Part shown: positions 1 to 64,000 of the stretch, piece by piece
Layout: every line of letters starts with the position of its first letter
Numbering within the stretch: the first letter of the stretch is position 1
Assembly: GCA_963808625.1 (NCBI GenBank)
Contig: CAWEHK010000024.1
Coordinates: 31,590 to 95,589 of the forward strand
Length of the DNA: 64,000 nt
Origin: an uncultured delta proteobacterium
Lineage (GTDB): Bacteria > Desulfobacterota > Syntrophobacteria > Syntrophobacterales > Syntrophobacteraceae
Direction of reading: 5' to 3'
The notes under the pieces: model-generated
What the model saw: only the letters and a program-made list of their open reading frames with translations
Database searches by the model: none
Told to the model about the DNA's origin: nothing
Program-made: the position numbers and the translations under genes

Positions 1-698
1 AGAGGAAGGATTTTACGATGTTGGTCGCTTTATTCGCGTCCATGTAATGCATGCGGTAAATGATGATAAGCGGTCTTGCGCCGGCCTTGTCGTCCTGCAG
101 CGTGGCGGCGTCTGCGACCGGCAGGCTGCTGCTCGAACTTCTTTGCACCGGCTGGATGTAATAGATGCCGTTTCGAGGCGACGATGGCGATATTGTTGGC
201 CTCATATACCCTGGTGACCATTTGCAATAGCTCATCTTTGGTAAAATCGCCTTCGAGATAGACGCTGATTCGACCCTGCAGCGCGGGGTCCGCCACATAG
301 TTTAGCTTGAGATAGTCCCCAAAAATCTGATTGGTGACCTCGGCGACGTCAGCTTTCTCGAAATTGAGCACAATCTTTTGTTTTTCCTTATCCGACCAGG
401 CAGGTCCCTGGGGCTTGCCCAGGGAAGACGCCCCGAGAAGGCCGTAATTGGAAGCTCCGGTTCTACTCGGGAGAGTGGTTCCTTTGCCTTTCTCATCGGC
501 CGCCGTATCAGCGGTTTTAGGACTGGGTGTCAGTTCTACGACCCATTCCTTGCTCGGGGCCTGGTCAGAGGTGAGGGGCGGCTGCGGAGGAGGACGAAGT
601 CCGGCATCGTGCTTGCCGGGACTCGGTTTGGAAGCGGTGGCACAAGCTTGGACAACAATCATTAGCATAAGTGATAGAAGCACCATGCGTATTTTCAT
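1..698 (-). CDS. gspD: Type II secretion secretin GspD, N-terminal part (lipoprotein signal); +1 frameshift near 175, continues off the window edge
   Basis: Signal peptide ending in VVQAC; N0-domain text IVLNFEKADVAEVTNQIFGDYLKLNYVADPALQGRIS; the alternate frame continues PRNGIYYIQPVQRSSSSSLP; last gene of the gsp cluster. Confidence 0.8.
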
Positions 699-792
699 GA
701 AACTGCCCTTTCCTGTTCTGTTTTTCCGGCATCACTCATAAGAAAGAAAGTCAAAATTCGACGTAAACGGCATTTAATAGTCATCTTCCATC

Positions 793-1380
793 CTAGGTCT
801 TTTCCCCCTTCTCCATCAATGCCGCCAGGATGACATTGATGACGAGGTCCGGGCCGGACTTGCGTTGTACCTTCTGGATATTGATTTCCTGGACCAGGAT
901 CGCGGTCTCAAAAGTCCGCAGGCGTTTCAGAAAGTAATTAAGTCCTTCAATGGTTGTCATAAAATTAAATCTAAGGTGCACCTCTTGGTAAAGACCATAC
1001 TCTTTACTGGCAAGCACCTGGTAGGTCTTGATATCCAGCAGTTTCTTCTGCTCACCTTTGGGCGAGAGCAAATCTCCCAGGGAAGCTGCGAGCTGATACG
1101 GGTCGTTGCCCCGGAAGAGACGTTTTTGCATCGCTTTCAATTCGCTTTCCTGCTTGATGAGATTTTCTTTAATGCTTTGAGCTTGAGTCAACTTCTCCTG
1201 ATATTTGTGGACGAGCTCGCCCTGTTGCTTAACTTTCAGCTCCAAATCCTCATTTTCCGAGGTCGTCGAAGCGACCCAAAGAAAGTGAGCCGTCAGCAGG
1301 GTCAGCAACACTGCGAGTGCCATGATTAAGGAAGATCGCTGCTTCTTGATTTCATGCAGCGAGAGTTTTGGAAGAATCAT
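793..1380 (-). CDS. gspM: Type II secretion protein GspM/PilO-like
   Basis: N-terminal TM helix, coiled coil and ferredoxin-like C-terminus; lies between the gspL-like gene and gspD. Confidence 0.7.
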   Translation of the reverse strand: MILPKLSLHEIKKQRSSLIMALAVLLTLLTAHFLWVASTTSENEDLELKVKQQGELVHKYQEKLTQAQSIKENLIKQESELKAMQKRLFRGNDPYQLAASLGDLLSPKGEQKKLLDIKTYQVLASKEYGLYQEVHLRFNFMTTIEGLNYFLKRLRTFETAILVQEINIQKVQRKSGPDLVINVILAALMEKGEKT

Positions 1381-1454
1381 CTTAATTTTCTCTATCTCTT
1401 CTGCGTTGCTGCCGTAAAGGCCTCATTCATTTGCAGTACAGGCCGCGCTATGAC

Positions 1455-2999
1455 TCACTCGTCGACTTCCGCATCATCGCTCGAGGCTTCTCCTTCCAGA
1501 TCCATTTCGTCCGTTGCTCCCGGAGGGTTGGTTTTCTTCAGCTTAGGGGCCGTTGAAGATGTGGCATTTTGGTCCGAAGCGGCGGCTTCGATGCTCTCTT
1601 CTGTCTTGTTGAGGCCCATCGCCTCGATCGTCTTTCGCAGTTTTTCCTGATCAACCTGCAACTGCACGTTAAATCGCTCGTCCTCAGACGTAGGGCTTCG
1701 AGTCACCGGCGAGGCAAAGCGCACATCACTGAAACCTTCGACCTTGGAGAGTTCGGAAAGGAACTTGATCGCGGATTTACTATCCCCGCGGAGAATGATC
1801 TGCCCCTTTCTAATCGAGAAATAATTCAGCCAGGTATCATCAGGGGTGGTCTGGGAGAGCAGGTCCAGGATTTCGAGCATGGGATATCCTTCAAGGTTGA
1901 ACTCGGAGAGCGTCTTCTGGTCTTCCTGGAACTTGGAGATACGAGACTGCAGTTCCTCGATGGGTTTCCACTGTGTTTCCAGTTGGGCGATCTCCTTCTT
2001 CAGACGGCGGCTTGCCTCCTGGATCTGACTATGGGTGTGCAACTCGTAAAGGGCAAAGATTGAGTACAGCCCCACCAGGGCGAGGAGCGGCCAGACGATC
2101 CTCGGGACTTTCCAGGGTTTGAGCAGCAGTGGTGCGTCAAAAGTCTCGATTTTGTCCTGTTCCAGGAGGTATGCTACCCAGTAGCCAACGAGGGGACCTT
2201 GAAGCGGTTCGATTTCGAAGGGGATTTCATCATGGCGCAGGCGTCGGCAGTCTTCAGCCTTGAGTGCTTCACCGTTGGTGCAAATCAGGTGGATGGGTGA
2301 AATCCGCGTGTCGTCGAGCCCGTTCTCGCTGAACCGTAAATGCTCGAGCAAAATCCGCAAGTTATCTCGATTCTCACCAATCAGCATCGAATCCAGGAAC
2401 TGGCCTTTGTAAAAGCGATGCAGCTCAAGGTGAGTAGGATCGATCCACCGCGCATAAACCTTGACTTCGGGTGTATCCGTTTGCACCTCGGGGGCAGCAA
2501 GGAAAGCCCGATATGCCAGGGAAGTGGGGATGACGCGAAAATTCAGGAAATTTGCCGCGCCGAGAACTTGATGAAATTTATCAAAAACATCGCGCTGTAA
2601 TGAAAAAATGGGCACCGACAAGTTGTGGTTCACAGCAACGGCCGGACCAGAAAAGTGCAGGGTGCGTTCATGCTCGAGAAATAGGTTCTCCTGCCAGTCA
2701 AAATTGAGGGCCTCCTGCAATTGATCCTGAAGCCCTGTGGGGTAGTGTTCCCGATGGAAAGCGTAGAAGCTGAGCGGAAGGAAAAGAACCAGGGTGGTTG
2801 CCTTCCTGTCTCTGGGCCGGAGGTTCAGGCGCTGGAGATAATCGTAGATCGGCTCTGATTCAGGTACATCAAAGTTTTCCACGGAATCGATCTGCCAGGA
2901 TCGCCACTGACGATGAGCGCGAAGGATTTCCACCCGCCGCTGCTCAACATATACCGCTAGCAGCTGCTTGGGGCGATGTTCGGTGGTGAATCTCAACAT
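1455..2999 (-). CDS. gspL: Type II secretion protein GspL-like (cytoplasmic domain + TM + PilN-like periplasmic domain)
   Basis: Single TM near residue 300 followed by PilN-type text LEILDLLSQTTPDDTWLNYFSI...VRFASPVTR; cluster position. Confidence 0.7.
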   Translation of the reverse strand: MLRFTTEHRPKQLLAVYVEQRRVEILRAHRQWRSWQIDSVENFDVPESEPIYDYLQRLNLRPRDRKATTLVLFLPLSFYAFHREHYPTGLQDQLQEALNFDWQENLFLEHERTLHFSGPAVAVNHNLSVPIFSLQRDVFDKFHQVLGAANFLNFRVIPTSLAYRAFLAAPEVQTDTPEVKVYARWIDPTHLELHRFYKGQFLDSMLIGENRDNLRILLEHLRFSENGLDDTRISPIHLICTNGEALKAEDCRRLRHDEIPFEIEPLQGPLVGYWVAYLLEQDKIETFDAPLLLKPWKVPRIVWPLLALVGLYSIFALYELHTHSQIQEASRRLKKEIAQLETQWKPIEELQSRISKFQEDQKTLSEFNLEGYPMLEILDLLSQTTPDDTWLNYFSIRKGQIILRGDSKSAIKFLSELSKVEGFSDVRFASPVTRSPTSEDERFNVQLQVDQEKLRKTIEAMGLNKTEESIEAAASDQNATSSTAPKLKKTNPPGATDEMDLEGEASSDDAEVDE

Positions 3000-3029
3000 C
3001 CGGTAATCCTTCTTGACGTCCAGCTCCCG

Positions 3030-3935
3030 CTACATAATCTTCCGGGATAGGACCTCGTAGCCATGTTTCGTTTCAGGAGCAAAACGAACAAACAGACAAA
3101 TCGTCACCGCTGGGGGACCATTGTAAGCCATTCCCGTGGAATAAATGCGATAAATCCCTCCATTCTGCCAGGAGATTATTCTTCTCTCGATTTCCTGTTC
3201 AAGATCAGGGTTGGGCAAAGCCGTGTTTGTACCATAAACGCTCAACATCTCAAATAAAGAATCTTTCCTGGGTAGCGTCGGGTTGGAAGTGGCTTCCGAG
3301 CCGCTCTCCTCCGAGGTTTCGCCTCCCCCCATGTAACCGTACAAGAGTTCTTCCGAGATCCCGGGGATGAGCAGCATTTGATCGAGAGTCAACAACGGTC
3401 CGTTAAAAGGGCCATAGGGCAGGCCTCGCCTCTTGTAATCCGATGCTTCCATACCGTGCAACCGCTTGAGATCATCCGGGTCCACAAAATCAGCAATGAC
3501 ATCAGCCAGTTCTTCGGCTGCGTATTCATGCATCCCCGCACCGATCATAACTTCCCTCATTTGCTCAGGACTGCTGAGGTTGACATTCACTTTGGTCATC
3601 TCCGATTCGATACTGACCACAGCCTCCCCGGTCTGATACTTCAGCACATGTTCAGCACCATCAGGCTGCCAGCTCAAATCCGGCCCTCTCTCCAGGCCTG
3701 AAGGCGGCGGCTGGCCCATCCGCGCCAGTGCTTCATAACAGCCCCCAATGGCGAGATAATGGGCTTGTGCCCGCCGAAACAGATGGATCTGGTCTTCCCC
3801 CTGTAATCGGGTCAACGCTCCGACCTGGAGCGTGAACCACATTACGAGAGCGCAGATCCACAGGACCGCAATCAGCACGACCCCTTGTTCTTGCTGCATC
3901 AGCTTCAGATGATCGGACACCCGCGGCATTGCCAT
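3030..3935 (-). CDS. gspK: Type II secretion minor pseudopilin GspK
   Basis: Prepilin-like QGVVLIAVLW lacking E5; KVNVN and IADFVDPDD motifs; LLIPGISEEL. Confidence 0.85.
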   Translation of the reverse strand: MAMPRVSDHLKLMQQEQGVVLIAVLWICALVMWFTLQVGALTRLQGEDQIHLFRRAQAHYLAIGGCYEALARMGQPPPSGLERGPDLSWQPDGAEHVLKYQTGEAVVSIESEMTKVNVNLSSPEQMREVMIGAGMHEYAAEELADVIADFVDPDDLKRLHGMEASDYKRRGLPYGPFNGPLLTLDQMLLIPGISEELLYGYMGGGETSEESGSEATSNPTLPRKDSLFEMLSVYGTNTALPNPDLEQEIERRIISWQNGGIYRIYSTGMAYNGPPAVTICLFVRFAPETKHGYEVLSRKIM

Positions 3936-3966
3936 CCCTTTCCTCAGCTTCTCGAGTCCCTTTCCC

Positions 3967-4680
3967 TCAAAGCTTTCCCCTCTTCTTGGGTGTGACCTTT
4001 TTCAGACCTGATTTCTCCGCGTCGCTGTCCACGATCTCCTTGGCAAAAGGAGCGTTAATGAACATGACTGCGGAGAACACGGGGGAACCCTCCCCAGCGG
4101 TGCATTTAGCGACTACGGCAGAGGGTATGCCGAGCTCCTCGTCCACCGCCGAAGCCATTTCATCGCCTTTGCCACTGGCATAAGAGAGGGAGCAGACCCC
4201 AACCTCCATAGCGTAAAAACGTGGCCAGGAATTCGTCTCCCCCGTACCCATCTGGAGGAATCGCTGAATCGGTTCCGGGTGATACGGATCGAGCGGCATT
4301 TCAGCATAGAAGACCGTTCCTTCCGAGGTGAAAACATACCGCGCAACCACCGGCAACCCCTTTGAAATAGCCCTGACTGAATACTGGGTGGCAAAGGCAA
4401 GGGATTGCTCGTTTCCCTGGAAAATGGCCCGCTGCTTCCCGTCATGATTGATCAAAACCGGCTCAAAGTCGGCCAGTTGCCATTTGAGCAGTTCAAGGAG
4501 ACTCGGGATGTCACTGGGTTCGCGATTCTGCTGGCGCTCCCATACGCGGAGCGAGAGCGAGAGTGCAACCGAGAATATGCCAATAACCATGGCAGAAATC
4601 GTGGTGGCCAGGACCAGTTCCACCAGGGTAAAGCCGGAGGATTGTGCCAAAAGCCGCTTCCCTTTTAGCGGGTTCACCAT
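3967..4680 (-). CDS. gspJ: Type II secretion minor pseudopilin GspJ-like (start trimmed to MVNPLKG)
   Basis: Prepilin cleavage motif SGFTLVELVLA; position between gspI and gspK. Confidence 0.75.
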   Translation of the reverse strand: MVNPLKGKRLLAQSSGFTLVELVLATTISAMVIGIFSVALSLSLRVWERQQNREPSDIPSLLELLKWQLADFEPVLINHDGKQRAIFQGNEQSLAFATQYSVRAISKGLPVVARYVFTSEGTVFYAEMPLDPYHPEPIQRFLQMGTGETNSWPRFYAMEVGVCSLSYASGKGDEMASAVDEELGIPSAVVAKCTAGEGSPVFSAVMFINAPFAKEIVDSDAEKSGLKKVTPKKRGKL

Positions 4681-4681
4681 T

Positions 4682-5113
4682 CTAATCCAACACCCCGTCG
4701 GCTGCTTTCCCTCCCTCTGAGGGAGTAACGTAAAGACTGAATTCCAGCATTTGCCCACGGCATTCCAACACAACCCGATAGAGCTCTCCGGGGCGGCTTG
4801 GGACCCTTTTCCGCTCCGGCAGTTCCTCTTTTTCAAACAGGATATTGATGCGGGGTGCGCCGGGTTCGCTGCCAATGGCTAAGTCGCCGGTGACGGCCTT
4901 TTCCGGGTTCGCGAGAATTTCCTGGGCAGCAGACTCCAATAGCGGTTGGATTTGGCTTCTTTCCTTCAAGCGCTGGCTATATTGAAGAGATACCGAGATC
5001 AATCCCATAAGGCCGCCCAGAATCAGTGCCCCCAAGACGAGACTGACCATGACTTCCAAGAGGGTGAAGCCCCCCTTGGTCGAGTAACACCCGCGTTCAA
5101 AGCTTCCCTTCAT
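4682..5113 (-). CDS. gspI: Type II secretion minor pseudopilin GspI-like
   Basis: GGFTLLEVMVSL prepilin motif; 143 aa. Confidence 0.75.
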   Translation of the reverse strand: MKGSFERGCYSTKGGFTLLEVMVSLVLGALILGGLMGLISVSLQYSQRLKERSQIQPLLESAAQEILANPEKAVTGDLAIGSEPGAPRINILFEKEELPERKRVPSRPGELYRVVLECRGQMLEFSLYVTPSEGGKAADGVLD

Positions 5114-5574
5114 CGCGATTCAACTTTGTACACATGCACCGTACCGAAAAGAGGATTGATGGCAAGGTGAAAGGTGCGATCCTGATCAAAAGTGAGCTCC
5201 AGGTCACTCCCAGAAATGCTCCCGTCAGGAAAAAAGAGGATGAGGCTGTCCTTGGTTTCCGGGTCCGTTTCGAGAAAATTCGCATCAATGTCCACGTTGT
5301 CAGGTATCGGTTTCCGAGGAGGAAGCGCGAGGTCATAGACCCGTTCGGAACCGCGAATCCGGAAAGCCACGATGGTCCCTGAATTCATCGCACGCAAGCG
5401 GGCACGCTTGAGCGTTTGCACGAATTCCTGCAGGAATTCACGATCTTCCATCTTCCTCCAGCTTGCTCCCACGCGCGGCAGCACAAGGCCAATCGTAAGA
5501 CCCAGAATAACCAGGACGACAACGAGCTCGATGAGAGTAAACCCGGGGGAACTCCGCTGATAGAAATCGCGCAT
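5110..5574 (-). CDS. gspH: Type II secretion minor pseudopilin GspH-like
   Basis: PGFTLIELVVVLVILG motif; ARLRAM and ILFFPDGSISG, typical of GspH/FimT. Confidence 0.75.
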   Translation of the reverse strand: MRDFYQRSSPGFTLIELVVVLVILGLTIGLVLPRVGASWRKMEDREFLQEFVQTLKRARLRAMNSGTIVAFRIRGSERVYDLALPPRKPIPDNVDIDANFLETDPETKDSLILFFPDGSISGSDLELTFDQDRTFHLAINPLFGTVHVYKVESR

Positions 5575-5656
5575 AAAGACGGCCTTCACTCTCTCTTCTC
5601 GCCGCGAGGGATACCAAGCAGCAAACAACGGAAAAATACCGTATCCCCCGGGAGCC

Positions 5657-6844
5657 CTAAAACTTGATTTCATTAATGCCAAAAATGGCCGTGAACATGC
5701 TCAAGACCATGGTGCCTATCATCAGGGCGGTCACGATAATGACTGCCGGTTCCAGCAAGATCATCAATCTTTGAATCCGCCGCTGCAATTCCCCCTCGAA
5801 GTGGTCACCCAGCGCCAGCAGACCTTCACCGAGGTTACCTTGTTCTTCGGCAATGCGAAGCATGGTCCCCAAGCGGCTCGGGAACGGTTGATGGGTCCGG
5901 AAGAAATTACTCATCGAATGGCCTGCCTTGATCTCCCGATGCACAGGGGCGATTGCCTCCTTGAGCACGCTGTTGATAAGCAGCTCCTGTCCGAGACTGA
6001 GGGCGCGCAGCAACGGCACTCCCGCCTGAATCATCGTGCCGAGGGTCCGGCAAAACCGGGCGAGTTCACTGTAAAGGATCAAGTATTGGGTAAAGGGAAT
6101 GCGAAAGAGAAGGCGGTCCAGAACCCGCCGGGCTTTGGGTTGCCGGTAAAGATAGCGTCCGCCCCAAAAGCCGGCAGCCAGGAGCAGCGGAAAAATCCAG
6201 CCGTATTCCTTAACTATGATTCCTGTCTGAAGCATGATCTGTGTCAGGAAGGGCACCTTCTGATTCAAATCTTGGAAGATCTGCGCAAACTTAGGGATAA
6301 CGTATACGAGTAGAATAACCATCGATACGGCACTGGTGCCAAGAAGAATGCACGGATAGATCATCGAGGAAACCAGACTCTGCCGGAATGCCCGGCGCTG
6401 TTCGAGGTATTGGGCCAGGCGTTTCGTGATGGGACCGAGGGTGGCGCTGGCTTCTCCCGCCCTCACCATGTGGTCTGAAAGCTCCCCAAAAACGTCGCGA
6501 TATTTGCCGATGGCGCCCGAGAGGTCCGCCCCCCCCTGGACTTCGCCGAGGAGGTCCTGCACGACATTCTGGAAAACCTTGTGCGTCTGATTGGTGCTGA
6601 TCAGCGCCAGCGCCCGGTCCACGGGCAAGCCTGCAGTGAGCAGATCAGACAGATCGTAGAAAAAACGGATGATGTGTTCTTCGGGGACGCGTCGCGGTTT
6701 CCGGCTCTTGATCGCTTTGATCTTGACGGGATAGAGCCTGCTGGATTTCAGTTTGCGCGCGGCCTCCGGTTCGGATAATGCCTCCAAGACCCCTTTGTGA
6801 ACCGTGCCCTGCAGGTCGCGGGCCTGATACTGATAGTATCCCAT
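5657..6844 (-). CDS. gspF: Type II secretion inner-membrane platform protein GspF
   Basis: Two T2SSF repeats (LLTAGLPVDRAL...MVRAGEAS; MIQAGVPLLRAL...IAEEQGNL...LLEP). Confidence 0.92.
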   Translation of the reverse strand: MGYYQYQARDLQGTVHKGVLEALSEPEAARKLKSSRLYPVKIKAIKSRKPRRVPEEHIIRFFYDLSDLLTAGLPVDRALALISTNQTHKVFQNVVQDLLGEVQGGADLSGAIGKYRDVFGELSDHMVRAGEASATLGPITKRLAQYLEQRRAFRQSLVSSMIYPCILLGTSAVSMVILLVYVIPKFAQIFQDLNQKVPFLTQIMLQTGIIVKEYGWIFPLLLAAGFWGGRYLYRQPKARRVLDRLLFRIPFTQYLILYSELARFCRTLGTMIQAGVPLLRALSLGQELLINSVLKEAIAPVHREIKAGHSMSNFFRTHQPFPSRLGTMLRIAEEQGNLGEGLLALGDHFEGELQRRIQRLMILLEPAVIIVTALMIGTMVLSMFTAIFGINEIKF

Positions 6845-6890
6845 GGTGGTGTCAACTACCCTCTACAAATTGAAATCCCATCACAAGCGA

Positions 6891-8600
6891 TTATCCCGAC
6901 AAGGAAAGACTGGTCACCCTGAGCACCTCCGACAGGGTGGTCACACCATCCACGACTTTGCGGAAGCCGTGATGAATCAGCGGGCGATAAGTCTCATGAA
7001 AGGCAGCCTGGGAAATGGTTCCGGCATCTTTTCCCGCGACAATTAAAGAACGAATGGCGTCGCTCACCGGCAGCACTTCAAAGATGGCCTGACGACCCCG
7101 AAAGCCGGTGTAACCGCACTTCTCGCAACCCTTATTATGGTACAGGGTAAGCGGCGAGGGGACTTCGGACAGGACTTCCCTGATGCGCATCTGGTCAACG
7201 TCGCGCGCCTCGTAAGGCTCTTTACAGAGCGGACATAGCAGGCGTACCAGGCGTTGCGCCAGAATGGCAAGGAGTGAGTCAGCCATGAGAAAAGACTCGA
7301 TACCGATGTCCCGGAGCCGCGTAATGGCCCCCGGGGCGTCGTTGGTGTGCAGTGTGGAGAGCACCAGATGACCGGTCAGCGCCGATTCTATGGCAATATC
7401 AGCGGTCTCCTTGTCACGAATTTCCCCGATGAGGAGCACATCGGGGTCCTGGCGCACCAGGGACCGCAACGCATTGGCGAAGGTCAGATCAATCTGGGGC
7501 TTTACCTGCACCTGGTTGATCCCGCTGATCTGGTACTCGACGGGGTCTTCGACCGTGATGATCTTCCTGGTTATCGAGTTCAATTTTCTGAGGACGCCAT
7601 AGAGAGTGGTGGTTTTTCCGGATCCGGTCGGCCCGGTGACGAGGATCATCCCAAAAGGTCGCTCAATCAGATTTTCGATATATTCCAGGTGCTGGGAGTC
7701 CATTCCCAGGCTGTTCAGGCTGTAGTCCACTGATTCCTGAGCGAGCAGTCTCAGAACAACACTTTCACCGTATATGGTCGGCACACAGGAGACACGGATA
7801 TCGACCTCGCGATTGCCGAATTTCAATTTGATTTTTCCGTCCTGAGGCAGACGCCTTTCCGCGATATTGAGATTGGCCATGAGTTTCAAGCGGCTGATAA
7901 TTGCCGCCTGCATGGTTTTGGGAGGTTGATCCAGATCATAGAGGACCCCGTCGACACGGCTGCGGACTTGAAAAGTTCGCTCGAAGGGCTCAAAGTGAAT
8001 GTCCGAAGCGCGCATGTCCAATGCCCGCGAGATCAAGACATTCACCAGACGCACGATCGGTGCCTCCTGGGCTAACCCCCGGAGGTGCTCCAGGTCCTCT
8101 TCAAAGGAGTCCGGATTGAAACCGCCTCCCTCCCCGTCGCGCGAAAGGGCTTCGGCTTCGCGCGCTGCCGTGCCGTAGAGGCGGTCAATTGACGTCCGGA
8201 TTTCCTCGCGCTGCCCGAGACACAGATTGAGCTCCATACCCGCGAAGTAACTGCCCAGAATATTCAAAATCGGCAGGTTCAGAGGGTTATTCACCACCAC
8301 CCGCACGCTGCCGCTCTCCACCTGGATCGGAAGCACCGCGTGCTTTCTCAAAAAGAACATGGAGACGCCCTCAAGGAGTACGGGCTTTTCGGGATAGTCG
8401 TCACGTTCCAGCAGAGGCAACTGCAGGTAGTCTGAGAGCACGTGAAGGACTCGTCTTTCGTCGGTGAATCCAATCCCTTCAAAGGCTTCCATCAAGGGAA
8501 TTCCCTCGACAAAGCAAGACGCCTGAAGCTGCCTCAGTTGATCGTCCAACAGATTAAATTCTTTCTGAAATGCATTCAGAAGAGATGGCGGTTGGGACAT
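6891..8600 (-). CDS. gspE: Type II secretion ATPase GspE
   Basis: ASDIHFEP, RRLPQDG, Walker A GPTGSGKTTT, TVEDPVE, RQDPDVLLIGEIRD, TGHLVLSTLHTN and tetracysteine motif. Confidence 0.95.
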   Translation of the reverse strand: MSQPPSLLNAFQKEFNLLDDQLRQLQASCFVEGIPLMEAFEGIGFTDERRVLHVLSDYLQLPLLERDDYPEKPVLLEGVSMFFLRKHAVLPIQVESGSVRVVVNNPLNLPILNILGSYFAGMELNLCLGQREEIRTSIDRLYGTAAREAEALSRDGEGGGFNPDSFEEDLEHLRGLAQEAPIVRLVNVLISRALDMRASDIHFEPFERTFQVRSRVDGVLYDLDQPPKTMQAAIISRLKLMANLNIAERRLPQDGKIKLKFGNREVDIRVSCVPTIYGESVVLRLLAQESVDYSLNSLGMDSQHLEYIENLIERPFGMILVTGPTGSGKTTTLYGVLRKLNSITRKIITVEDPVEYQISGINQVQVKPQIDLTFANALRSLVRQDPDVLLIGEIRDKETADIAIESALTGHLVLSTLHTNDAPGAITRLRDIGIESFLMADSLLAILAQRLVRLLCPLCKEPYEARDVDQMRIREVLSEVPSPLTLYHNKGCEKCGYTGFRGRQAIFEVLPVSDAIRSLIVAGKDAGTISQAAFHETYRPLIHHGFRKVVDGVTTLSEVLRVTSLSLSG

Positions 8601-8780
8601 ATAAACTCCTGAATAAAGAACAATTCTTTTTGCACCGTCACTTAACAGATCCATTTTGAAAAGTAAATGTCATTGCCTTTACGGAAGGCGAACGAAAAAA
8701 ACAAGGAAATTCAGCTGATGACGATGGGTGTGAACAGAAGTGGGAGTTGGAAATTACTGAAAGGCAGGGTCTTCTGTCCT

Positions 8781-8855
8781 GGTGGGCACGGTAAAGCTGT
8801 GCCCACCCTACAATTGGGCCACGGCGTAGGGTGGGCGCGTCTTTTTGCTCCCACC
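8781..8855. repeat. GTAG-type REP-like palindrome pair
   Basis: GGTGGGCACGGTAAAGCTGTGCCCACCCTAC and GTAGGGTGGGCGCGTCTTTTTGCTCCCACC in the gspE/gspC intergenic region. Confidence 0.6.
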
Positions 8856-9021
8856 GAAACCATGCAGGCTCATTCGCAATCAGGTAATGGTCACATGAGG
8901 CCACGGCGAACTCCCACTTCTGACTACACCCGATGACGATAGATTGCTTTGCAGATATGGGCAAAAGGAGTATAGTAGAAAATCAGGCAATTAGGGTTTC
9001 ACACCGGGCAAGGAGTGGAGG

Positions 9022-9736
9022 ATGCAGTTCAGAAGGGTTGTGACCTTTTGGTTGGCCGTATCGGCGGTTTGGTTATGGTGCTTGGCCTCTGATGGCGCTT
9101 GCACCTCGGTGATGGTGGAGAAGAACCTCTTCGCTCAGGATCGGAAGCCGCCCTCGCCTGAATCAGCCGCGCAAGCCCCGCAACCAAGCAAACCTGGCCT
9201 CTCTGTGAAAGCGTTCCAACTCGATGGGGTTTTCATCCGAGGTGACATCAAGAAGGCCATCGTGCGGGTAAAGGGGCAGCTCCCCGGGGCCGACAAAACC
9301 AAGCCGCAAAATCCCTACATTACGGTGGGTGAGGGTGAAAAGCTTGGTGATTTCCAGGTGGTCAAAATTGAGCCGCGCAGCATCTCGTTGGAAAAAGATG
9401 GGCAGACCGAGGTGGTGAATCTCTTCGCCGAGGGCAAGGTGGTAGTCCCCGCTCCACCGGTACCCTCATCCCCGATGCCTGTTGTTGCTCCTCCCGCACC
9501 CCCTCAGCCGGTACAGGTGCCGCCGGCGGGAATGCCGCCTCCGATGGCTGGACAACCGCCCCAACCGCCTATGCAGCAGGGCCAGGCGGGGGGACACATG
9601 CCCGGGGTTGCCCAGCCTCCGCCATGTTGCGAACCAACCCGGTGGCCGCCGTGTTGCCCCACCGCCGGATCAGAATCAGCCCGATCTTGAGCCTGAAGAC
9701 GAGGGCGACGTCGAAGAAGAAGAGCCCGGCACCTAG
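9022..9736 (+). CDS. GspC/PilP-like T2SS accessory protein with Pro-rich, acidic tail (probable frameshift near 9630)
   Basis: Hydrophobic N-terminus; FQLDGVFI...GEGEKLGDFQVVKIEPRSISLE resembles the GspC HR domain; divergent from gspE. Confidence 0.55.
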
Positions 9737-9770
9737 TACTGCAACGACGTTTCCGCAGGGGACCTCAATG

Positions 9771-9836
9771 TGTGGGCCCAGGCTCCCCAGCCTGCCATGA
9801 CGAACGGGCCAGAGGGCAGGCTCGAAAGCCTTACCA
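9771..9836. repeat. Degenerate REP-like doublet (GGCAGGCTTTCCAGCCTGCC family)
   Basis: Similar to the copies at 25787, 28023 and 32214. Confidence 0.6.
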
Positions 9837-9919
9837 GCCGGTGCTCTGCCCATCTGAAGACGGCATAAGGGGAGAGGGGCGCTTGCGCAGCAGGCCCTTC
9901 GGAACCGGAACGCTTCTGC

Positions 9920-10354
9920 TCACAGGAATTGCTTGTAGTACAGAGAACTGCTTAGCACAAGACCCGTACCAATGGTCAAATAGATCGCGGCAAGCAAGAG
10001 TCGCGAGAGGTGTGAATGGCGAAGCGTTATGCCCAGGATGACCATTACGAGAATCAGAAGGTAGCTGCGCCAGGCCTGGAAGGCAAAAAAGCATACGCGC
10101 TCAGGCTGTTGGGCAATGCGCCTGATATTCCTCTGCGCAATTGCCGAAAAACCCAGGCGATAGGCCAAAATTCCGAGGCCGACTCCCACTGCGGCAGTCA
10201 CCATGCTCTGAGGCCATTCGCAATGAGAGAGCCAGTAACAGGCAGCGAGGCAGAGTGCGATTCCCACTCCGGACCAGAGCAATCCGGCAATGAGCAGCAG
10301 CCAATATCGAGCAACTGCGGGAGTATACTTTCTCTCCACTGATCTTTTTGACAA
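9920..10354 (-). CDS. Hypothetical 4-TM membrane protein
   Basis: 144 aa with four hydrophobic segments; GGAG upstream. Confidence 0.7.
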   Translation of the reverse strand: MSKRSVERKYTPAVARYWLLLIAGLLWSGVGIALCLAACYWLSHCEWPQSMVTAAVGVGLGILAYRLGFSAIAQRNIRRIAQQPERVCFFAFQAWRSYLLILVMVILGITLRHSHLSRLLLAAIYLTIGTGLVLSSSLYYKQFL

Positions 10355-10458
10355 AAACTCCTCCGTTCACGAAAACCGTTCAAGGTATTCATCCCAACGC
10401 TCTCCAGATCAAAGCCCCTTAGTACCGCTCAACAGAAGAAAGTGACCGATGTCCTTTT

Positions 10459-10521
10459 CGTCATTCCGGGGGCAGCCGGAATCCAGAAAGGTACTGGATG
10501 CGGGTGTTCACCGGCACGACG
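10459..10521. repeat. GTCATTCCG...GGAATCCAG / CTGGATG...CACGAC nested-hairpin repeat
   Basis: CGTCATTCCGGGGGCAGCCGGAATCCAG-aaaggta-CTGGATGCGGGTGTTCACCGGCACGACG; two hairpins inside an outer inverted repeat. Confidence 0.55.
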
Positions 10522-10558
10522 GTGTGGCTATTGGACACTTATCTCAGTGCTGCTGTAA

Positions 10559-11767
10559 TCAGTTCTCGAGCTGTCCCGACATGTTGGCCACCAGATATTC
10601 GGCGATGGCAAGAGAGGACGTAGCAGCAGGAGACGGGGCATTGAGAACATGCAGCATGCGCTCTTTTTGCACGATGGCAAAATCGTCAAGAAGTGCGCCG
10701 TCGTTTCCCAGGGCCTGTGCCCGGACCCCCGAACCGCTCGGCAAGAGGTCTTCTCGACGAATTTCCGGGATGAGCCGCTGCAAGGCTTGCGCAAAGCGGG
10801 CCTTGGAAAAGGAACGTACCATCTCCATCCATCCCGGTCCCCAATACCGCGACACCAAACGCCAGAAGCCCCGGTACTGGAGGACCTCGACCAGTTCACG
10901 CCAGGCAATGTCGCTTTTCCGGTAACCCTCCCTGGCCCATGCCAGAACGGCATTGGGGCCGGCTTCAACCTTGCCGTCGATCATTCGTGTAAAGTGGACG
11001 CCCAGAAAAGGAAACCGCGGATCAGGAACGGGATAGATAAGCCCGTTGACCAAGTGGCTCCTCTCGGGCCTGATCTGATAGTACTCTCCGCGAAATGGAA
11101 CAATCCGGCAGGAAATGGATCCTCCCGCCATCACCGCCACACGATCAGCGTAAAGACCGGCACAGTTGATGATAAACCGCGATCGGAACTTGCCCCGACT
11201 GGTGCTGAGGCGAACGGCGTGGGGACCAGCCGCGATGGCCTCGAGGCGATGGCCTAAAAAAATCTGTCCTCCTGCAGCGGTAAAGTTTCGCGCATAAGCT
11301 TGAGCGACCTGTTGAAAACTGACGATACCCGTGGCCGGAACATGCAGAGCTTGCAGACAGTGCGTGTGAGGCTCGAAAGCTCTGGCTTCAGCGGGGTCCA
11401 AGAGACGTAATCCCGTTACGCCATTGGCGTTTCCTCTCCGGTGAAGTTCCTGCAGCCCGGGTATTTCGTTCGGATCTGTGGCTATCACCAGCTTGCCGCA
11501 GCGTTCGAAAGGCACGGCGTTTTCCTGGCAAAACCGCACGAGATGTTGTGCTCCGCGTACACATAAGGTGGCTTTGAGGGACCCCGGTCGATAGTAAATC
11601 CCGGAGTGAATGACCCCGCTGTTGTGACCCGTCTGATGCTGCGCCAGTTCAAGCTCCTTTTCCACAACGGCCAACTTGAGATGGGGATGCGTTTTCGCCA
11701 GCGTCATGGCCGTGGCCAATCCAATAATACCGCCGCCGATAACAATCACGTCGAACGTTTCATTCAT
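10559..11767 (-). CDS. lhgO: L-2-hydroxyglutarate oxidase (FAD-dependent)
   Basis: GGGIIGLATA dinucleotide fold; HQTGHNSGVIHSGIYY, PFRGEY, IYPVPDPRFPFLGVH, NAPSPAATSSL. Confidence 0.92.
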   Translation of the reverse strand: MNETFDVIVIGGGIIGLATAMTLAKTHPHLKLAVVEKELELAQHQTGHNSGVIHSGIYYRPGSLKATLCVRGAQHLVRFCQENAVPFERCGKLVIATDPNEIPGLQELHRRGNANGVTGLRLLDPAEARAFEPHTHCLQALHVPATGIVSFQQVAQAYARNFTAAGGQIFLGHRLEAIAAGPHAVRLSTSRGKFRSRFIINCAGLYADRVAVMAGGSISCRIVPFRGEYYQIRPERSHLVNGLIYPVPDPRFPFLGVHFTRMIDGKVEAGPNAVLAWAREGYRKSDIAWRELVEVLQYRGFWRLVSRYWGPGWMEMVRSFSKARFAQALQRLIPEIRREDLLPSGSGVRAQALGNDGALLDDFAIVQKERMLHVLNAPSPAATSSLAIAEYLVANMSGQLEN

Positions 11768-11780
11768 TCCCTCTCCTATC

Positions 11781-11870
11781 TCAGTGGCGAGTGGCTAGTG
11801 GTTAGTGACTAGCGAGTAGCCACACTGGTTGTCAGCCACCAGCCACTAATCACTAGCCACTGATCACTGA
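11781..11870. repeat. Inverted pair of 7-mer tandem arrays (AGTGGCT / AGCCACT units)
   Basis: TCAGTGGCGAGTGGCTAGTGGTTAGTGACTAG ... CAGCCACCAGCCACTAATCACTAGCCACTGATCACTGA. Confidence 0.7.
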
Positions 11871-13156
11871 CCACTGCTATCCAGGCAGGGATTGAAATAG
11901 CCGAAGCGGAGGTCGGGGAAACGATCCTGCAAACGCTTCATCCACTGCCGGATACCCATGGCTTTCCTGATTTTGGGGACCTCCAAAGTCTTCAGATACC
12001 ATTCCGGATCAATGTTCAGGTTACGCATCTGAATAAGGTCGGCCCGCGTTTCTTCAAGAAAACGGCACAGGGCCTGCCATTCTTCCTCCTGATCGGTAAA
12101 ACCGGGCAAAACAAAGTAGTTGATGGAGGCGAACCCGCCATGAGCTTTGACGACCTGAAGGGATGTCTTGAGGGCTTCAAAGGTGTAGCCTCGAGGTCTG
12201 AAGTAGGCCGTATAATACCTGGGACGGCAACTGTTCAGGCTCACGCGGATGCTGTCCAGTCCGGCCTGGCAAAGCTTCTTCACGGCTTCGGGCAGGCTGC
12301 CGTTGGAGTTGAGATTGATCGTGCCGCGCACACAGGTCTGCCGCATCATGCGCAAGGCTTCCCCGATGACTTCGGCCTGCAGCAGCGGTTCCCCCTCACA
12401 GCCCTGGCCGAAGCTTACCACCGCCCTCGGGGCTCCCTCGAGGTGAGGGATGGCGACCCCGGCAATTTCCTCAGGGGTGGGCACGAAGCTTATCCGTTCC
12501 TGCGTCGCGCAGAGCTCCGTACCTTCCTGAAGACTGATGCATCCGAGGCATTGAGCGTTGCACACCGGGGAAGTAGGTAAGGGCGCTTCCCAGCGATTCA
12601 TGAAAAGGTTTCTTGCGGCAGGGCAACCGTAGGCGAGAGCGCATTTCCCCAGATGACGGATGAGCCTGTTGCGTTGTTCCTTCCTGATGCGGGCATGGGC
12701 TCTTCGTCTGATCTCTTCGGGGTCGAAATGATGGAAGTCCTGACGTTCATCAGGGTCGACGCGCACCCCTGCGGCGACAAAATGCCCATCCTTCCAGCCG
12801 ACCGCAGTATAGGCAAAAAGAGGCAGGAGCGGAGCTTCAGGAAGGGTCTTGTACGCGGCCGAGTAAATCTGGGTATAAGCGGGTGCCATAAACGCTGCAA
12901 CCGCCTGGACCGGTTTCGACGGGTCATAAGGGTCGTGGGCAAGGACTTCACCGCACCTTTTTGTCTTATTGTAGCCTACGGGGAGCCGTTGTGGGAGGAG
13001 AAAGAGCTCACTGCCGGGAGGAAGAGGGACCCACTCGCCGGGCCCTACGCGTTCATATTGACCGCCGCTGGCGCCCAGCATTTCCAACTTTGGCCATTCA
13101 AAAATTCTGCCTTCCGCATCCGCATAAACGAGGAAAGGCCTATTTGTCATCCGCAT
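11864..13156 (-). CDS. Radical SAM protein
   Basis: CNAQCLGC motif, SFGQGCEGEP, NSNGS. Confidence 0.88.
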   Translation of the reverse strand: MRMTNRPFLVYADAEGRIFEWPKLEMLGASGGQYERVGPGEWVPLPPGSELFLLPQRLPVGYNKTKRCGEVLAHDPYDPSKPVQAVAAFMAPAYTQIYSAAYKTLPEAPLLPLFAYTAVGWKDGHFVAAGVRVDPDERQDFHHFDPEEIRRRAHARIRKEQRNRLIRHLGKCALAYGCPAARNLFMNRWEAPLPTSPVCNAQCLGCISLQEGTELCATQERISFVPTPEEIAGVAIPHLEGAPRAVVSFGQGCEGEPLLQAEVIGEALRMMRQTCVRGTINLNSNGSLPEAVKKLCQAGLDSIRVSLNSCRPRYYTAYFRPRGYTFEALKTSLQVVKAHGGFASINYFVLPGFTDQEEEWQALCRFLEETRADLIQMRNLNIDPEWYLKTLEVPKIRKAMGIRQWMKRLQDRFPDLRFGYFNPCLDSSGQ

Positions 13157-14060
13157 TTTCCAGGAGCTCTGCAAAGCTCAATAACCGGGCTCTAACTGTA
13201 TGTTTCAAAAGATGCAGCAATTCGTTGAGGAACTCGAAAGCAAAAAGGGTCATCCGCTGGTGGTGAAGCATGATCCCGACCGGCTCCTTCTTCGTCAAAA
13301 TATTGCTTAACTCATCCAGCAGCGTAAGGAAATCGGCGCGGCTATCTTTTGCTTTTCGCGTGTGGAGGTCAAGCTGAATCCTTAAATTCCTGAGACTAAT
13401 GCCGGGTCTAAGGCTGCTCGGAAAGGGCCTGGTCATCGAGACTGCCTTAAAATCCAATTCCTGGAGGATTTTCAGCGTGGCGAGCGGGAGCCTGTTCCAA
13501 GGTGGAGTAAAGACAGGGACAAGGCGCTCCCCAAAAATCTGGGTCATCTTTTTTAAGCCCAGGCAGATATCATGCCATTGTTTTTCGGCAGGTCTCTGTT
13601 CTCCGAATTCCGACTTCTCCCCTGCCGGCTGACAGTTGATATGGCGCCAGCCATGCTGGTGCCAGCCCCAGAGTGGCTCCTCAAGAGGGGCCGCAGCAAA
13701 CAGTTGATCGGCTCTGGTGCCGGTCAACCAGGCGGGGACGACGGCCAGCGCCAGCGGGACATGATGATACCGAAACAGCCGGCAAAGGGCCAGGAACGCC
13801 TGTCCCCCGGCCCCGATATCGTCAGCTCGAAAGAACAGGCTCGGAGGATGACTCCCAAGGTCGCATTCGAGAGCGGACGCCAGTTCCTGGCGCCACTCCC
13901 GGAACGGCCGTTCCCAGAGTGCCGAGCACTGACGGGGCCGGTAGTGAAGCGGCAGGCCGAAATCCTGAGGGGTCGGGAGGCGTTCATCGATCAAAGAATA
14001 TATCCTTCCGTTATCAAGAGTCTGGTAGAATTGCCGATGCCCAGTTCTCACTCGAATCAT
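13140..14060 (-). CDS. Polysaccharide deacetylase family protein
   Basis: FFRADD, HQHGWRH, FTPPWNR and GIMLHH motifs; start uncertain. Confidence 0.8.
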   Translation of the reverse strand: MIRVRTGHRQFYQTLDNGRIYSLIDERLPTPQDFGLPLHYRPRQCSALWERPFREWRQELASALECDLGSHPPSLFFRADDIGAGGQAFLALCRLFRYHHVPLALAVVPAWLTGTRADQLFAAAPLEEPLWGWHQHGWRHINCQPAGEKSEFGEQRPAEKQWHDICLGLKKMTQIFGERLVPVFTPPWNRLPLATLKILQELDFKAVSMTRPFPSSLRPGISLRNLRIQLDLHTRKAKDSRADFLTLLDELSNILTKKEPVGIMLHHQRMTLFAFEFLNELLHLLKHTVRARLLSFAELLENADDK

Positions 14061-14208
14061 GGGAAAATAAAACAGCTGACGGACTGATCCGCACGACTCC
14101 TGTGGGGTGATCAGACTATAGGAGACCTGGCCATTCGTCAAGATTATCAAACTTGCATTGAAAACGGTGGTTGGTGGACAGCGGTCAGTAAGGAAGGAGA
14201 ATTGCGTA

Positions 14209-15443
14209 TTGGAGGAAGAACGGATCGATGCTCAGGGGCATCACGCTTACCTGCGGCATATGAAACAATACGTGCAGGCGCCGGTTCATCGCTTTGCCGC
14301 GATCGTACCCCCGGAATTGGCGAGGATTTGTTGTGGGGAGTTGGTCTCTTTGGGGTTTTCCGAGGCGACCGTGACCGATGCCGGAGTGGAGTTTTTCGGC
14401 AAACTCAGATCGTGCTATTTGCCCAACCTGTGCTCTGCGCACCGCGAGTCGCATCCTTTGCCGCTTTCCTCCCTTCCGTGCGGGCGCGGTCGAGGAATTG
14501 TTCCGGAGGGCCTCGAATTGCCGTTGGGAGTTGTGGTTGAATGCGGAAGTCCCCTTAGAGGTGAGGGCTTTCGTTCAAAACTCACGCATCGCGCATGAAA
14601 CCCTGGTGGTGCAAACCGTCATAGACGCAGTGGAAAGGCGCTTTCACGCACAGCATCGCACTCCTCCTGCGTGCCTGTCTTCAGCCGTCGCGGATGAAGG
14701 CGACAGAGCCTCGACACCTTCATTGAGGCAACGGGTGCTGGTTCATCTCCGGGAGAACCACTGTGAAATCAGCCTGGATACCACGGGAGACCACCTCCAT
14801 CGGCGCGGCTATCGGGTGGAACACACCGGAGCGCCTCTGCGCGAAACCCTGGCTGCCGCCATCCTGTTGCGCTTGAAATGGGACGGTGAGGTGCCTCTGG
14901 TCGATGGGATGTGCGGGGCCGGCACCGTTGCCATCGAAGCGTCCCTGCTTGCCCGTCGGCTGCCGCCCGGCGGCCGAAGATCATTCCTGTTCGAAAGGTG
15001 GCCGAGGCTTTCAGGAGAAGAGCTGGGGCCATCTGCGAAGCAAGCTGGCCGAGCAAGCCCTCACCCGGCCGCATTGTCCGATTCTGGCCCTGGACAGCGA
15101 CCCAAAGGCGCTCAGCATTGCCCGAAAAAACGCCGAGCGTGCGGGAGTTGAGCAGGACATCCAATGGCTAGACATGGATTTTTTCACCTTCAGGCCGCAG
15201 GATTATCGTTTGCCCCCCGGTCTCCTGGTCTTGGACCCTCCTTACGGCCGACGCCTGGAAGGCGGCGGGAAGGCCTCCTACGAAGAGCTTGGTCGTCATC
15301 TCCGCCGCTTTTTCGGCGGGTGGCAAACGGCGATCCTGAGTCCAAGCAAGGCGCTGGCCCTGAGTCTGAAAATACCTTCCCTGCGTTTCTGGCAGATCAC
15401 CCACGGAGGCATACCGATCATCGTTGCCCTGGGCCGGGTGTGA
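14209..15443 (+). CDS. THUMP-domain class I SAM-dependent RNA methyltransferase (RlmL-like); two apparent frameshifts near 14430 and 15005
   Basis: ISLDTTGDHLHRRGYR, APLRETLAAAIL, DGMCGAGTVAIEA and DPPYGRRL distributed over three overlapping frames. Confidence 0.8.
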
Positions 15444-15476
15444 AGGAAGAGGCGCGTGGAGGATGAGATGTTTCTT

Positions 15477-15561
15477 TTACCGCGGAGAGCGCAGAGTGCA
15501 CAGAGAGATTTCGCTCTGAGATCATTGATCTTCTCTGCGATCTCAGTGGTCTCTGCGGTAA
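15477..15561. repeat. Empty inverted-repeat element of the ACCGCAGAG family
   Basis: TTACCGCGGAGAGCGCAGAGTGCACAGAGA ... TCTCTGCGATCTCAGTGGTCTCTGCGGTAA; same family as the arms flanking the GxxExxY gene. Confidence 0.75.
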
Positions 15562-15589
15562 TTTGCGGAGCCTATGAAAATGAACGTTC

Positions 15590-16597
15590 TCAGCCGGAAC
15601 CAGGATACTCATGTATCTCCGGGGGTGACATGAATTCAGGACCGACCGGGGTCTTGATGTGAGTTTTAAGAATATTCTCCACGGCCTCGAGGTCTTCCGG
15701 TTGAATCTGCCAGCCGGACACTCCCACGTTGTCCTCAACCTGTGCCGCCGTGCGTGCTCCCGCAAGGACCGTGGTGATGCCGGGCTGCTGCAGCACCCAA
15801 CGCAGGGCAAACTGGGCTGCGCTCTTGCCGTATTTTTGCGCCACCTTTTTCACTCTATCTACGGCTTTGACGTACTGCTTGAACCGATCCGGCTTGAATT
15901 TTGGGTCGGCGCGCCGCAAATCACCTCGCGGAAACGTTTCATCGCCCCCGAATTTCCCGGTGAGGAGTCCCCGGCACAGGCCTCCGTATGCCATAGTGGC
16001 AATGCCATGGGCCTGGCAGAAGGGCAACAGATCGTTCTCTGCCTCCCGTTCGAAGAGATTGTACGGTGGCTGCAAACTGTCAATGCGGCCGACACTCTGG
16101 CAGGCCATGAGCTGTTGCCGGTTGAAATTGCTGACTCCAAGATAACGGACCTTGCCGGCATCCTGGAGTTTCAACATCGCCTCCATTGACGTCTCCAAGT
16201 GAATTTTGCTGTCCGGCCAGTGCATCTGGTAGAGGTCGATACGTTCCACACCCAGGCGTTTCAGGCTCTGGTCCACTTCTTGTCGTATTCTTTCCGGGCT
16301 GGCATTCCTCCGGATTCTCTCCTTATCATCCCATTCCAAGCCGCATTTCGTCGCGATTACGACGGGGTCGCGCGCTCCCCATTCCTTCAGGGCTTGCCCG
16401 ACTATTCTTTCTGATCTGCCGAAACCATATACCGGGGCCGTATCGATAAAATTAACGCCCAGTTCCAGCGCTCGTCGGATGGCGGTGAGCGACTGTTCGT
16501 CGTCGGCGCCTCCCCATGCCCAGCCCCCTGTGACCCATGTCCCCAGCACAAGGACAGAAACTTCCAGATCAGTTTGTCCGAATCGAACCTTTTCCAT
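15590..16597 (-). CDS. Aldo/keto reductase
   Basis: LGTW, IDTAPVYG, ATKCG, IDLYQMHWPD, GVSNF, LQPPYNL. Confidence 0.92.
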   Translation of the reverse strand: MEKVRFGQTDLEVSVLVLGTWVTGGWAWGGADDEQSLTAIRRALELGVNFIDTAPVYGFGRSERIVGQALKEWGARDPVVIATKCGLEWDDKERIRRNASPERIRQEVDQSLKRLGVERIDLYQMHWPDSKIHLETSMEAMLKLQDAGKVRYLGVSNFNRQQLMACQSVGRIDSLQPPYNLFEREAENDLLPFCQAHGIATMAYGGLCRGLLTGKFGGDETFPRGDLRRADPKFKPDRFKQYVKAVDRVKKVAQKYGKSAAQFALRWVLQQPGITTVLAGARTAAQVEDNVGVSGWQIQPEDLEAVENILKTHIKTPVGPEFMSPPEIHEYPGSG

Positions 16598-16759
16598 GGT
16601 TGCAGCACCTCCGTGCGGTTTGTTGGGATGAACCACCAGCAGTCCTCGATCACTCTCCATCTATTGCGAAATTTTGGCATTGTCAAATCCGGTTTCGAGC
16701 CTGTATGCTCAGACGGCTATTTTAAAACAAGGTGAACCTTTAGCATAGAGGAAGGTACG

Positions 16760-17260
16760 ATGAACCTTGACAGCGAATACATGCATGAAAGCGATGACGC
16801 AGCGCTTCTGCCCTGGGCCGAGGCGGGGGGGAAGACGGCGCTCATTTGCATTGCTGATCAGGCCCTCTCGGACAGCATCGCACAGAGCGTCGCAGGGCTG
16901 GATTACCATGTTATCGTTGCCCAGGAGCCCTCATCGGCCCTGACTTGGCTCGAATACGGTCAGTGCGAACTGATCGTTCTGGATGAAAATTATGGCGGAA
17001 CCGGCTGGTCAGAGAATCCCGTGCTGCTTAACCTGCAGCGCCAGCCAACGCGAACGCGAAGGAAGTCATTTGTATGTCTTCTTAGTGAACAAACCCCAAC
17101 GCTCGACCACATGGCAGCTTTCCGCTGCGGGGCAAATATGATTCTCAACTTTCGTAATATATTGAAAATGCAGGTGATTCTTCAACGGGCGATAAAGGAT
17201 CACGAGGCCTTCTACGCGGTTTTCAAGGACGAGCTCGCCAAAAGGGCATCTTCGGTCTAG
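16760..17260 (+). CDS. Hypothetical protein, degenerate receiver-like fold
   Basis: 166 aa; ALICIAD...LIVLDE pattern; GAGGAAGG upstream. Confidence 0.65.
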   Translation: MNLDSEYMHESDDAALLPWAEAGGKTALICIADQALSDSIAQSVAGLDYHVIVAQEPSSALTWLEYGQCELIVLDENYGGTGWSENPVLLNLQRQPTRTRRKSFVCLLSEQTPTLDHMAAFRCGANMILNFRNILKMQVILQRAIKDHEAFYAVFKDELAKRASSV

Positions 17261-17273
17261 AGAAAGGCTCACC

Positions 17274-17570
17274 ATGCTGAAGCGAGGTCCGCAAAAGAAA
17301 CCAGGTTCGAGGCATTCTCGGCTGCGCGTGGAAAATTGTGTTGACACCATTTTACAGTTGGACAAGAGTCTCGGCAAAGGCAAGATTAGGCCGGATGTCA
17401 TAGCGAAATTCGAGCGGCTGAAAGAGTCTCTGAGGGATGCTGTTGAAGAAAGGATCGATGAACAAGACATTTCAAGAATTGAAGAAGCAACCAATCAGCT
17501 GCTCTCGGAAATCCGTGTTTCTCTGGGAACGACGGGTGCGCATCCTTGCCATGATGGTCAGACGCACTGA
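17274..17570 (+). CDS. Hypothetical helical protein
   Basis: 98 aa, co-directional, 13 bp after the previous gene. Confidence 0.6.
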   Translation: MLKRGPQKKPGSRHSRLRVENCVDTILQLDKSLGKGKIRPDVIAKFERLKESLRDAVEERIDEQDISRIEEATNQLLSEIRVSLGTTGAHPCHDGQTH

Positions 17571-17656
17571 TCTCCGGCGGCGCTTGTGCTGGCATGATTT
17601 AATTTGAACCATTCCAACGCCGGGTTTGCACAGTTCATTGAGAGGGGGATCGAACG

Positions 17657-18175
17657 GTGGATGTCTTTGTATTTTCAAAAAAGGGAGACCGCGGAGAGAC
17701 CAGTCTTCTGACGGGCGAACGGGTTTCAAAAGCGAGCCTTCGTCCCGAGGCTTATGGGACTTTGGATGAAGCCAGTTCAGCTCTCGGCCTGGCGAGGGCC
17801 TTTGCCCAGAATCGTGCGATCAAAGACCAGATTTTGACGATCCAGGAGGATTTGCTCGCCCTGGGGGCGGAGTTGGCATGTGAAGGGGAGACGCAGACGG
17901 ACTATCGGATCGGGACGGATCGTACCCTCAGATTGGAGCAATGGGTCCGGGAATTGCAGGGAGAGGTGCCGTTGCCGCGTCAGTTTGTTTTTCCGGGGGC
18001 GAATGCCGTCAGTGCTGCGGTGGATCTTGCCCGCACCATCATCCGTCGCGCGGAGCGCCGATGCATCGCCCTCAAGGAATCAGGCCAGCTGGACAACCCC
18101 GAGGTCCACGCCTACTTGAATCGTCTCGCGGACTTCCTCTTCACCCTCGCTCGCTATGCCGAAGAGAAAGGCTAG
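17657..18175 (+). CDS. pduO: PduO-type ATP:cob(I)alamin adenosyltransferase
   Basis: FSKKGDRGETSL, EAYGTLDEASS, FVFPG, ARTIIRRAER, YLNRLADFLF. Confidence 0.9.
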   Translation: MDVFVFSKKGDRGETSLLTGERVSKASLRPEAYGTLDEASSALGLARAFAQNRAIKDQILTIQEDLLALGAELACEGETQTDYRIGTDRTLRLEQWVRELQGEVPLPRQFVFPGANAVSAAVDLARTIIRRAERRCIALKESGQLDNPEVHAYLNRLADFLFTLARYAEEKG

Positions 18176-18339
18176 GAGGCTGTCTGAAAATTGGTCGAAG
18201 GTTATGGGGCGGCGGCGATCAAACCTTGTAGGAGTCGGCTTCCAGCCGCGACCGGACAGGCTAAATCGCGGCTAAATCGCGGCAAGATGCCGCTCCTACA
18301 GATGGACTGACCAGTTGCATGTCATTTTCAGACAGGCTC
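18176..18339. mobile_element. 164-bp MITE-like element with 16-bp terminal IRs, flanked by CTAG, containing a GTAG-REP doublet
   Basis: GAGGCTGTCTGAAAAT vs ATTTTCAGACAGGCTC (15/16); CTAG at 18172-18175 and 18340-18343; TGTAGGAG...CTCCTACA at 18227-18300. Confidence 0.65.
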
Positions 18340-18593
18340 CTAGGCCCGCCTGCCCGCAATTACCATTGCCATTCTGTGCGAAATTGTTTTATAAAACCCA
18401 GCTTGCGGTCAGCATTTTGGGGTGGGGATTTCCGTGAAAGGGCCGTAGAGCTCTGCCGGTGGCTACGGCGAACACCGCGATGGTGCTCATGGTTGGATAC
18501 AATAGAGGGACATGGGAAGCTGCCGACGCTTAAACTCGAGGATGGCGTCAGAATACTTGCCGAATACTTAAAAGGTCGTGAGGAGGAGCCGAT

Positions 18594-18944
18594 ATGGCTC
18601 GGGTAACCATCGAGGATTGTTTGGACAGGGTTGATAGTCGGTTTGCTCTGGTGCACCTGGCGGTGCGCAGGGTGCTGCAATTGCGCAGTGGGGTCCCGTT
18701 GTTGATGGATCGCCCCAAAAACAAAGAAGTAGTTCTGGCCCTGCGTGAGATTGCAGCCGGCGGGGTGACTCCCGAGAACATTCGCGAGCTCGAGGAAATG
18801 AGACTTTTGCCTGAAGTCAGCTCCCCGGAGAAAGAGGAGGTGAGCCGGACGGAGGTACGGGAAATTCTTGAGGCCGAGACCAGGTACGATGCATCGCTTG
18901 AGTATGAGGATCAGGCCCAGTTTCCCGAACCGGACGAGGAGTAA
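18594..18944 (+). CDS. rpoZ: RNA polymerase omega subunit
   Basis: [30 protein letters not shown]...[26 protein letters not shown]. Confidence 0.95.
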
Positions 18945-18956
18945 GGGGGCGGTTTT

Positions 18957-19003
18957 TAGCTCTTGGCTCTTTGGCTCTTAGCTCTTGGCTTATCGCTCTT
19001 GGC
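18957..19003. repeat. 7-mer tandem array (TRGCTCT)
   Basis: TAGCTCT TGGCTCT T TGGCTCT TAGCTCT TGGCTTA TCGCTCT TGGC. Confidence 0.7.
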
Positions 19004-19120
19004 GGGTGCGTTGGGAACGGCAAGCACACGCCTCGGGGATGGGGCCTCCGGTTTTGACGCGCTGGCGGCGTTCGGAAACTGGAGCGGGGCATTTACTTTG
19101 GGCAATCGAGGAAGGTTCTG

Positions 19121-19486
19121 ATGGCAAAAAAGTATGACCTGAGCTGCCTGGAGAAACGGGACATCTTGAATGAAGCCGCTGTCTCTCTGGAAACGCTGCG
19201 TTCCTGGGGCGAACATTATGAGGAGGTCGGGTCGCTTTATGAGGCGGTTGACTTCTATGAAAAAGGCGGTTTCAGGGATGCCCTTGCCGGGGTGCTCCCG
19301 AAAGCTCGGGACGCCGGCAATAGCTTTCTCTTCCGCCGCATCTGTCGCATCCTTGGGTACGAGCCCGGTCGTGAGGAGTGGCTTGCTCTCGCGAAACGGG
19401 CCGAAGAGCTCGGGAAACTTACCTTTGCTGCCGAAGCATACCGCCTTGGCGGGGTCGTGGAGCCACCCAGCGAGGCGACCCACTGA
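19121..19486 (+). CDS. Hypothetical helical-repeat protein
   Basis: 121 aa; GAGGAAGG upstream; AVDFYEKG and AAEAY TPR-like segments. Confidence 0.65.
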   Translation: MAKKYDLSCLEKRDILNEAAVSLETLRSWGEHYEEVGSLYEAVDFYEKGGFRDALAGVLPKARDAGNSFLFRRICRILGYEPGREEWLALAKRAEELGKLTFAAEAYRLGGVVEPPSEATH

Positions 19487-19624
19487 CGACGACAGGGAAA
19501 ATTCAACCGAACACGCTTTGCGCATTTCCCCATCTTGACAAGCCCGGAAAACGTGTTTACGGGTTTTTAAGCAAGGGAATCGTTCATCCTCAATTCGACG
19601 CAGCCACGGAGGAATGGTAGTACG

Positions 19625-20800
19625 ATGGGTAAACAAGACTATTATGAAGTCCTCGGCGTATCGCGCCAGGCAGATGAAGAAGAAATAAAAAAGGCCTACC
19701 GAAAACTGGCTCTCAAATATCATCCCGACCGAAATCCGGGAAATAAAGAAGCGGAGGAATGCTTCAAGGAGGCTGCGGAAGCCTACGAGGTCCTTCACGA
19801 CCCCCAAAAACGTCGCATTTACGATACCTATGGATATGAAGGATTGCAGGGTTCAGGATTCAGAGGCTTCCGGGGATTTGATGATATCTTCAGTTCCTTC
19901 GGCGATATCTTTCAGGATTTCTTCTTTGGTTTTGGCGGTTCATCGCGACCCCAAAGCGCCTCCCGAGCCGGTGATGATCTTCTCTACGACATGACTCTGG
20001 ACTTCGATGAAGCGGTTTTTGGGGTGGAGAAGCAAATTCAGGTCCAGACCTTTGTCGAATGTGATCATTGCAGAGGCAGTGGTGCTGAAGCCGGCACCAA
20101 AGAGGCGACCTGTCCCATGTGTCAAGGCAGCGGTCAGGTGGTGCAATCGCAGGGGTTTTTTCGCATCAGCACGACGTGCTCCCGGTGTCACGGCACGGGA
20201 AGGGTGCTCGTTTCACCGTGTGGTCACTGCCGCGGTCAGGGCCGCGTAAAAAAGCCGAAGCGGGTTGAGGTGAAGGTCCCCGCAGGGGTGGACACGGGAA
20301 CGCGCCTGAGGCTTCGAGGGGAAGGGGAGAGTGGTTATCGGGGCGGACTTTCGGGCGATCTTTACGTCAGATTGAATGTCAAGCCTCACGAATTCTTCGA
20401 GAGAGATGGCGACAATCTCTATGGAAAGGTTTCCATCTCCTTTGTCCAGGCTGCTTTGGGAGACCAGATCGAGGTTTCCACCCTGGAGGGCAAAAAGACC
20501 ATTCACATTCAGCCCGGCACGCAGCCGGGTTCGGTGATTCGCTTTCCGGGTGATGGCGTGCCGCGCCTGCGCGGCAATGGGCGCGGTGATCTTTTCTTCG
20601 AGGTGCAGGTGAAGATTCCGGTGCGCCTGACGGCCCGGCAGGAAGAGTTGCTGCGAGAGTTGATGGAAATTGAAAAGGAGCGAGGCGAGGAAAAGGTCAA
20701 GAAATGGCCTTGGCCGCGCCGCAAGGATCGCGAGAAGGGTGCTGTCTTCAAGCCAGTCGCGAGAAGCAATTTCCTGAAGATGCCTTTTATGATCGAGTGA
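19625..20800 (+). CDS. dnaJ: Chaperone DnaJ
   Basis: J domain with HPD, G/F-rich linker, four CxxCxGxG repeats, C-terminal domain. Confidence 0.97.
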
Positions 20801-21024
20801 GGAGTCGAGTCGTGCGGAAAAGGGCAGCTTCCGGTCAATTCGGAGACTTCAAAGCATCTGCACTTTATTGTCCCCGCTGTAAACAAGCCATGCCGGTGCG
20901 AAGCCGGCTGTTGTTGTTCCTGCCTGATGGGGAATTGCACGAATATCTTTGCCAGGCGTGTGCTTCTTCCCTTGGGACCAAGACCGTCAGGCAGGCCCGC
21001 GAAGCGCAGCTTTACATGCCGTGA
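20797..21024 (+). CDS. Small zinc-ribbon protein
   Basis: CPRC...CQAC; GTG start overlapping the dnaJ stop (start inferred). Confidence 0.6.
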
Positions 21025-21103
21025 TGATCGCTGACGTCCTTTGACTTTGCCGATGAGCGTCCTGCAAAACCTCCAGACAATGAGTTGAAACGAGGGGTGG
21101 GTT

Positions 21104-22054
21104 ATGATTGAAGCGGAAGGCTTGACGAAATACTACGGTCCGCTGCCGGCCATCCGAGATGTAAATTTCACCGTCGAACGGGGTGAAGTGGTCGGTTTCC
21201 TGGGACCGAACGGTGCCGGCAAGTCGACAACGATGCGGATTTTGACCTGTTATATGCCACCCACCATCGGCGTGGCGCGGATCGACGGCTTGGATTGCTT
21301 TGCCCGGTCGCTGGAGGTTCGCAGGAGGGTAGGCTACCTGCCGGAGAGCGTGCCTCTCTATGGCGAACTCACGGTAAAGGGCTTCCTACGTTTCGCGGCC
21401 GGGGCCAAAGAAGTCGAGGGGCGAAAGGTGGAGGGAGAAATCCGGCGGGTTGTCGCTATTTGCGGCCTGGAAAAAGCCGCCCATCGCATTATCAGCCACT
21501 TGTCCAAGGGCTTCAGGCAGCGTGTCGGCCTCGCCCAGGCCCTCCTGAACAACCCCCCGGTATTGGTCCTCGATGAACCGACCATCGGCCTGGATCCCGC
21601 GCAAATCATTGAAATTCGCCGCCTGATTCAGGACCTGCGGGCGGAGCACACCATTCTTCTAAGCAGCCATATCCTCCCGGAAGTGGCCCAGATCTGCCAG
21701 CGGGTGCTGATTATCAATAAAGGCCAAATCGTGGCCACCGATACTCCTGCCAACTTGACCAGCCAGTTGCAGAAGTCCGCCCGGATCCAACTGCGAATTC
21801 GGGGGCAGGCCAACGAATTGGCTCCGGCTCTCGAAAATTTGGGAGCGGTTCAGAAAGTATCGCTGGTCGAGGCGGAGCCCGAGAGGTTGCTCGTCGAAAC
21901 CGATCGCTCCCGGGACCTCAGGCCGGAGATCGCACGTCTGGTGGTCGGCAAGGGTATTGATCTCCTGGAGCTTAGACTTGTGGACCTGAGTCTTGAAGAC
22001 ATCTTCATGCAGTTGGTGACGGAAGAACCGTCTCAGGAGGAAACCCAATCATGA
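21104..22054 (+). CDS. ABC transporter ATP-binding protein (GldA-like)
   Basis: GPNGAGKSTT, LSKGFRQRVG, LDEPTIGLDP, SSHIL. Confidence 0.92.
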   Translation: MIEAEGLTKYYGPLPAIRDVNFTVERGEVVGFLGPNGAGKSTTMRILTCYMPPTIGVARIDGLDCFARSLEVRRRVGYLPESVPLYGELTVKGFLRFAAGAKEVEGRKVEGEIRRVVAICGLEKAAHRIISHLSKGFRQRVGLAQALLNNPPVLVLDEPTIGLDPAQIIEIRRLIQDLRAEHTILLSSHILPEVAQICQRVLIINKGQIVATDTPANLTSQLQKSARIQLRIRGQANELAPALENLGAVQKVSLVEAEPERLLVETDRSRDLRPEIARLVVGKGIDLLELRLVDLSLEDIFMQLVTEEPSQEETQS

Positions 22055-22821
22055 AAGGCTTTCTCGCGGTTTATCGAAAAGAGCTTTACAGTTTTTTTGC
22101 ACTCCCCGTCTTCTATGCCGTCGCTTTCACCTTCCTGCTTCTTTCCGGCTACTTCTTTTACAGTGCTATGGTCTACTACAACCTGCTCAGCTTTCAGGCC
22201 ATCCAGAACCCCATGATGGCCAAGCAGATGAATCTCATGGAAATGGTCCTGCGGCCCTTCTTCTTTGACCTCAGCATTGTCCTTCTGCTGATTTCTCCGC
22301 TCCTGACCATGCGCCTCTTCGCCGAGGAGCGGAAAACAGGGACCATGGAACTGCTGCTCACCTATCCCCTGCCGGACCGGTCGATCATTCTTGCAAAATT
22401 TGCGGCGGTGGCAAGCGCCTTTGCGGTCATCATGGCAGGCACCCTCCCCGGTATGTTCCTTCTGAGTTACCTCGGCACCCCGGCCTGGAAGCCCATTTTC
22501 TGTGGTTACCTGGGAGTTTTGTTGCTCGGATGCGCATTCATGTCGCTGGGTATTTTCACCTCCTCGTTGACCCAGAATCAGATCATCGCGGCCGTGCTCT
22601 CTTTTGGGGCCCTTCTCATGCTCTGGGTGATCGGTTGGGCCAAGTCCTATGTCGGATCAGCCATGAGCGAGGTTATTGACTACCTTTCCGTCATCAAGCA
22701 TTTCGATACCTTCGCAAAAGGGATAATCGACTCGAGAGATCTCCTCTATTACCTGATCTTCATCGTGTTTTTCCTCTTTCTTACGATGCGGCAGATGGCA
22801 ACATACCGGTGGCGAGGCTAA
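22051..22821 (+). CDS. ABC-2 permease (GldF-like)
   Basis: LTMRLFAEERKTGTMELLLT, SSLTQNQIIAA; six TM segments. Confidence 0.88.
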   Translation: MKGFLAVYRKELYSFFALPVFYAVAFTFLLLSGYFFYSAMVYYNLLSFQAIQNPMMAKQMNLMEMVLRPFFFDLSIVLLLISPLLTMRLFAEERKTGTMELLLTYPLPDRSIILAKFAAVASAFAVIMAGTLPGMFLLSYLGTPAWKPIFCGYLGVLLLGCAFMSLGIFTSSLTQNQIIAAVLSFGALLMLWVIGWAKSYVGSAMSEVIDYLSVIKHFDTFAKGIIDSRDLLYYLIFIVFFLFLTMRQMATYRWRG

Positions 22822-22835
22822 AGGAAAGGAACACC

Positions 22836-24279
22836 ATGGCAGGCATGAGCAAGTACAGTCGCATATGGAGCTACGGTTCGAGCACGGTGCTCGCAACGCT
22901 CTTCTTCGTGGGCATCCTGGTTTTTCTTGTGTTGATTGCAGAACGCCATCCATGGCGTGTCGATATGACGGAATCGGGAGCGTTCACGCTTTCCGAGCAG
23001 ACCCGCAACATTCTCAACGCCCTGGAACAACCGATCGAAATCAAAGCATTTTATGCAACCGCAGCGCCCGAAGAGGCGAAAGCAAAGGACGTCCTCGAAA
23101 CCTATCGTTACGCCGGCAGCAGGATCACTTATGAATTCATTGACCCCGACCGGCAGCCCGATATGGCTCGCCGGTTCGAGGTTCGCTCCTACGGGACCCT
23201 GGTGCTGGAAGGGTACGGCAAGAAGCAGTCCATCCAAAATGCCGATGAAGAAAGTATCACCAATGCCATCCTTAAGCTCAGCAGCAACGAACAGAAGAAG
23301 CTCTATTTCACGATAGGCCACGGCGAACACTCGCTCGAGAAGAGCGATAAGGAAGGGTATTCGGGGTTGCGCGAGGCCTTGGAGAAAGAGAATCTGGTCG
23401 TGTCCGACCTGAATCTCTTCCAGCAGGCGCAGGTCCCTGCCGATGCGGCAGCGGTGATCATTGCCGGACCACAGAAGCCGTTCTTTCCCCAGGAGCTCGC
23501 GAGCCTGAAAGCATACCTCGAGGCGGGCGGCAAAATTGATGGCCCTCCTCGATCCCTACCAGGATGGGGGTCTCAGGCAATTCTTGAAAGACTACGGCAT
23601 CGACCTGAATGATGATGTCGTGATTGATAAACTCAGCCGGGTCTTTGGCGGCGACTATCTCATGCCGGTCGTGATGCAGTATGGTCATCACCGGATCACG
23701 GAGAACTTCGATGTGGCGACATTCTATCCGGAAGCTCGGGCGGTGATTCCCGCCCAGGGACCCCCTGATGGTGTCCAGGTCGAGGTCCTTGCCTCAACCT
23801 CGGAAAACGCCTGGGCGGAGCGGGACCTGGAGATGCTCAAGGGCGGTGAGGCCGGATTTGACGAGAAAGAGGACATACTGGGGCCAATATCTTTGATTGT
23901 TCTCGCCGAAATCGAACGCAAGCAAACGAGCCCGGCTGAATCCGGGGAGGTTCCGGGCAAAACGGGGAATGAACCGGCCGCCGACGACAACGAGACCAAA
24001 CCAAATCCGGCGTTCCTGATTGTCGCGGGTGATTCGGATTTTGCCTCGAATACCTATTTCGGACTTTCCGGAAATGGGGACCTTTTCCTGAATATGGTTA
24101 ACTTCCTTGTCGAGGAGAAGAACCTCATCACCATCAAGCCGCGCGGGAAGTCTCAACAGCCGATGCTGATGACGCAGACCCAGGCCTGGGGGGCGTTTCT
24201 GGTGGTGCTGGTGGCGGTGCCGCTGCTGGTTCTTGGCTCCGGTTTGGCGGTTTACCGGGTGCGGAGGTCCCAGCGATGA
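22836..24279 (+). CDS. GldG-like ABC auxiliary protein (frameshift near 23530)
   Basis: DMTESGAFTLSEQT, YFTIGHGE and IIAGP in one frame; VAGDSDF, NGDLFLNMVNFL and C-terminal TM in the next. Confidence 0.82.
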
Positions 24280-25656
24280 AGTGGCGAAGCTCCCTCGTCT
24301 ATCTCTTGGTGCTCGTGCTGGTAGGTGGCTATTATTATTACTTTGAGGTCATTCAGAAAGAAAAGCAAGAAAAGGCGGCCAGCGAGGCCAGAAAGGTATT
24401 CCGGTTTCAGGCGGAGCAGGTGAGCACCCTTGCGATTAAATCCGGGGACCAGGAGACGGTTCAGTTAATTAAGGAAGGGCAATGGAGAATCGTTGAGCCG
24501 ATCAAGGCAGATGCGGATAAATCCTCCGTTGACGAATTTCTCGGCGCCTTATCGAAACTCGAAGCCGAGCGTGAAGTGGCTGCCGCTCCTGACGATCTGA
24601 AACCCTTTGGGCTTCTGAGCCCATCGCTCACCATCAGCTTTCAGGTCGGAGACCAAAAACTGGCCATGCTGGTTGGCGATAAAAACCCGGTGGGAGATGG
24701 TTCCTACGCCAAGACATCGGACCTGACAAGGGTGTTTCTGATCGCCGAGGGAAATCGCTCTGCTCTCAACAAGGGCCTCACCGAACTGAGAAAGAGGCAA
24801 CTCTTCAGCTTTCAGCTGCCTGACGTGGCCGGCATGCAGGTGGCGTGGCGCGAAGGCAACGTGATAACCGTGGAACTGGCTCCGGATGAAAAGGGATGGA
24901 AAGCATCCGGGGACCCCGGGACGAAACTCAAGAAAAGCAAAGTGGACAACATCATAGAACAAATCCATTGGCTAAGGGCTCAGAATTTCTTGGAGAATGA
25001 ACCTTTGAACCGGCCGGTTCATGGGTTGGGACCTCCTTTTGTGACGGTCACCCTGCGGCTCAAGTCGGGTGAGAACGCAGAGCTACGCCTGGGAAAGAAG
25101 GAGAACGATGCAAAGCAAATCGTCGCCCTGAGCTCGCAACTGCCGGCCGTAGTCCAGGTGGCCGGCAACATCCTGGACGACCTTCCAAAGGACCTTCCGG
25201 CTTTGGAGGATCGTTCTCTGCTGGGACTTCAACACGGATGCGGTTAAGCAGGTTGAATGGCACGTGGCCGACTCCCAAGGCCATGTGGTCCAGTTGGACG
25301 AAAGCCGGTGGGGCCTAAAGAAGGGAGATGAAGAACCGCAGCCCATCGAGGACTCATGGCATGTCAGGTCGCTCCTGTGGGACCTTGGCGATGCTGAATA
25401 TCTGAAGAAACTCGACCCGGCGCCGCCTGTTCCGCTCCCACCCCATGGCAGGATTGAACTCAGGGATGCCGAAAAGAGCCTGCTGACCCTGAGCTGGGAG
25501 AAACCTCCCCAGGAAGGCCGCGATCCCGTCCCGGTCTGGATCCGGAAGGAAGGCGAACCGGCGGTCTGTGCAAATGTCGATGCAGCACTCCTCCGGCGGG
25601 TCGAAGCGGACCTTGAGCGCCTCCTCCATCCTGAAAGAGCAGAGAGTAAGAAGTAG
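24276..25656 (+). CDS. DUF4340-like protein (frameshift near 25230)
   Basis: N-terminal TM; repeated W-x-I-x-x-P...AD...V...L and FGL/HGL-x-x-P motifs; usual partner of GldAFG-like modules. Confidence 0.72.
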
Positions 25657-25757
25657 GAAGTAAGGAGTAGGAAGCAGGAAGTAAGGAGTAAGAAGTAAGC
25701 AGTAGGGAGAAGGGAGTGAAGGGTGAAGGGAGAAGGGAGTGAAGGGTGAAGGGTGGG
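25645..25757. repeat. Purine-rich 7-mer tandem array (AGTARGR, then GAAGGGW)
   Basis: AGTAAGA AGTAGGA AGTAAGG AGTAGGA AGCAGGA AGTAAGG AGTAAGA AGTAAGC AGTAGGG AGAAGGG... Confidence 0.75.
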
Positions 25758-25786
25758 GCCCAGGGCGTTGGAATGTGGCAGCGAGA

Positions 25787-25811
25787 TGTGGGGCAGGCTT
25801 TCCAGCCTGCC
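25787..25811. repeat. Single REP-like unit
   Basis: TGTGGGGCAGGCTTTCCAGCCTGCC. Confidence 0.65.
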
Positions 25812-25815
25812 AAAC

Positions 25816-26619
25816 TTATATGCAAGCTAAAACAGCAGCGAAGGCATCCTGAATGAAATCAGAGGCCGGAGGGGAACACACTACCACGGAAAGGCCCACC
25901 GGAATCAACGCCAGCAAATGACTCACCGGAATCCGCGGCAGAGTCACCGGCCGGTCTTCACGATAGCCCCTGGCTGCTAAAGCCAGTGCCAGTTCATCGG
26001 CGCGGAGCAAAGACCGGCGAAAAAGCGGCAGCACCAGAAACTTGGCTTTGTGCAGGATGTTTCTACGCTGATTGCCCAAACGTGATCGGTTGGCCAGTGC
26101 CACTTCCTCGCGCTGATCCATGATCAGGGGGAGGAGCCTGAGGGTGAGGGTGACCATCAGAGCGATCCTCTGCGCCGGCAGGAACGGAAAGGGCTTCAGG
26201 AACCAGATCAGAGCATTTTGCAAGTCACGAGGTTTCGTGACCAGCGTGAACAGTACCCCGTAGCAAAGCATCAACGCCAGCCTCCAGCAGGTCAGCCCAG
26301 CAGCAAGCACACTTGACTCGCTCACCGGAAGCCAGGAGAAGAAGGTCCTCTCCGCATCGGGAGAGCCCAGCACCTGCACCAGAAAAATGAAAAGCAAAAA
26401 TATGGCCCAGGCCTTGAGGTCCTGCGCCATGGCTTTCACGGGCAGGCGGCAGGAGGCTGCAATACCCACCAGCAGAAGGGAAAAGAGCACGAGTGCCGGT
26501 TCGTTCATGTGAAGCAGGCCGAAGGTTGCCAGCACGAGGCCAAGAAACCGGCAGCGGGCATCCCAGCGATGCAGCAGCGAATTCCCTGGAAAATAGTGAA
26601 AAACTAATCCAGAAGCCAC
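25816..26619 (-). CDS. ECF transporter transmembrane T component
   Basis: YFPGNSLLHRWDAR, LRLLP, ANRSR and ALAARGY motifs. Confidence 0.85.
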   Translation of the reverse strand: MASGLVFHYFPGNSLLHRWDARCRFLGLVLATFGLLHMNEPALVLFSLLLVGIAASCRLPVKAMAQDLKAWAIFLLFIFLVQVLGSPDAERTFFSWLPVSESSVLAAGLTCWRLALMLCYGVLFTLVTKPRDLQNALIWFLKPFPFLPAQRIALMVTLTLRLLPLIMDQREEVALANRSRLGNQRRNILHKAKFLVLPLFRRSLLRADELALALAARGYREDRPVTLPRIPVSHLLALIPVGLSVVVCSPPASDFIQDAFAAVLACI

Positions 26620-27350
26620 GACACCGGTCTTTCTCCAAACAGGCTGTAGCAGGGTGGTCGAATGTTGTAGCGCCGCAGTTCGGGGATGATCGATTGCGGC
26701 GGGGCCAGGGCCTTCAATTCGCCGTTGGCGATCACGGCCACCCGATCAGCGTGGATAATCACTTTTTCCACATCATGAGTGGCCACAATAACCGTGTGGC
26801 CGTTCCCGTGCAGTTGCAGAATTTGTTCAAGCACCTGACGCACGCCACCGTAGTCCAGGTTGGCAAAGGGTTCATCGAAGACGAGGATGCGCGACTGCAT
26901 GGCCAGGACCCCCGCAATGGCAACGCGGCGTTTTTCGCCGCCCGACAAAAGATGGCAGGGTCTGTGATGGAGACTTGCCAGACCAACCATGCTCAGCGCC
27001 GAGGCCACGCGATCGCTCACCTCATCGGGGGCAAGTCCGAGGTTCTCCGGTCCAAAAGCAACGTCTTCCGCCACCGTTTCGCCGACAATTTGGCTGTCGG
27101 CGTCCTGAAAAACCATACCCACGCGCTGCATCACCTGCCTTTCGGCTTTGACCGGATCCAGACCATCCACCCGTAGAATACCGGAAGAAGGTTTCAAGAG
27201 GCCGTTCAGGTGACGGATGAGCGTCGTCTTGCCGCTGCCGTTCGGACCGCAGACAAGCAAGAACTCCCCGTCGTGGATGTCGAGGGTGATGCCCTTCAGG
27301 GCAGGAGTTCCATCCGGATATGAATAGGTAAGGTCCTGAATGCTGATCAT
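26604..27350 (-). CDS. ECF transporter ATP-binding A component
   Basis: GPNGSGKTT, VFQDADSQIVG, LSGGEKRR, FDEP, ATHD. Confidence 0.92.
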   Translation of the reverse strand: MISIQDLTYSYPDGTPALKGITLDIHDGEFLLVCGPNGSGKTTLIRHLNGLLKPSSGILRVDGLDPVKAERQVMQRVGMVFQDADSQIVGETVAEDVAFGPENLGLAPDEVSDRVASALSMVGLASLHHRPCHLLSGGEKRRVAIAGVLAMQSRILVFDEPFANLDYGGVRQVLEQILQLHGNGHTVIVATHDVEKVIIHADRVAVIANGELKALAPPQSIIPELRRYNIRPPCYSLFGERPVSWLLD

Positions 27351-27355
27351 TTCAC

Positions 27356-27432
27356 CAACTATCAACCACCAACCACCAACCACCAACCATCAACCATCAA
27401 CCATCAACCACCAACCATCAACCATGAACCAT
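27356..27432. repeat. 11 x 7-mer tandem array (CAACCAY)
   Basis: CAACTAT, 3x CAACCAC, 3x CAACCAT, CAACCAC, 2x CAACCAT, GAACCAT. Confidence 0.85.
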
Positions 27433-27982
27433 CAGTCACCGCTGCCAGTTGGTGTTTGACCACAGGCCGAATGGCCCGCGCCAGAAGAACTGCCGCCGCC
27501 GCTTTGAGCGCATCGCCGGGAAGGAACGGAAGCATTCCCACCATTACCGCCTTTTCCCAGGACATACCCGTGACCAATTTAAGCCAGGGCACGCCAAGGA
27601 GATAAATCATCAGCGACCCGAGGAGAACCGCGAGGACGTCTCCCACCGTCGGATTCCGCAGGTTTTCGACCAGGAAACCAGTGACCAGGGCGCAAGCAGC
27701 AAACCCCAGGAGGTAACCCCCCGTCGGCCCCAGGAAGTGAGCCAGCCCGCCCTTGCCGCCGACGAAGACCGGCAGGCCGATGGCTCCGACCAGCAGATAG
27801 ATCCCGACACTTGCCAGACCCCACCGGCTCCCAAGGAGCAGGCCGGCCAGGAGGACGAAGAGGTTCTGCAGCACCAGGGGCACGGGTCCCACGGGAAGAG
27901 GGATCTGGAGATAGGCTCCGACCGCTATGAGTGCGGCCATGAGCGAGGCATATACAACGAGCTGCAATTGTTTCCGGTCCAC
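27404..27982 (-). CDS. bioY: Biotin ECF S component BioY
   Basis: PVPLVLQ, YLLVGAIGLPVF, GPTGGYLLGF, PFLPGDALK; GTG start with GGAGG RBS. Confidence 0.92.
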   Translation of the reverse strand: MDRKQLQLVVYASLMAALIAVGAYLQIPLPVGPVPLVLQNLFVLLAGLLLGSRWGLASVGIYLLVGAIGLPVFVGGKGGLAHFLGPTGGYLLGFAACALVTGFLVENLRNPTVGDVLAVLLGSLMIYLLGVPWLKLVTGMSWEKAVMVGMLPFLPGDALKAAAAVLLARAIRPVVKHQLAAVTDGSWLMVGG

Positions 27983-28022
27983 AGAACGTAACCTCCAGAT
28001 CGAGTGTCTCTTCAGCGTACTG

Positions 28023-28088
28023 CATGGCAGGCTTTCCAGCCTGCCATGCCGAACCGGCCAAAAAGCGGGCTGGAAAGCCTGCCCCACA
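28023..28088. repeat. REP-like doublet
   Basis: GGCAGGCTTTCCAGCCTGCC ... GCGGGCTGGAAAGCCTGCCCCACA. Confidence 0.7.
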
Positions 28089-28156
28089 AATTAAGGCTCT
28101 CTGCGGGAAACTTGTCGCACACGGAGAACAACTCTCTCGGCTGATAAAAATGGGAT

Positions 28157-28192
28157 GTTGGTTAACCTGTTTCGAAGCACAGGTTAACCAAC
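28157..28192. promoter_or_regulatory. Candidate BirA operator upstream of bioY
   Basis: Perfect 14-bp IR GTTGGTTAACCTGT-N8-ACAGGTTAACCAAC, i.e. GTTAACC-N14-GGTTAAC, resembling BirA boxes; 175 bp upstream of bioY. Confidence 0.55.
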
Positions 28193-28205
28193 TCTGAGAA
28201 TGGTG

Positions 28206-29973
28206 TCAAGAGGAGAGGGTTATTGTTGTTTGGTGGTTGTTTTTGCCGGGCGCGCTGCTCAGGGTATAGCTGAAAATGGTGCTTTTTGATTGCCAGAACT
28301 TCATGTAGTCTTTTGCCAGCACAAGGCTCACCACAAGCTGGGCCGTCCCGTCGTTGTTCAAGTCACCAATCCTGATGGCGGTCACCATGCCGTTGATTTC
28401 CCGGGTCTTCCAGTTTTCCACGAGCCCGAGTTGGTCCCAGGAGAGGGAGACAATTTCACTGCGGTCGTAAAATTTGAGCCCCTGCGCCAGGAACGATGCC
28501 ATGATATCCAGGGTCCGGTTCGCCACGATCTCGGGAATGTCATCATGGTTCAAATCGGTAATCAGGACGGGGGAAGGGATAGAATAATAGTCGATATCGT
28601 TGAAGCGCAAGTCATTGACCTTGGCTTCAAAAGCGTTGGTCGTGCAGGCGAATTTCCGATCGCTTCTCCACATCTGGTCACCCGCTGAATTGAGGATGAG
28701 CAAATTGTTGGAACTGTCGATCAGGATTGTCTCTTCAGAACCGTCCTTCTTGATGTCGGCTTTGGCAAAGTTAAAGACATTGCAGCGGCTCGGGAGGTGC
28801 ACCTGCACCAGGGGGGCAAGGCTGTCGCCCCGGAGTTGCATCTCATTGATTTCAGGCTGGAAGGCGCCCCTCGTCGAGTCGCCTTTCTGCTGTCCCAGAA
28901 GAACCTTACCGCGCTTTGGGAACTCAACCGTGTTGAGAAAGTAAGGCAGCCTGTCGCACACGACCTCCAGTTTGGAGCCTGCCATGCTGAGCACGAAGGA
29001 AGAAAGAAACTCTCTGCCATAGTCGGGCTGATTCTGTTGGATTTCGCTGGGCGTGGGTCGTGCACCGGTGCCTGTGCGCAGATTGGTAACGAAGATCTCC
29101 ACCTTGCCATCGCGATTGATGTCAAACACTGATACCCAGAGGTAGCGATCCGTACTCAAACCGTTGAAGGTGGCAAGGGATCTCAGTCCTGCGCCTTCTT
29201 TCCGGTAAACCATTATCTTATTCTGCGTGACCATAACCATTTCGGTGCGGCCATCGCCATCCAGATCCCCAATATCCATCCCGACAATGCCGCCCGGAAA
29301 GTCCTGGCTCCTCCAAAGCCCGGGCTGCCGGAGCGAGCCTTCGGGGGTTATTTCGATGAAATTGGGGTTAAGGTAGGAGATCTTGTCGCCGGGCAGCATC
29401 GTGGTGGGAATGAGCAGTTCCGGATTGCGAGTGGAATAGGTTTCCTGCTCCGATGGGCGCGGCTTGACCCTTGTCCCCAGGTCGTGCAAAGACTTTCTGG
29501 TTGATTTCCTGGGCGAACTGATTGACCTGGGGGATCACATCGTCGAGAGACTTGGTCTGAGAGGAAAAGGTGAGGGGGTCGCCTTTCCCGGAGAGCGGGA
29601 GCATCTTGGCGTCGATGCTGACGGCCTGACCGGCACCCGTCAGACTGCCGAAGACCACGTAGTCGGCTTTTAGGGTCCGGCCGATCCGCTGCGCATCCTC
29701 CGAAGAAATGTCGGATTTCATCCCCCGAGTCGCCTGGTCAACTGCCGCCCGGTCCAGCACCTGGACTTTCCCTTCCCAACCCAGGCGGGATGTCAACATG
29801 TCCCTGATCCCGTCCTGCAGGTACATGAGTTGGGCGGGTGTGTGCATACTGAAAGGGAGAATCGCCAGCTTTACCGGTGTGCCGGCCGGTTCGGCTGCGG
29901 CCGAGGTCGTTGCGGTAAAGATGGACATAAGAAACATTACCACCAAAATCGTCGAAAGCCTTTTTACCACCAT
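28206..29973 (-). CDS. Exported FG-GAP/VCBS-repeat protein with N-terminal TolB-N/CsgG-like domain (frameshift near 29465)
   Basis: Signal peptide; LAILPFS...GIRDMLTSRL...ADYVVFGSLT; repeated GDLDGDG, DINRDG, DLNHDD and GDLNNDG motifs. Confidence 0.75.
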
Positions 29974-30413
29974 GTTTCATTCCTCTGTGTTTAAGCTCAC
30001 GATTGCCGGTTGATCCGAGTCCCTGAATGCTTACAGGCCCGTTTTTCAACGTAGGTCATTGCCATATACTCGATTGCCGCGATTTTGGAAATGGCAAAAT
30101 GTGAGAGCATCGAGCCCTGAGGGTTTCAGAGAGAACACGCGAGGCATGATTTGAAAGGTTTCCTCTTGCCATGGTTTCCGGGCGCTCTGGGCGTGGCAAT
30201 TGAAAATTGAACAGCAATGTGAAAATTGTTTTTAATTCTTCTTGACATTTTATTTCTATACGTATATCAGAATTTCTTAAATTGTGTCAAAGGGGCTATT
30301 ATTAACCTTCTTGAAAACGAAAGGGGGTGAGAGGCAAAAGATCGCGAGTTGGTGTTCTTTTGGGGCTAGTATTGTGGTGAACAAGAATCGATTAGTTTTT
30401 GAGGAGGAAGGAA

Positions 30414-32100
30414 ATGAGAAAGTTTCTCGTTCCGTCATTGGTTATCGCTTTAGCGCTGCTTATCGCAGTGCCGTCGTTCGCCCTTGAGGTCAAGTGGGGC
30501 GGCCTGTTCCGTGCCCGTGTGATCTCTCAGTCAGTTTTCGAGGGGAATCTGGTGGGATTATGGCTATGGCAATCCGCTCACGGGAGCGGGGCGATTGACC
30601 CCACTGCGATGAGTGCAAGGACATTTGATCTTTCACAGTCGACCAATCTCGACCTGACGCAACTTACCAAAACTCCCGCCAGGGAGCATCTTTCAACCCA
30701 AGCCCAATTATCCCAACGCCGGCTACGCAAGGGGTGTACCCTATACGCAGCACCACAACCGTTTCGATCAGCGCCTGAGGATGTACATCGATTTCATCTC
30801 CAGCGAAAATCTGAAGGTCGTCACCAAATTTGAGACCCAATCCATCTGGGGTAGAAGCCACTACCTCAGAATAGCAATGGCGGCAAGCCAACACCGGTAG
30901 CGGTAATGTCGGCGCGGACTCCGGAATCCCTTAACGTGAAAAACGTCTACGCTGAATTTAAGATCCCCAACACGCCCCTTGCGGCGAGAGTGGGTGTGCA
31001 GGGTGTTGCCCTGTTAGACTCCTGGATTATTGACACGGATGTCTCCGGTGGGTTGATCATTGCGGACCTCAAGCCGGTCACGTTGATCCTCGGTTATGTC
31101 GCGGGTCAGAATTATATCACCACGACCGAAGACGAGAACATCGATGACCTGGCAGGGGCCGTGATCTACAAGCAAGGGGGCTTCACCGCAGGTCTGGTCG
31201 GGTTGTGGCAGGATGCTCACAACACGCCTGCCAGCGTTTTCCCGACGCTGGCAGCAGCCTTCGATGATCCGCTGCAGGTCAGTGTTCCCGCTTCTACGGC
31301 GATTCCCAACCCCTACCAGTACATGGTGGTCAATGGTGCTGTTGCGAATGTGCCGCAGGTCCTTGCGCAGCAGAACGATCTCATCGATGTCGGTCTGCAA
31401 TTGGGTTACAAGAACGATTTCTTGAGCGTTTACCTGAACGCCGTCAAGAACTTTGGTAGCGTACAGCTTGGCCCCAATGTGAACACGCTGTTCAATGCCG
31501 ATTACAAAGGCTGGATGGTTGACGCGGGCGCGAACTGGTTCTGCGGGCCGTTTACCCTCAACGGCGGCGGTTTCTACACCTCCGGATCGGAGCTCACCCT
31601 GGTCACGAAGAATGGCGGACTTCCGTCGAGTACCAATCCGCAAATCATTGCCAGTAACCTGGATATCGATGGCTTCACCTATCCGCTGACGCACCTCGAA
31701 GTACTTCTCGGAAATCATCGGTGGCGGTATCTTGGATAACATTGCTCCGAATGGTGGTTATTGGAGAGGCTATCCGAACCCGACCAACCTTTGGACCGTG
31801 ACTGCCGGTGGTGCCTACCAGTTCCCCACGACCAAAGTGGCCCTGTCTTACTGGTATTTCGCAACGTCAAATGCGGTACCGTCCGAGTTTGACCCCACAT
31901 TTGGGACGTGGAGTACGAGCACCAACCTCGGCCACGAAATCGACCTGAACATTACCCAGAACATCGTCGACAAGTTGAACCTTGACCTGGTCGGCGCTTA
32001 TCTGTTCCAGGGCGATGCGTACCGGACCAAGACCCTTGGCGTCGATTACAACGATGACAATACCTATGAACTCGGCGCTCGCTTGCAGTGGGCCTGGTAA
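30414..32100 (+). CDS. Outer-membrane porin-like beta-barrel protein (several frameshifts)
   Basis: Signal peptide ending SFA; NVKNVYAEF, LGHEIDLN, LDLVGAYLF; C-terminal YELGARLQWAW beta-signal; strong RBS; split over multiple frames. Confidence 0.72.
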
Positions 32101-32130
32101 ATTCTGCGGCTAGTTTCTGCCATTAACCTT

Positions 32131-32165
32131 GAGACCGGGTGGTTCGCCATCCGGTCTCTTTTTTT
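32131..32165 (+). terminator. Rho-independent terminator of the porin gene
   Basis: GAGACCGGGTGG-TTCG-CCATCCGGTCTC followed by T7. Confidence 0.85.
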
Positions 32166-32213
32166 GCGTTTCCTCTTGTTCTACAACGAGGTTTCGGGAG
32201 GGAGCCTCAATTC

Positions 32214-32280
32214 GTGGGGCAGGCTTTCCAGCCTGCCCTGCCGAACTGGCCAAAGGGCAGGCTGGAAAGCCTGCCCCACA
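32214..32280. repeat. REP-like doublet
   Basis: GTGGGGCAGGCTTTCCAGCCTGCC ... GGCAGGCTGGAAAGCCTGCCCCAC. Confidence 0.75.
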
Positions 32281-32452
32281 GGGCTTGGACCCTCATCAAG
32301 GTCCCGTTGTAGTAATAGTTATTCCTCCTTTACTCTCCTCAGCGAGTCCTTTGCGCGTTCCTTTATCAAGTGGGTGCGTTGCCGAACCACAATCTCCCGG
32401 TTAACATGCCTAAGGGATAAGATTGCGTAGTTGTGTGACGGAGGCGTAGCTC

Positions 32453-33529
32453 TTGTATCTCAGACAGGTCAAGTTCCAGGATGGTTACCATTTCATCATC
32501 AGGGAATCCTACCGTGATGGTGAGGGTTGGAAGCACAAGGATGTGGCCGATCTTGGGACCACTCCGGAAAGGTACATCGAGTATACGGGAGGGAATGGTT
32601 TCTATTTCAGTGAAGAGCTGGAGGAGAGGCTTCAAACCGCGGGTCTCAAGTATTCTTCCGAGGACCTTGAAGGCCTCTTCCTGCCCTTTCTTAACCCTCG
32701 CATCCGCCGCATCATTGAAAGCTTTCAGGCGCACCCAGCAGGGCGGCATCGCCGTGAGACCATTTCCCCGCAGGAGTTGACACGGCAGCACCAGCTCCTC
32801 CACAGTTTTGACAAGCGCAGACTGCATTTCCTCCGCTGTGGACGCGTGGATATCGGTGAGCTCGACTGGCGGCCGTGGAAATTCCTCAACGTGCTCATGG
32901 AAAAGAGCCGGGATGAGATCGAGCACACCATAGAAGGGATGGAGCGGGTGTTGCGCCCCCATGAAATGCGCCCGTACCTTTTCACGGCACTGCATCTGCA
33001 AAGGCATTTCCCTGATCATCTCCTCCGCAACCACCCGGCAGCACTGGATCAGGAAACGGTGGATGGATATCTTCTTGAGGCGCTCTGTGCCGTAAATAAT
33101 GACGCGATGTTCTTTTCCGGCGTGGACAGAGGTGATCGCGCCACCCTCCATCCTTTTCTGTCCAGATATCTCATTCTCTATTTCGATTCCGACTTTGAGC
33201 GCGATGAGTGGCCGGAATCCCTCAGGCAATTCATGCACCGCCGGCACGCTTACCGGCGCCCGCCTGCCGTGCAGCGCATGGACATGGAGGAGGCCTGCAG
33301 GGTGTTTGGCATCAGCAGAGAAGATGTGGGAAAAATGAAGGATGGCGAACTGGTCAGGATGTACCGAAAAAAGGCAAAAGCTCTCCATCCGGACAAGGGC
33401 GGGGACAAGGAATCCTTCATCCGCATGGCGGAGGCGTTTGGCTGCCTCGTGGAAAGAGCAGCGGCTAGCGAAGCTCCTCTTCAACGATGTCGTGGACCAG
33501 GGAATAGGGATCAGCTTCCTTGTCCATGA
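32453..33529 (+). CDS. Protein with C-terminal J domain (class C J-protein)
   Basis: EEACRVFGI...YRKKAKALHPDKGGDKESFIRMAEAF; TTG start with GGAGG RBS. Confidence 0.78.
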   Translation: MYLRQVKFQDGYHFIIRESYRDGEGWKHKDVADLGTTPERYIEYTGGNGFYFSEELEERLQTAGLKYSSEDLEGLFLPFLNPRIRRIIESFQAHPAGRHRRETISPQELTRQHQLLHSFDKRRLHFLRCGRVDIGELDWRPWKFLNVLMEKSRDEIEHTIEGMERVLRPHEMRPYLFTALHLQRHFPDHLLRNHPAALDQETVDGYLLEALCAVNNDAMFFSGVDRGDRATLHPFLSRYLILYFDSDFERDEWPESLRQFMHRRHAYRRPPAVQRMDMEEACRVFGISREDVGKMKDGELVRMYRKKAKALHPDKGGDKESFIRMAEAFGCLVERAAASEAPLQRCRGPGNRDQLPCP

Positions 33530-34418
33530 TCTTCTGGATCAAAGCGTCCAGTGACACGCCCCGATTCTCCAGCCGTTCGACGATGGTCCTCAGGATCTGG
33601 TCTCTCAAAGCTTCGATGAGTTGGTTTCGGGCGCGCTTCCAGAGCACTTCGCTGAGCTGTTGCGGGTGGGCGCGCAAGTATTCCCGGTGTTTTTGAATGT
33701 TGCTGTAAAGCTCCTCAAGACCGCGTCCTTTGAGGGCTTCCGTCTCGACGATCAGGGGCTCCCATCCGTTTTCCGTGCGCCGCCGCAGGCCCAGTTCGAT
33801 GAGCGTGCGCAATTCCCGGACCGTCTTGCGCGACCCCTCGCGATCGGCCTTGTTAACGACAAAAATGTTCCCGATTTCCATGATGCCGGCCTTGATCGCC
33901 TGCACCTCGTCACCCATGCCGGGTACCGTGACAAGAACGGTAGTATGGGCGCTATTGGCGATTTCCACTTCATCCTGGCCAACGCCAACCGTTTCCACGA
34001 GAATCATGTCTTTTCCCATGGCGTCCAGAACGTTGATCATGTCATTGGTAGAGCGGGTGAGTCCGCCGAAGTGACCGCGGGTCGCCAGACTGCGAATGAA
34101 GACGCCGCTATCGAGGAAATGGCGCTGCATGCGGATGCGATCGCCGAGGATGGCGCCGCCGGTAAAGGGGCTGGTGGGATCGACCGCCAGGATGCCGACC
34201 GTCAGGCCGTCCTGTCGATAGCGGAAGGCTATCTGGTCGACAAGGGTGCTCTTGCCAACTCCGGGAGACCCGGTAAAGCCAATCACATGAGCTTTTCCCG
34301 TGTGGGGGTAAAGCTCTTTCATGATTTCTCGAGCCGAGGGAATCTGGTCGTCAATATCTCGAAGCAGACGTGCGGTTGCCCGCACATCGCCTGCCACAAT
34401 CCGTTCCGCAATGCTCAT
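33465..34418 (-). CDS. meaB: Acyl-CoA mutase-associated GTPase MeaB/ArgK
   Basis: GFTGSPGVGKSTL, AVDPTSPFTGGAILGDRIRM, ETVGVGQDE, NKAD. Confidence 0.95.
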   Translation of the reverse strand: MSIAERIVAGDVRATARLLRDIDDQIPSAREIMKELYPHTGKAHVIGFTGSPGVGKSTLVDQIAFRYRQDGLTVGILAVDPTSPFTGGAILGDRIRMQRHFLDSGVFIRSLATRGHFGGLTRSTNDMINVLDAMGKDMILVETVGVGQDEVEIANSAHTTVLVTVPGMGDEVQAIKAGIMEIGNIFVVNKADREGSRKTVRELRTLIELGLRRRTENGWEPLIVETEALKGRGLEELYSNIQKHREYLRAHPQQLSEVLWKRARNQLIEALRDQILRTIVERLENRGVSLDALIQKIMDKEADPYSLVHDIVEEELR

Positions 34419-34433
34419 TCTTTAAAGCCTTTC

Positions 34434-34908
34434 TTTCACCGCAGAGACGCAGAGAGCGCAGAGAGAAGCGCAAAAATTCTTGCTGCGGTTTACTCTTTCA
34501 AGCCTAATACGATTCTCTTAATACCATCTTTTAATGCTGGGACGTTGAAATTAATCAGCAGGCCGACGGGCCATCCGCCAAGCTTGAGGTAGGTAAGAAC
34601 TTGGGCTTCGTGAATCGGCAGCAGCGCTTCGACGGCCTTGATCTCAACCACCACTGAATTTGACACCAGGCAATCGAGGCGATAACCACAATCAAGCATC
34701 ACTTCTTTAAACACGACAGGTAATGCTTTCTGCCTCTCAAAGAGAAGGCCCCTCAGCCCCAATTCATGACAGAGACATTCCTCATACGCAGATTCCAAAA
34801 GACCCGGTCCCAATGCCCGGTGCACCTCCATCGCTGCCCCAATGACTTCTCTTGTTACGTCATTGATTTGCATCTCTTCTCTGCGTTCTCTGCGTCTCTG
34901 CGGTGAAA
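34434..34908. mobile_element. GxxExxY cassette bounded by 31-bp inverted repeats
   Basis: TTTCACCGCAGAGACGCAGAGAGCGCAGAGA (34434-34464) and its reverse complement at 34878-34908 (30/31 identical) enclose a single ORF; mobility is inferred. Confidence 0.6.
34490..34873 (-). CDS. GxxExxY protein (PD-(D/E)XK-like family)
   Basis: [49 protein letters not shown]. Confidence 0.92.
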
Positions 34909-34914
34909 CTCTTC

Positions 34915-35330
34915 TTATATAGCCTTGCGCGGCTTCACATTCTCGCCGACCCAGGTGGTGATCTCCTGAAGCTTGGCACCGGGCTCGAATATTTCCTTAA
35001 TCCCGATCGCTTTCAATTTGGGGATATCCTCCAGCGGGAAAATGCCGCCCCCGATGACCGTGATATCTTCCGCACTGTTTTCTCTGAAGCAGTTCCAAGA
35101 TCTCGTGGAAACGAATAGGTGTGAGCGCCGGAGAGGATACTCAGGCCGATCATATCGACGTCTTCCTGGATTGCCGTGCTGACAATTTGTTCGGGAGTCT
35201 GGTGACAGCCCGTGTAGATTACCTCAAAACCGGCATCGCGAAAAGCCCGGGCGATCACGCGGGCGCCGCGATCATGTCCATCCAGACCTGGCTTGGCAAT
35301 CAATATACGCAGATTCCTTTCTCTTTCCAT
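34915..35330 (-). CDS. Acyl-CoA mutase small, cobalamin-binding subunit (two +1 frameshifts near 35090-35105)
   Basis: [10 protein letters not shown] (DxHxxG), GLSILSGAH; corrected frame continues [27 protein letters not shown]. Confidence 0.9.
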
Positions 35331-35393
35331 GGAAACAGTCCCTCCTCTTATGTCAGGTCGAAAAAAACCCAGACTCGAAAATGTCGTTTCAGC

Positions 35394-37103
35394 CTAGAAG
35401 GTGCCGGGATCGGAGTAGGTGCCGAAGACCTGCCGGTAGAGATCGCAACACTCCTGTTCGGTTGCTCCGGCCCGCACCGCGTCGAGCAGGGCAGGCATGA
35501 CATTGTTCTCCCAACAGGGCGGTCCTTCGCAACGCCGTCTCAACTCGTCCATGGCTTTCTGGAATTTGACCTTGTCACGGTTTGCCTTGAACGCATCGGT
35601 CCTCTCGACTTGCCGCCGTTCCAACTCATCGTCAATCTTCAGGATGAACTCCAGCTCGGGCCGTTCTGAGGGGTACTTGTTCACGCCGATAATGACCTTC
35701 TCGTCCCGTTCGAGCTGCTGCTGGTAGTGGTAGGCGGCATCGGCAATCTCCATCTGGGGGTAGTCTCTTTCAATGGCGGCGACCATCCCGCCAAGCTCAT
35801 CCAGTTTGCGGATATAGACGTTGGCTTCCTCCTCCATCTTGTCGGTGAGGGCTTCTACGAAGTAGGAACCTGCCAGAGGATCGATGACGTTGGTCACGCC
35901 GGCTTCTTCGGCGAGAATCTGCTGCGTTCGCAGGGCAATCAGAACCGCCCGCTCGCTGGGAATCATGTACACTTCGTCGAGGGAGTTGGTGTGGAGGGAC
36001 TGGGTGCCGCCCAAGATGGCTGCGAGCGCTTCGGTTGTGGTCCTTATGATGTTGTTGTAGGGTTCCTGGGAGGTGAGGGAACAGCCGGCGGTCTGGGTGT
36101 GAAAACGCAGCAGCATGGATCGTGGATTTTTCGCTTTGAAACGGTCTTTCATCAGTCGCGCCCACAAGCGGCGAGCGGCCCGCATTTTGGCAATTTCTTC
36201 AAAGAAATCGATGTGAGAATTCCAGAAGAAGGAGAGTCTCCCGGCGAAATCATCCACATCGAGGCCTCGTTTCATGCATTCTTCGACGTAACAGACCCCA
36301 TCGTAGATCGTGAAGGCCAATTCCTGAACGGCTGTGGACCCGGCTTCACGGATGTGATAGCCGCTGATGCTGATGGTATTCCAGCGCGGTACTTCGCGGG
36401 TCCCGTACTCTACCGTGTCGACTACCAGGCGGATACTCGGCTCCGGAGGGAGCATGAGGGTCTTCTGGGCAATGAATTCTTTGAGGCAGTCGTTTTGGAT
36501 CGTGCCTCCGAGCTTCTTCTTGTCGTAGCCTTCGTTTTCAGCGTTGGCGATATACATCGCCCACAGGATCGACGCCGGCGGATTGATCGTCATGGATGCG
36601 GTCACATCCTCCAGATGAATGTTGGCGAAGAGTCGCTGCATATCCTCGACGGTGTCGATAGCGACACCGCACTTGCCGCATTCCCCGCGCGCCAGAGGGG
36701 AGTCCGTGTCGTAGCCCATCAGCGTTGGAAAATCGAAAGCCGTGCTGAGACCGGTTTCGCCATGGTTGATCAGGTAATGGAACCGATTGTTCGTGTCCTC
36801 GGCGGAACCCAGACCGGCGAACATGCGCATCGTCCATAGCCGTGCTCGATACATGGTGCTCTGAACCCCCCGGGTAAAAGGATACGATCCCGGGAGACCG
36901 ATGTCTTCGAAGTAGTCTTTGTCCTTGATATCCAAAGGAGTATAGAGGGGTTTGATTTCCATGTCGGAAACGGTGGAAAAGCGTTTCAGGCGCTCCGGCA
37001 TTTTTTTTGTGGCGCTCTGGAATTCTCGGAGCCACTCCTGATATTCCTTCTCCATTCTCTCAAGTGTCGATTCAGAAAGCATTCTATTTCCCATCTTCTT
37101 CAT
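35394..37103 (-). CDS. icmA: Acyl-CoA mutase large subunit (methylmalonyl-CoA mutase family); specificity residues are isobutyryl-CoA mutase-like
   Basis: YPFTRG, WTMRMFAG, GLSTAFD, TIQNDCLKEFIAQK, ISISGYHIREAG, GGTQSLHTNS. Confidence 0.85.
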   Translation of the reverse strand: MKKMGNRMLSESTLERMEKEYQEWLREFQSATKKMPERLKRFSTVSDMEIKPLYTPLDIKDKDYFEDIGLPGSYPFTRGVQSTMYRARLWTMRMFAGLGSAEDTNNRFHYLINHGETGLSTAFDFPTLMGYDTDSPLARGECGKCGVAIDTVEDMQRLFANIHLEDVTASMTINPPASILWAMYIANAENEGYDKKKLGGTIQNDCLKEFIAQKTLMLPPEPSIRLVVDTVEYGTREVPRWNTISISGYHIREAGSTAVQELAFTIYDGVCYVEECMKRGLDVDDFAGRLSFFWNSHIDFFEEIAKMRAARRLWARLMKDRFKAKNPRSMLLRFHTQTAGCSLTSQEPYNNIIRTTTEALAAILGGTQSLHTNSLDEVYMIPSERAVLIALRTQQILAEEAGVTNVIDPLAGSYFVEALTDKMEEEANVYIRKLDELGGMVAAIERDYPQMEIADAAYHYQQQLERDEKVIIGVNKYPSERPELEFILKIDDELERRQVERTDAFKANRDKVKFQKAMDELRRRCEGPPCWENNVMPALLDAVRAGATEQECCDLYRQVFGTYSDPGTF

Positions 37104-37863
37104 CCTCCCGGCTTTTTCTCACAAACAAAATGGTTTACCCGATGCAGGATAGGTCCAATTCAATGAATCAATTTCTTGTGCTTCTTGTCCTTCGTGGTTC
37201 AACTAAGGACCGAGGGAAGACTCTGGAGCAGGATAACGGGAATCGCATCGCATCGCTTCCCCCTGCCATACCCTGCTTATGGCGAGGGGGAACTGGAATG
37301 AGCACCACACCAGGGTACTCGAACACTTAAATCAGAGCGTCGCGCAATGTCAAACAAATTTTTCTTGACCGGTTCGGCAGAATTGCGGTAGTAGTGATTC
37401 GGTCGGGCAGTTAATTATCATAACATCCCCATGTCATGGGTCGTGCGGCTCTTATATTTCTTGCTTCCCTTGTCAGGTCCTGCTGACTTTCCTTTCCAAG
37501 CCCGATTCCCATTCATTGAGCGATTCTTAGCTTTCTTGCGACCAGTTTTGCTGATCTAAGGTGAGTGATCTGCAGTCGATGCTGCGATACCACCAATGCT
37601 GAGCGACGGTTAATCCGACGGCCCCAGTATTTTTGCAGGGAACCAATTTGCCCAAGAGTGAGATTACCCATCAATGCTTCCTGTTGCTTTCATGGCGCTT
37701 CCGAAAAGTGGCACGGCCTAATAGCTTGCCTGATGGGTGAGTGACTGCTGCACAATTGGGATTCCAGGAAAGGGGGTGAAGAGCAAGTCCAGAACCAGAA
37801 TCGTTGAATGGCTTGTGGGGACAGGCATCAGAGCACCTGACATTTAGCAGAGAGGAGGGCGTT

Positions 37864-39156
37864 ATGGCTGGACCACTTAAACCCCGTTGGGGGCAACCCC
37901 TTACTGGAATCATTTCGAACATTGTCTTTTTCCTGGTCGGATGGCTTACCTGGTATCTTTTCAGTGATACGAGAGGGCCGGTGGGGAGCTTTCCCTATCC
38001 CTTTGTCATGTATCTTGCCATGATGATTTTGGTCGGTTTATGGCAGCACATGTTCATGGGGGACTGGCCGTTCCAGGATATCGCGCAGCCATGGCGAGGA
38101 ATCATCGAAACCATTATCAACCTGGTCGTGGTTTGGATTGTGATTCACGTTGTTTTTTATCGAATCCTTGGGCTTGGTTTTAACTTTCTCAGTCAGATCA
38201 ACCTGGAAAACCTCGCCGCCGCCGGTAAGACGGTTTTGCCGGAGGGTTGCGGCAGGACTTTGACGCTGGATGCGCTGACCAATCCGGGCGCCCGGTTTGC
38301 CGAGCGCGCCGTCGTTACCTTTGTGCTGATCGGTTTCTATTCCTACCCCTTCGTCACCATCCTCTACGGCAAATGGCCCATCCGGCCCAGCGACTTGACC
38401 CAGCCCCAGGCGGGTCTTTGTGACATCGGCTGGTGCAGTCTGCTGACCCTGTTCTTCTATGTCGTGCTCATCGTTCCTTTCTGGGGACTGATCTGGGAAG
38501 GAGTCTTCGGCAAGGCGTATGCGCTGAACACACCGTGGTGGACGTCTATCAACGGGACCAGTCATGTGCATTGGGTCTTCGGCTGGTGGGAATGGATGAT
38601 CATTGTTTTGTTCATGACGCCCAATGTCTGGCGCATGAAACCCTGGTCGCTCATTAAACTCCCGCAGCCGTGGAAAGGAAACGTTTCGTTCATCCTCAAC
38701 GTGATTCTCGGCTACCTCCTGGCCCTGCTTTGTGTGAAGTTGGTCCCCGTCATTTTTGACATGAACCCGATCATCCAACATTTGCCCGCCGGCGACAAGA
38801 GCGATCCCACCCGCTTCCTGTGGTACCATGCCGCGGAAATTGCGGGGTTTACCCTTATTCCGTTCCTTGCCTGGCATCATTACTTCGATGATATGTGCCC
38901 ACAAGCCGATAAGGATTCCTGGGGAGCGTTCTGGTTCCGGACGTTCGGGGTGCTCGTGCTGATGGTGGCGAACTATCTCTGCTTCTACAATCTCAACTTT
39001 GGTTTTTGGGGCCTGGGCAATTCCCACATGGAACATGGTCTGGCCGAGCGCCTCATTCACGGTGAATCGCTCATCTGGAATTTCTGGTGGATCATCCCGC
39101 TCCTCTGGAACGAGTGGTTCTTCCATAAGTGGCCGTTCTATGTCCACGAACATTAA
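37864..39156 (+). CDS. Uncharacterised Trp-rich polytopic membrane protein (putative transporter)
   Basis: 430 aa, about 11-12 hydrophobic segments, recurring DWPF/KWPI/KPW/KWPF motifs; GAGGAGG RBS. Confidence 0.75.
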   Translation: MAGPLKPRWGQPLTGIISNIVFFLVGWLTWYLFSDTRGPVGSFPYPFVMYLAMMILVGLWQHMFMGDWPFQDIAQPWRGIIETIINLVVVWIVIHVVFYRILGLGFNFLSQINLENLAAAGKTVLPEGCGRTLTLDALTNPGARFAERAVVTFVLIGFYSYPFVTILYGKWPIRPSDLTQPQAGLCDIGWCSLLTLFFYVVLIVPFWGLIWEGVFGKAYALNTPWWTSINGTSHVHWVFGWWEWMIIVLFMTPNVWRMKPWSLIKLPQPWKGNVSFILNVILGYLLALLCVKLVPVIFDMNPIIQHLPAGDKSDPTRFLWYHAAEIAGFTLIPFLAWHHYFDDMCPQADKDSWGAFWFRTFGVLVLMVANYLCFYNLNFGFWGLGNSHMEHGLAERLIHGESLIWNFWWIIPLLWNEWFFHKWPFYVHEH

Positions 39157-39240
39157 TTCTTGCTCTGCCGGGAAACGATTGTGCTGGTGAAGCGATGGTT
39201 TTGAAGAGGGCTTTTGCAGACGTCAAAAGGAGGTAAGGCG

Positions 39241-40296
39241 ATGCCGCGAATTCGCGAAAAGGCTAAGAAAGCCGAGGTCTTGACCCTCGATGAGGCGGTC
39301 AGGAAGTACATGCACGATGGAATTATTGTTGCCTTCAGCGGTTTTACGGGCTTTAACCGCAACCCGGTGGCCTTTGCCTGGGAAACGGTGAGGCAGGGGT
39401 TCAAGGATATTCATGTTCTGGACCGTCACGGCAGTGTTTGCACGTGGCTCTTGAATGCCGTCAATGCCATCAAAATATATGAGACCGACTGGATGGGCTG
39501 GGGCGAGATGGCCGGTAAGCTTGATGTCAACCTGGAAAGGAATTACAAAGCCGGAAAGATGATCCTGGAGGATTACTCCCACGGTGCCATGGCCATGAGG
39601 TTTTTGGCCGGGGCCATCGGGGCCCCTTTCATTCCTTACTATGCGCCTTTGGGTTCCGATCTGTACAACCCTGAATTCGATGCCCTGGGAAAGGCCGGGC
39701 TCAGGGACGGCAAGAACCCCAAGATTGCCAAAAAGAAATTTATTCAAATGGAGGAGCCTTTTTACGGCGATGGCGATGTCGTTCTGCTGCCCGCTGCCCG
39801 GCCCGACCTGGCCGTGATTCATGTGGCCCAGGCCGGGGACAAGGGCACCGCCCGGTGGCGTGGCGTCGGGACCATCGACAAGGAAATCGCTTTTGCCTGC
39901 GATAAGGTGGTCGTCGTTTGTGAGGAAGTCGTTCCCGAAGCGGAACTGCGGAAGCATTCCGAATCCAACCAAATTCCCTATTTTACCGTGGATTGTATCG
40001 TGGAACAGCCGTGGGGAGCCTTCCCCAGTTCGGTGCCGTTCTTCTATGACTATGACGCTCCCTTCATGAGGTTGATGGATGCTGCTTCGAGAAACCCGGA
40101 AGACCTCAAGAAGTGGCTTGATGAATGGGTCTATGGCCCCCAATCCTGGGAGGACATGATTACCAAGCTGGGCGCCAAAAAACTCCTGGATCTCAAAGCC
40201 GACAGCGTTACCGGCTACAGCACGAGAATTATGCGAGGCAAGAAACCGGCACCCAGGATGAAGATGCCCCTGTCCGTGGCGCGCAGCGGCTACTAG
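39241..40296 (+). CDS. Family I CoA-transferase subunit A (glutaconate CoA-transferase-like)
   Basis: LDEAVRKYMHDG, MRFLAGAIGAPFIP, PAARPDLAVIHV, VEQPWGAFPS. Confidence 0.88.
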   Translation: MPRIREKAKKAEVLTLDEAVRKYMHDGIIVAFSGFTGFNRNPVAFAWETVRQGFKDIHVLDRHGSVCTWLLNAVNAIKIYETDWMGWGEMAGKLDVNLERNYKAGKMILEDYSHGAMAMRFLAGAIGAPFIPYYAPLGSDLYNPEFDALGKAGLRDGKNPKIAKKKFIQMEEPFYGDGDVVLLPAARPDLAVIHVAQAGDKGTARWRGVGTIDKEIAFACDKVVVVCEEVVPEAELRKHSESNQIPYFTVDCIVEQPWGAFPSSVPFFYDYDAPFMRLMDAASRNPEDLKKWLDEWVYGPQSWEDMITKLGAKKLLDLKADSVTGYSTRIMRGKKPAPRMKMPLSVARSGY

Positions 40297-40313
40297 GAAG
40301 GAGGGAACGGAAG

Positions 40314-41213
40314 ATGGCTAAATCGATGGAAGAGTTGATGGAATTGATTGACAAGATTCCTGAGGAACCGGCAAAGCCGGGTGAGTTTATCCTTCCGGAA
40401 CTGATGGCTATTGCTGTGGCTCACGAAGTGAGGGATGACGATATCGTTTTCGCGGGGACGGGGCTGCCCATGGTGGGGATTATGACCGCCAATTTCCTCA
40501 ATGCCCCGCACGCCCTTTTGATTTACGAGTCGGGGATCTGTGACGGCAAAACCATGCATGTCCCGATGTCGGTGTGCGATCAACGCGCGGCCAATATGAG
40601 CTCCTCCCTGGGAGGCTTGGTCGACACGTTCGGGTATTACCTCCAGCAGGGCTTTGTCACCCTGGGCTTTCTGGGAGGAGCGGCGATCGATAAGTATGGC
40701 GGCGTAAACGTGACCTCGATTGGGGACTACTTTCATCCCGCGCACCGCTTTACCGGGTCGGGCGGAAATTCCGATATCGGTACCATGGCTCGCCGCACCG
40801 CCTTTATCATCCTCCAGGAGAAGAGGCGTTTCCTGGAAAGAAACGATTACACCACGACGCCGGGTTGGTGGTGTTGGGACTTCAAAACCAAGGAATGGAA
40901 GCCGAAGAGGGAGGTATGGAAAGGGACCCCCTTTGCCGACTGCGGGCCCAGCGCGGTGGTAACGAACATGGGGGTTTACCGGTTCGACGAAAATGGCATC
41001 ATCTACCTTGAAACCTCCCACCCTGGTGTTACGGTGGAACAGGTCAAGGAGAACTGTGGGTTCGACCTGAATGTGTCGCGGTTGAAAGGCGAAACCCCAC
41101 GTCCCACCTACCGGGAACTGTTCGTGCTCAGGGAATTCGTTGATCCTGAACTGATCTTTCTTCCTCAGAAGGCGGACTATCCGGCGGCGATCCAATCAAT
41201 CATTGACGCCTGA
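40314..41213 (+). CDS. Family I CoA-transferase subunit B
   Basis: VFAGTGLP, catalytic-type IYESG, GFLGGAAIDKYGGVN, GSGGNSD, HPGVTVEQVKENCGF. Confidence 0.88.
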   Translation: MAKSMEELMELIDKIPEEPAKPGEFILPELMAIAVAHEVRDDDIVFAGTGLPMVGIMTANFLNAPHALLIYESGICDGKTMHVPMSVCDQRAANMSSSLGGLVDTFGYYLQQGFVTLGFLGGAAIDKYGGVNVTSIGDYFHPAHRFTGSGGNSDIGTMARRTAFIILQEKRRFLERNDYTTTPGWWCWDFKTKEWKPKREVWKGTPFADCGPSAVVTNMGVYRFDENGIIYLETSHPGVTVEQVKENCGFDLNVSRLKGETPRPTYRELFVLREFVDPELIFLPQKADYPAAIQSIIDA

Positions 41214-41284
41214 CCGGAGTTGGCTCACCAGCCTTGATCCCTTATGCCTTGGCAGAGGGGTTTGGCTTACATTCTAGATCGTAG

Positions 41285-41312
41285 GGGCGGGGTTCAACTC
41301 CGCCCGTTTTTT
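41285..41312 (+). terminator. Rho-independent terminator (REP-like stem)
   Basis: GGGCGGGG-TTCAA-CTCCGCCC followed by a T-run. Confidence 0.65.
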
Positions 41313-41338
41313 TCCTTCGATATTCTGCGGTTCCTTGT

Positions 41339-41707
41339 TTAAGATTCGGTGTTCAATTGCAGTTTGAGCTCTACTCCCACCTCAGATGCCAGCTTTTCCA
41401 ATAGCTCGTGAGGAACTTCTTTGCTGAGCTCTTCGAGGCTGCTTTCGATCACATCACAATAGGCATGGACAAACCCTTCATAGAGGGCCAAAAGGGTGCT
41501 CAGTCCTCCGTCTGGATGCCGCATCGCCAGTGCCTCTTCAATCGTCGTGGAAACGAACTCGTCACTGGCCAACTGCAGGGTGGAATTCTGGAGATAATCC
41601 AGGTACTGGTGGGGTTCCACGAGTTCATTGTCGTGCAGCCAGCCAAGCTGCAGGAGAACGCAGTAACAATACTGCGCCCGCTCCCTGACTTCCTCTTCCG
41701 TAAGCAT
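41339..41707 (-). CDS. Hypothetical acidic protein
   Basis: 122 aa; GAGGA RBS; downstream of the YcaO gene. Confidence 0.65.
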   Translation of the reverse strand: MLTEEEVRERAQYCYCVLLQLGWLHDNELVEPHQYLDYLQNSTLQLASDEFVSTTIEEALAMRHPDGGLSTLLALYEGFVHAYCDVIESSLEELSKEVPHELLEKLASEVGVELKLQLNTES

Positions 41708-41791
41708 CGATCCTCCTCTGTCGGTTTCTGTATAGGCTTCGCTCAGCGTCTTCTCATGTTCTGTCGCTTCAGCCTTGGCTCTTGTGCAATT

Positions 41792-43000
41792 TCAGGATGC
41801 CGTGTGTTTGTACAGCCGGCTGCCTTTTCGCTCCTTATCGAAGCAGTAGACTTCCATTCCCGGGATAATCACCCGGACCGTGGGAATGCCTACATCCGGT
41901 CTGGTCAGGTCGACAATGACCGTTCTTCGGAACCCACACGCTTCGAGTTTCTTGAGAAGCGTCTTGATGTCCTCGAGGATATCAGCACTGTACTCATGGT
42001 CCAGCTCGCCGAGGCGCTTCTGTTCCGGGGCATAGAAGCGGGGATCTTCCAAATCCGTTTCGCTGTAATAGAAAGGGAGATTTTCCTGGAGACTGTCGAG
42101 GCCGTGTTTTTGGATAAAGAAAGCCCGCGTTGTGGCCAGCTCGAGCAGTCCGCGTGCCATGGCCACACGCGGATCGAGATGGGCGCCAAAGCCGTCGAAC
42201 GGCATTAGATTGGGATAAACGGAATCCTGAGAAAAGGCGGCAATGACCGGGACCCCGATATCCGTGGTAAGATCCCTGGCCGTGACCTCAACCCCTGCCT
42301 TCTCAAATTTCCTGATCAACTCGATGATAAACTCATGCTCAGGTTTATCCTCAACGGTCAGGGCCGCGTTCAACTCGTTGTTGAACTTGGCAATGCTCCA
42401 GGCGTCTCGCTCAATAACCTCGGTCATGCCATGAAAAATCGCCTCCTCCATGGTATTTCCCGACGCTAAGCCATTGGTATGGGTGTTGATCGGGGTATTC
42501 TCATCGAGGTGGAACGGGTGATAAACGGCCGCCGCCGGGACGAGTATTTCCTCCTGGGCGCCGATGTCGAAGCCTCGCACCCAGTGAAGGTCGTGCTCTG
42601 CTCGAAAGGCTGAAAAGCTGGGGAGGATGAGTTCCTGCGGATTCAACGTATTGCAGTGACGGCGAAGGCCGGCGTAGCTTCCGCGAATGAGTCCGTCCCG
42701 GTACTCATGACGGAATTCAGAGCAATAGCGCTCGATTGCCTCCATCATCAGGGACACCTGGGCCTGAATTTTCGAAACCCCCTTGCCCGTGTGGCTGGTC
42801 TTTGAGTGGTCCGGCCGGAGGCGATCGCAGGTGAAGACCGGCAGTCCAATGCGATCCAGAGCGGTCACGTCGCGAAACCTCATCATCCCCACCAGACTTC
42901 TCGTCGTTTCAATAAACTGCAGGGTTGAGGCCGGGGTCTTTGAGCGATGTGTTTCCAAAATGTAAACCTTGGGACAATGCTGAAGAGTTATGCCCGGCAT
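41792..43000 (-). CDS. YcaO-family protein (resembles the thioamide-forming methanogen YcaO)
   Basis: DVTALDRIGLPVF, GKG...SLMMEAIERY, TNGLASGNTMEEAIFHGMTEVIERD, GFGAHLDP, VRVIIPGME. Confidence 0.88.
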   Translation of the reverse strand: MPGITLQHCPKVYILETHRSKTPASTLQFIETTRSLVGMMRFRDVTALDRIGLPVFTCDRLRPDHSKTSHTGKGVSKIQAQVSLMMEAIERYCSEFRHEYRDGLIRGSYAGLRRHCNTLNPQELILPSFSAFRAEHDLHWVRGFDIGAQEEILVPAAAVYHPFHLDENTPINTHTNGLASGNTMEEAIFHGMTEVIERDAWSIAKFNNELNAALTVEDKPEHEFIIELIRKFEKAGVEVTARDLTTDIGVPVIAAFSQDSVYPNLMPFDGFGAHLDPRVAMARGLLELATTRAFFIQKHGLDSLQENLPFYYSETDLEDPRFYAPEQKRLGELDHEYSADILEDIKTLLKKLEACGFRRTVIVDLTRPDVGIPTVRVIIPGMEVYCFDKERKGSRLYKHTAS

Positions 43001-43012
43001 GTCATTTCTCCT

Positions 43013-44185
43013 CTAAATGTATTGATCGGCCAGCTCGGTGATGACACTTTCAAGGTCGTTGCCGGTCTCGGCTTCCAATTCCCGGCGAGCGGCTTCGAGG
43101 CGTTCCCTTAATCCGGGGTTTGCCAGGTCGGTAAGCGCCTCGATGGCGCCGCCGCGACGGCCGAGTCGATAGAGCAGCCGGTCCTCTGCCGAAAGCGAAA
43201 AGTACCTGTCGATCACCGCCAGCATAGGCTTTTTGTCGCCGGGAAAGGTCCCTTCTATCTCCGGCAGGAGGTTCATGATGTGGTCGGAGGTGAGGGTGCT
43301 GGTAATGTGGTCGAGGGCCTGAATAAAGAGTCTTATTTCACGGGCCGTATCATCGTCGGAAAGGGGGGTAAAGCGTCCCTGGACCTTGTCTTGATACAGT
43401 GGGGTCCGGGACGGGATGCGAAGGCTGCGCAGCCTGATGAAATGGGGGTTGATGGCATTGATCACCCGGGCTGTCTCGAGCGCATGTTCCTGCGACCACC
43501 GCTTACCGCCCAGCCCGGGCATGACGTATTCCGAGAGCGTCATGCCTGCTTCCACGACCTTCCTGCCGGCGGCGATGTGCTGCTCAGCAGTGGTTCCCTT
43601 CTTGACGAACTCGAGGACACGGTCCGAGCCGCTTTCGAGACCGACGTGAATGCGGTCCAGACCCGCTTCCCGGATGGCCTTGAGGTCCTCGAGGCTCTTT
43701 CGCGCCAGGGTAGTGCTGCGGGCATAGGACGTTACTCGACGGATTTCAGGGATGGTGGTTCGTAAATAGCGAAGGGCTTCAACGAGGAATTCAACAGGCA
43801 GCATGAGACTGTTGGCATCCTGGATGAAGACCCTTCCCTGTCCGGAAAAAGCCCACAGTGCCACATATCGGTAATGTCCGCGGTAAGAAGGACTGGTCAA
43901 AACGGCGTTCAACACCCGCTGGTCCAGCTGCCCGGCCAGCCCCAAAGACCTCGAGAGATTGCGCAAGTCGTCAAGGATGTTGTGAACCGCATCGATGTCA
44001 TGCCGAATTTCTTCCAGAGATCGGCGGCTGAACTCCTGTCCTTTATAGACAGGGCAAAAAGTGCATCGATTCCAGGGGCAATTGCGCGTAAACCGCAACA
44101 GCAGGCTTCCCGCTTCGCTGGGTGGGCGAATGGGTCCTTGTTCAAAGGTCATGATGCGTTCCATAACTGTATTTCCGTTCTGCAA
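43013..44185 (-). CDS. Radical SAM protein
   Basis: QGPIRPPSEA...CPWNRCTFC, FIQDANSL, HVGLESG, SDHIMNL. Confidence 0.88.
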   Translation of the reverse strand: MQNGNTVMERIMTFEQGPIRPPSEAGSLLLRFTRNCPWNRCTFCPVYKGQEFSRRSLEEIRHDIDAVHNILDDLRNLSRSLGLAGQLDQRVLNAVLTSPSYRGHYRYVALWAFSGQGRVFIQDANSLMLPVEFLVEALRYLRTTIPEIRRVTSYARSTTLARKSLEDLKAIREAGLDRIHVGLESGSDRVLEFVKKGTTAEQHIAAGRKVVEAGMTLSEYVMPGLGGKRWSQEHALETARVINAINPHFIRLRSLRIPSRTPLYQDKVQGRFTPLSDDDTAREIRLFIQALDHITSTLTSDHIMNLLPEIEGTFPGDKKPMLAVIDRYFSLSAEDRLLYRLGRRGGAIEALTDLANPGLRERLEAARRELEAETGNDLESVITELADQYI

Positions 44186-44319
44186 AACCGGGCTTGCAGG
44201 AGCCCGTTAGAGGTTCTGTTTCAGTACAGCTCAAAACGTGTTACATAACGCGTGCTGTTAAGAAAGCACAACAACAGGCAGGAGGCAAGGGGGCGTCCAA
44301 AAATATAAGGCCTTCTTTT

Positions 44320-44379
44320 ACCACGAAGAACACGAAGAACACGAAGAGCACGAAGTGATTTCTTCGTGTTCTTCGTGGT
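44320..44379. repeat. Inverted-repeat element of 9-mer units (CACGAAGAR)
   Basis: ACCACGAAGAA CACGAAGAA CACGAAGAG CACGAAG tgatt TCTTCGTG TTCTTCGTGGT. Confidence 0.75.
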
Positions 44380-44479
44380 TCAAAAAAGGGCTGAAGTGAG
44401 TGCAAGTTGTTTATGGAGAGTCTCGAACCGGCATGGCTTGGGACCTGCATCCGTCGTTCGTTGTGACCCCAGCCAGAAG

Positions 44480-46909
44480 CTGACAATTATACACACCTAC
44501 GCCCGTGGTCATGGTCCGGACTTCAGGTAGGGGAGGAAATAGACATAAGTGGCAGTGATATCTTCGAGACGTTGGAGACCTCGCCATAGAGTTGTCGTGC
44601 CAGGCTCGCCATCGGACTTTCGTCCCAGGAAACCGCCAAGGGAGGCAACCATACGGATGGCTTCGCGAAGGGTAGGCTTATCATCATCGGAAGGTAGGGT
44701 CTTGTTGACGAACAGGTACAAGGCCTTCCATTCGGCCTCTTCAAAGAAGACCGTGCAGGGAGCATCGGGAACTTCACGACCGAGTTTCAACAAATGATAG
44801 ATCCGCCAAGCTACTACCATATCGATAGCCAGACAGGCTTCGAGACTTTCGGCTGTTCCCAGCTGGCGGTCCTCTATGCGGCATCCGCTTTTGATGGTGC
44901 GATGAAACACCTCAATACCCCAACGCCTGGCATACCACATCAAGCGTTCGCAAGCCTGCTCCAGGCTGTTCACCTCCACCGTGGTCAAGAGCATCCATTC
45001 CAGCGGCGATGTGACGGCGGGGGAATAGTCTACTTCACGTGCATAAACCATCCAGACCGCTACCGGGGGATACCCTTTGCCTTTGGGAGGATTGAGCATA
45101 ACTTGCGTATGGCGCACCTCCAGGGTGGCCTCTCGGGCCAACTGGCATCCCCTTCTGGGGACATGAACGACTTGGTAGCCGGCAACGGGCTGTCCTGCTA
45201 CGACATCCCACAGATATGCATCCCCTGTTTTACGGTTGCGGGATCGTTCGCACCGCACCAAGATCTTCGGACCAGCAGGATTTTGGGCTGCCTCAAGAAA
45301 CAATTCGTAAATGTCCGATTCGCGATCGCCAACGCTGACCAACATCGTTTCAGGGCAAAGTTTTTGAACTTCACTGACGGCCCGGTAGCTGTTGAGCCAC
45401 TTGATGCTCTCCTTCTCTTCGATGGGCAATTCTTTTCGGCGATGCCTTTTGCCTATATCTTGAAGGTCCCGTGCCCAACATTGGACATCTACCAACCCCA
45501 AAGGAGTACCTTCCGTGGTGAAGGCCATCGTGTCATGGACTACCAACCCCATCGGACCACTTGCTTTGGTACCGATCGGCCCCAAACCTTCGGTAGCACG
45601 ATGCAGCGTATAATTCAAAGTGGTCGTATCCTGGACGGCCAGTACCACCTGGTGCGCTCTGATGCGCTCAACGCTCGCTTCCGTGTGAGCACGAAGCACT
45701 TTGTCCATAGTTACCCGTTCATTGTTAAAAAACCGGTATGCAGCTATCGTTTTCGTATGAGATCCACAGGCCTGGGGAATCGCTGCCTGGGACTGTCCGT
45801 AAAAATCTCGCACCAGAGTGAACAAACGCCTTTTCAACCGGGGATCGTAGAGCTCTACGGTACCCAATTCTTCTTCTACCCAGTCAGCTGGATCACTCGC
45901 ACGCGGCCTCTGTCCCAATCTGATCGGGGGTTCCTCACACAAAATCCGCTGCCACTCAGGTCGCAAAGGATAGAGAAAGATCTCCTTCGGCCCACCCCCT
46001 GCTTCTCGCTGTGCAGCCCTCCGGCCACTTGTTTTCCCCACCGGTATCCAGTTGGCGGCACGATAGCTCGTTCCCATGAACCTTTCGGGATCAACGAACG
46101 TTTCCAACAGCACCGGCTCAACACCGTAACTGCTCAGCCAGTCATCGACAAGACGGGCCCTACATTGGCCCAGAACATGCGAGGCCAAATTCGGTACCCG
46201 TACCGTTGGAACAATAAGAAAACGGCTGTTGCATACTACCCGTTGCAGATTACTCATCCGGGCCCGCTCGCTCCAACCTATGAACTGGTCCCGTTCCTTA
46301 AGTGCCCAACTGGCACTGCTAAAGCTGACAGCTCCAAGACAGCCACGGCTCGCACTCCAAATGAGATATTTGATCTGGGCACCGACCAGAGGACCACTGC
46401 CAAGGTAGTGATATTCGTCCATAAGATCTTTCCAGATCCTGGACGTCTTATGGTAACAGTTGGTGACCCGCTCGATTTCAAGATCGCCCAGTTCGCTCAG
46501 TTCACACCACGCATCACCAACATGAATCGGGCTAATCAGCGGAGCTGTTCGTGCTGGCTGGAGTCCACAAAGCGTATTCGATCGGCCCAGCTCGATCACA
46601 CCGGCCTTGGCCAAAACACTCAGGGCTTTACGGCAGGCTGCTTCCTTGAGCCGCCCGCTCGCCGCTCGCCAGTCCATCCATTCGCAGACGTGACGAGCCA
46701 ACAACCGTCTCGAGATCGATGGCGATTCATCAAGCGTCTGGCGGATTCGATGGATCGTATCCGATGTAAATTCAAGGCCACATGTTCGCACAACTCGATA
46801 CTGGCATAAATAACCTATGGGGTCAAGTGTGTTTCCGCAAATTACTCCTCTTTTCCAACAAAATATCTCACCCATTCCTACCGCGGGGTCAGGTGTGTAT
46901 CATAGTCAG
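44480..46909 (-). mobile_element. Complete IS4-family (IS50/Tn5-like) insertion sequence, 2430 bp
   Basis: 19-bp terminal IRs CTGACAATTATACACACCT (44480-44498) and AGGTGTGTATCATAGTCAG (46891-46909), 17/19; 8-bp target duplication GCCAGAAG at 44472-44479 and 46910-46917. Confidence 0.92.
44509..46791 (-). CDS. IS4-family DDE transposase with N-terminal DUF4338 (DruA-like) domain
   Basis: N-terminal YHYLG, NSRFLI, LETFVD and GTSYRAANW; IS50-like WVEEEL...DPRLKRR, VQDTT, GDRESD, YARRWGIEVFHRTIK, LGGFLGRKSDGEPG; GTG start inferred. Confidence 0.9.
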   Translation of the reverse strand: MRTCGLEFTSDTIHRIRQTLDESPSISRRLLARHVCEWMDWRAASGRLKEAACRKALSVLAKAGVIELGRSNTLCGLQPARTAPLISPIHVGDAWCELSELGDLEIERVTNCYHKTSRIWKDLMDEYHYLGSGPLVGAQIKYLIWSASRGCLGAVSFSSASWALKERDQFIGWSERARMSNLQRVVCNSRFLIVPTVRVPNLASHVLGQCRARLVDDWLSSYGVEPVLLETFVDPERFMGTSYRAANWIPVGKTSGRRAAQREAGGGPKEIFLYPLRPEWQRILCEEPPIRLGQRPRASDPADWVEEELGTVELYDPRLKRRLFTLVRDFYGQSQAAIPQACGSHTKTIAAYRFFNNERVTMDKVLRAHTEASVERIRAHQVVLAVQDTTTLNYTLHRATEGLGPIGTKASGPMGLVVHDTMAFTTEGTPLGLVDVQCWARDLQDIGKRHRRKELPIEEKESIKWLNSYRAVSEVQKLCPETMLVSVGDRESDIYELFLEAAQNPAGPKILVRCERSRNRKTGDAYLWDVVAGQPVAGYQVVHVPRRGCQLAREATLEVRHTQVMLNPPKGKGYPPVAVWMVYAREVDYSPAVTSPLEWMLLTTVEVNSLEQACERLMWYARRWGIEVFHRTIKSGCRIEDRQLGTAESLEACLAIDMVVAWRIYHLLKLGREVPDAPCTVFFEEAEWKALYLFVNKTLPSDDDKPTLREAIRMVASLGGFLGRKSDGEPGTTTLWRGLQRLEDITATYVYFLPYLKSGP

Positions 46910-46945
46910 GCCAGAAGCGGGGGTCATGGAGGTCAGAGAGCAAGG

Positions 46946-47437
46946 TCATGAGGGTTTGTCTTTTTCCTTGAGCGCCTGGCCGAAGCTCTCCATCAGCTTT
47001 TGAAACTGCTCACCCTGTTTCTTTGCGAGTTCTTCGAACTGGTTGGTGAGCTCCTCGTGTTCCTCCTCCATCTTCGCTTGGGACAAAAGCATCCGCAAGT
47101 GCCTGATGGTCTCTTCCTGTGACGCAACTTTTTCTTTGAGCTCTTCGTATTTCTTCACCAGGGCCAGATGTTCGTCACGAGGCACGACGCCAAGCATGGT
47201 GAGGTAGTCCTTAAAAGATTTGGTGAAGTCTTCTTGCGCTCCCGCCCACATTTTCAGGTAATCGGGACTTTCCTTTTCCACTTCCTTTAAGCCATAGACC
47301 TTCTCGAACGTGGAGGTGAGGTCCTGAAAGCCGGTGAAGCCCCCCTTCATCCATTCCGCCATGTCTTCAAGCTGCTTTTGGCTTTTGGCCGCGTTCAGCA
47401 TGAAGTTGCCCCAGAATTCCAGAAACTGTCTGTCCAT
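46946..47437 (-). CDS. Helical/coiled-coil protein of the PHA cluster (granule-associated?)
   Basis: Amphipathic helical composition; LGVVPRDE motif followed by a coiled coil; AAGGAG RBS. Confidence 0.65.
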   Translation of the reverse strand: MDRQFLEFWGNFMLNAAKSQKQLEDMAEWMKGGFTGFQDLTSTFEKVYGLKEVEKESPDYLKMWAGAQEDFTKSFKDYLTMLGVVPRDEHLALVKKYEELKEKVASQEETIRHLRMLLSQAKMEEEHEELTNQFEELAKKQGEQFQKLMESFGQALKEKDKPS

Positions 47438-47469
47438 GATTCGCTCCTTCAAGGCCGCAACCAAAAAGG

Positions 47470-47499
47470 TTCACCGCAGAGACGCAGAGGTCGCAGAGA
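47470..47499. repeat. Solo arm of the ACCGCAGAG repeat family
   Basis: TTCACCGCAGAGACGCAGAGGTCGCAGAGA; first 20 nt identical to the GxxExxY-flanking arms. Confidence 0.75.
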
Positions 47500-47573
47500 A
47501 AACAAAAACCAGAAGAAATCTTAACCTTCCTGGGTATCGTTTCAATATGTCCTGCCTGGGTCGTTGTTCCCTC

Positions 47574-49184
47574 TCATCCGGCCGGCGAGGCAGTCTCATC
47601 CAGATCCAGCTGGTACCGGACCGGTCCCCGGCATTGCCCGTCAGACCGGGGCGACGATGACGAAGGATGAGATTTATAACTGAAACATGAATCCAGAGCA
47701 CACTCCGAAGTGGGCATCGACCATGATGTGGCTATCGAGGTGTGGCCCTTGGGAAAAACGGTGACCTCCGCGTCCACCCAATCGAGTGGTGCGAGACTGG
47801 CGCCTTCATCAACCAGATCGTCTTTCTCGGCAAGGCAGATGAGCCAGGGAATATGCTTTTCCTTGAAATAATTCAAGTTGAGCGGACGGCCAAACAGCTT
47901 CACCGGCAGAGTCCCATCCTTATCCACGGGGATGGCATAAGAGTCGAAACTCGCTTGTGTGATGCCGAGCGGAAGATCGGTTTTGTCATACAGCATCCAA
48001 TGGTTGATTGCGGCGGCGGTCTTGTTGACCTGGGCCACCTGTCCCGGCTTGTCGAACATCATGAGGTCCCGGAAGAGGGTGAAGAGGGGGGCCTCCTTCT
48101 CGATGCTCTTCAGTTTGAATGTCCAGCTGAGGATTTTGCCATCCACCACCGGAATCCCGTTCGGCAAAGTTTTCAAGGAATAGCCCAAATCCCTGAAACG
48201 CGCCGGCGTGTGTTTCATGAACTCAACCAGGGCTTTGCTCCGCGAGCCGTCAATGGGGGCAACACAGGTGATGTGGGCATCAACGATGCCATCCAGTTCG
48301 CCCGAAAGAATCGCCAAAGTAGTCATATACCCGCCCTGGCAAAAACCATTCAGGGTGACCGGCCGGCCATGCCGGGCCATCAACCGTTCACAGAAGAGAC
48401 GCGTATCGAGCGTGTCGTCTTCGGGGGTCAGGAGCTGCACGGCTTCGGTGGCCTGAATGTCCTTCATGATACGGATGTAAGTGGGAATCCCCTGATTGGC
48501 GAAGCAGTGCGTGTAGCTTTTGTTCTCCCCGGGCAAGAAGGCCAGGATGTTTGCCCCCAAAACATAGGGTGGAATGATGAGAATGGGTTTGCCGTTCTTT
48601 CTCACCTTAACCTTGGGGTCCCGAGGAAGGACCTGGTAGAGCTCAAAACGCTCGGTTTCAGCCGCTTTGACATAGCCGCGCTGGTCAAAATGAAAACCGT
48701 ATTCCGATTTAATCTCCTGAATAGCCTTGGGGTAGGCATTGACCACTACGTCCAGGAGTTGAGCCTTCCGCGCGGTAAATTGTGCGAGGTCTTCTCCTTC
48801 CCCGTCGAACAGGGTATTGCGGAGGGCCGCGAATGCCTCGTTCATCTGTCGAAGGAGGTAGTCGTTCAGCGCTAAAGGGCTGATCATGGCCTGTGACCCC
48901 AAATCGACATTGAACTGAAAAAGGTCGGCGTAGCCACTCACTGTTTCTGGGCATGGAGTGCTTGGGAGCTTTCTTCGTTCGGTGTTGCAGAAGGCATTCA
49001 GGGCATCCCATGAAGGCTCCATGAATTCTCCCGTGTACTTCAGAACTCCATTTCCAAAAATCATGGTGCTTTTCATCGAGTTGAGGGATGCCTCCACCAT
49101 TTGTGATTGCCATTTTCGCGATCTTTGCAGAAGGCCGCTCCATAAATCAAATGACTGAGTGCACGGACTCCGGAAATTCTCCAT
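47574..49184 (-). CDS. Cys-nucleophile alpha/beta hydrolase related to PHA synthases/depolymerases
   Basis: PILIIPPY, LNGFCQGG, AEKDDLV and KGH form a Cys-Asp-His triad; inside the PHA cluster. Confidence 0.7.
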   Translation of the reverse strand: MENFRSPCTQSFDLWSGLLQRSRKWQSQMVEASLNSMKSTMIFGNGVLKYTGEFMEPSWDALNAFCNTERRKLPSTPCPETVSGYADLFQFNVDLGSQAMISPLALNDYLLRQMNEAFAALRNTLFDGEGEDLAQFTARKAQLLDVVVNAYPKAIQEIKSEYGFHFDQRGYVKAAETERFELYQVLPRDPKVKVRKNGKPILIIPPYVLGANILAFLPGENKSYTHCFANQGIPTYIRIMKDIQATEAVQLLTPEDDTLDTRLFCERLMARHGRPVTLNGFCQGGYMTTLAILSGELDGIVDAHITCVAPIDGSRSKALVEFMKHTPARFRDLGYSLKTLPNGIPVVDGKILSWTFKLKSIEKEAPLFTLFRDLMMFDKPGQVAQVNKTAAAINHWMLYDKTDLPLGITQASFDSYAIPVDKDGTLPVKLFGRPLNLNYFKEKHIPWLICLAEKDDLVDEGASLAPLDWVDAEVTVFPKGHTSIATSWSMPTSECALDSCFSYKSHPSSSSPRSDGQCRGPVRYQLDLDETASPAG

Positions 49185-49323
49185 CGATGATTCTCCCAGG
49201 GTGATTATTCGACATGGCCCAAACGCTTCAGGGTTTGTCACGGCCTGGCTGGATTCCCCCGGCAAAGGGCAGACCACACACGGGGTAAATCCAGACATTA
49301 TCCGGGCCGGATAGGGACCACTT

Positions 49324-49596
49324 CTAAACGGCACCGCCGAAGAATCCCTCTACCTTTTTGAAGCTTTCGTCCACGGCGTTCTTGAAGTTTTCACGAGCCT
49401 TTTTGTAAGCTTTGGCATATTCTTCGACGACCTTTTTCCCCTCCTCAGGAAGCCAGGAGGATTGTTTCAGAAACATGTCCATGGTTTTTTCCATCTGGTC
49501 CTGAAGCATTGCCAGGCTGTTAAAAGTGTTTTCGAAAACGGTCTTGTTATACTGAATCATCTGTTTCACGGTCTCTTTCTGGTCCATCTCCATCAC
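49324..49596 (-). CDS. Phasin-like small protein
   Basis: 90 aa, amphipathic; paralog of 49786-50067 (KQMI.NK..F.NTFN....LQ.Q.EK...WLPEEGKK). Confidence 0.65.
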   Translation of the reverse strand: MMEMDQKETVKQMIQYNKTVFENTFNSLAMLQDQMEKTMDMFLKQSSWLPEEGKKVVEEYAKAYKKARENFKNAVDESFKKVEGFFGGAV

Positions 49597-49686
49597 TCCT
49601 TAGTAATACGTGCGTATTCATGTGATTCGGTCACCGTTCACGAGAAAGCTCGAGGCTACTACCATTTATTGCTTTGAAGCTAACTC

Positions 49687-49785
49687 GTTCCCATCCGGAA
49701 AGTGGCGCCTTGTTCTGTAGGAGGGGCTTCCAGCCCCGATCGCGGCTGGAAGCCCCTCCTACAAAATGGGGTTTCCGGATGGACA
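49687..49785. mobile_element. MITE-like element enclosing a REP palindrome
   Basis: CCATCCGGAAA / TTTCCGGATGG IR; inner 20-bp perfect IR TGTAGGAGGGGCTTCCAGCC (49716-49763); CTAACTC direct repeat at 49680-49686 and 49786-49792. Confidence 0.5.
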
Positions 49786-50067
49786 CTAACTCTTCTTGCC
49801 CGCTTCAGTGAAGTACGTCTCCACTTTGGTAAAACTTTCGTCAACCGCTTTTTTGAATTCCTCGCGGCCTTTCTTGAAGGTCTGGACCCATTCAGTGAGC
49901 ATCTTCCTCCCTTCCTCGGGAAGGAAGGTCGCCTGGGCCATAAAGGTATTGACCATCTTTTCGGTTTGCTCCTGCAACAAAACCATGGCGTTAAAAGTGT
50001 TGTCGAAGGTGGCTTTGTTGAAGTCGATCATTTGTTTTGCCATTTTAATCGGTTCCATGTTTGTCAT
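49786..50067 (-). CDS. Phasin-like small protein
   Basis: 93 aa; paralog of 49324-49596; GGAGG RBS. Confidence 0.65.
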   Translation of the reverse strand: MTNMEPIKMAKQMIDFNKATFDNTFNAMVLLQEQTEKMVNTFMAQATFLPEEGRKMLTEWVQTFKKGREEFKKAVDESFTKVETYFTEAGKKS

Positions 50068-50167
50068 GCCTCCCGTATTCTTGGTGTAAGCCTTGCGAAT
50101 TCTCCTGCCCTTGATCTAGGGTGAATCCATTTTAATGGTTTCCAAGCCAATGTCAAGAGCATTTTGA

Positions 50168-50179
50168 TGCACTGCACCA
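50168..50179. promoter_or_regulatory. Candidate PhaR box
   Basis: TGCACTGCACCA between the divergent phasin-like and phaR genes. Confidence 0.6.
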
Positions 50180-50334
50180 TCTTTTTATTTGCACACAAAA
50201 TAGGATGTTTAATCTGTTTCTGCTGTTAAACCAGATGTTTATAGTATAAATCAAGATATGATAGATCTTGATCGACATATTATTTGTTGCGATGTGATAT
50301 TGAAAAATCGGGCCGCCGCAGTCAGGAGAAGGAC

Positions 50335-50621
50335 ATGCGTGAAAAAGTTCTGCTCAAGAAATACCCCAATCGGCGCCTCTATGATGCGTCCAAAATGTCC
50401 TCGGTGAATTTTTCGAAGAATACCTGGAATGCACCATCAGAAACTATCTTGCGCAGAAGGCGGCCCTCGATCAGCAGTTTCGAACCTGGCTCGATATGGG
50501 CAAGGATTTTTTCGCCCAGGCGCCTACCCCCATGTCCCCCTTCTTGACCCTTGACTCCCTCTTTGACCTGCTCCCGGGTTTAGGGAAAGCGGCCAAGCAG
50601 GAGTCGCCTCCCAAGGAATAG
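50335..50621 (+). pseudogene. phaR: PHA synthesis regulator PhaR with an internal deletion and frameshift
   Basis: MREKVLLKKYPNRRLYDASK (PhaR N-terminal signature) jumps out of frame directly to NVLGEFFEEYLECTIRNYL...PKE*. Confidence 0.75.
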
Positions 50622-50721
50622 CGCCCGGCCGGAAAACAACGATATCCTCGTCTCTCTGCCTTACCGGTAAAGGAGGGCGGGTTTTCCAACCCGCCCCTCG
50701 CTGTAAACGTTCTCCCACACC

Positions 50722-50973
50722 CTACACCCGTTTTCCATAGGCAAGCCTCCGACTCCAGGCGCCAAGGCGAACGAGGTCCATCATGGTGCAATTGAACGGC
50801 TTTATGATTGAAGCCACATCCCACACCGGCCGGTCGTCATCCTGTGCCAAATCCTTGATGCTCCTCCAGGAATGAGCGAAATCGTGGTATTCACAGCTGT
50901 CGCCGTCGTTGAAAAGCTCGCAATGGTGCTGAGCAACATATCGGTTGTATCTTTGGCAATAGATGATTCTCAT
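50722..50973 (-). CDS. Small Cys/His-rich hypothetical protein
   Basis: 83 aa; GGAGGG RBS; YCQR, HHCE, SCEYH, FNC. Confidence 0.5.
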   Translation of the reverse strand: MRIIYCQRYNRYVAQHHCELFNDGDSCEYHDFAHSWRSIKDLAQDDDRPVWDVASIIKPFNCTMMDLVRLGAWSRRLAYGKRV

Positions 50974-51051
50974 TCCAACCCTCCAGTCCGGGAAAGCGTT
51001 CCTGAAGCAACTTGTGGCAGCAGAAACCTTGTTTCAGCATCAGGGCGCAGG

Positions 51052-52110
51052 CTAAAAATAAGACCGGTGAGTCCAGATTTCTTCCCGCAGATCGGTCATG
51101 TCCTTTTCGATGACGAGATAGAGGGACGCATTCTGGATGGCGATCCCTCCCAGATGAGCCAGAGCGGTGAGCAGCTTGATTTCATCGTCATTGTATTCTC
51201 TCGGTACGGCGCTGTAGAGCCGCAGCACACCGATGATGCCCTGCTTGGTTTTGACCGGCAGGGAGAGCAGGGAGGCAATGCCTTCCTTTTTCTTTTCTTT
51301 CTTGTGCTTCACTCTGGGGTCGGTGGCGACGTCCCGAATCAATACCGGATTGCCTTCCAGAGTTTGCTGGATGCTTCCCTCGATGAGCAGTGGTCCCCGG
51401 CCCAGGTACCGGTCGCTCAAGCCATGACTCGCCACACATTCAATGTTTTTGGTCTTTTCATCCAGGAGCAGCAGGGCCGAGCCTTTCACGCTCAAGGTTT
51501 CCGCGACGTTGACGGTGAGGGCGTGCAGGACCTCCTTGACATTGAGGCTGGAGTTGATATCCACTGCCAAATCGAGAAATAGGTTGGTATTGCGCCTGAT
51601 CTTTTCAAGCAAGCGGGCATGCTCGATCGCCATGCCGCCCTGCTCGGCCAGGGCCGCAGCGAAGTCGATTTCCTGTTTCGAGAAATCCTGCGGACTATTC
51701 GTGAACAACGCCAAACCGCCAATGACCTTGCCCTTTACCATGACCGGGACGATGAGGAGGGAAGCCAATCCTTCGGCCTTCTTCACATCATGACCATCCA
51801 CCCTGCTGTCCGTGGTGCAGTCACGTGCAAAGAAATGACCCTCTTTTTCCAGAATCGGCACCATTTTCCCCGGTTGGGTGAGACCCTTTTTGATATAAGT
51901 CTCAGATAAGCCCTTCTGGGCCGCCGCCCTGAACTGGTCCCGCTCTTCATCGTGAAGAAAAAGCAAGGCGGCTTTCACCTTCATGGTTTCAACAGCACTA
52001 GCGACGATCAGTTTGAGCAGTTCGTCCCTGTCGAGAGTCGTTCCGAAGGCCCTGCTCACCTTGCAGATGGCATCGAAATAATCGTTCTTTTCGGCAGAGT
52101 TCATGATCAT
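51052..52110 (-). CDS. Tandem GAF-domain protein without output domain
   Basis: Two GAF repeats (SLLIVPVMVKGKVIGGL...FSKQEI...LAEQGGMAIEHARL; SLLSLPVKTKQGIIGVL...LAHLGGIAIQNASLY); 4-bp overlap with phaC. Confidence 0.85.
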   Translation of the reverse strand: MIMNSAEKNDYFDAICKVSRAFGTTLDRDELLKLIVASAVETMKVKAALLFLHDEERDQFRAAAQKGLSETYIKKGLTQPGKMVPILEKEGHFFARDCTTDSRVDGHDVKKAEGLASLLIVPVMVKGKVIGGLALFTNSPQDFSKQEIDFAAALAEQGGMAIEHARLLEKIRRNTNLFLDLAVDINSSLNVKEVLHALTVNVAETLSVKGSALLLLDEKTKNIECVASHGLSDRYLGRGPLLIEGSIQQTLEGNPVLIRDVATDPRVKHKKEKKKEGIASLLSLPVKTKQGIIGVLRLYSAVPREYNDDEIKLLTALAHLGGIAIQNASLYLVIEKDMTDLREEIWTHRSYF

Positions 52111-53303
52111 TCTCCCTGGGTTTTCTGGTTTTCTTTCTTGGTTGACGCGGTTCGACTTTTAGGTTCGGCCTCCGGTTTCGGCTCATCTTTGCCGGTTGGG
52201 GGGGGAGCGGGGGCTTCCCCTTCCTTGTCGTCTCTTGCCAAAAGCCAGCCGGCGATTTTGGGAGCCAGTTCCTTCTGGCATTTGGCGCTCACGTAGATGC
52301 CGATGTGGCCGGTCTCCAGGCACAGGTCTTCGGTGTCCTTGCTGCCCACCTTGCTCGTCAGGAGCTCGCAGGCCACGGGCGGAACCAGGTGGTCGAAACG
52401 GCCGTAGATGTTGAGCAGGGGCGCGGTGAGGTTCTGGAGATCGACCCGTTTCCCTCCCAGTTCCATCTTGCTCTGGATGAGCAGATTGTCTTGGAAGCAA
52501 TCTTTGATAAACTGGCGGAAGGTTTCTCCGGGGACATCCGGACTGTCGAAAATCCATTTTTCCATGCGGATGAAATTCTCCACAAAAACCTTGTCCTGGA
52601 CGTTTTCAAAGTAGTTCACGTACTTGTCGAGCATCAACCGGGCCGGATTGAGCAACAGGAAACCGATGTTCAACATATCCCCGGGCATATTGCCGTTCGC
52701 TTCCACCACCAGGTCCGGGTTGAGGGCTTTCGCCCAGATGTTGAGAAGGCCCTTGTCATGGCCAAAATTGCTTGGAGTCACCGTGGTGATCAGGTTTTTC
52801 ACCTTTTCCGGGTGCAGGGCCGAGTACATGATGGAAAAGCTTCCCCCCATGCAGATTCCCATGAGGTTGATTTTTGGCACGCCGTGCCGCTCGCGGATAA
52901 AATCAACGATGTTGTCCAGGTAACCATTCACGTGATCGTCAATGCCCTGATAGCGATCCTTGCGCGTGGGATAGCCCCAATCGATCATATACAGGTCGAT
53001 CCCCTCCTTGAGGATCTTCTCGACCACGCTTTTGCCCGGCTGCAGATCGAGCATGGTCTCGCGGTTGATCAGGGCGTAGACCATGAGCAGCGGGGTCTTT
53101 ACGCGAGCTTCGGCCAGGGGAAGATAGTGCTTGAGCTTCACCCGATCTTCCTCATAGACGATCTCGCAAGGGGTGGTGGCAATGTCCGTTTCAAGCGGAC
53201 CTAACAGGACTTCCTGGGACTTGAGGATGCGCTCCTGCGATTTTCCCACATCCTCGGCCATTTTGCCCAAGATAAGGTCTATTGGGATTTGAGTTGCATT
53301 CAT
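52107..53303 (-). CDS. phaC: Class III PHA synthase subunit PhaC
   Basis: TPCEIVY, PLLMVYALINR..MLDLQP, YMIDWG, lipase box GICMGG, DHLVPP, TGHIG. Confidence 0.95.
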   Translation of the reverse strand: MNATQIPIDLILGKMAEDVGKSQERILKSQEVLLGPLETDIATTPCEIVYEEDRVKLKHYLPLAEARVKTPLLMVYALINRETMLDLQPGKSVVEKILKEGIDLYMIDWGYPTRKDRYQGIDDHVNGYLDNIVDFIRERHGVPKINLMGICMGGSFSIMYSALHPEKVKNLITTVTPSNFGHDKGLLNIWAKALNPDLVVEANGNMPGDMLNIGFLLLNPARLMLDKYVNYFENVQDKVFVENFIRMEKWIFDSPDVPGETFRQFIKDCFQDNLLIQSKMELGGKRVDLQNLTAPLLNIYGRFDHLVPPVACELLTSKVGSKDTEDLCLETGHIGIYVSAKCQKELAPKIAGWLLARDDKEGEAPAPPPTGKDEPKPEAEPKSRTASTKKENQKTQGE

Positions 53304-53315
53304 ACGAGACCTCCG

Positions 53316-54224
53316 TTATCTCATCGACTCAAACTTCTTAAGCTGCTTAGCCATTTCCTTGACGGTTTTCTTCAGGACGTGGAACTCCTTATAAAGTTGA
53401 TCCATCTCCTTGTTCGTTGGAATCGGGAGGATTTGCAGGACGTCCACAAGCAAATCATCCCTGGCGACCTTGTACCCCTCCACGGCGCTGAACGCCCGGC
53501 CCATGGACTCGATGTATTCCGGGGTCTTGTAGAGCGTCATGTAATCGCCTTCCAGGATCTTGATCCACGCGTTGTAGTAGTCTTTGAAATCTTCGGAGAG
53601 CTTTCCCTCTTTGGCCTGTTCCTCGATCTTCTCCTGCATCGCCTTGACCGATCTCTCCACCGGACCATTGAGGTGATGGAGAAATTCACCTACCGCCACC
53701 TGCAACTGATTGAACTTGTCCAGGGCCGTGTTCGTCCGTTCCTGATAAAGGCGGGTCAAGCCCACCTGAGGCGCCTTGAAGAAAGGTTGCAGTTCCTTTT
53801 CATAGAAGGCCGTCCACTCTTTGAACATGCCCGGTTCAAGCCCTTCGAAGCTGTGTGCTTTACCGGCATCGCCGAGCTTGCCGGCATTCTTCAGCCATAT
53901 CTGATAGAGCTGAGAATACCCATCCCAGGTGGTCTGAAGCATTCTCATGGCGGTCTCGGGCGAGGCGGTGGCCCCCTTGAAGATGGCTTCCATGGTCTGG
54001 GGAGAGCCCAGTGCCGAAGTCGATGTCTGCCATGTCTTGAGAAGCGTCTGAAAGCCTTCCTGCATCTTGCCGAAGTCACCCGCAGGGAAAGCCGATGAGC
54101 CGGCGGCTCCGGCCGCCCCTGGAGTCCAGGTCTTCCCCGCGGAAAGCCAAAAATCCGCGGCGGATTTCATCCAGTCGGCAAACATAGAGCCGGGGCTTCC
54201 CGCTTGTTTGTCGTCGTGATCCAT
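53316..54224 (-). CDS. phaE: Class III PHA synthase subunit PhaE
   Basis: PQVGLTRLYQE, YNAWIKILE, LPIPTNKEMD; directly upstream of phaC. Confidence 0.88.
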   Translation of the reverse strand: MDHDDKQAGSPGSMFADWMKSAADFWLSAGKTWTPGAAGAAGSSAFPAGDFGKMQEGFQTLLKTWQTSTSALGSPQTMEAIFKGATASPETAMRMLQTTWDGYSQLYQIWLKNAGKLGDAGKAHSFEGLEPGMFKEWTAFYEKELQPFFKAPQVGLTRLYQERTNTALDKFNQLQVAVGEFLHHLNGPVERSVKAMQEKIEEQAKEGKLSEDFKDYYNAWIKILEGDYMTLYKTPEYIESMGRAFSAVEGYKVARDDLLVDVLQILPIPTNKEMDQLYKEFHVLKKTVKEMAKQLKKFESMR

Positions 54225-54259
54225 GATTAATCTCCCATTTTTCGATGAATTCCCTGGTT

Positions 54260-54291
54260 CCTGGTTCCCAAGCTGGAGCTTGGGAACCAGG
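54260..54291. repeat. Perfect 15-bp palindrome (REP-like)
   Basis: CCTGGTTCCCAAGCT-GG-AGCTTGGGAACCAGG. Confidence 0.65.
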
Positions 54292-54368
54292 GGATTCAGG
54301 TTAAAAGAATACTTTCCTCCCCCCTGACAAGGCCGTTACCGGCCGACATCGACTGTCCCGGCCTGCCT

Positions 54369-55652
54369 TTAGACCCTCTGCAGGACGGTTGCCATGCCTT
54401 GTCCGCCGCCGATGCAAAGCGTCGCCAGTCCGAATTCCAGGTCGTTGCGCACCATCTGATCTGCAAGTGCCAGGATAATGCGGGCCCCGGTGCAGCCAAT
54501 GGGGTGGCCAATGGAGATGCCGCTTCCCAGGAGGTTCGTTTTCTCCAGGTCGAACTTCAGCTCCCGCAAACAACCGATGGCCTGCGCGGCGAACGCTTCA
54601 TTCAGCTCGATGACGCCAAAATCGTCGAGGGAAAGTCCCGTTTTCTTGAGGATCTTTCGTACCGCCGGGATCGGGCCGAGGCCCATGAATGCCGGTTCCA
54701 CCCCGGCCGACGTACAAGCCATGATTTTAGCCAGAGGCTTCAAGCCCAGGTTCTTTGCCATATCTTCCGACATGAGCAGCAGGGCGGCCGCGGCGTCGTT
54801 GATGCCGGAAGCGTTGCCCGCGGTCACCGTCCCATTCTTCTTGAACGCCGGTTGCAGCTTCGCCATCTTTTCCAGGTTGGTGTCCATCGGTCTTTCATCG
54901 ATCGCGAACACCAGGGGGTCTCCCCTTCTTTGGGGGATCACAACCGGTGCGATCTCATCCTTGAACAGGCCCTCGACAATGGCCTTGCGGGCCCGCTGGT
55001 GACTCAGGACCGCCAATTCGTCCTGTTCCTGTTTTGAAATGCCGTATTTTTCCGCAATGTTTTCGGCGGTCATGCCCATGTGATAGCCATAAAAGCTCTC
55101 CTGCAGGCCATCGAGGATCAGGAGGTCGGCCATGCCCGCATCCCCCATGCGAGCGCCCCACCTCGCCGCCGGCACGGCATAGGGAACCATGCTCATGTTT
55201 TCCATGCCCCCGGCCAGGACCACCTCGGCGTCGCCGTTGCTGATGGCCTGGACCCCCAAAGCCACCGCCTTCATCCCGGAGGCGCACAGCTTGTTTATCG
55301 TAAAGGCCGGGGTCTCCTTGGGAATCCCGGCCCCGATCAACGCCTGCCGGGCGGTATTCTGGCCCTGTGCCCCCGGCAGCACGTTCCCCATTACGACTTC
55401 GTCGATCTGCACCGGGCGCAGGGAGGCGTCGTAGTCGTTGGCCTTCTTTTCCAGTTCTGATGGCCCCGCACCCTTGAGGGCATCGGGTTCGAACCCTTGC
55501 AGTTCGGCCCCGGTTTGCGGACGCAGCCCCGCCTTCTTGAGTGTCTCTTTCAGAACCAGCGCCCCCAACTGGACCACAGGCGTCGCTTTGAGGGTCCCCC
55601 CGAAAGCTCCCACGGGCGTTCTTGCTCCGGACACAATAACCACATTTCTCAT
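54369..55652 (-). CDS. phaA: Acetyl-CoA C-acetyltransferase (thiolase)
   Basis: RTPVG, NKLCASG, TAGNASGINDAAA, NEAFA, GHPIGCTG, LCIGGGQG. Confidence 0.92.
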   Translation of the reverse strand: MRNVVIVSGARTPVGAFGGTLKATPVVQLGALVLKETLKKAGLRPQTGAELQGFEPDALKGAGPSELEKKANDYDASLRPVQIDEVVMGNVLPGAQGQNTARQALIGAGIPKETPAFTINKLCASGMKAVALGVQAISNGDAEVVLAGGMENMSMVPYAVPAARWGARMGDAGMADLLILDGLQESFYGYHMGMTAENIAEKYGISKQEQDELAVLSHQRARKAIVEGLFKDEIAPVVIPQRRGDPLVFAIDERPMDTNLEKMAKLQPAFKKNGTVTAGNASGINDAAAALLLMSEDMAKNLGLKPLAKIMACTSAGVEPAFMGLGPIPAVRKILKKTGLSLDDFGVIELNEAFAAQAIGCLRELKFDLEKTNLLGSGISIGHPIGCTGARIILALADQMVRNDLEFGLATLCIGGGQGMATVLQRV

Positions 55653-55673
55653 CTTCTCTTCTCCTTGACCGGC

Positions 55674-56468
55674 CTAGCCTCTCGAACCCAGGCGCAGGCC
55701 CCCGTGAATGAAGTACACATCCCCCGCCATGGCCTCGTTCCGATAGATGTCGCCGACCAGTTGGGCCACTTCCTCGGGCTCCACCAAGCGCCCGATGGGC
55801 ACATCCGCGAGGATCTTGTCCAGGGCCTTCTGGTCCATATTTTTGACCATCGGGGTGGCGACATATCCCGGGGCGATGGCCACGCAGCGAAGCCGGTTGG
55901 AGAGGCCCCGCCGGAAGAACTCCGCCGTGATCACTTTGGGCATGACCGACATGGCGGCCTTGGAAGATGAATAATTGAGCTGCCCCGCCGTTCCCAGGGA
56001 ACCCGTAGAGGAAACCAGGCAGATCAGGCCTCGGCAGTTCTCGTTGATCATGCGCTCGGCGCATTCCCGCACGGTCAGAAAGACCCCGGTGAGATTGATG
56101 TCGATGACGAGCTTGAATTGTTCCAGGGTCATCTTCCGGGTGACTTTCCCGGTCTCTTTGTCCGGGGAGAGCATCATGGCGTCCTTGATGATCCCGGCAA
56201 AGGGGGCTACCAGGTTGATCTGCCCGAATTGCTCGATGGCGGTGTCGGCGAGAAGGGCGCAGTCTTCTTCCTTGGTCACATTGCAGACCACCGTCGCCAC
56301 TTTGCCGCCGATCGCTTCCAGTTCCGCCTTGGTCTGCACCAGAGCGTCCTGGGCCATATCGCCCAGCACCACCTTGCCGCCGTTCTCCACCCAGAACTTG
56401 GCGACGCACTTGCCGATCCCCATCGCGCCACCGGTGATCACCGCTACCGAATCCTTGATTTTCAGCAT
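55674..56468 (-). CDS. phaB: SDR oxidoreductase, probable acetoacetyl-/3-oxoacyl-CoA reductase
   Basis: TGGAMGIG, AGIIKD, YSSSK, IAPGYVATPM; upstream of thiolase-phaE-phaC. Confidence 0.7.
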   Translation of the reverse strand: MLKIKDSVAVITGGAMGIGKCVAKFWVENGGKVVLGDMAQDALVQTKAELEAIGGKVATVVCNVTKEEDCALLADTAIEQFGQINLVAPFAGIIKDAMMLSPDKETGKVTRKMTLEQFKLVIDINLTGVFLTVRECAERMINENCRGLICLVSSTGSLGTAGQLNYSSSKAAMSVMPKVITAEFFRRGLSNRLRCVAIAPGYVATPMVKNMDQKALDKILADVPIGRLVEPEEVAQLVGDIYRNEAMAGDVYFIHGGLRLGSRG

Positions 56469-56483
56469 GGTTTTTCCTCCTGG

Positions 56484-58635
56484 TCATAGGGGTTTCACAC
56501 TTTCACTCCGCCGTCCATCCGGGTCCAGGATGATACGGCAATCGGCCACAACACTACCTTCTCCTTTTTCAAGAACCATGAGCGGATTGATGTCCAATTC
56601 TTTGATTTCGGGGTGATTGATAACCATCTCAGAGAGACTCACCAGCGCCCGCTCCAGCGCCTCCGTATCGGCCGGTGGTTTGCCGCGGAACCCTTTGAGG
56701 ATGGTGAAACCCTTTATCCCCGTGACCATTCGCCGGGCTTCATTGCGCCCGATCGGAGCAAAGCGAAACACCACGTCCCTGAAGACTTCGACAAAGATCC
56801 CACCCAGTCCGAACATGAGCAGGGTGCCAAAGCCATCATAACGGCTCGCCCCCACGATCACCTCTTCGCCGGGAGGAGCCATCTTCTGGACCAGGATCCC
56901 CTCTATGTTCGCCTCCGGGCTATAGCGCCGGGCTCTTTCCATGATCCGGTCGAAGGCTTCCATGGCAGCCTCTCCGCCTTTGAGGTGAAGCTCAACCCCA
57001 TTGGCATCGGATTTGTGAATGATCTGGGGAGAGACGATTTTCATGGCGACGCCCGAGGCGATGTCCTCGGCAAAATCCCGCGCCTCCTCCCGGGTCCTGG
57101 CGAGCATCGTCGGCAGCCCTTCAAAGCCATAACAGTTCAGCAATTCCTTGCCGTCGAGCTCTCCCAGGTAAGTCTTGCCCGCGGCGAGACATTGCGCAAT
57201 GATTTGTGATGCCCGTTCCTGGTCGTGCTCCAGATTGAACTCGGCAAGATACTGCCGGTTGAGCCACCGTGAGTATTTATAGAGACCCCCGAAAGATTTC
57301 GCGGCATGTTCGGGAAAGCGAAAAACGGGGATGCCGTGGCTCTGCAGATGTTTCACCCCGGCCGAAACGTCGACAATCCCCATAAAGCAGCACAGAATCG
57401 GCTTGGTGGTCCGATCGGCGATCTGGGAGATGGCTTCCGCCGTCCCGAGGGCGTTGGTCATGGATTGAGGCGTGAGAATAACCAGAGCACCGTCCACTCC
57501 CTCATCTCTGATCACGGCCCCCAGGGCATTTTCGTAGCGCTCCTGAGACGCGTCTCCGATGACATCCACCGGATTGTGAAGGTTGGCGGTTGGGGGAAGA
57601 TGGCTGTCCAGAACTTCCACGGTCTCATCCTTGAATTTTGCCAGTTCAAGACCCGAAGATACGGTCATATCCGTGGCCACGATCCCCGGTCCCCCCGCAT
57701 TGGTGACGATGGCAACCTTGTTTCCGAGGGGGATCTTCTTGTTGGAAAAGGCACAGGCATAATTGAACAGTTCTTCGATGGAATCGGCTCTGATGATGCC
57801 CGATTGTTGGAACAGGGCGTCGTAGACTCCTTCCCATCCGGCCAGGGAACCCGTGTGCGAGGCTGCCGCGCGGGCGCCTTCGGAAGTGCGCCCGGATTTG
57901 ACCACCAGCACCGGGGTGGGCCGATCTCCCGAGGTGATCTTCTTGACCGCCTGGATGAATTCGGGACCTTTCTGGCGCATTTCTTCCAGATAGATCATGA
58001 TGACTTCGGTGTTGGGGTCTTCATGGAGATACTGAAGCAGATCGAGCTCATCCACGTCCGCTTTGTTGCCGATAGAGATGAACTTGGAAAATCCGAAATC
58101 GCGATCCGCGGCAAAATCCAGGACCGCGGCACACAGGGCCCCACTTTGGGAAATAAAAGAAATCGGACCGAAAGCCGGCATGCGCGCGGAAAAGCTGGCA
58201 TTCAGCCTCACGGTGGGATCTGGGTTGATCACCCCGAGACAATTGGGCCCGACCAGGCGAATACCCGCTTCCCGGCATCGCGCCGTGATCGGCGTCCTCG
58301 ATCCGGCGGCCTTCATCACCGACTTCGCGAAAGCCTGCGGAAACAATGACAATCCCTTTGATGCCCATTTCCGCAGCATCATCCACCGCCTCAAGCACGG
58401 CTTCCGGGTGGAGGATGATGATGGCCAGGTCCACCGGTTCCGGAAGGTCGGAGATGGAAGGGTAGGCCTTAACCGATTTGATGGACTTGGCTTTTGGGTT
58501 CACCGGGAAGAGCGTCCCCTGATATTCTCCTTTAAGGATATTGACAAAAACATCGTGTCCCGTTTTTCCGGGTGTCGTGGAAGCACCGACCACGGCAACG
58601 GATCTGGGGGAAAAAATTGCATCCAGGTTCTGCAT
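56484..58635 (-). CDS. ADP-forming acetate/acyl-CoA ligase, fused alpha-beta (frameshift near 58290)
   Basis: FSPRSVAVVGAS, SAGFRE, GPNCLG, SQSGA, AASHTGSL, NPVDVIGDA, HKSDANGV, FGLGGIFVE, ELDINPL. Confidence 0.9.
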
Positions 58636-58759
58636 CGATTCTCTCCTTGAAAAGGCATCTGAGTTCGCTACCCACAAAGGGCTCGTGAGCCACCGTTCCC
58701 CTATGGTCAAGGGTGGGTCTATCATAATCGCACAATCAGCCTTGTCAAGCAGAAATTGT

Positions 58760-58771
58760 TGCATTGCACCA
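58760..58771. promoter_or_regulatory. Candidate PhaR box
   Basis: TGCATTGCACCA, 125 bp upstream of the ligase-phaB-phaA-phaEC operon. Confidence 0.6.
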
Positions 58772-58878
58772 TGCCTAAAAGTTCATAACAAAACAACCAT
58801 TGATATACATCATTATGTAAATACTGATTTATACAAAAAAGATCGTCACAGGTGAACTCTTGTAGCATAAATTAGTGT

Positions 58879-58890
58879 TGCTATGCAGCA
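58879..58890. promoter_or_regulatory. Second candidate PhaR box
   Basis: TGCTATGCAGCA. Confidence 0.45.
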
Positions 58891-58917
58891 TCGCCCTTCC
58901 AGCGCGATGCCCCACGG

Positions 58918-58995
58918 AAAAATCCTCCCCCACCCCCCTTTCCTAAAAGGCGAGATGAAAGTCTCCCTCTATTAAAGGGGGATCGAGGGGGTTTT
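58918..58995. repeat. C-rich/G-rich nested inverted repeat
   Basis: AAAATCCTCCCCCACCCCCCTTT ... AAAGGGGGATCGAGGGGGTTTT. Confidence 0.5.
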
Positions 58996-59020
58996 CGGAC
59001 AAGCTCCCGGCCGGTTCTCC

Positions 59021-60152
59021 TTAGAGCAGCGTGTCGATCGGCGTATAGTCGAGACCGAGGGTGTCGGCGACCGCTTTGCAAGTTACCTTACCGCCGACTA
59101 CATTCGCCCCGCGTTGGAGTTCCCCATTCTCCTGCATGGCTCGCTTCCAGCCCTTGTCGGCAAGCTGAAGGGCGTAGGGCAGGGTGGCATTAGTGAGGGC
59201 AATGGTGGAGGTCCTGGGGAGCGCCCCCGGCATGTTGCTCACGGCGTAGTGGACCACATCGTCGACGATATAGGTCGGTGTGTCGTGGGTGGTTTCCTTT
59301 GAGGTTTCAAAGTTCCCCCCCTGGTCGATGGCCACATCCACCAGCACCGTGCCCTTTTTCATGGTCTTGACCATTTCGCGGCTGATCAGGATGGGGCATT
59401 TGCTGCCGGGTGTGAGGGTAGCCCCGACGACGATGTCGGCTCTCGTAACCAGATCGCGAATCACCGCCGGGCTCGAACATCACCACAAAGCAGCTCGGCG
59501 GCAGGATGTCACTCAAATACCGGAGACGGTCCAGGTTCACATCCAGGACATAAACCTTGGCCCCCCACCCGCAGGCCGTCTTGGCGGCACTGAGACCCAC
59601 CGCCCCACCACCGAGGATGACCACCATACCGGGGTCCACTCCGGGCACTCCGCCCAGGAGCACCCCGTGGCCCCCCTGAGCCATCTCGAGGTATTTGGCG
59701 CCTTCCTGGACGGCCATTGCTCCTGCCACCTCGCTCATCGGTTTGAGCAGCGGCAGCGACCCGTCGGCCTTCTGCACGGTCTCGTAGGCAACGAAGACAG
59801 CCCCGATCCTCATGAGGGCGCGAGTCAATGCTTCCGAGGCCGCCAGATGCAGATAGGAAAAGTAGATCTGCTCCGGCCTCAGAAACCGGTACTCAAAAGG
59901 CTGCGGTTCCTTCACCCGAAGAATCATCTCGGCGCGCCGGAAAATCTCCTCGGGCGCCTCGGCTGCCGCCGGCGTATTGACGATTTCCGCACCCTTCCCG
60001 GCATAGTCGGTATCTTCGAAGCCACTGGCTTTTCCGGCTCCCTTCTCCACCAGGACGGCATGCCCGTGTTGCTTCATGATTTCCACCCCCGCCGGGGTCA
60101 TGGCAGCCCGGTACTCGCCCGCCTTTCGTTCTTTGAGAATTCCGATGATCAT
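59021..60152 (-). CDS. ald: Alanine dehydrogenase, second copy (+1 frameshift near 59478)
   Basis: IGILKERK, VKEP, YLHLA, PMSEVAG, GGGAVG; then VDVAIDQGG and NMPGA in the next frame. Confidence 0.85.
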
Positions 60153-60204
60153 GGTTCCTCTCCTCTCCTGTTGCACCAGCAAACGGCCTGTGAACCGGTC
60201 CGGG

Positions 60205-60237
60205 AAAAAGCGGGTGGCCGGAGGACCTGTCACCCGC
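60205..60237 (-). terminator. Possible terminator between the two ald genes
   Basis: On the minus strand GCGGGTGAC...GCCACCCGC followed by T5. Confidence 0.45.
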
Positions 60238-60247
60238 CCGTTTTGCG

Positions 60248-61360
60248 CTAGAGGAGGTCGTCGATGGGAGTCAGTTCCATCCCAAAGGCATCGGCTACGC
60301 CCTTGTAGGTGATTTTGCCGTTGATGACGTTGGCCCCAAGTGCAAGCTCAACATTCTCCTTCATGGCCCGCTTCCAGCCCTTGTTGGCAGTCTGGACGGT
60401 GTAGGGCAGGGTGGCATTGGTCAAAGCAAGAGTGGAAGTCTTGGCAACCGCACCGGGCATGTTGGCGACACAGTAGTGGACCACGCCATCCACCACGAAA
60501 GTCGGGTCGGTATGGGTGGTCGCCTTGGAAGTCTCGAAACATCCGCCCTGATCGATGGCCACATCAACCAGCACCGAGCCTTTCTTCATGGTCTTCACCA
60601 TCTCGCGGGTGACCAGCTTGGGAGCCTTGGTGCCCGGAACGAGCACGGCGCCCACGACGACGTCGGCTCTTGAAACCAGGTCTCGCGTGGTGGCCGGACT
60701 GGCAAAGAGCATGAAGCAGTTGGCCGGCATGACATCACTCAAATAGCGGAGGCGATCGAGGCTCATATCGAGGATGTAAACCTTGGCGCCCAAACCACAG
60801 GCCATCTTTGCGGCATGGGTGCCGACAACGCCGCCCCCGATGACCACCACCATGCCGGGATCGACGCCCGGAACCCCGCCCAGCAGCACACCATGGCCGC
60901 CCTGGGCCATTTCCAGATACTTCGCGCCCTGCTGAATGGCCATCCGCCCGGCCACTTCGCTCATGGGGATGAGCAAGGGCAAGGACCGGTCAGCCTTTTG
61001 CACGGTCTCATAGGCGATGCAGATCGCATTGGATTTGATGAGCGCATCCGTCTGCGCTTTATCCGCGGCCAGGTGCAGATAGGTCCAGACGATCTGATCC
61101 TTCCTGATAAGATCATACTCTGAGGGCTGAGGCTCTTTGACGTGCATCACCATATCCGCACGGGCAAAAATCTCCTTGGCTGTAGCGACAATCTCGGCAC
61201 CCGCCTGGGCGTAGGCCTCATCCTCGAACCCACTTCCGGCCCCGGCATTCTTTTCCACCAGCAACGTGTGTCCGTTCAGTTTCATCACTTCTACTCCCGC
61301 CGGTGTCATCGCGACGCGGTTTTCCTGCACTTTGATTTCTTTAAGAATTCCTACGATCAT
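60248..61360 (-). CDS. ald: Alanine dehydrogenase
   Basis: [57 protein letters not shown]. Confidence 0.96.
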
Positions 61361-61424
61361 CTTATTTCTCCTTCAAGTTTGTGGGGTGAAAGACCAATCG
61401 ACTTTTGTTGAGTCAAATGAGAAG

Positions 61425-61441
61425 AGCAGAATGCGTGCCAA
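61425..61441 (-). promoter_or_regulatory. Sigma-54 (-24/-12) promoter for ald
   Basis: TTGGCACGCATTCTGCT on the minus strand (GG-N10-GC), about 65 bp upstream of the start. Confidence 0.7.
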
Positions 61442-62007
61442 GGAACATGGTGAGTAAGAAAAGGGGTATGCTGATAGGGTTAAGCTTTTGAGGCATCGGC
61501 CTAGGAAGGGTGAAAAACAAGATTGCACAACACTCCGCACCTCCAATCTCTGCGCAATTCAAGGCTCCATTCGCAGGTCACTGACACCCACTGCGGACGA
61601 AGTCTTCGTCGGAGTGGCAACAAGAGATAACAGGCAACATTGAGGAATGGACTTGATCCCAACGAATATGCGGAAACACCGGTTGGTAAGAATCAGTTCC
61701 ATCTGGTTTGATTCGCTTCCGCGATTTTCATGAGGTTTCCTCGGGCCTCAAAACCCACGGCAAAAGAATTCTCATGGGGACAGAAACTCCAAATGAAAAG
61801 AAGCAGAGTCGTGGAGGAGACTCTGCTTCAGAGGAGAGGGTTAAGGCGTATAAGACCTAAATATCGCACATCGCATGCCAGAGAGTCCGGAAGATGCCGG
61901 ATGTTGTTGCAGCGGATCCCGTTGAACTATTGGCAAAGAATGCCTGAACCGCTTCTGCGCAAAAACTGTAGAAGGCAGTGGACCATTAACCGTTGGCGCC
62001 GGAACCT

Positions 62008-62115
62008 TCAACAGCGATTCGCTTTCATAGATTCGTGCCAGGCCACCCGTGGACGTTTCCCATGAGAACTGGATGGGCCGGTTCCAATACGATAAAGCTC
62101 GCGCAAGGTCTTCAC
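62008..62115 (-). pseudogene. Remnant of an L-serine ammonia-lyase (SdaA) N-terminus
   Basis: GAGGAG RBS, GTG start, then KTLRELYRIGTGPSSSH (SdaA signature), followed by unrelated sequence and a stop after 35 codons. Confidence 0.65.
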
Positions 62116-62320
62116 TCACGCACTCCTCGTTTTCAGCGCGCTGGTTTGCGCATCCTCCTGTTCACTGCAGAAGCCGCAGAGATGATGGAGGTGTCATCCT
62201 TACGCCGGTATGACAGACCGAATTCGGCTGCGTATTCGGATGGGAAACACTCAGCCCGGCACCCGGAGACCGGGCGCGGGGCTGAGTGCGGTGGCATTGA
62301 CGGGCATCGGAAAAAGGAGA

Positions 62321-62794
62321 TCAAGCGGAGGGCTTCGCCCGTCGCGGTTCGCGGACGGCCAGGACCGGGCAGGGCGCCATTTGGATGACTTTTTCGGCCA
62401 CCGAGCCGACCACGAAATGGTGCCATCCGGTATGGCCCTGGGTGGCGATGACGATCAAGTCCACCTTGTCCTCGTCGGCTATCCGTACGATCTCATGGGC
62501 CGGTTTTCCATGCCCGATCGCCGAATCAACTTTCACATTCTTGGGTATGCGCTGGGCAATGATCGCCTGAAGGTGCTTTTCGGATTCCTTATGGAGGATG
62601 GGTTCATATTCGGGAATCTCGTAGGACGTTAAGGGATCGCCGGGAGTCGCCGGGCGGGGAGGCAAAACCGGGAGAACATAAAGGACTTTAAGTTCCGCCT
62701 GAAAAAGAGAAGCAATCTCGACCCCATATTCCAGCCCGCTTAACGACGCCTCACTGAAATCCGTTGGACAGAGAATCTTTTTGACCGTCAGCAT
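62321..62794 (-). CDS. Universal stress protein
   Basis: KILCPTDFS, DLIVIATQG, GSVAEKVIQMAPCPVL. Confidence 0.92.
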   Translation of the reverse strand: MLTVKKILCPTDFSEASLSGLEYGVEIASLFQAELKVLYVLPVLPPRPATPGDPLTSYEIPEYEPILHKESEKHLQAIIAQRIPKNVKVDSAIGHGKPAHEIVRIADEDKVDLIVIATQGHTGWHHFVVGSVAEKVIQMAPCPVLAVREPRRAKPSA

Positions 62795-62986
62795 TTTTTT
62801 ATCCTTTCATCCAAGCTTTTTTCATTGTTGACCGCATGCTCCCGGATCGCTCGAAGGGAGTCGGAACAAACCTGATTAGCGAAGCAAGGATAGTGTTTAG
62901 CAAAGATAGTCCTTAATGACCAGCGTCCGAAAAGCCGGACGCTGGTCCGAAACAAGTTATCGCAGCCAGTCGGTCCTGCAGCTCTG

Positions 62987-64000
62987 CTAGGGAGTCTGCG
63001 CTGCCGGTGCAGGGGTCGCGGCATCTTCGCGACCCCGAAGAATGCTGTGTTTGATGCCGTAAGTGAAGTAAATCACCATCCCGATGGCAAGCCAGACAAC
63101 GAGACGAATCCAGGTGTCACCGGGGAGACCAATTGCCAGATAGAGACAAAACGCAATACCCGCCAGCGGCACGAAAGGAACCCAGGGGCATTTGAAGGGT
63201 CGTACAACGTCGGGCTGCTTTTTGCGGAGCACCAGGACTGAAGCACAGACAATAATGAACGCCGCCAGGGTCCCGATGGAAACCAGCTCGCCAAGCAGCG
63301 CCATCGGCACCAGTGAGGCCAATATCGCGACCGCAATACCGGTTGCGATGGTGGTCATGACCGGGGTGCCATACTTGGGATGAACCTTGGAAAAAGCAGG
63401 AGGCAAAAGGCCGTCGCGGGACATGGTGAAGAAAATGCGCGGCTGCCCCAGCAGGAAGACCAGAATAACGGAGGTAAGGCCGGCAATGGCGCCGAGCTTT
63501 ACCAGCACCGCCAGCCATTTCACGCCCATGATATCGATCGCCACGGCAATCGGATCGGGTACATTGAGTTTGGAGTAATGGGCCACGCCGGTGATCACCA
63601 GCGCCACCAGAATATAGAGGACCGTACAAATAACGAGAGATCCCAGGATGCCGATGGGCATGTCCCGCTTCGGGTTGATGGTTTCCTGGGCGGCGGTGGA
63701 AACCGCATCAAACCCAATGTAGGCGAAGAAAATCACCCCCGCCGCACGGGCCACGCCCGACCATCCAAAGTGCCCGAATTCGCCCGTATTCGGTGGAATA
63801 ATGGGAAACCAGTTGTCGGTGTTCACATACGCGAAGCCAAGTCCAATGACGACCAGAACAATGGCCAGCTTAATAACCACAATGATCGCGTTGAAGGTTG
63901 CCGATTCTTCGATTCCTCTGACCAACAAGGCGGTGAGAGCCAGAACAATCAAGGCGGCGGGCAAATTGAACAATGCCGTGGCATGCTGCACGGAATCCAG
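62987..64000 (-). CDS. APC-family amino-acid permease (5' end outside the window)
   Basis: FNLPA, GIEESA, FFAYIGFDAVST, SRDGLLP, ELVSIGTLAAF, RPFKCP. Confidence 0.92.
   Translation of the reverse strand: MDSVQHATALFNLPAALIVLALTALLVRGIEESATFNAIIVVIKLAIVLVVIGLGFAYVNTDNWFPIIPPNTGEFGHFGWSGVARAAGVIFFAYIGFDAVSTAAQETINPKRDMPIGILGSLVICTVLYILVALVITGVAHYSKLNVPDPIAVAIDIMGVKWLAVLVKLGAIAGLTSVILVFLLGQPRIFFTMSRDGLLPPAFSKVHPKYGTPVMTTIATGIAVAILASLVPMALLGELVSIGTLAAFIIVCASVLVLRKKQPDVVRPFKCPWVPFVPLAGIAFCLYLAIGLPGDTWIRLVVWLAIGMVIYFTYGIKHSILRGREDAATPAPAAQTP

What the first reader, a model, noticed from the sequence alone, without database searches (positions are those of the whole stretch)
34434..34908. GxxExxY gene packaged between 31-bp periodic inverted repeats: candidate nuclease-in-a-hairpin mobile cassette
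Seen: a 127-aa GxxExxY ORF is enclosed by near-perfect inverted arms (30/31) built from tandem CGCAGAGA(G/A) units. Its ATG lies 4 bp inside one arm and its stop 25 bp inside the other. The 475-bp unit sits in a tiny gap, 6 bp after the mutase small-subunit stop and 15 bp before the meaB start, without damaging either gene. The same arm recurs elsewhere with no gene: an empty pair at 15477-15561, a solo arm at 47470-47499 and a degenerate arm at 62161-62184. Known: GxxExxY proteins are a functionally uncharacterised PD-(D/E)XK-like family with no role in B12 mutase biology. Inference: this looks like an autonomous element plus non-autonomous derivatives, analogous to RAYT/REP. The small nuclease may spread or exchange the hairpin cassettes, or the arms may pair in the mRNA and loop out the ORF so the host operon stays functional.
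Basis: partly seen in the sequence, partly recalled or inferred. Interest (0 to 1): 0.85.

Follow-up and report, generated by a model that had tools for sequence, protein, structure and literature searches.

The report
Mini-nuclease gene with matching repeat arms
A small gene with the fold of a DNA-cutting enzyme sits inside a B12-enzyme operon between mirror-image repeat arrays, and gene-less copies of those arrays multiply mainly in genomes that carry the matching version of the gene, which points to an undescribed enzyme-and-repeat partnership whose activity is not yet shown.

Summary
Observation confirmed. A 127-aa GxxExxY gene (TIGR04256/PF13366, intact PD-(D/E)XK residues) lies between 31-bp inverted arms built of CRCAGAG units; 28 of 29 relatives lack it at this junction, one with a 19-bp empty gap. 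Homologues are arm-flanked in 53 of 79 loci (control 0 of 263). Arm type follows protein clade across phyla, and two arm families each expand mainly where their own clade's gene is present (14 of 21 vs 1 of 10; 8 of 10 vs 1 of 21). This genome holds about 100 such arms, nearly all gene-less. Cassettes sit co-oriented, usually 0-13 nt after a host stop codon. Best reading: it works like RAYT/REPIN with an unrelated restriction-fold nuclease; binding, cutting and mobilisation are inferred, not shown. The arm was catalogued in Geobacter without a gene link; I found no paper on the link. This scan noted the class before on at least 10 other genomes.

The parts
34434..34464 (+). Downstream arm: TTTC-ACC plus three CGCAGAG units (periods 8 and 9), pointing inward
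34490..34873 (-). GxxExxY gene, 127 aa, PD-(D/E)XK fold; E27, Y30, D67, E77, K79 intact
34878..34908 (-). Upstream arm, starts 6 bp after the host stop codon; purine-rich inner end lies directly before the ATG
33465..34418 (-). meaB (host gene downstream; the 15 bp before its ATG are host sequence kept in the empty allele)
34915..35330 (-). B12-binding small subunit of the acyl-CoA mutase (host gene upstream; one-base frameshift near 35100, probably assembly error)
15477..15561 (.). Gene-less pair of the same arm family (9+9 subfamily); this arm family is absent at the same site in G001, G002, G006, G007
47470..47499 (+). Solo arm; absent at the same site in G001, G002, G006, G007
62161..62184 (+). 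Degenerate solo arm, intergenic
44313..44386 (.). Gene-less pair of the sister CACGAAG arm family, which goes with another GxxExxY clade

Best explanation
The 475-bp unit is the gene-bearing form of a repeat system. The arms are inverted arrays of a 7-bp site (CRCAGAG here; CACGAAG, CRCAAAG, CAGGAT, CRCRRAT in other clades) that the encoded PD-(D/E)XK protein recognises on DNA. The cassette has no promoter of its own, sits just after a host stop codon in the same direction and is expressed on the host transcript. Internal deletion turns cassettes into short gene-less hairpins, and the cognate protein acts on these in trans (nicking or cutting at the arrays, with host repair doing the joining), which keeps a population of tens to hundreds of copies. 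Shown: anatomy, insertion status, clade-matched arms, copy number tied to the cognate clade, purifying selection, conserved catalytic residues, deletion derivatives. Inferred: binding, cutting, and that cutting spreads the copies.
For: Empty junction in 28 of 29 relatives, 19-bp gap in G002. Arms at 53 of 79 homologues vs 0 of 263 control windows. Of 1515 small genes called in this genome 8 are IR-flanked: 3 GxxExxY, 2 four-helix-bundle, 1 RAYT, 1 GIY-YIG, 1 host gene. Arm label needs 38 changes on a 200-protein tree vs 87.8 shuffled; paralogues in one genome carry different arms; the same arm type occurs in many phyla although silent sites are saturated. At least 10 AGAG arms in 19 of 27 genomes with a close homologue, 8 of 43 with distant ones only, 0 of 25 with none. 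Double dissociation of two arm families. D67/E77/K79 kept in 197, 199, 199 of 200; dN/dS 0.05-0.16. Motif positions, not linker positions, agree between the two arms. Upstream gene co-oriented in 30 of 32; arm within 13 nt of the stop in 19 of 30. Internally deleted copies at C33, C54, C17.
Against: No activity data. No target duplication or fixed end in most cassettes (10 of 72 vs 4.8 shuffled, max 10; G000 pairs 3 of 60 vs 7.0), and no recent self-made jump was found. The one clear burst is IS66-driven. 8 of 27 genomes with a close homologue have 3 or fewer arms and 5 of 56 genomes with neither clade have 10 or more of each family. 30 of 200 homologues show no arm. Gene and arms travel together, so clade matching alone does not prove recognition; no residue co-varied with the arm motif independently of phylogeny. 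Many gene-less copies here lie inside longer shared units that may have other movers. Genomes compared are kin and mostly draft assemblies.
Confidence: 0.58

Rival explanations
1. Passenger model: the hairpins and cassettes are moved by ordinary IS transposases or as parts of larger MITEs; GxxExxY is cargo that stays linked to its arms for historical reasons or uses them only to regulate itself.
For: In G090 the cassette has acquired ends that share GTAANCGTTCACC-like 13-mers with a resident 2376-bp IS66; 7 of 12 elements with both ends have perfect 8-bp duplications, as do 10 of 11 IS66 copies, and all 8 aligned copies have a lesion in the GxxExxY motif. Subfamilies of gene-less copies in G000 share 40-50 bp beyond the arms. 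Unrelated hairpin types occupy the same junctions in G007.
Against: IS66-like ends on both sides in only 8 of 72 cassettes and at 1 of 120 G000 arm ends. It does not explain why each arm family expands with its own protein clade or why catalytic residues are kept.
Confidence: 0.17
2. RNA model: the arms pair in the transcript, loop out the ORF, and RNase III or the protein itself cuts the stem, so the element is harmless or regulates the operon.
For: The transcript can form a ~30-bp closing stem that buries the start region (z -3.9). Cassettes are co-oriented and follow stop codons. Four-helix-bundle (23S IVS family) genes in the same genome are also IR-flanked.
Against: Among arm mismatches on the sense strand 77 are G-U type and 73 A-C type (59 cassettes), and linker bases agree between arms no more than in shuffled pairs (11, 12, 10 of 21 vs 9.8, 8.8, 8.6). 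Pairing may still occur as a side effect and damp translation.
Confidence: 0.1
3. Domesticated host function: the nuclease serves the host (repair, defence or processing of hairpin/cruciform DNA) and the arrays are its operator or loading sites; their spread is secondary.
For: Strong purifying selection, chromosomal location (8 of 72,556 plasmids, 0 of 50,697 phages), weak structural matches to Cas4, Hjc and restriction enzymes. RAYTs were argued to be domesticated on similar grounds (bioRxiv 10.1101/119735, abstract).
Against: Patchy presence, unrelated neighbours in nearly every genome, frequent decay (12 of 200 with internal stops; 5 of 9 matches in G000 partial).
Confidence: 0.11
4. Host regulator sites: the paired arrays are binding sites of a global transcription factor, as proposed for similar paired tandem arrays in Geobacter metallireducens, and the gene is incidental.
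For: PMC2700814 (passages) calls paired octa- and heptanucleotide arrays 'predicted global regulator binding sites'. The arrays are intergenic (1 of 60 pairs inside a called gene).
Against: The same arm accompanies the same protein clade in many phyla, while one genome holds four arm types matched to four paralogues. Sites are not kept at orthologous positions within the genus and lie nearer stops than starts.
Confidence: 0.04

Closest known systems
REP/REPIN with RAYT (TnpA-REP) genes (PMC3116915, PMC8266576, bioRxiv 10.1101/119735; abstracts read)
   Same: One gene flanked by inverted cognate repeats; many gene-less inverted doublets in extragenic space; gene group and repeat type go together; chromosomal, rare on plasmids.
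   Different: Protein is PD-(D/E)XK, not an HUH tyrosine transposase; each arm is a non-palindromic tandem array of a 7-mer with no GTAG/CGTC tag; cassettes sit at unrelated operon junctions in different genomes.
Nonanucleotide repeats of Geobacter bemidjiensis (PMC2996986, Table S6 lines seen; consensus TTT[WCCTCTGTGR0-1Y0-1]nGTGAG)
   Same: By my comparison its reverse complement is this arm (CTCAC..CACAGAG units); intergenic, multicopy, often listed in pairs.
   Different: In the passages and table lines I saw it is catalogued as a multicopy sequence with no link to a gene or mechanism.
TIGR04256 GxxExxY / PF13366 PDDEXK_3
   Same: The protein is a full member.
   Different: Function listed as unknown, with many transfers between phyla (PMC3424549, table row seen); no repeat association mentioned there.
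IS66 and IS-derived MITEs
   Same: A subclade in relatives has IS66-like ends and 8-bp duplications (IS66 elements listed with 8-bp repeats in PMC3281130, passage seen).
   Different: The window's cassette and most others have neither; no DDE transposase is encoded.
23S rRNA intervening sequences with four-helix-bundle ORF (PF05635)
   Same: Small ORF enclosed by a long stem inside a host transcript (recalled).
   Different: Not in rRNA, unrelated protein, no sign of selection for RNA pairing.
Free-standing PD-(D/E)XK nucleases in mobile DNA (TnsA, I-Ssp6803I homing endonuclease; recalled)
   Same: Fold class and a mobile context.
   Different: No partner transposase or intron, no fixed target gene; no close structural match (best Z 8.1, rmsd 3.3, 94 aligned).

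Membership tests
TIGR04256 / PF13366 | Score above curated cut-off, GxxExxY motif, about 130 aa | tested here: met
   153 bits vs 35 and 149 vs 22; GLLESAY; 127 aa
PD-(D/E)XK nuclease superfamily | Core fold with D...(D/E)xK catalytic residues | tested here: met
   Model pLDDT 94; top matches are PD-(D/E)XK nucleases at Z 6-8; D67, E77, K79 in 197-199 of 200
PD-(D/E)XK nuclease superfamily | Nuclease activity | not testable with these tools
   Needs purified protein
RAYT / REPtron | HUH (Y1) tyrosine transposase | tested here: not met
   Only TIGR04256/PF13366 hit; a true RAYT elsewhere in the genome scores on NF047646
REP / REPIN | Each repeat is itself a palindrome with a GTAG- or CGTC-type tag | tested here: not met
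   Single arm does not fold (z -0.5); arm is a tandem 7-mer array
REP / REPIN | Many extragenic inverted doublets, type matched to the flanked gene | tested here: met
   86 convergent pairs, 80 of them within 271 bp; clade match and copy-number link
Insertion sequence / MITE | Target-site duplication and fixed ends | tested here: not met
   Not above shuffled in G000 pairs or in cassettes overall; met only in the IS66-ended subclade. For this locus the empty allele is too diverged to see a short duplication
Insertion sequence / MITE | Encoded DDE, HUH or serine transposase | tested here: not met
Intervening sequence (IVS) | Stem selected for RNA pairing and excised from the transcript | tested here: inconclusive
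   Pairing selection not seen; excision not testable here
Homing endonuclease | Fixed cognate target cut in the empty allele | tested here: inconclusive
   Neighbours are unrelated across genomes, but silent-site divergence to G007 is lower in the gene (9 of 57) than in its flanks (162 of 438), which recent exchange at this site would give
Known Rfam family | Match at gathering score | tested here: not met
   0 matches in the window

The most novel reading that the evidence does not exclude
GxxExxY proteins are minimal, clade-specific restriction-fold nucleases that recognise inverted 7-mer arrays and mobilise both their own cassette and gene-less hairpins without a transposase or target duplication: a second, independently evolved solution to the RAYT/REPIN way of life, with several orthogonal protein-array pairs coexisting in one genome.
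Probability: 0.45. Interest if true: 0.88.

Novelty: categorically new. Interest (0 to 1): 0.74.

Why it matters
It gives a widespread family of unknown function (TIGR04256) a concrete candidate substrate that can be ordered as an oligonucleotide, with built-in specificity controls (other clades' arrays). It offers a source for a class of abundant intergenic hairpins in anaerobic and soil bacteria that were earlier read as regulator sites. If the protein does spread the arrays, small-repeat mobility is not limited to HUH transposases, and a 127-aa nuclease with orthogonal sequence preferences would be of interest as a tool. The IS66 case warns that target duplications around such cassettes cannot be credited to the nuclease.

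Tried and rejected
Sequencing runs: no RNA holder listed; the four DNA runs laid hold only small shares and mostly other organisms' hairpins, so the 'joints' there are gene-less copies, not excision. Residue-motif covariation: nothing independent of phylogeny. Target duplications in G000 pairs: none above shuffled; the apparent ones in the CACGAAG family come from shared flanks. Cargo idea: the 1.5-kb pair on C8/C9 is one duplicated stretch with separate arms around a host gene, and C34's 1.7-kb pair is similar. Promoter scan: 1 site vs 0.7 expected. Foldseek gave no match at E 0.001; Hjc and Cas4 matches are tied with many others, so no subfamily is assigned. A homodimer prediction could not be run, so the oligomeric state is open. 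The careful tree did not finish; the quick tree has few supported forks. Literature: searches found no paper linking GxxExxY to repeats; the library lacks most subscription papers, bioRxiv supplements were closed, and of the Geobacter supplements I saw only search hits in Table S6 and one unrelated figure file. The E. coli work on REPs near stop codons is recalled; one search did not retrieve it.

Full report
Observation. The arms at 34434-34464 and 34878-34908 match at 30 of 31 positions. They enclose a 127-aa ORF on the minus strand that scores 153 bits on TIGR04256 and 149 on PF13366. Upstream lie the large and small subunits of a B12 acyl-CoA mutase, downstream meaB, all on the same strand. 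Each arm is TTTC-ACC plus three CGCAGAG units. A single arm does not fold (z -0.5); the pair closes a ~30-bp stem on the transcript (z -3.9). Rfam has no match in the window. The best titled relatives of the protein are Syntrophobacteraceae MAGs.

It is an insertion. Of 29 relatives whose meaB locus was fetched (the best 30 loci of 41 genomes searched, this genome included), only G007 has the cassette; G002, same genus, has a 19-bp gap whose last 15 bases match the 15 bases kept here before meaB. The empty allele is too diverged to show exact ends. The gene is under purifying selection (dN/dS 0.16 to G007, 0.05-0.08 to three other close copies). Its fourfold-site divergence to G007 is 9 of 57 against 162 of 438 in the flanking genes (p 0.001), which suggests exchange or re-entry at this site after the two lineages split; codon constraint is another reading. 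The G007 copy has lost the nearly invariant Y95.

The gene-arm link is general. Of 80 close homologues from many phyla, 79 had enough flank; 53 had an inverted-repeat score of 14 or more, against 0 of 263 shifted windows. A fairer control: among 1515 small genes from my rough gene calls in this genome only 8 reach that score, and they are 3 GxxExxY paralogues, 2 four-helix-bundle genes, a RAYT, a GIY-YIG gene and one host gene (the window's gene was mis-called and is not among the 1515). In a wider set of 200 homologues (7 dropped for short flanks, 4 as duplicates) arms were found on both sides in 105, one side in 65, neither in 30. Named cultured examples: radA-cassette in Bacteroides finegoldii with the same AGAG arm, and fabD-cassette-fabG in Sphingomonas parapaucimobilis with CGCGAAG arms.

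Arm type follows the protein, not the host. On the 200-protein tree the arm label needs 38 changes against 87.8 shuffled (0 of 200 as low; quick tree, few supported forks). The four full-length paralogues in this genome carry four different arm types. The AGAG arm is kept almost letter for letter at 60-70% protein identity, where silent sites are saturated.

Gene-less copies and their dependence. The genome has 57 exact copies of the 17-mer (0 in 3 shuffles) and 101 three-unit arms; with a loose pattern 86 convergent pairs, 80 of them within 271 bp (that pattern also gives 81 hits in a shuffled genome, so solo counts from it are unreliable). One of 60 pairs lies inside a called gene. The two sites checked in the window are empty or hold an unrelated hairpin in same-genus genomes. 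Three short elements are cassettes with the middle of the gene deleted (C33, C54, C17). Over 95 relatives, 10 or more AGAG arms occur in 19 of 27 genomes with a close homologue, 8 of 43 with distant ones only and 0 of 25 with none. A second family gives a double dissociation: with only the AGAG-clade gene, AGAG arms are expanded in 14 of 21 and CACGAAG arms in 1 of 21; with only the CACGAAG-clade gene, 1 of 10 and 8 of 10; with neither, 5 of 56 each (clade calls made by me from identity and the tree). These genomes are kin and mostly drafts, so the p-values overstate. In an unbiased sample of arms (80 of 124 metagenome loci and 80 of 119 viral loci had flanks), 3 and 0 enclosed a GxxExxY gene, 36 and 42 were gene-less pairs. 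The gene is on 8 of 72,556 plasmids and 0 of 50,697 phages.

Position. Among the 48 best-armed loci, the upstream neighbour could be identified by Pfam in 32 and is co-oriented in 30 (baseline about 72%, p 0.002); downstream 21 of 26. Neighbours are unrelated housekeeping genes, often tight operon pairs. The arm starts within 13 nt of the host stop in 19 of 30 (18 by script, one by eye). This fits a promoterless cassette that survives where it is transcribed and leaves both host genes intact; the short distance may simply follow from the geometry of small operon gaps.

What the arms are for. In 59 cassettes the left-right mismatches on the sense strand are 77 G-U type and 73 A-C type. In 21 cassettes of one register the motif purines agree between arms (21, 19, 18 of 21 vs about 10.5 shuffled) while linker bases do not (11, 12, 10 vs 9.8, 8.8, 8.6). 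The conserved thing is therefore the 7-mer, as expected for protein sites on DNA, not a perfect RNA stem. The protein models confidently as a PD-(D/E)XK core (pLDDT 94; best Z 8.1, rmsd 3.3, 94 aligned, with restriction enzymes, Cas4 and Hjc tied below), and E27, D67, E77, K79 are kept in 197-199 of 200. No residue tracked the motif independently of phylogeny.

How it moves: the main gap. Direct repeats of 6 bp or more flank 10 of 72 cassettes (shuffled mean 4.8, max 10) and 3 of 60 G000 pairs (shuffled 7.0). The exception is informative. Relative G090 has at least 8 near-identical cassettes at unrelated loci with sharp ends. Those ends share a 13-base motif with a resident 2376-bp IS66; 7 of 12 elements with both ends (from the first 30 of 69 end matches) have perfect 8-bp duplications, as do 10 of 11 IS66 copies, and the 8 aligned copies carry Y30C (7) or E27T (1). 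That burst is IS66 acting in trans on a disabled cassette. IS66-like ends are rare elsewhere (both ends in 8 of 72; 1 of 120 G000 arm ends). Many G000 copies also share sequence beyond the arms, so other movers may contribute.

Comparison. It works like RAYT/REPIN (PMC3116915, PMC8266576, bioRxiv 10.1101/119735; abstracts seen) but fails membership: no HUH transposase, no palindromic tagged repeat (PMC3733652, passages seen). It is not an IS or MITE in general, and not an IVS. The arm itself matches, by my comparison, the nonanucleotide repeat listed for Geobacter bemidjiensis (PMC2996986, passages and Table S6 hits), and similar paired arrays were read as regulator sites in G. metallireducens (PMC2700814, passages). 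PF13366 is listed as unknown with many transfers (PMC3424549, table row); another paper mentions GxxExxY only as a Cas4 look-alike (10.1101/2021.01.26.428298, passage). Searches found no description of the gene-repeat link. Earlier notes of this scan report the same class on at least 10 genomes; none came up for the IS66 route.

Verdict. Real, and part of a widespread gene-plus-repeat system that I could not find described. The partnership is well supported; the chemistry and the mode of spread are inferred.

Noticed in passing
G090, loci L125, L144, L145, L147, L149, L150, L152, L154, L239-L283: GxxExxY cassettes and short derivatives with IS66-like ends and 8-bp duplications beside an active 11-copy IS66; motif-damaged copies.
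   Followed up: yes
G000:C29:189369-189749 and C50:166344-166709 (L598, L599); window 11781-11870: Four-helix-bundle (TIGR02436/PF05635) genes are flanked by inverted arrays of 7-mers, and a gene-less 7-mer hairpin lies in the window: a parallel gene-plus-array system.
   Followed up: partly
G000:C44:2703-2993 (L601): A 96-aa GIY-YIG gene flanked by inverted GTCATTCC-type repeats, a motif also seen at several meaB junctions of relatives.
   Followed up: partly
window 15477, 47470, 34419-34914 and their orthologous sites: The same operon junctions hold different hairpin families in different species of the genus: hotspots with turnover.
   Followed up: partly
window 28026-28083, 32214-32279, 49713-49766: REP-like hairpins (GGCAGGCTTTCCAGCC, GTAGGAG types); a RAYT gene is at G000:C25:84397-84882.
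   Followed up: no
G000, about 25 copies such as C1:25938, C4:37083, C46:4661: A subfamily of AGAG hairpins shares 40-50 bp beyond the arms, ending in TATACTCGTT-like termini on both sides; possibly a MITE carrying the hairpin.
   Followed up: no
L479:801-1217 (also L515, L536): In viral contigs a pair of AGAG arms, with a CACGAAG arm nested inside, encloses a small phage gene instead of GxxExxY.
   Followed up: partly
window ~35100, 28206-29973, 30399-32100: Several apparent frameshifts (mutase small subunit, an outer-membrane protein, a VCBS-like protein) suggest indel errors in the assembly.
   Followed up: partly
G000:C19:103768-104453: CGCGAAT-armed paralogue followed by a 149-bp partial tandem copy of its own start.
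   Followed up: no
G000:C8:93000-95133 and C9:22610-24743: 2134 bp identical in two contigs, at the end of C9; duplicate or assembly overlap.
   Followed up: partly
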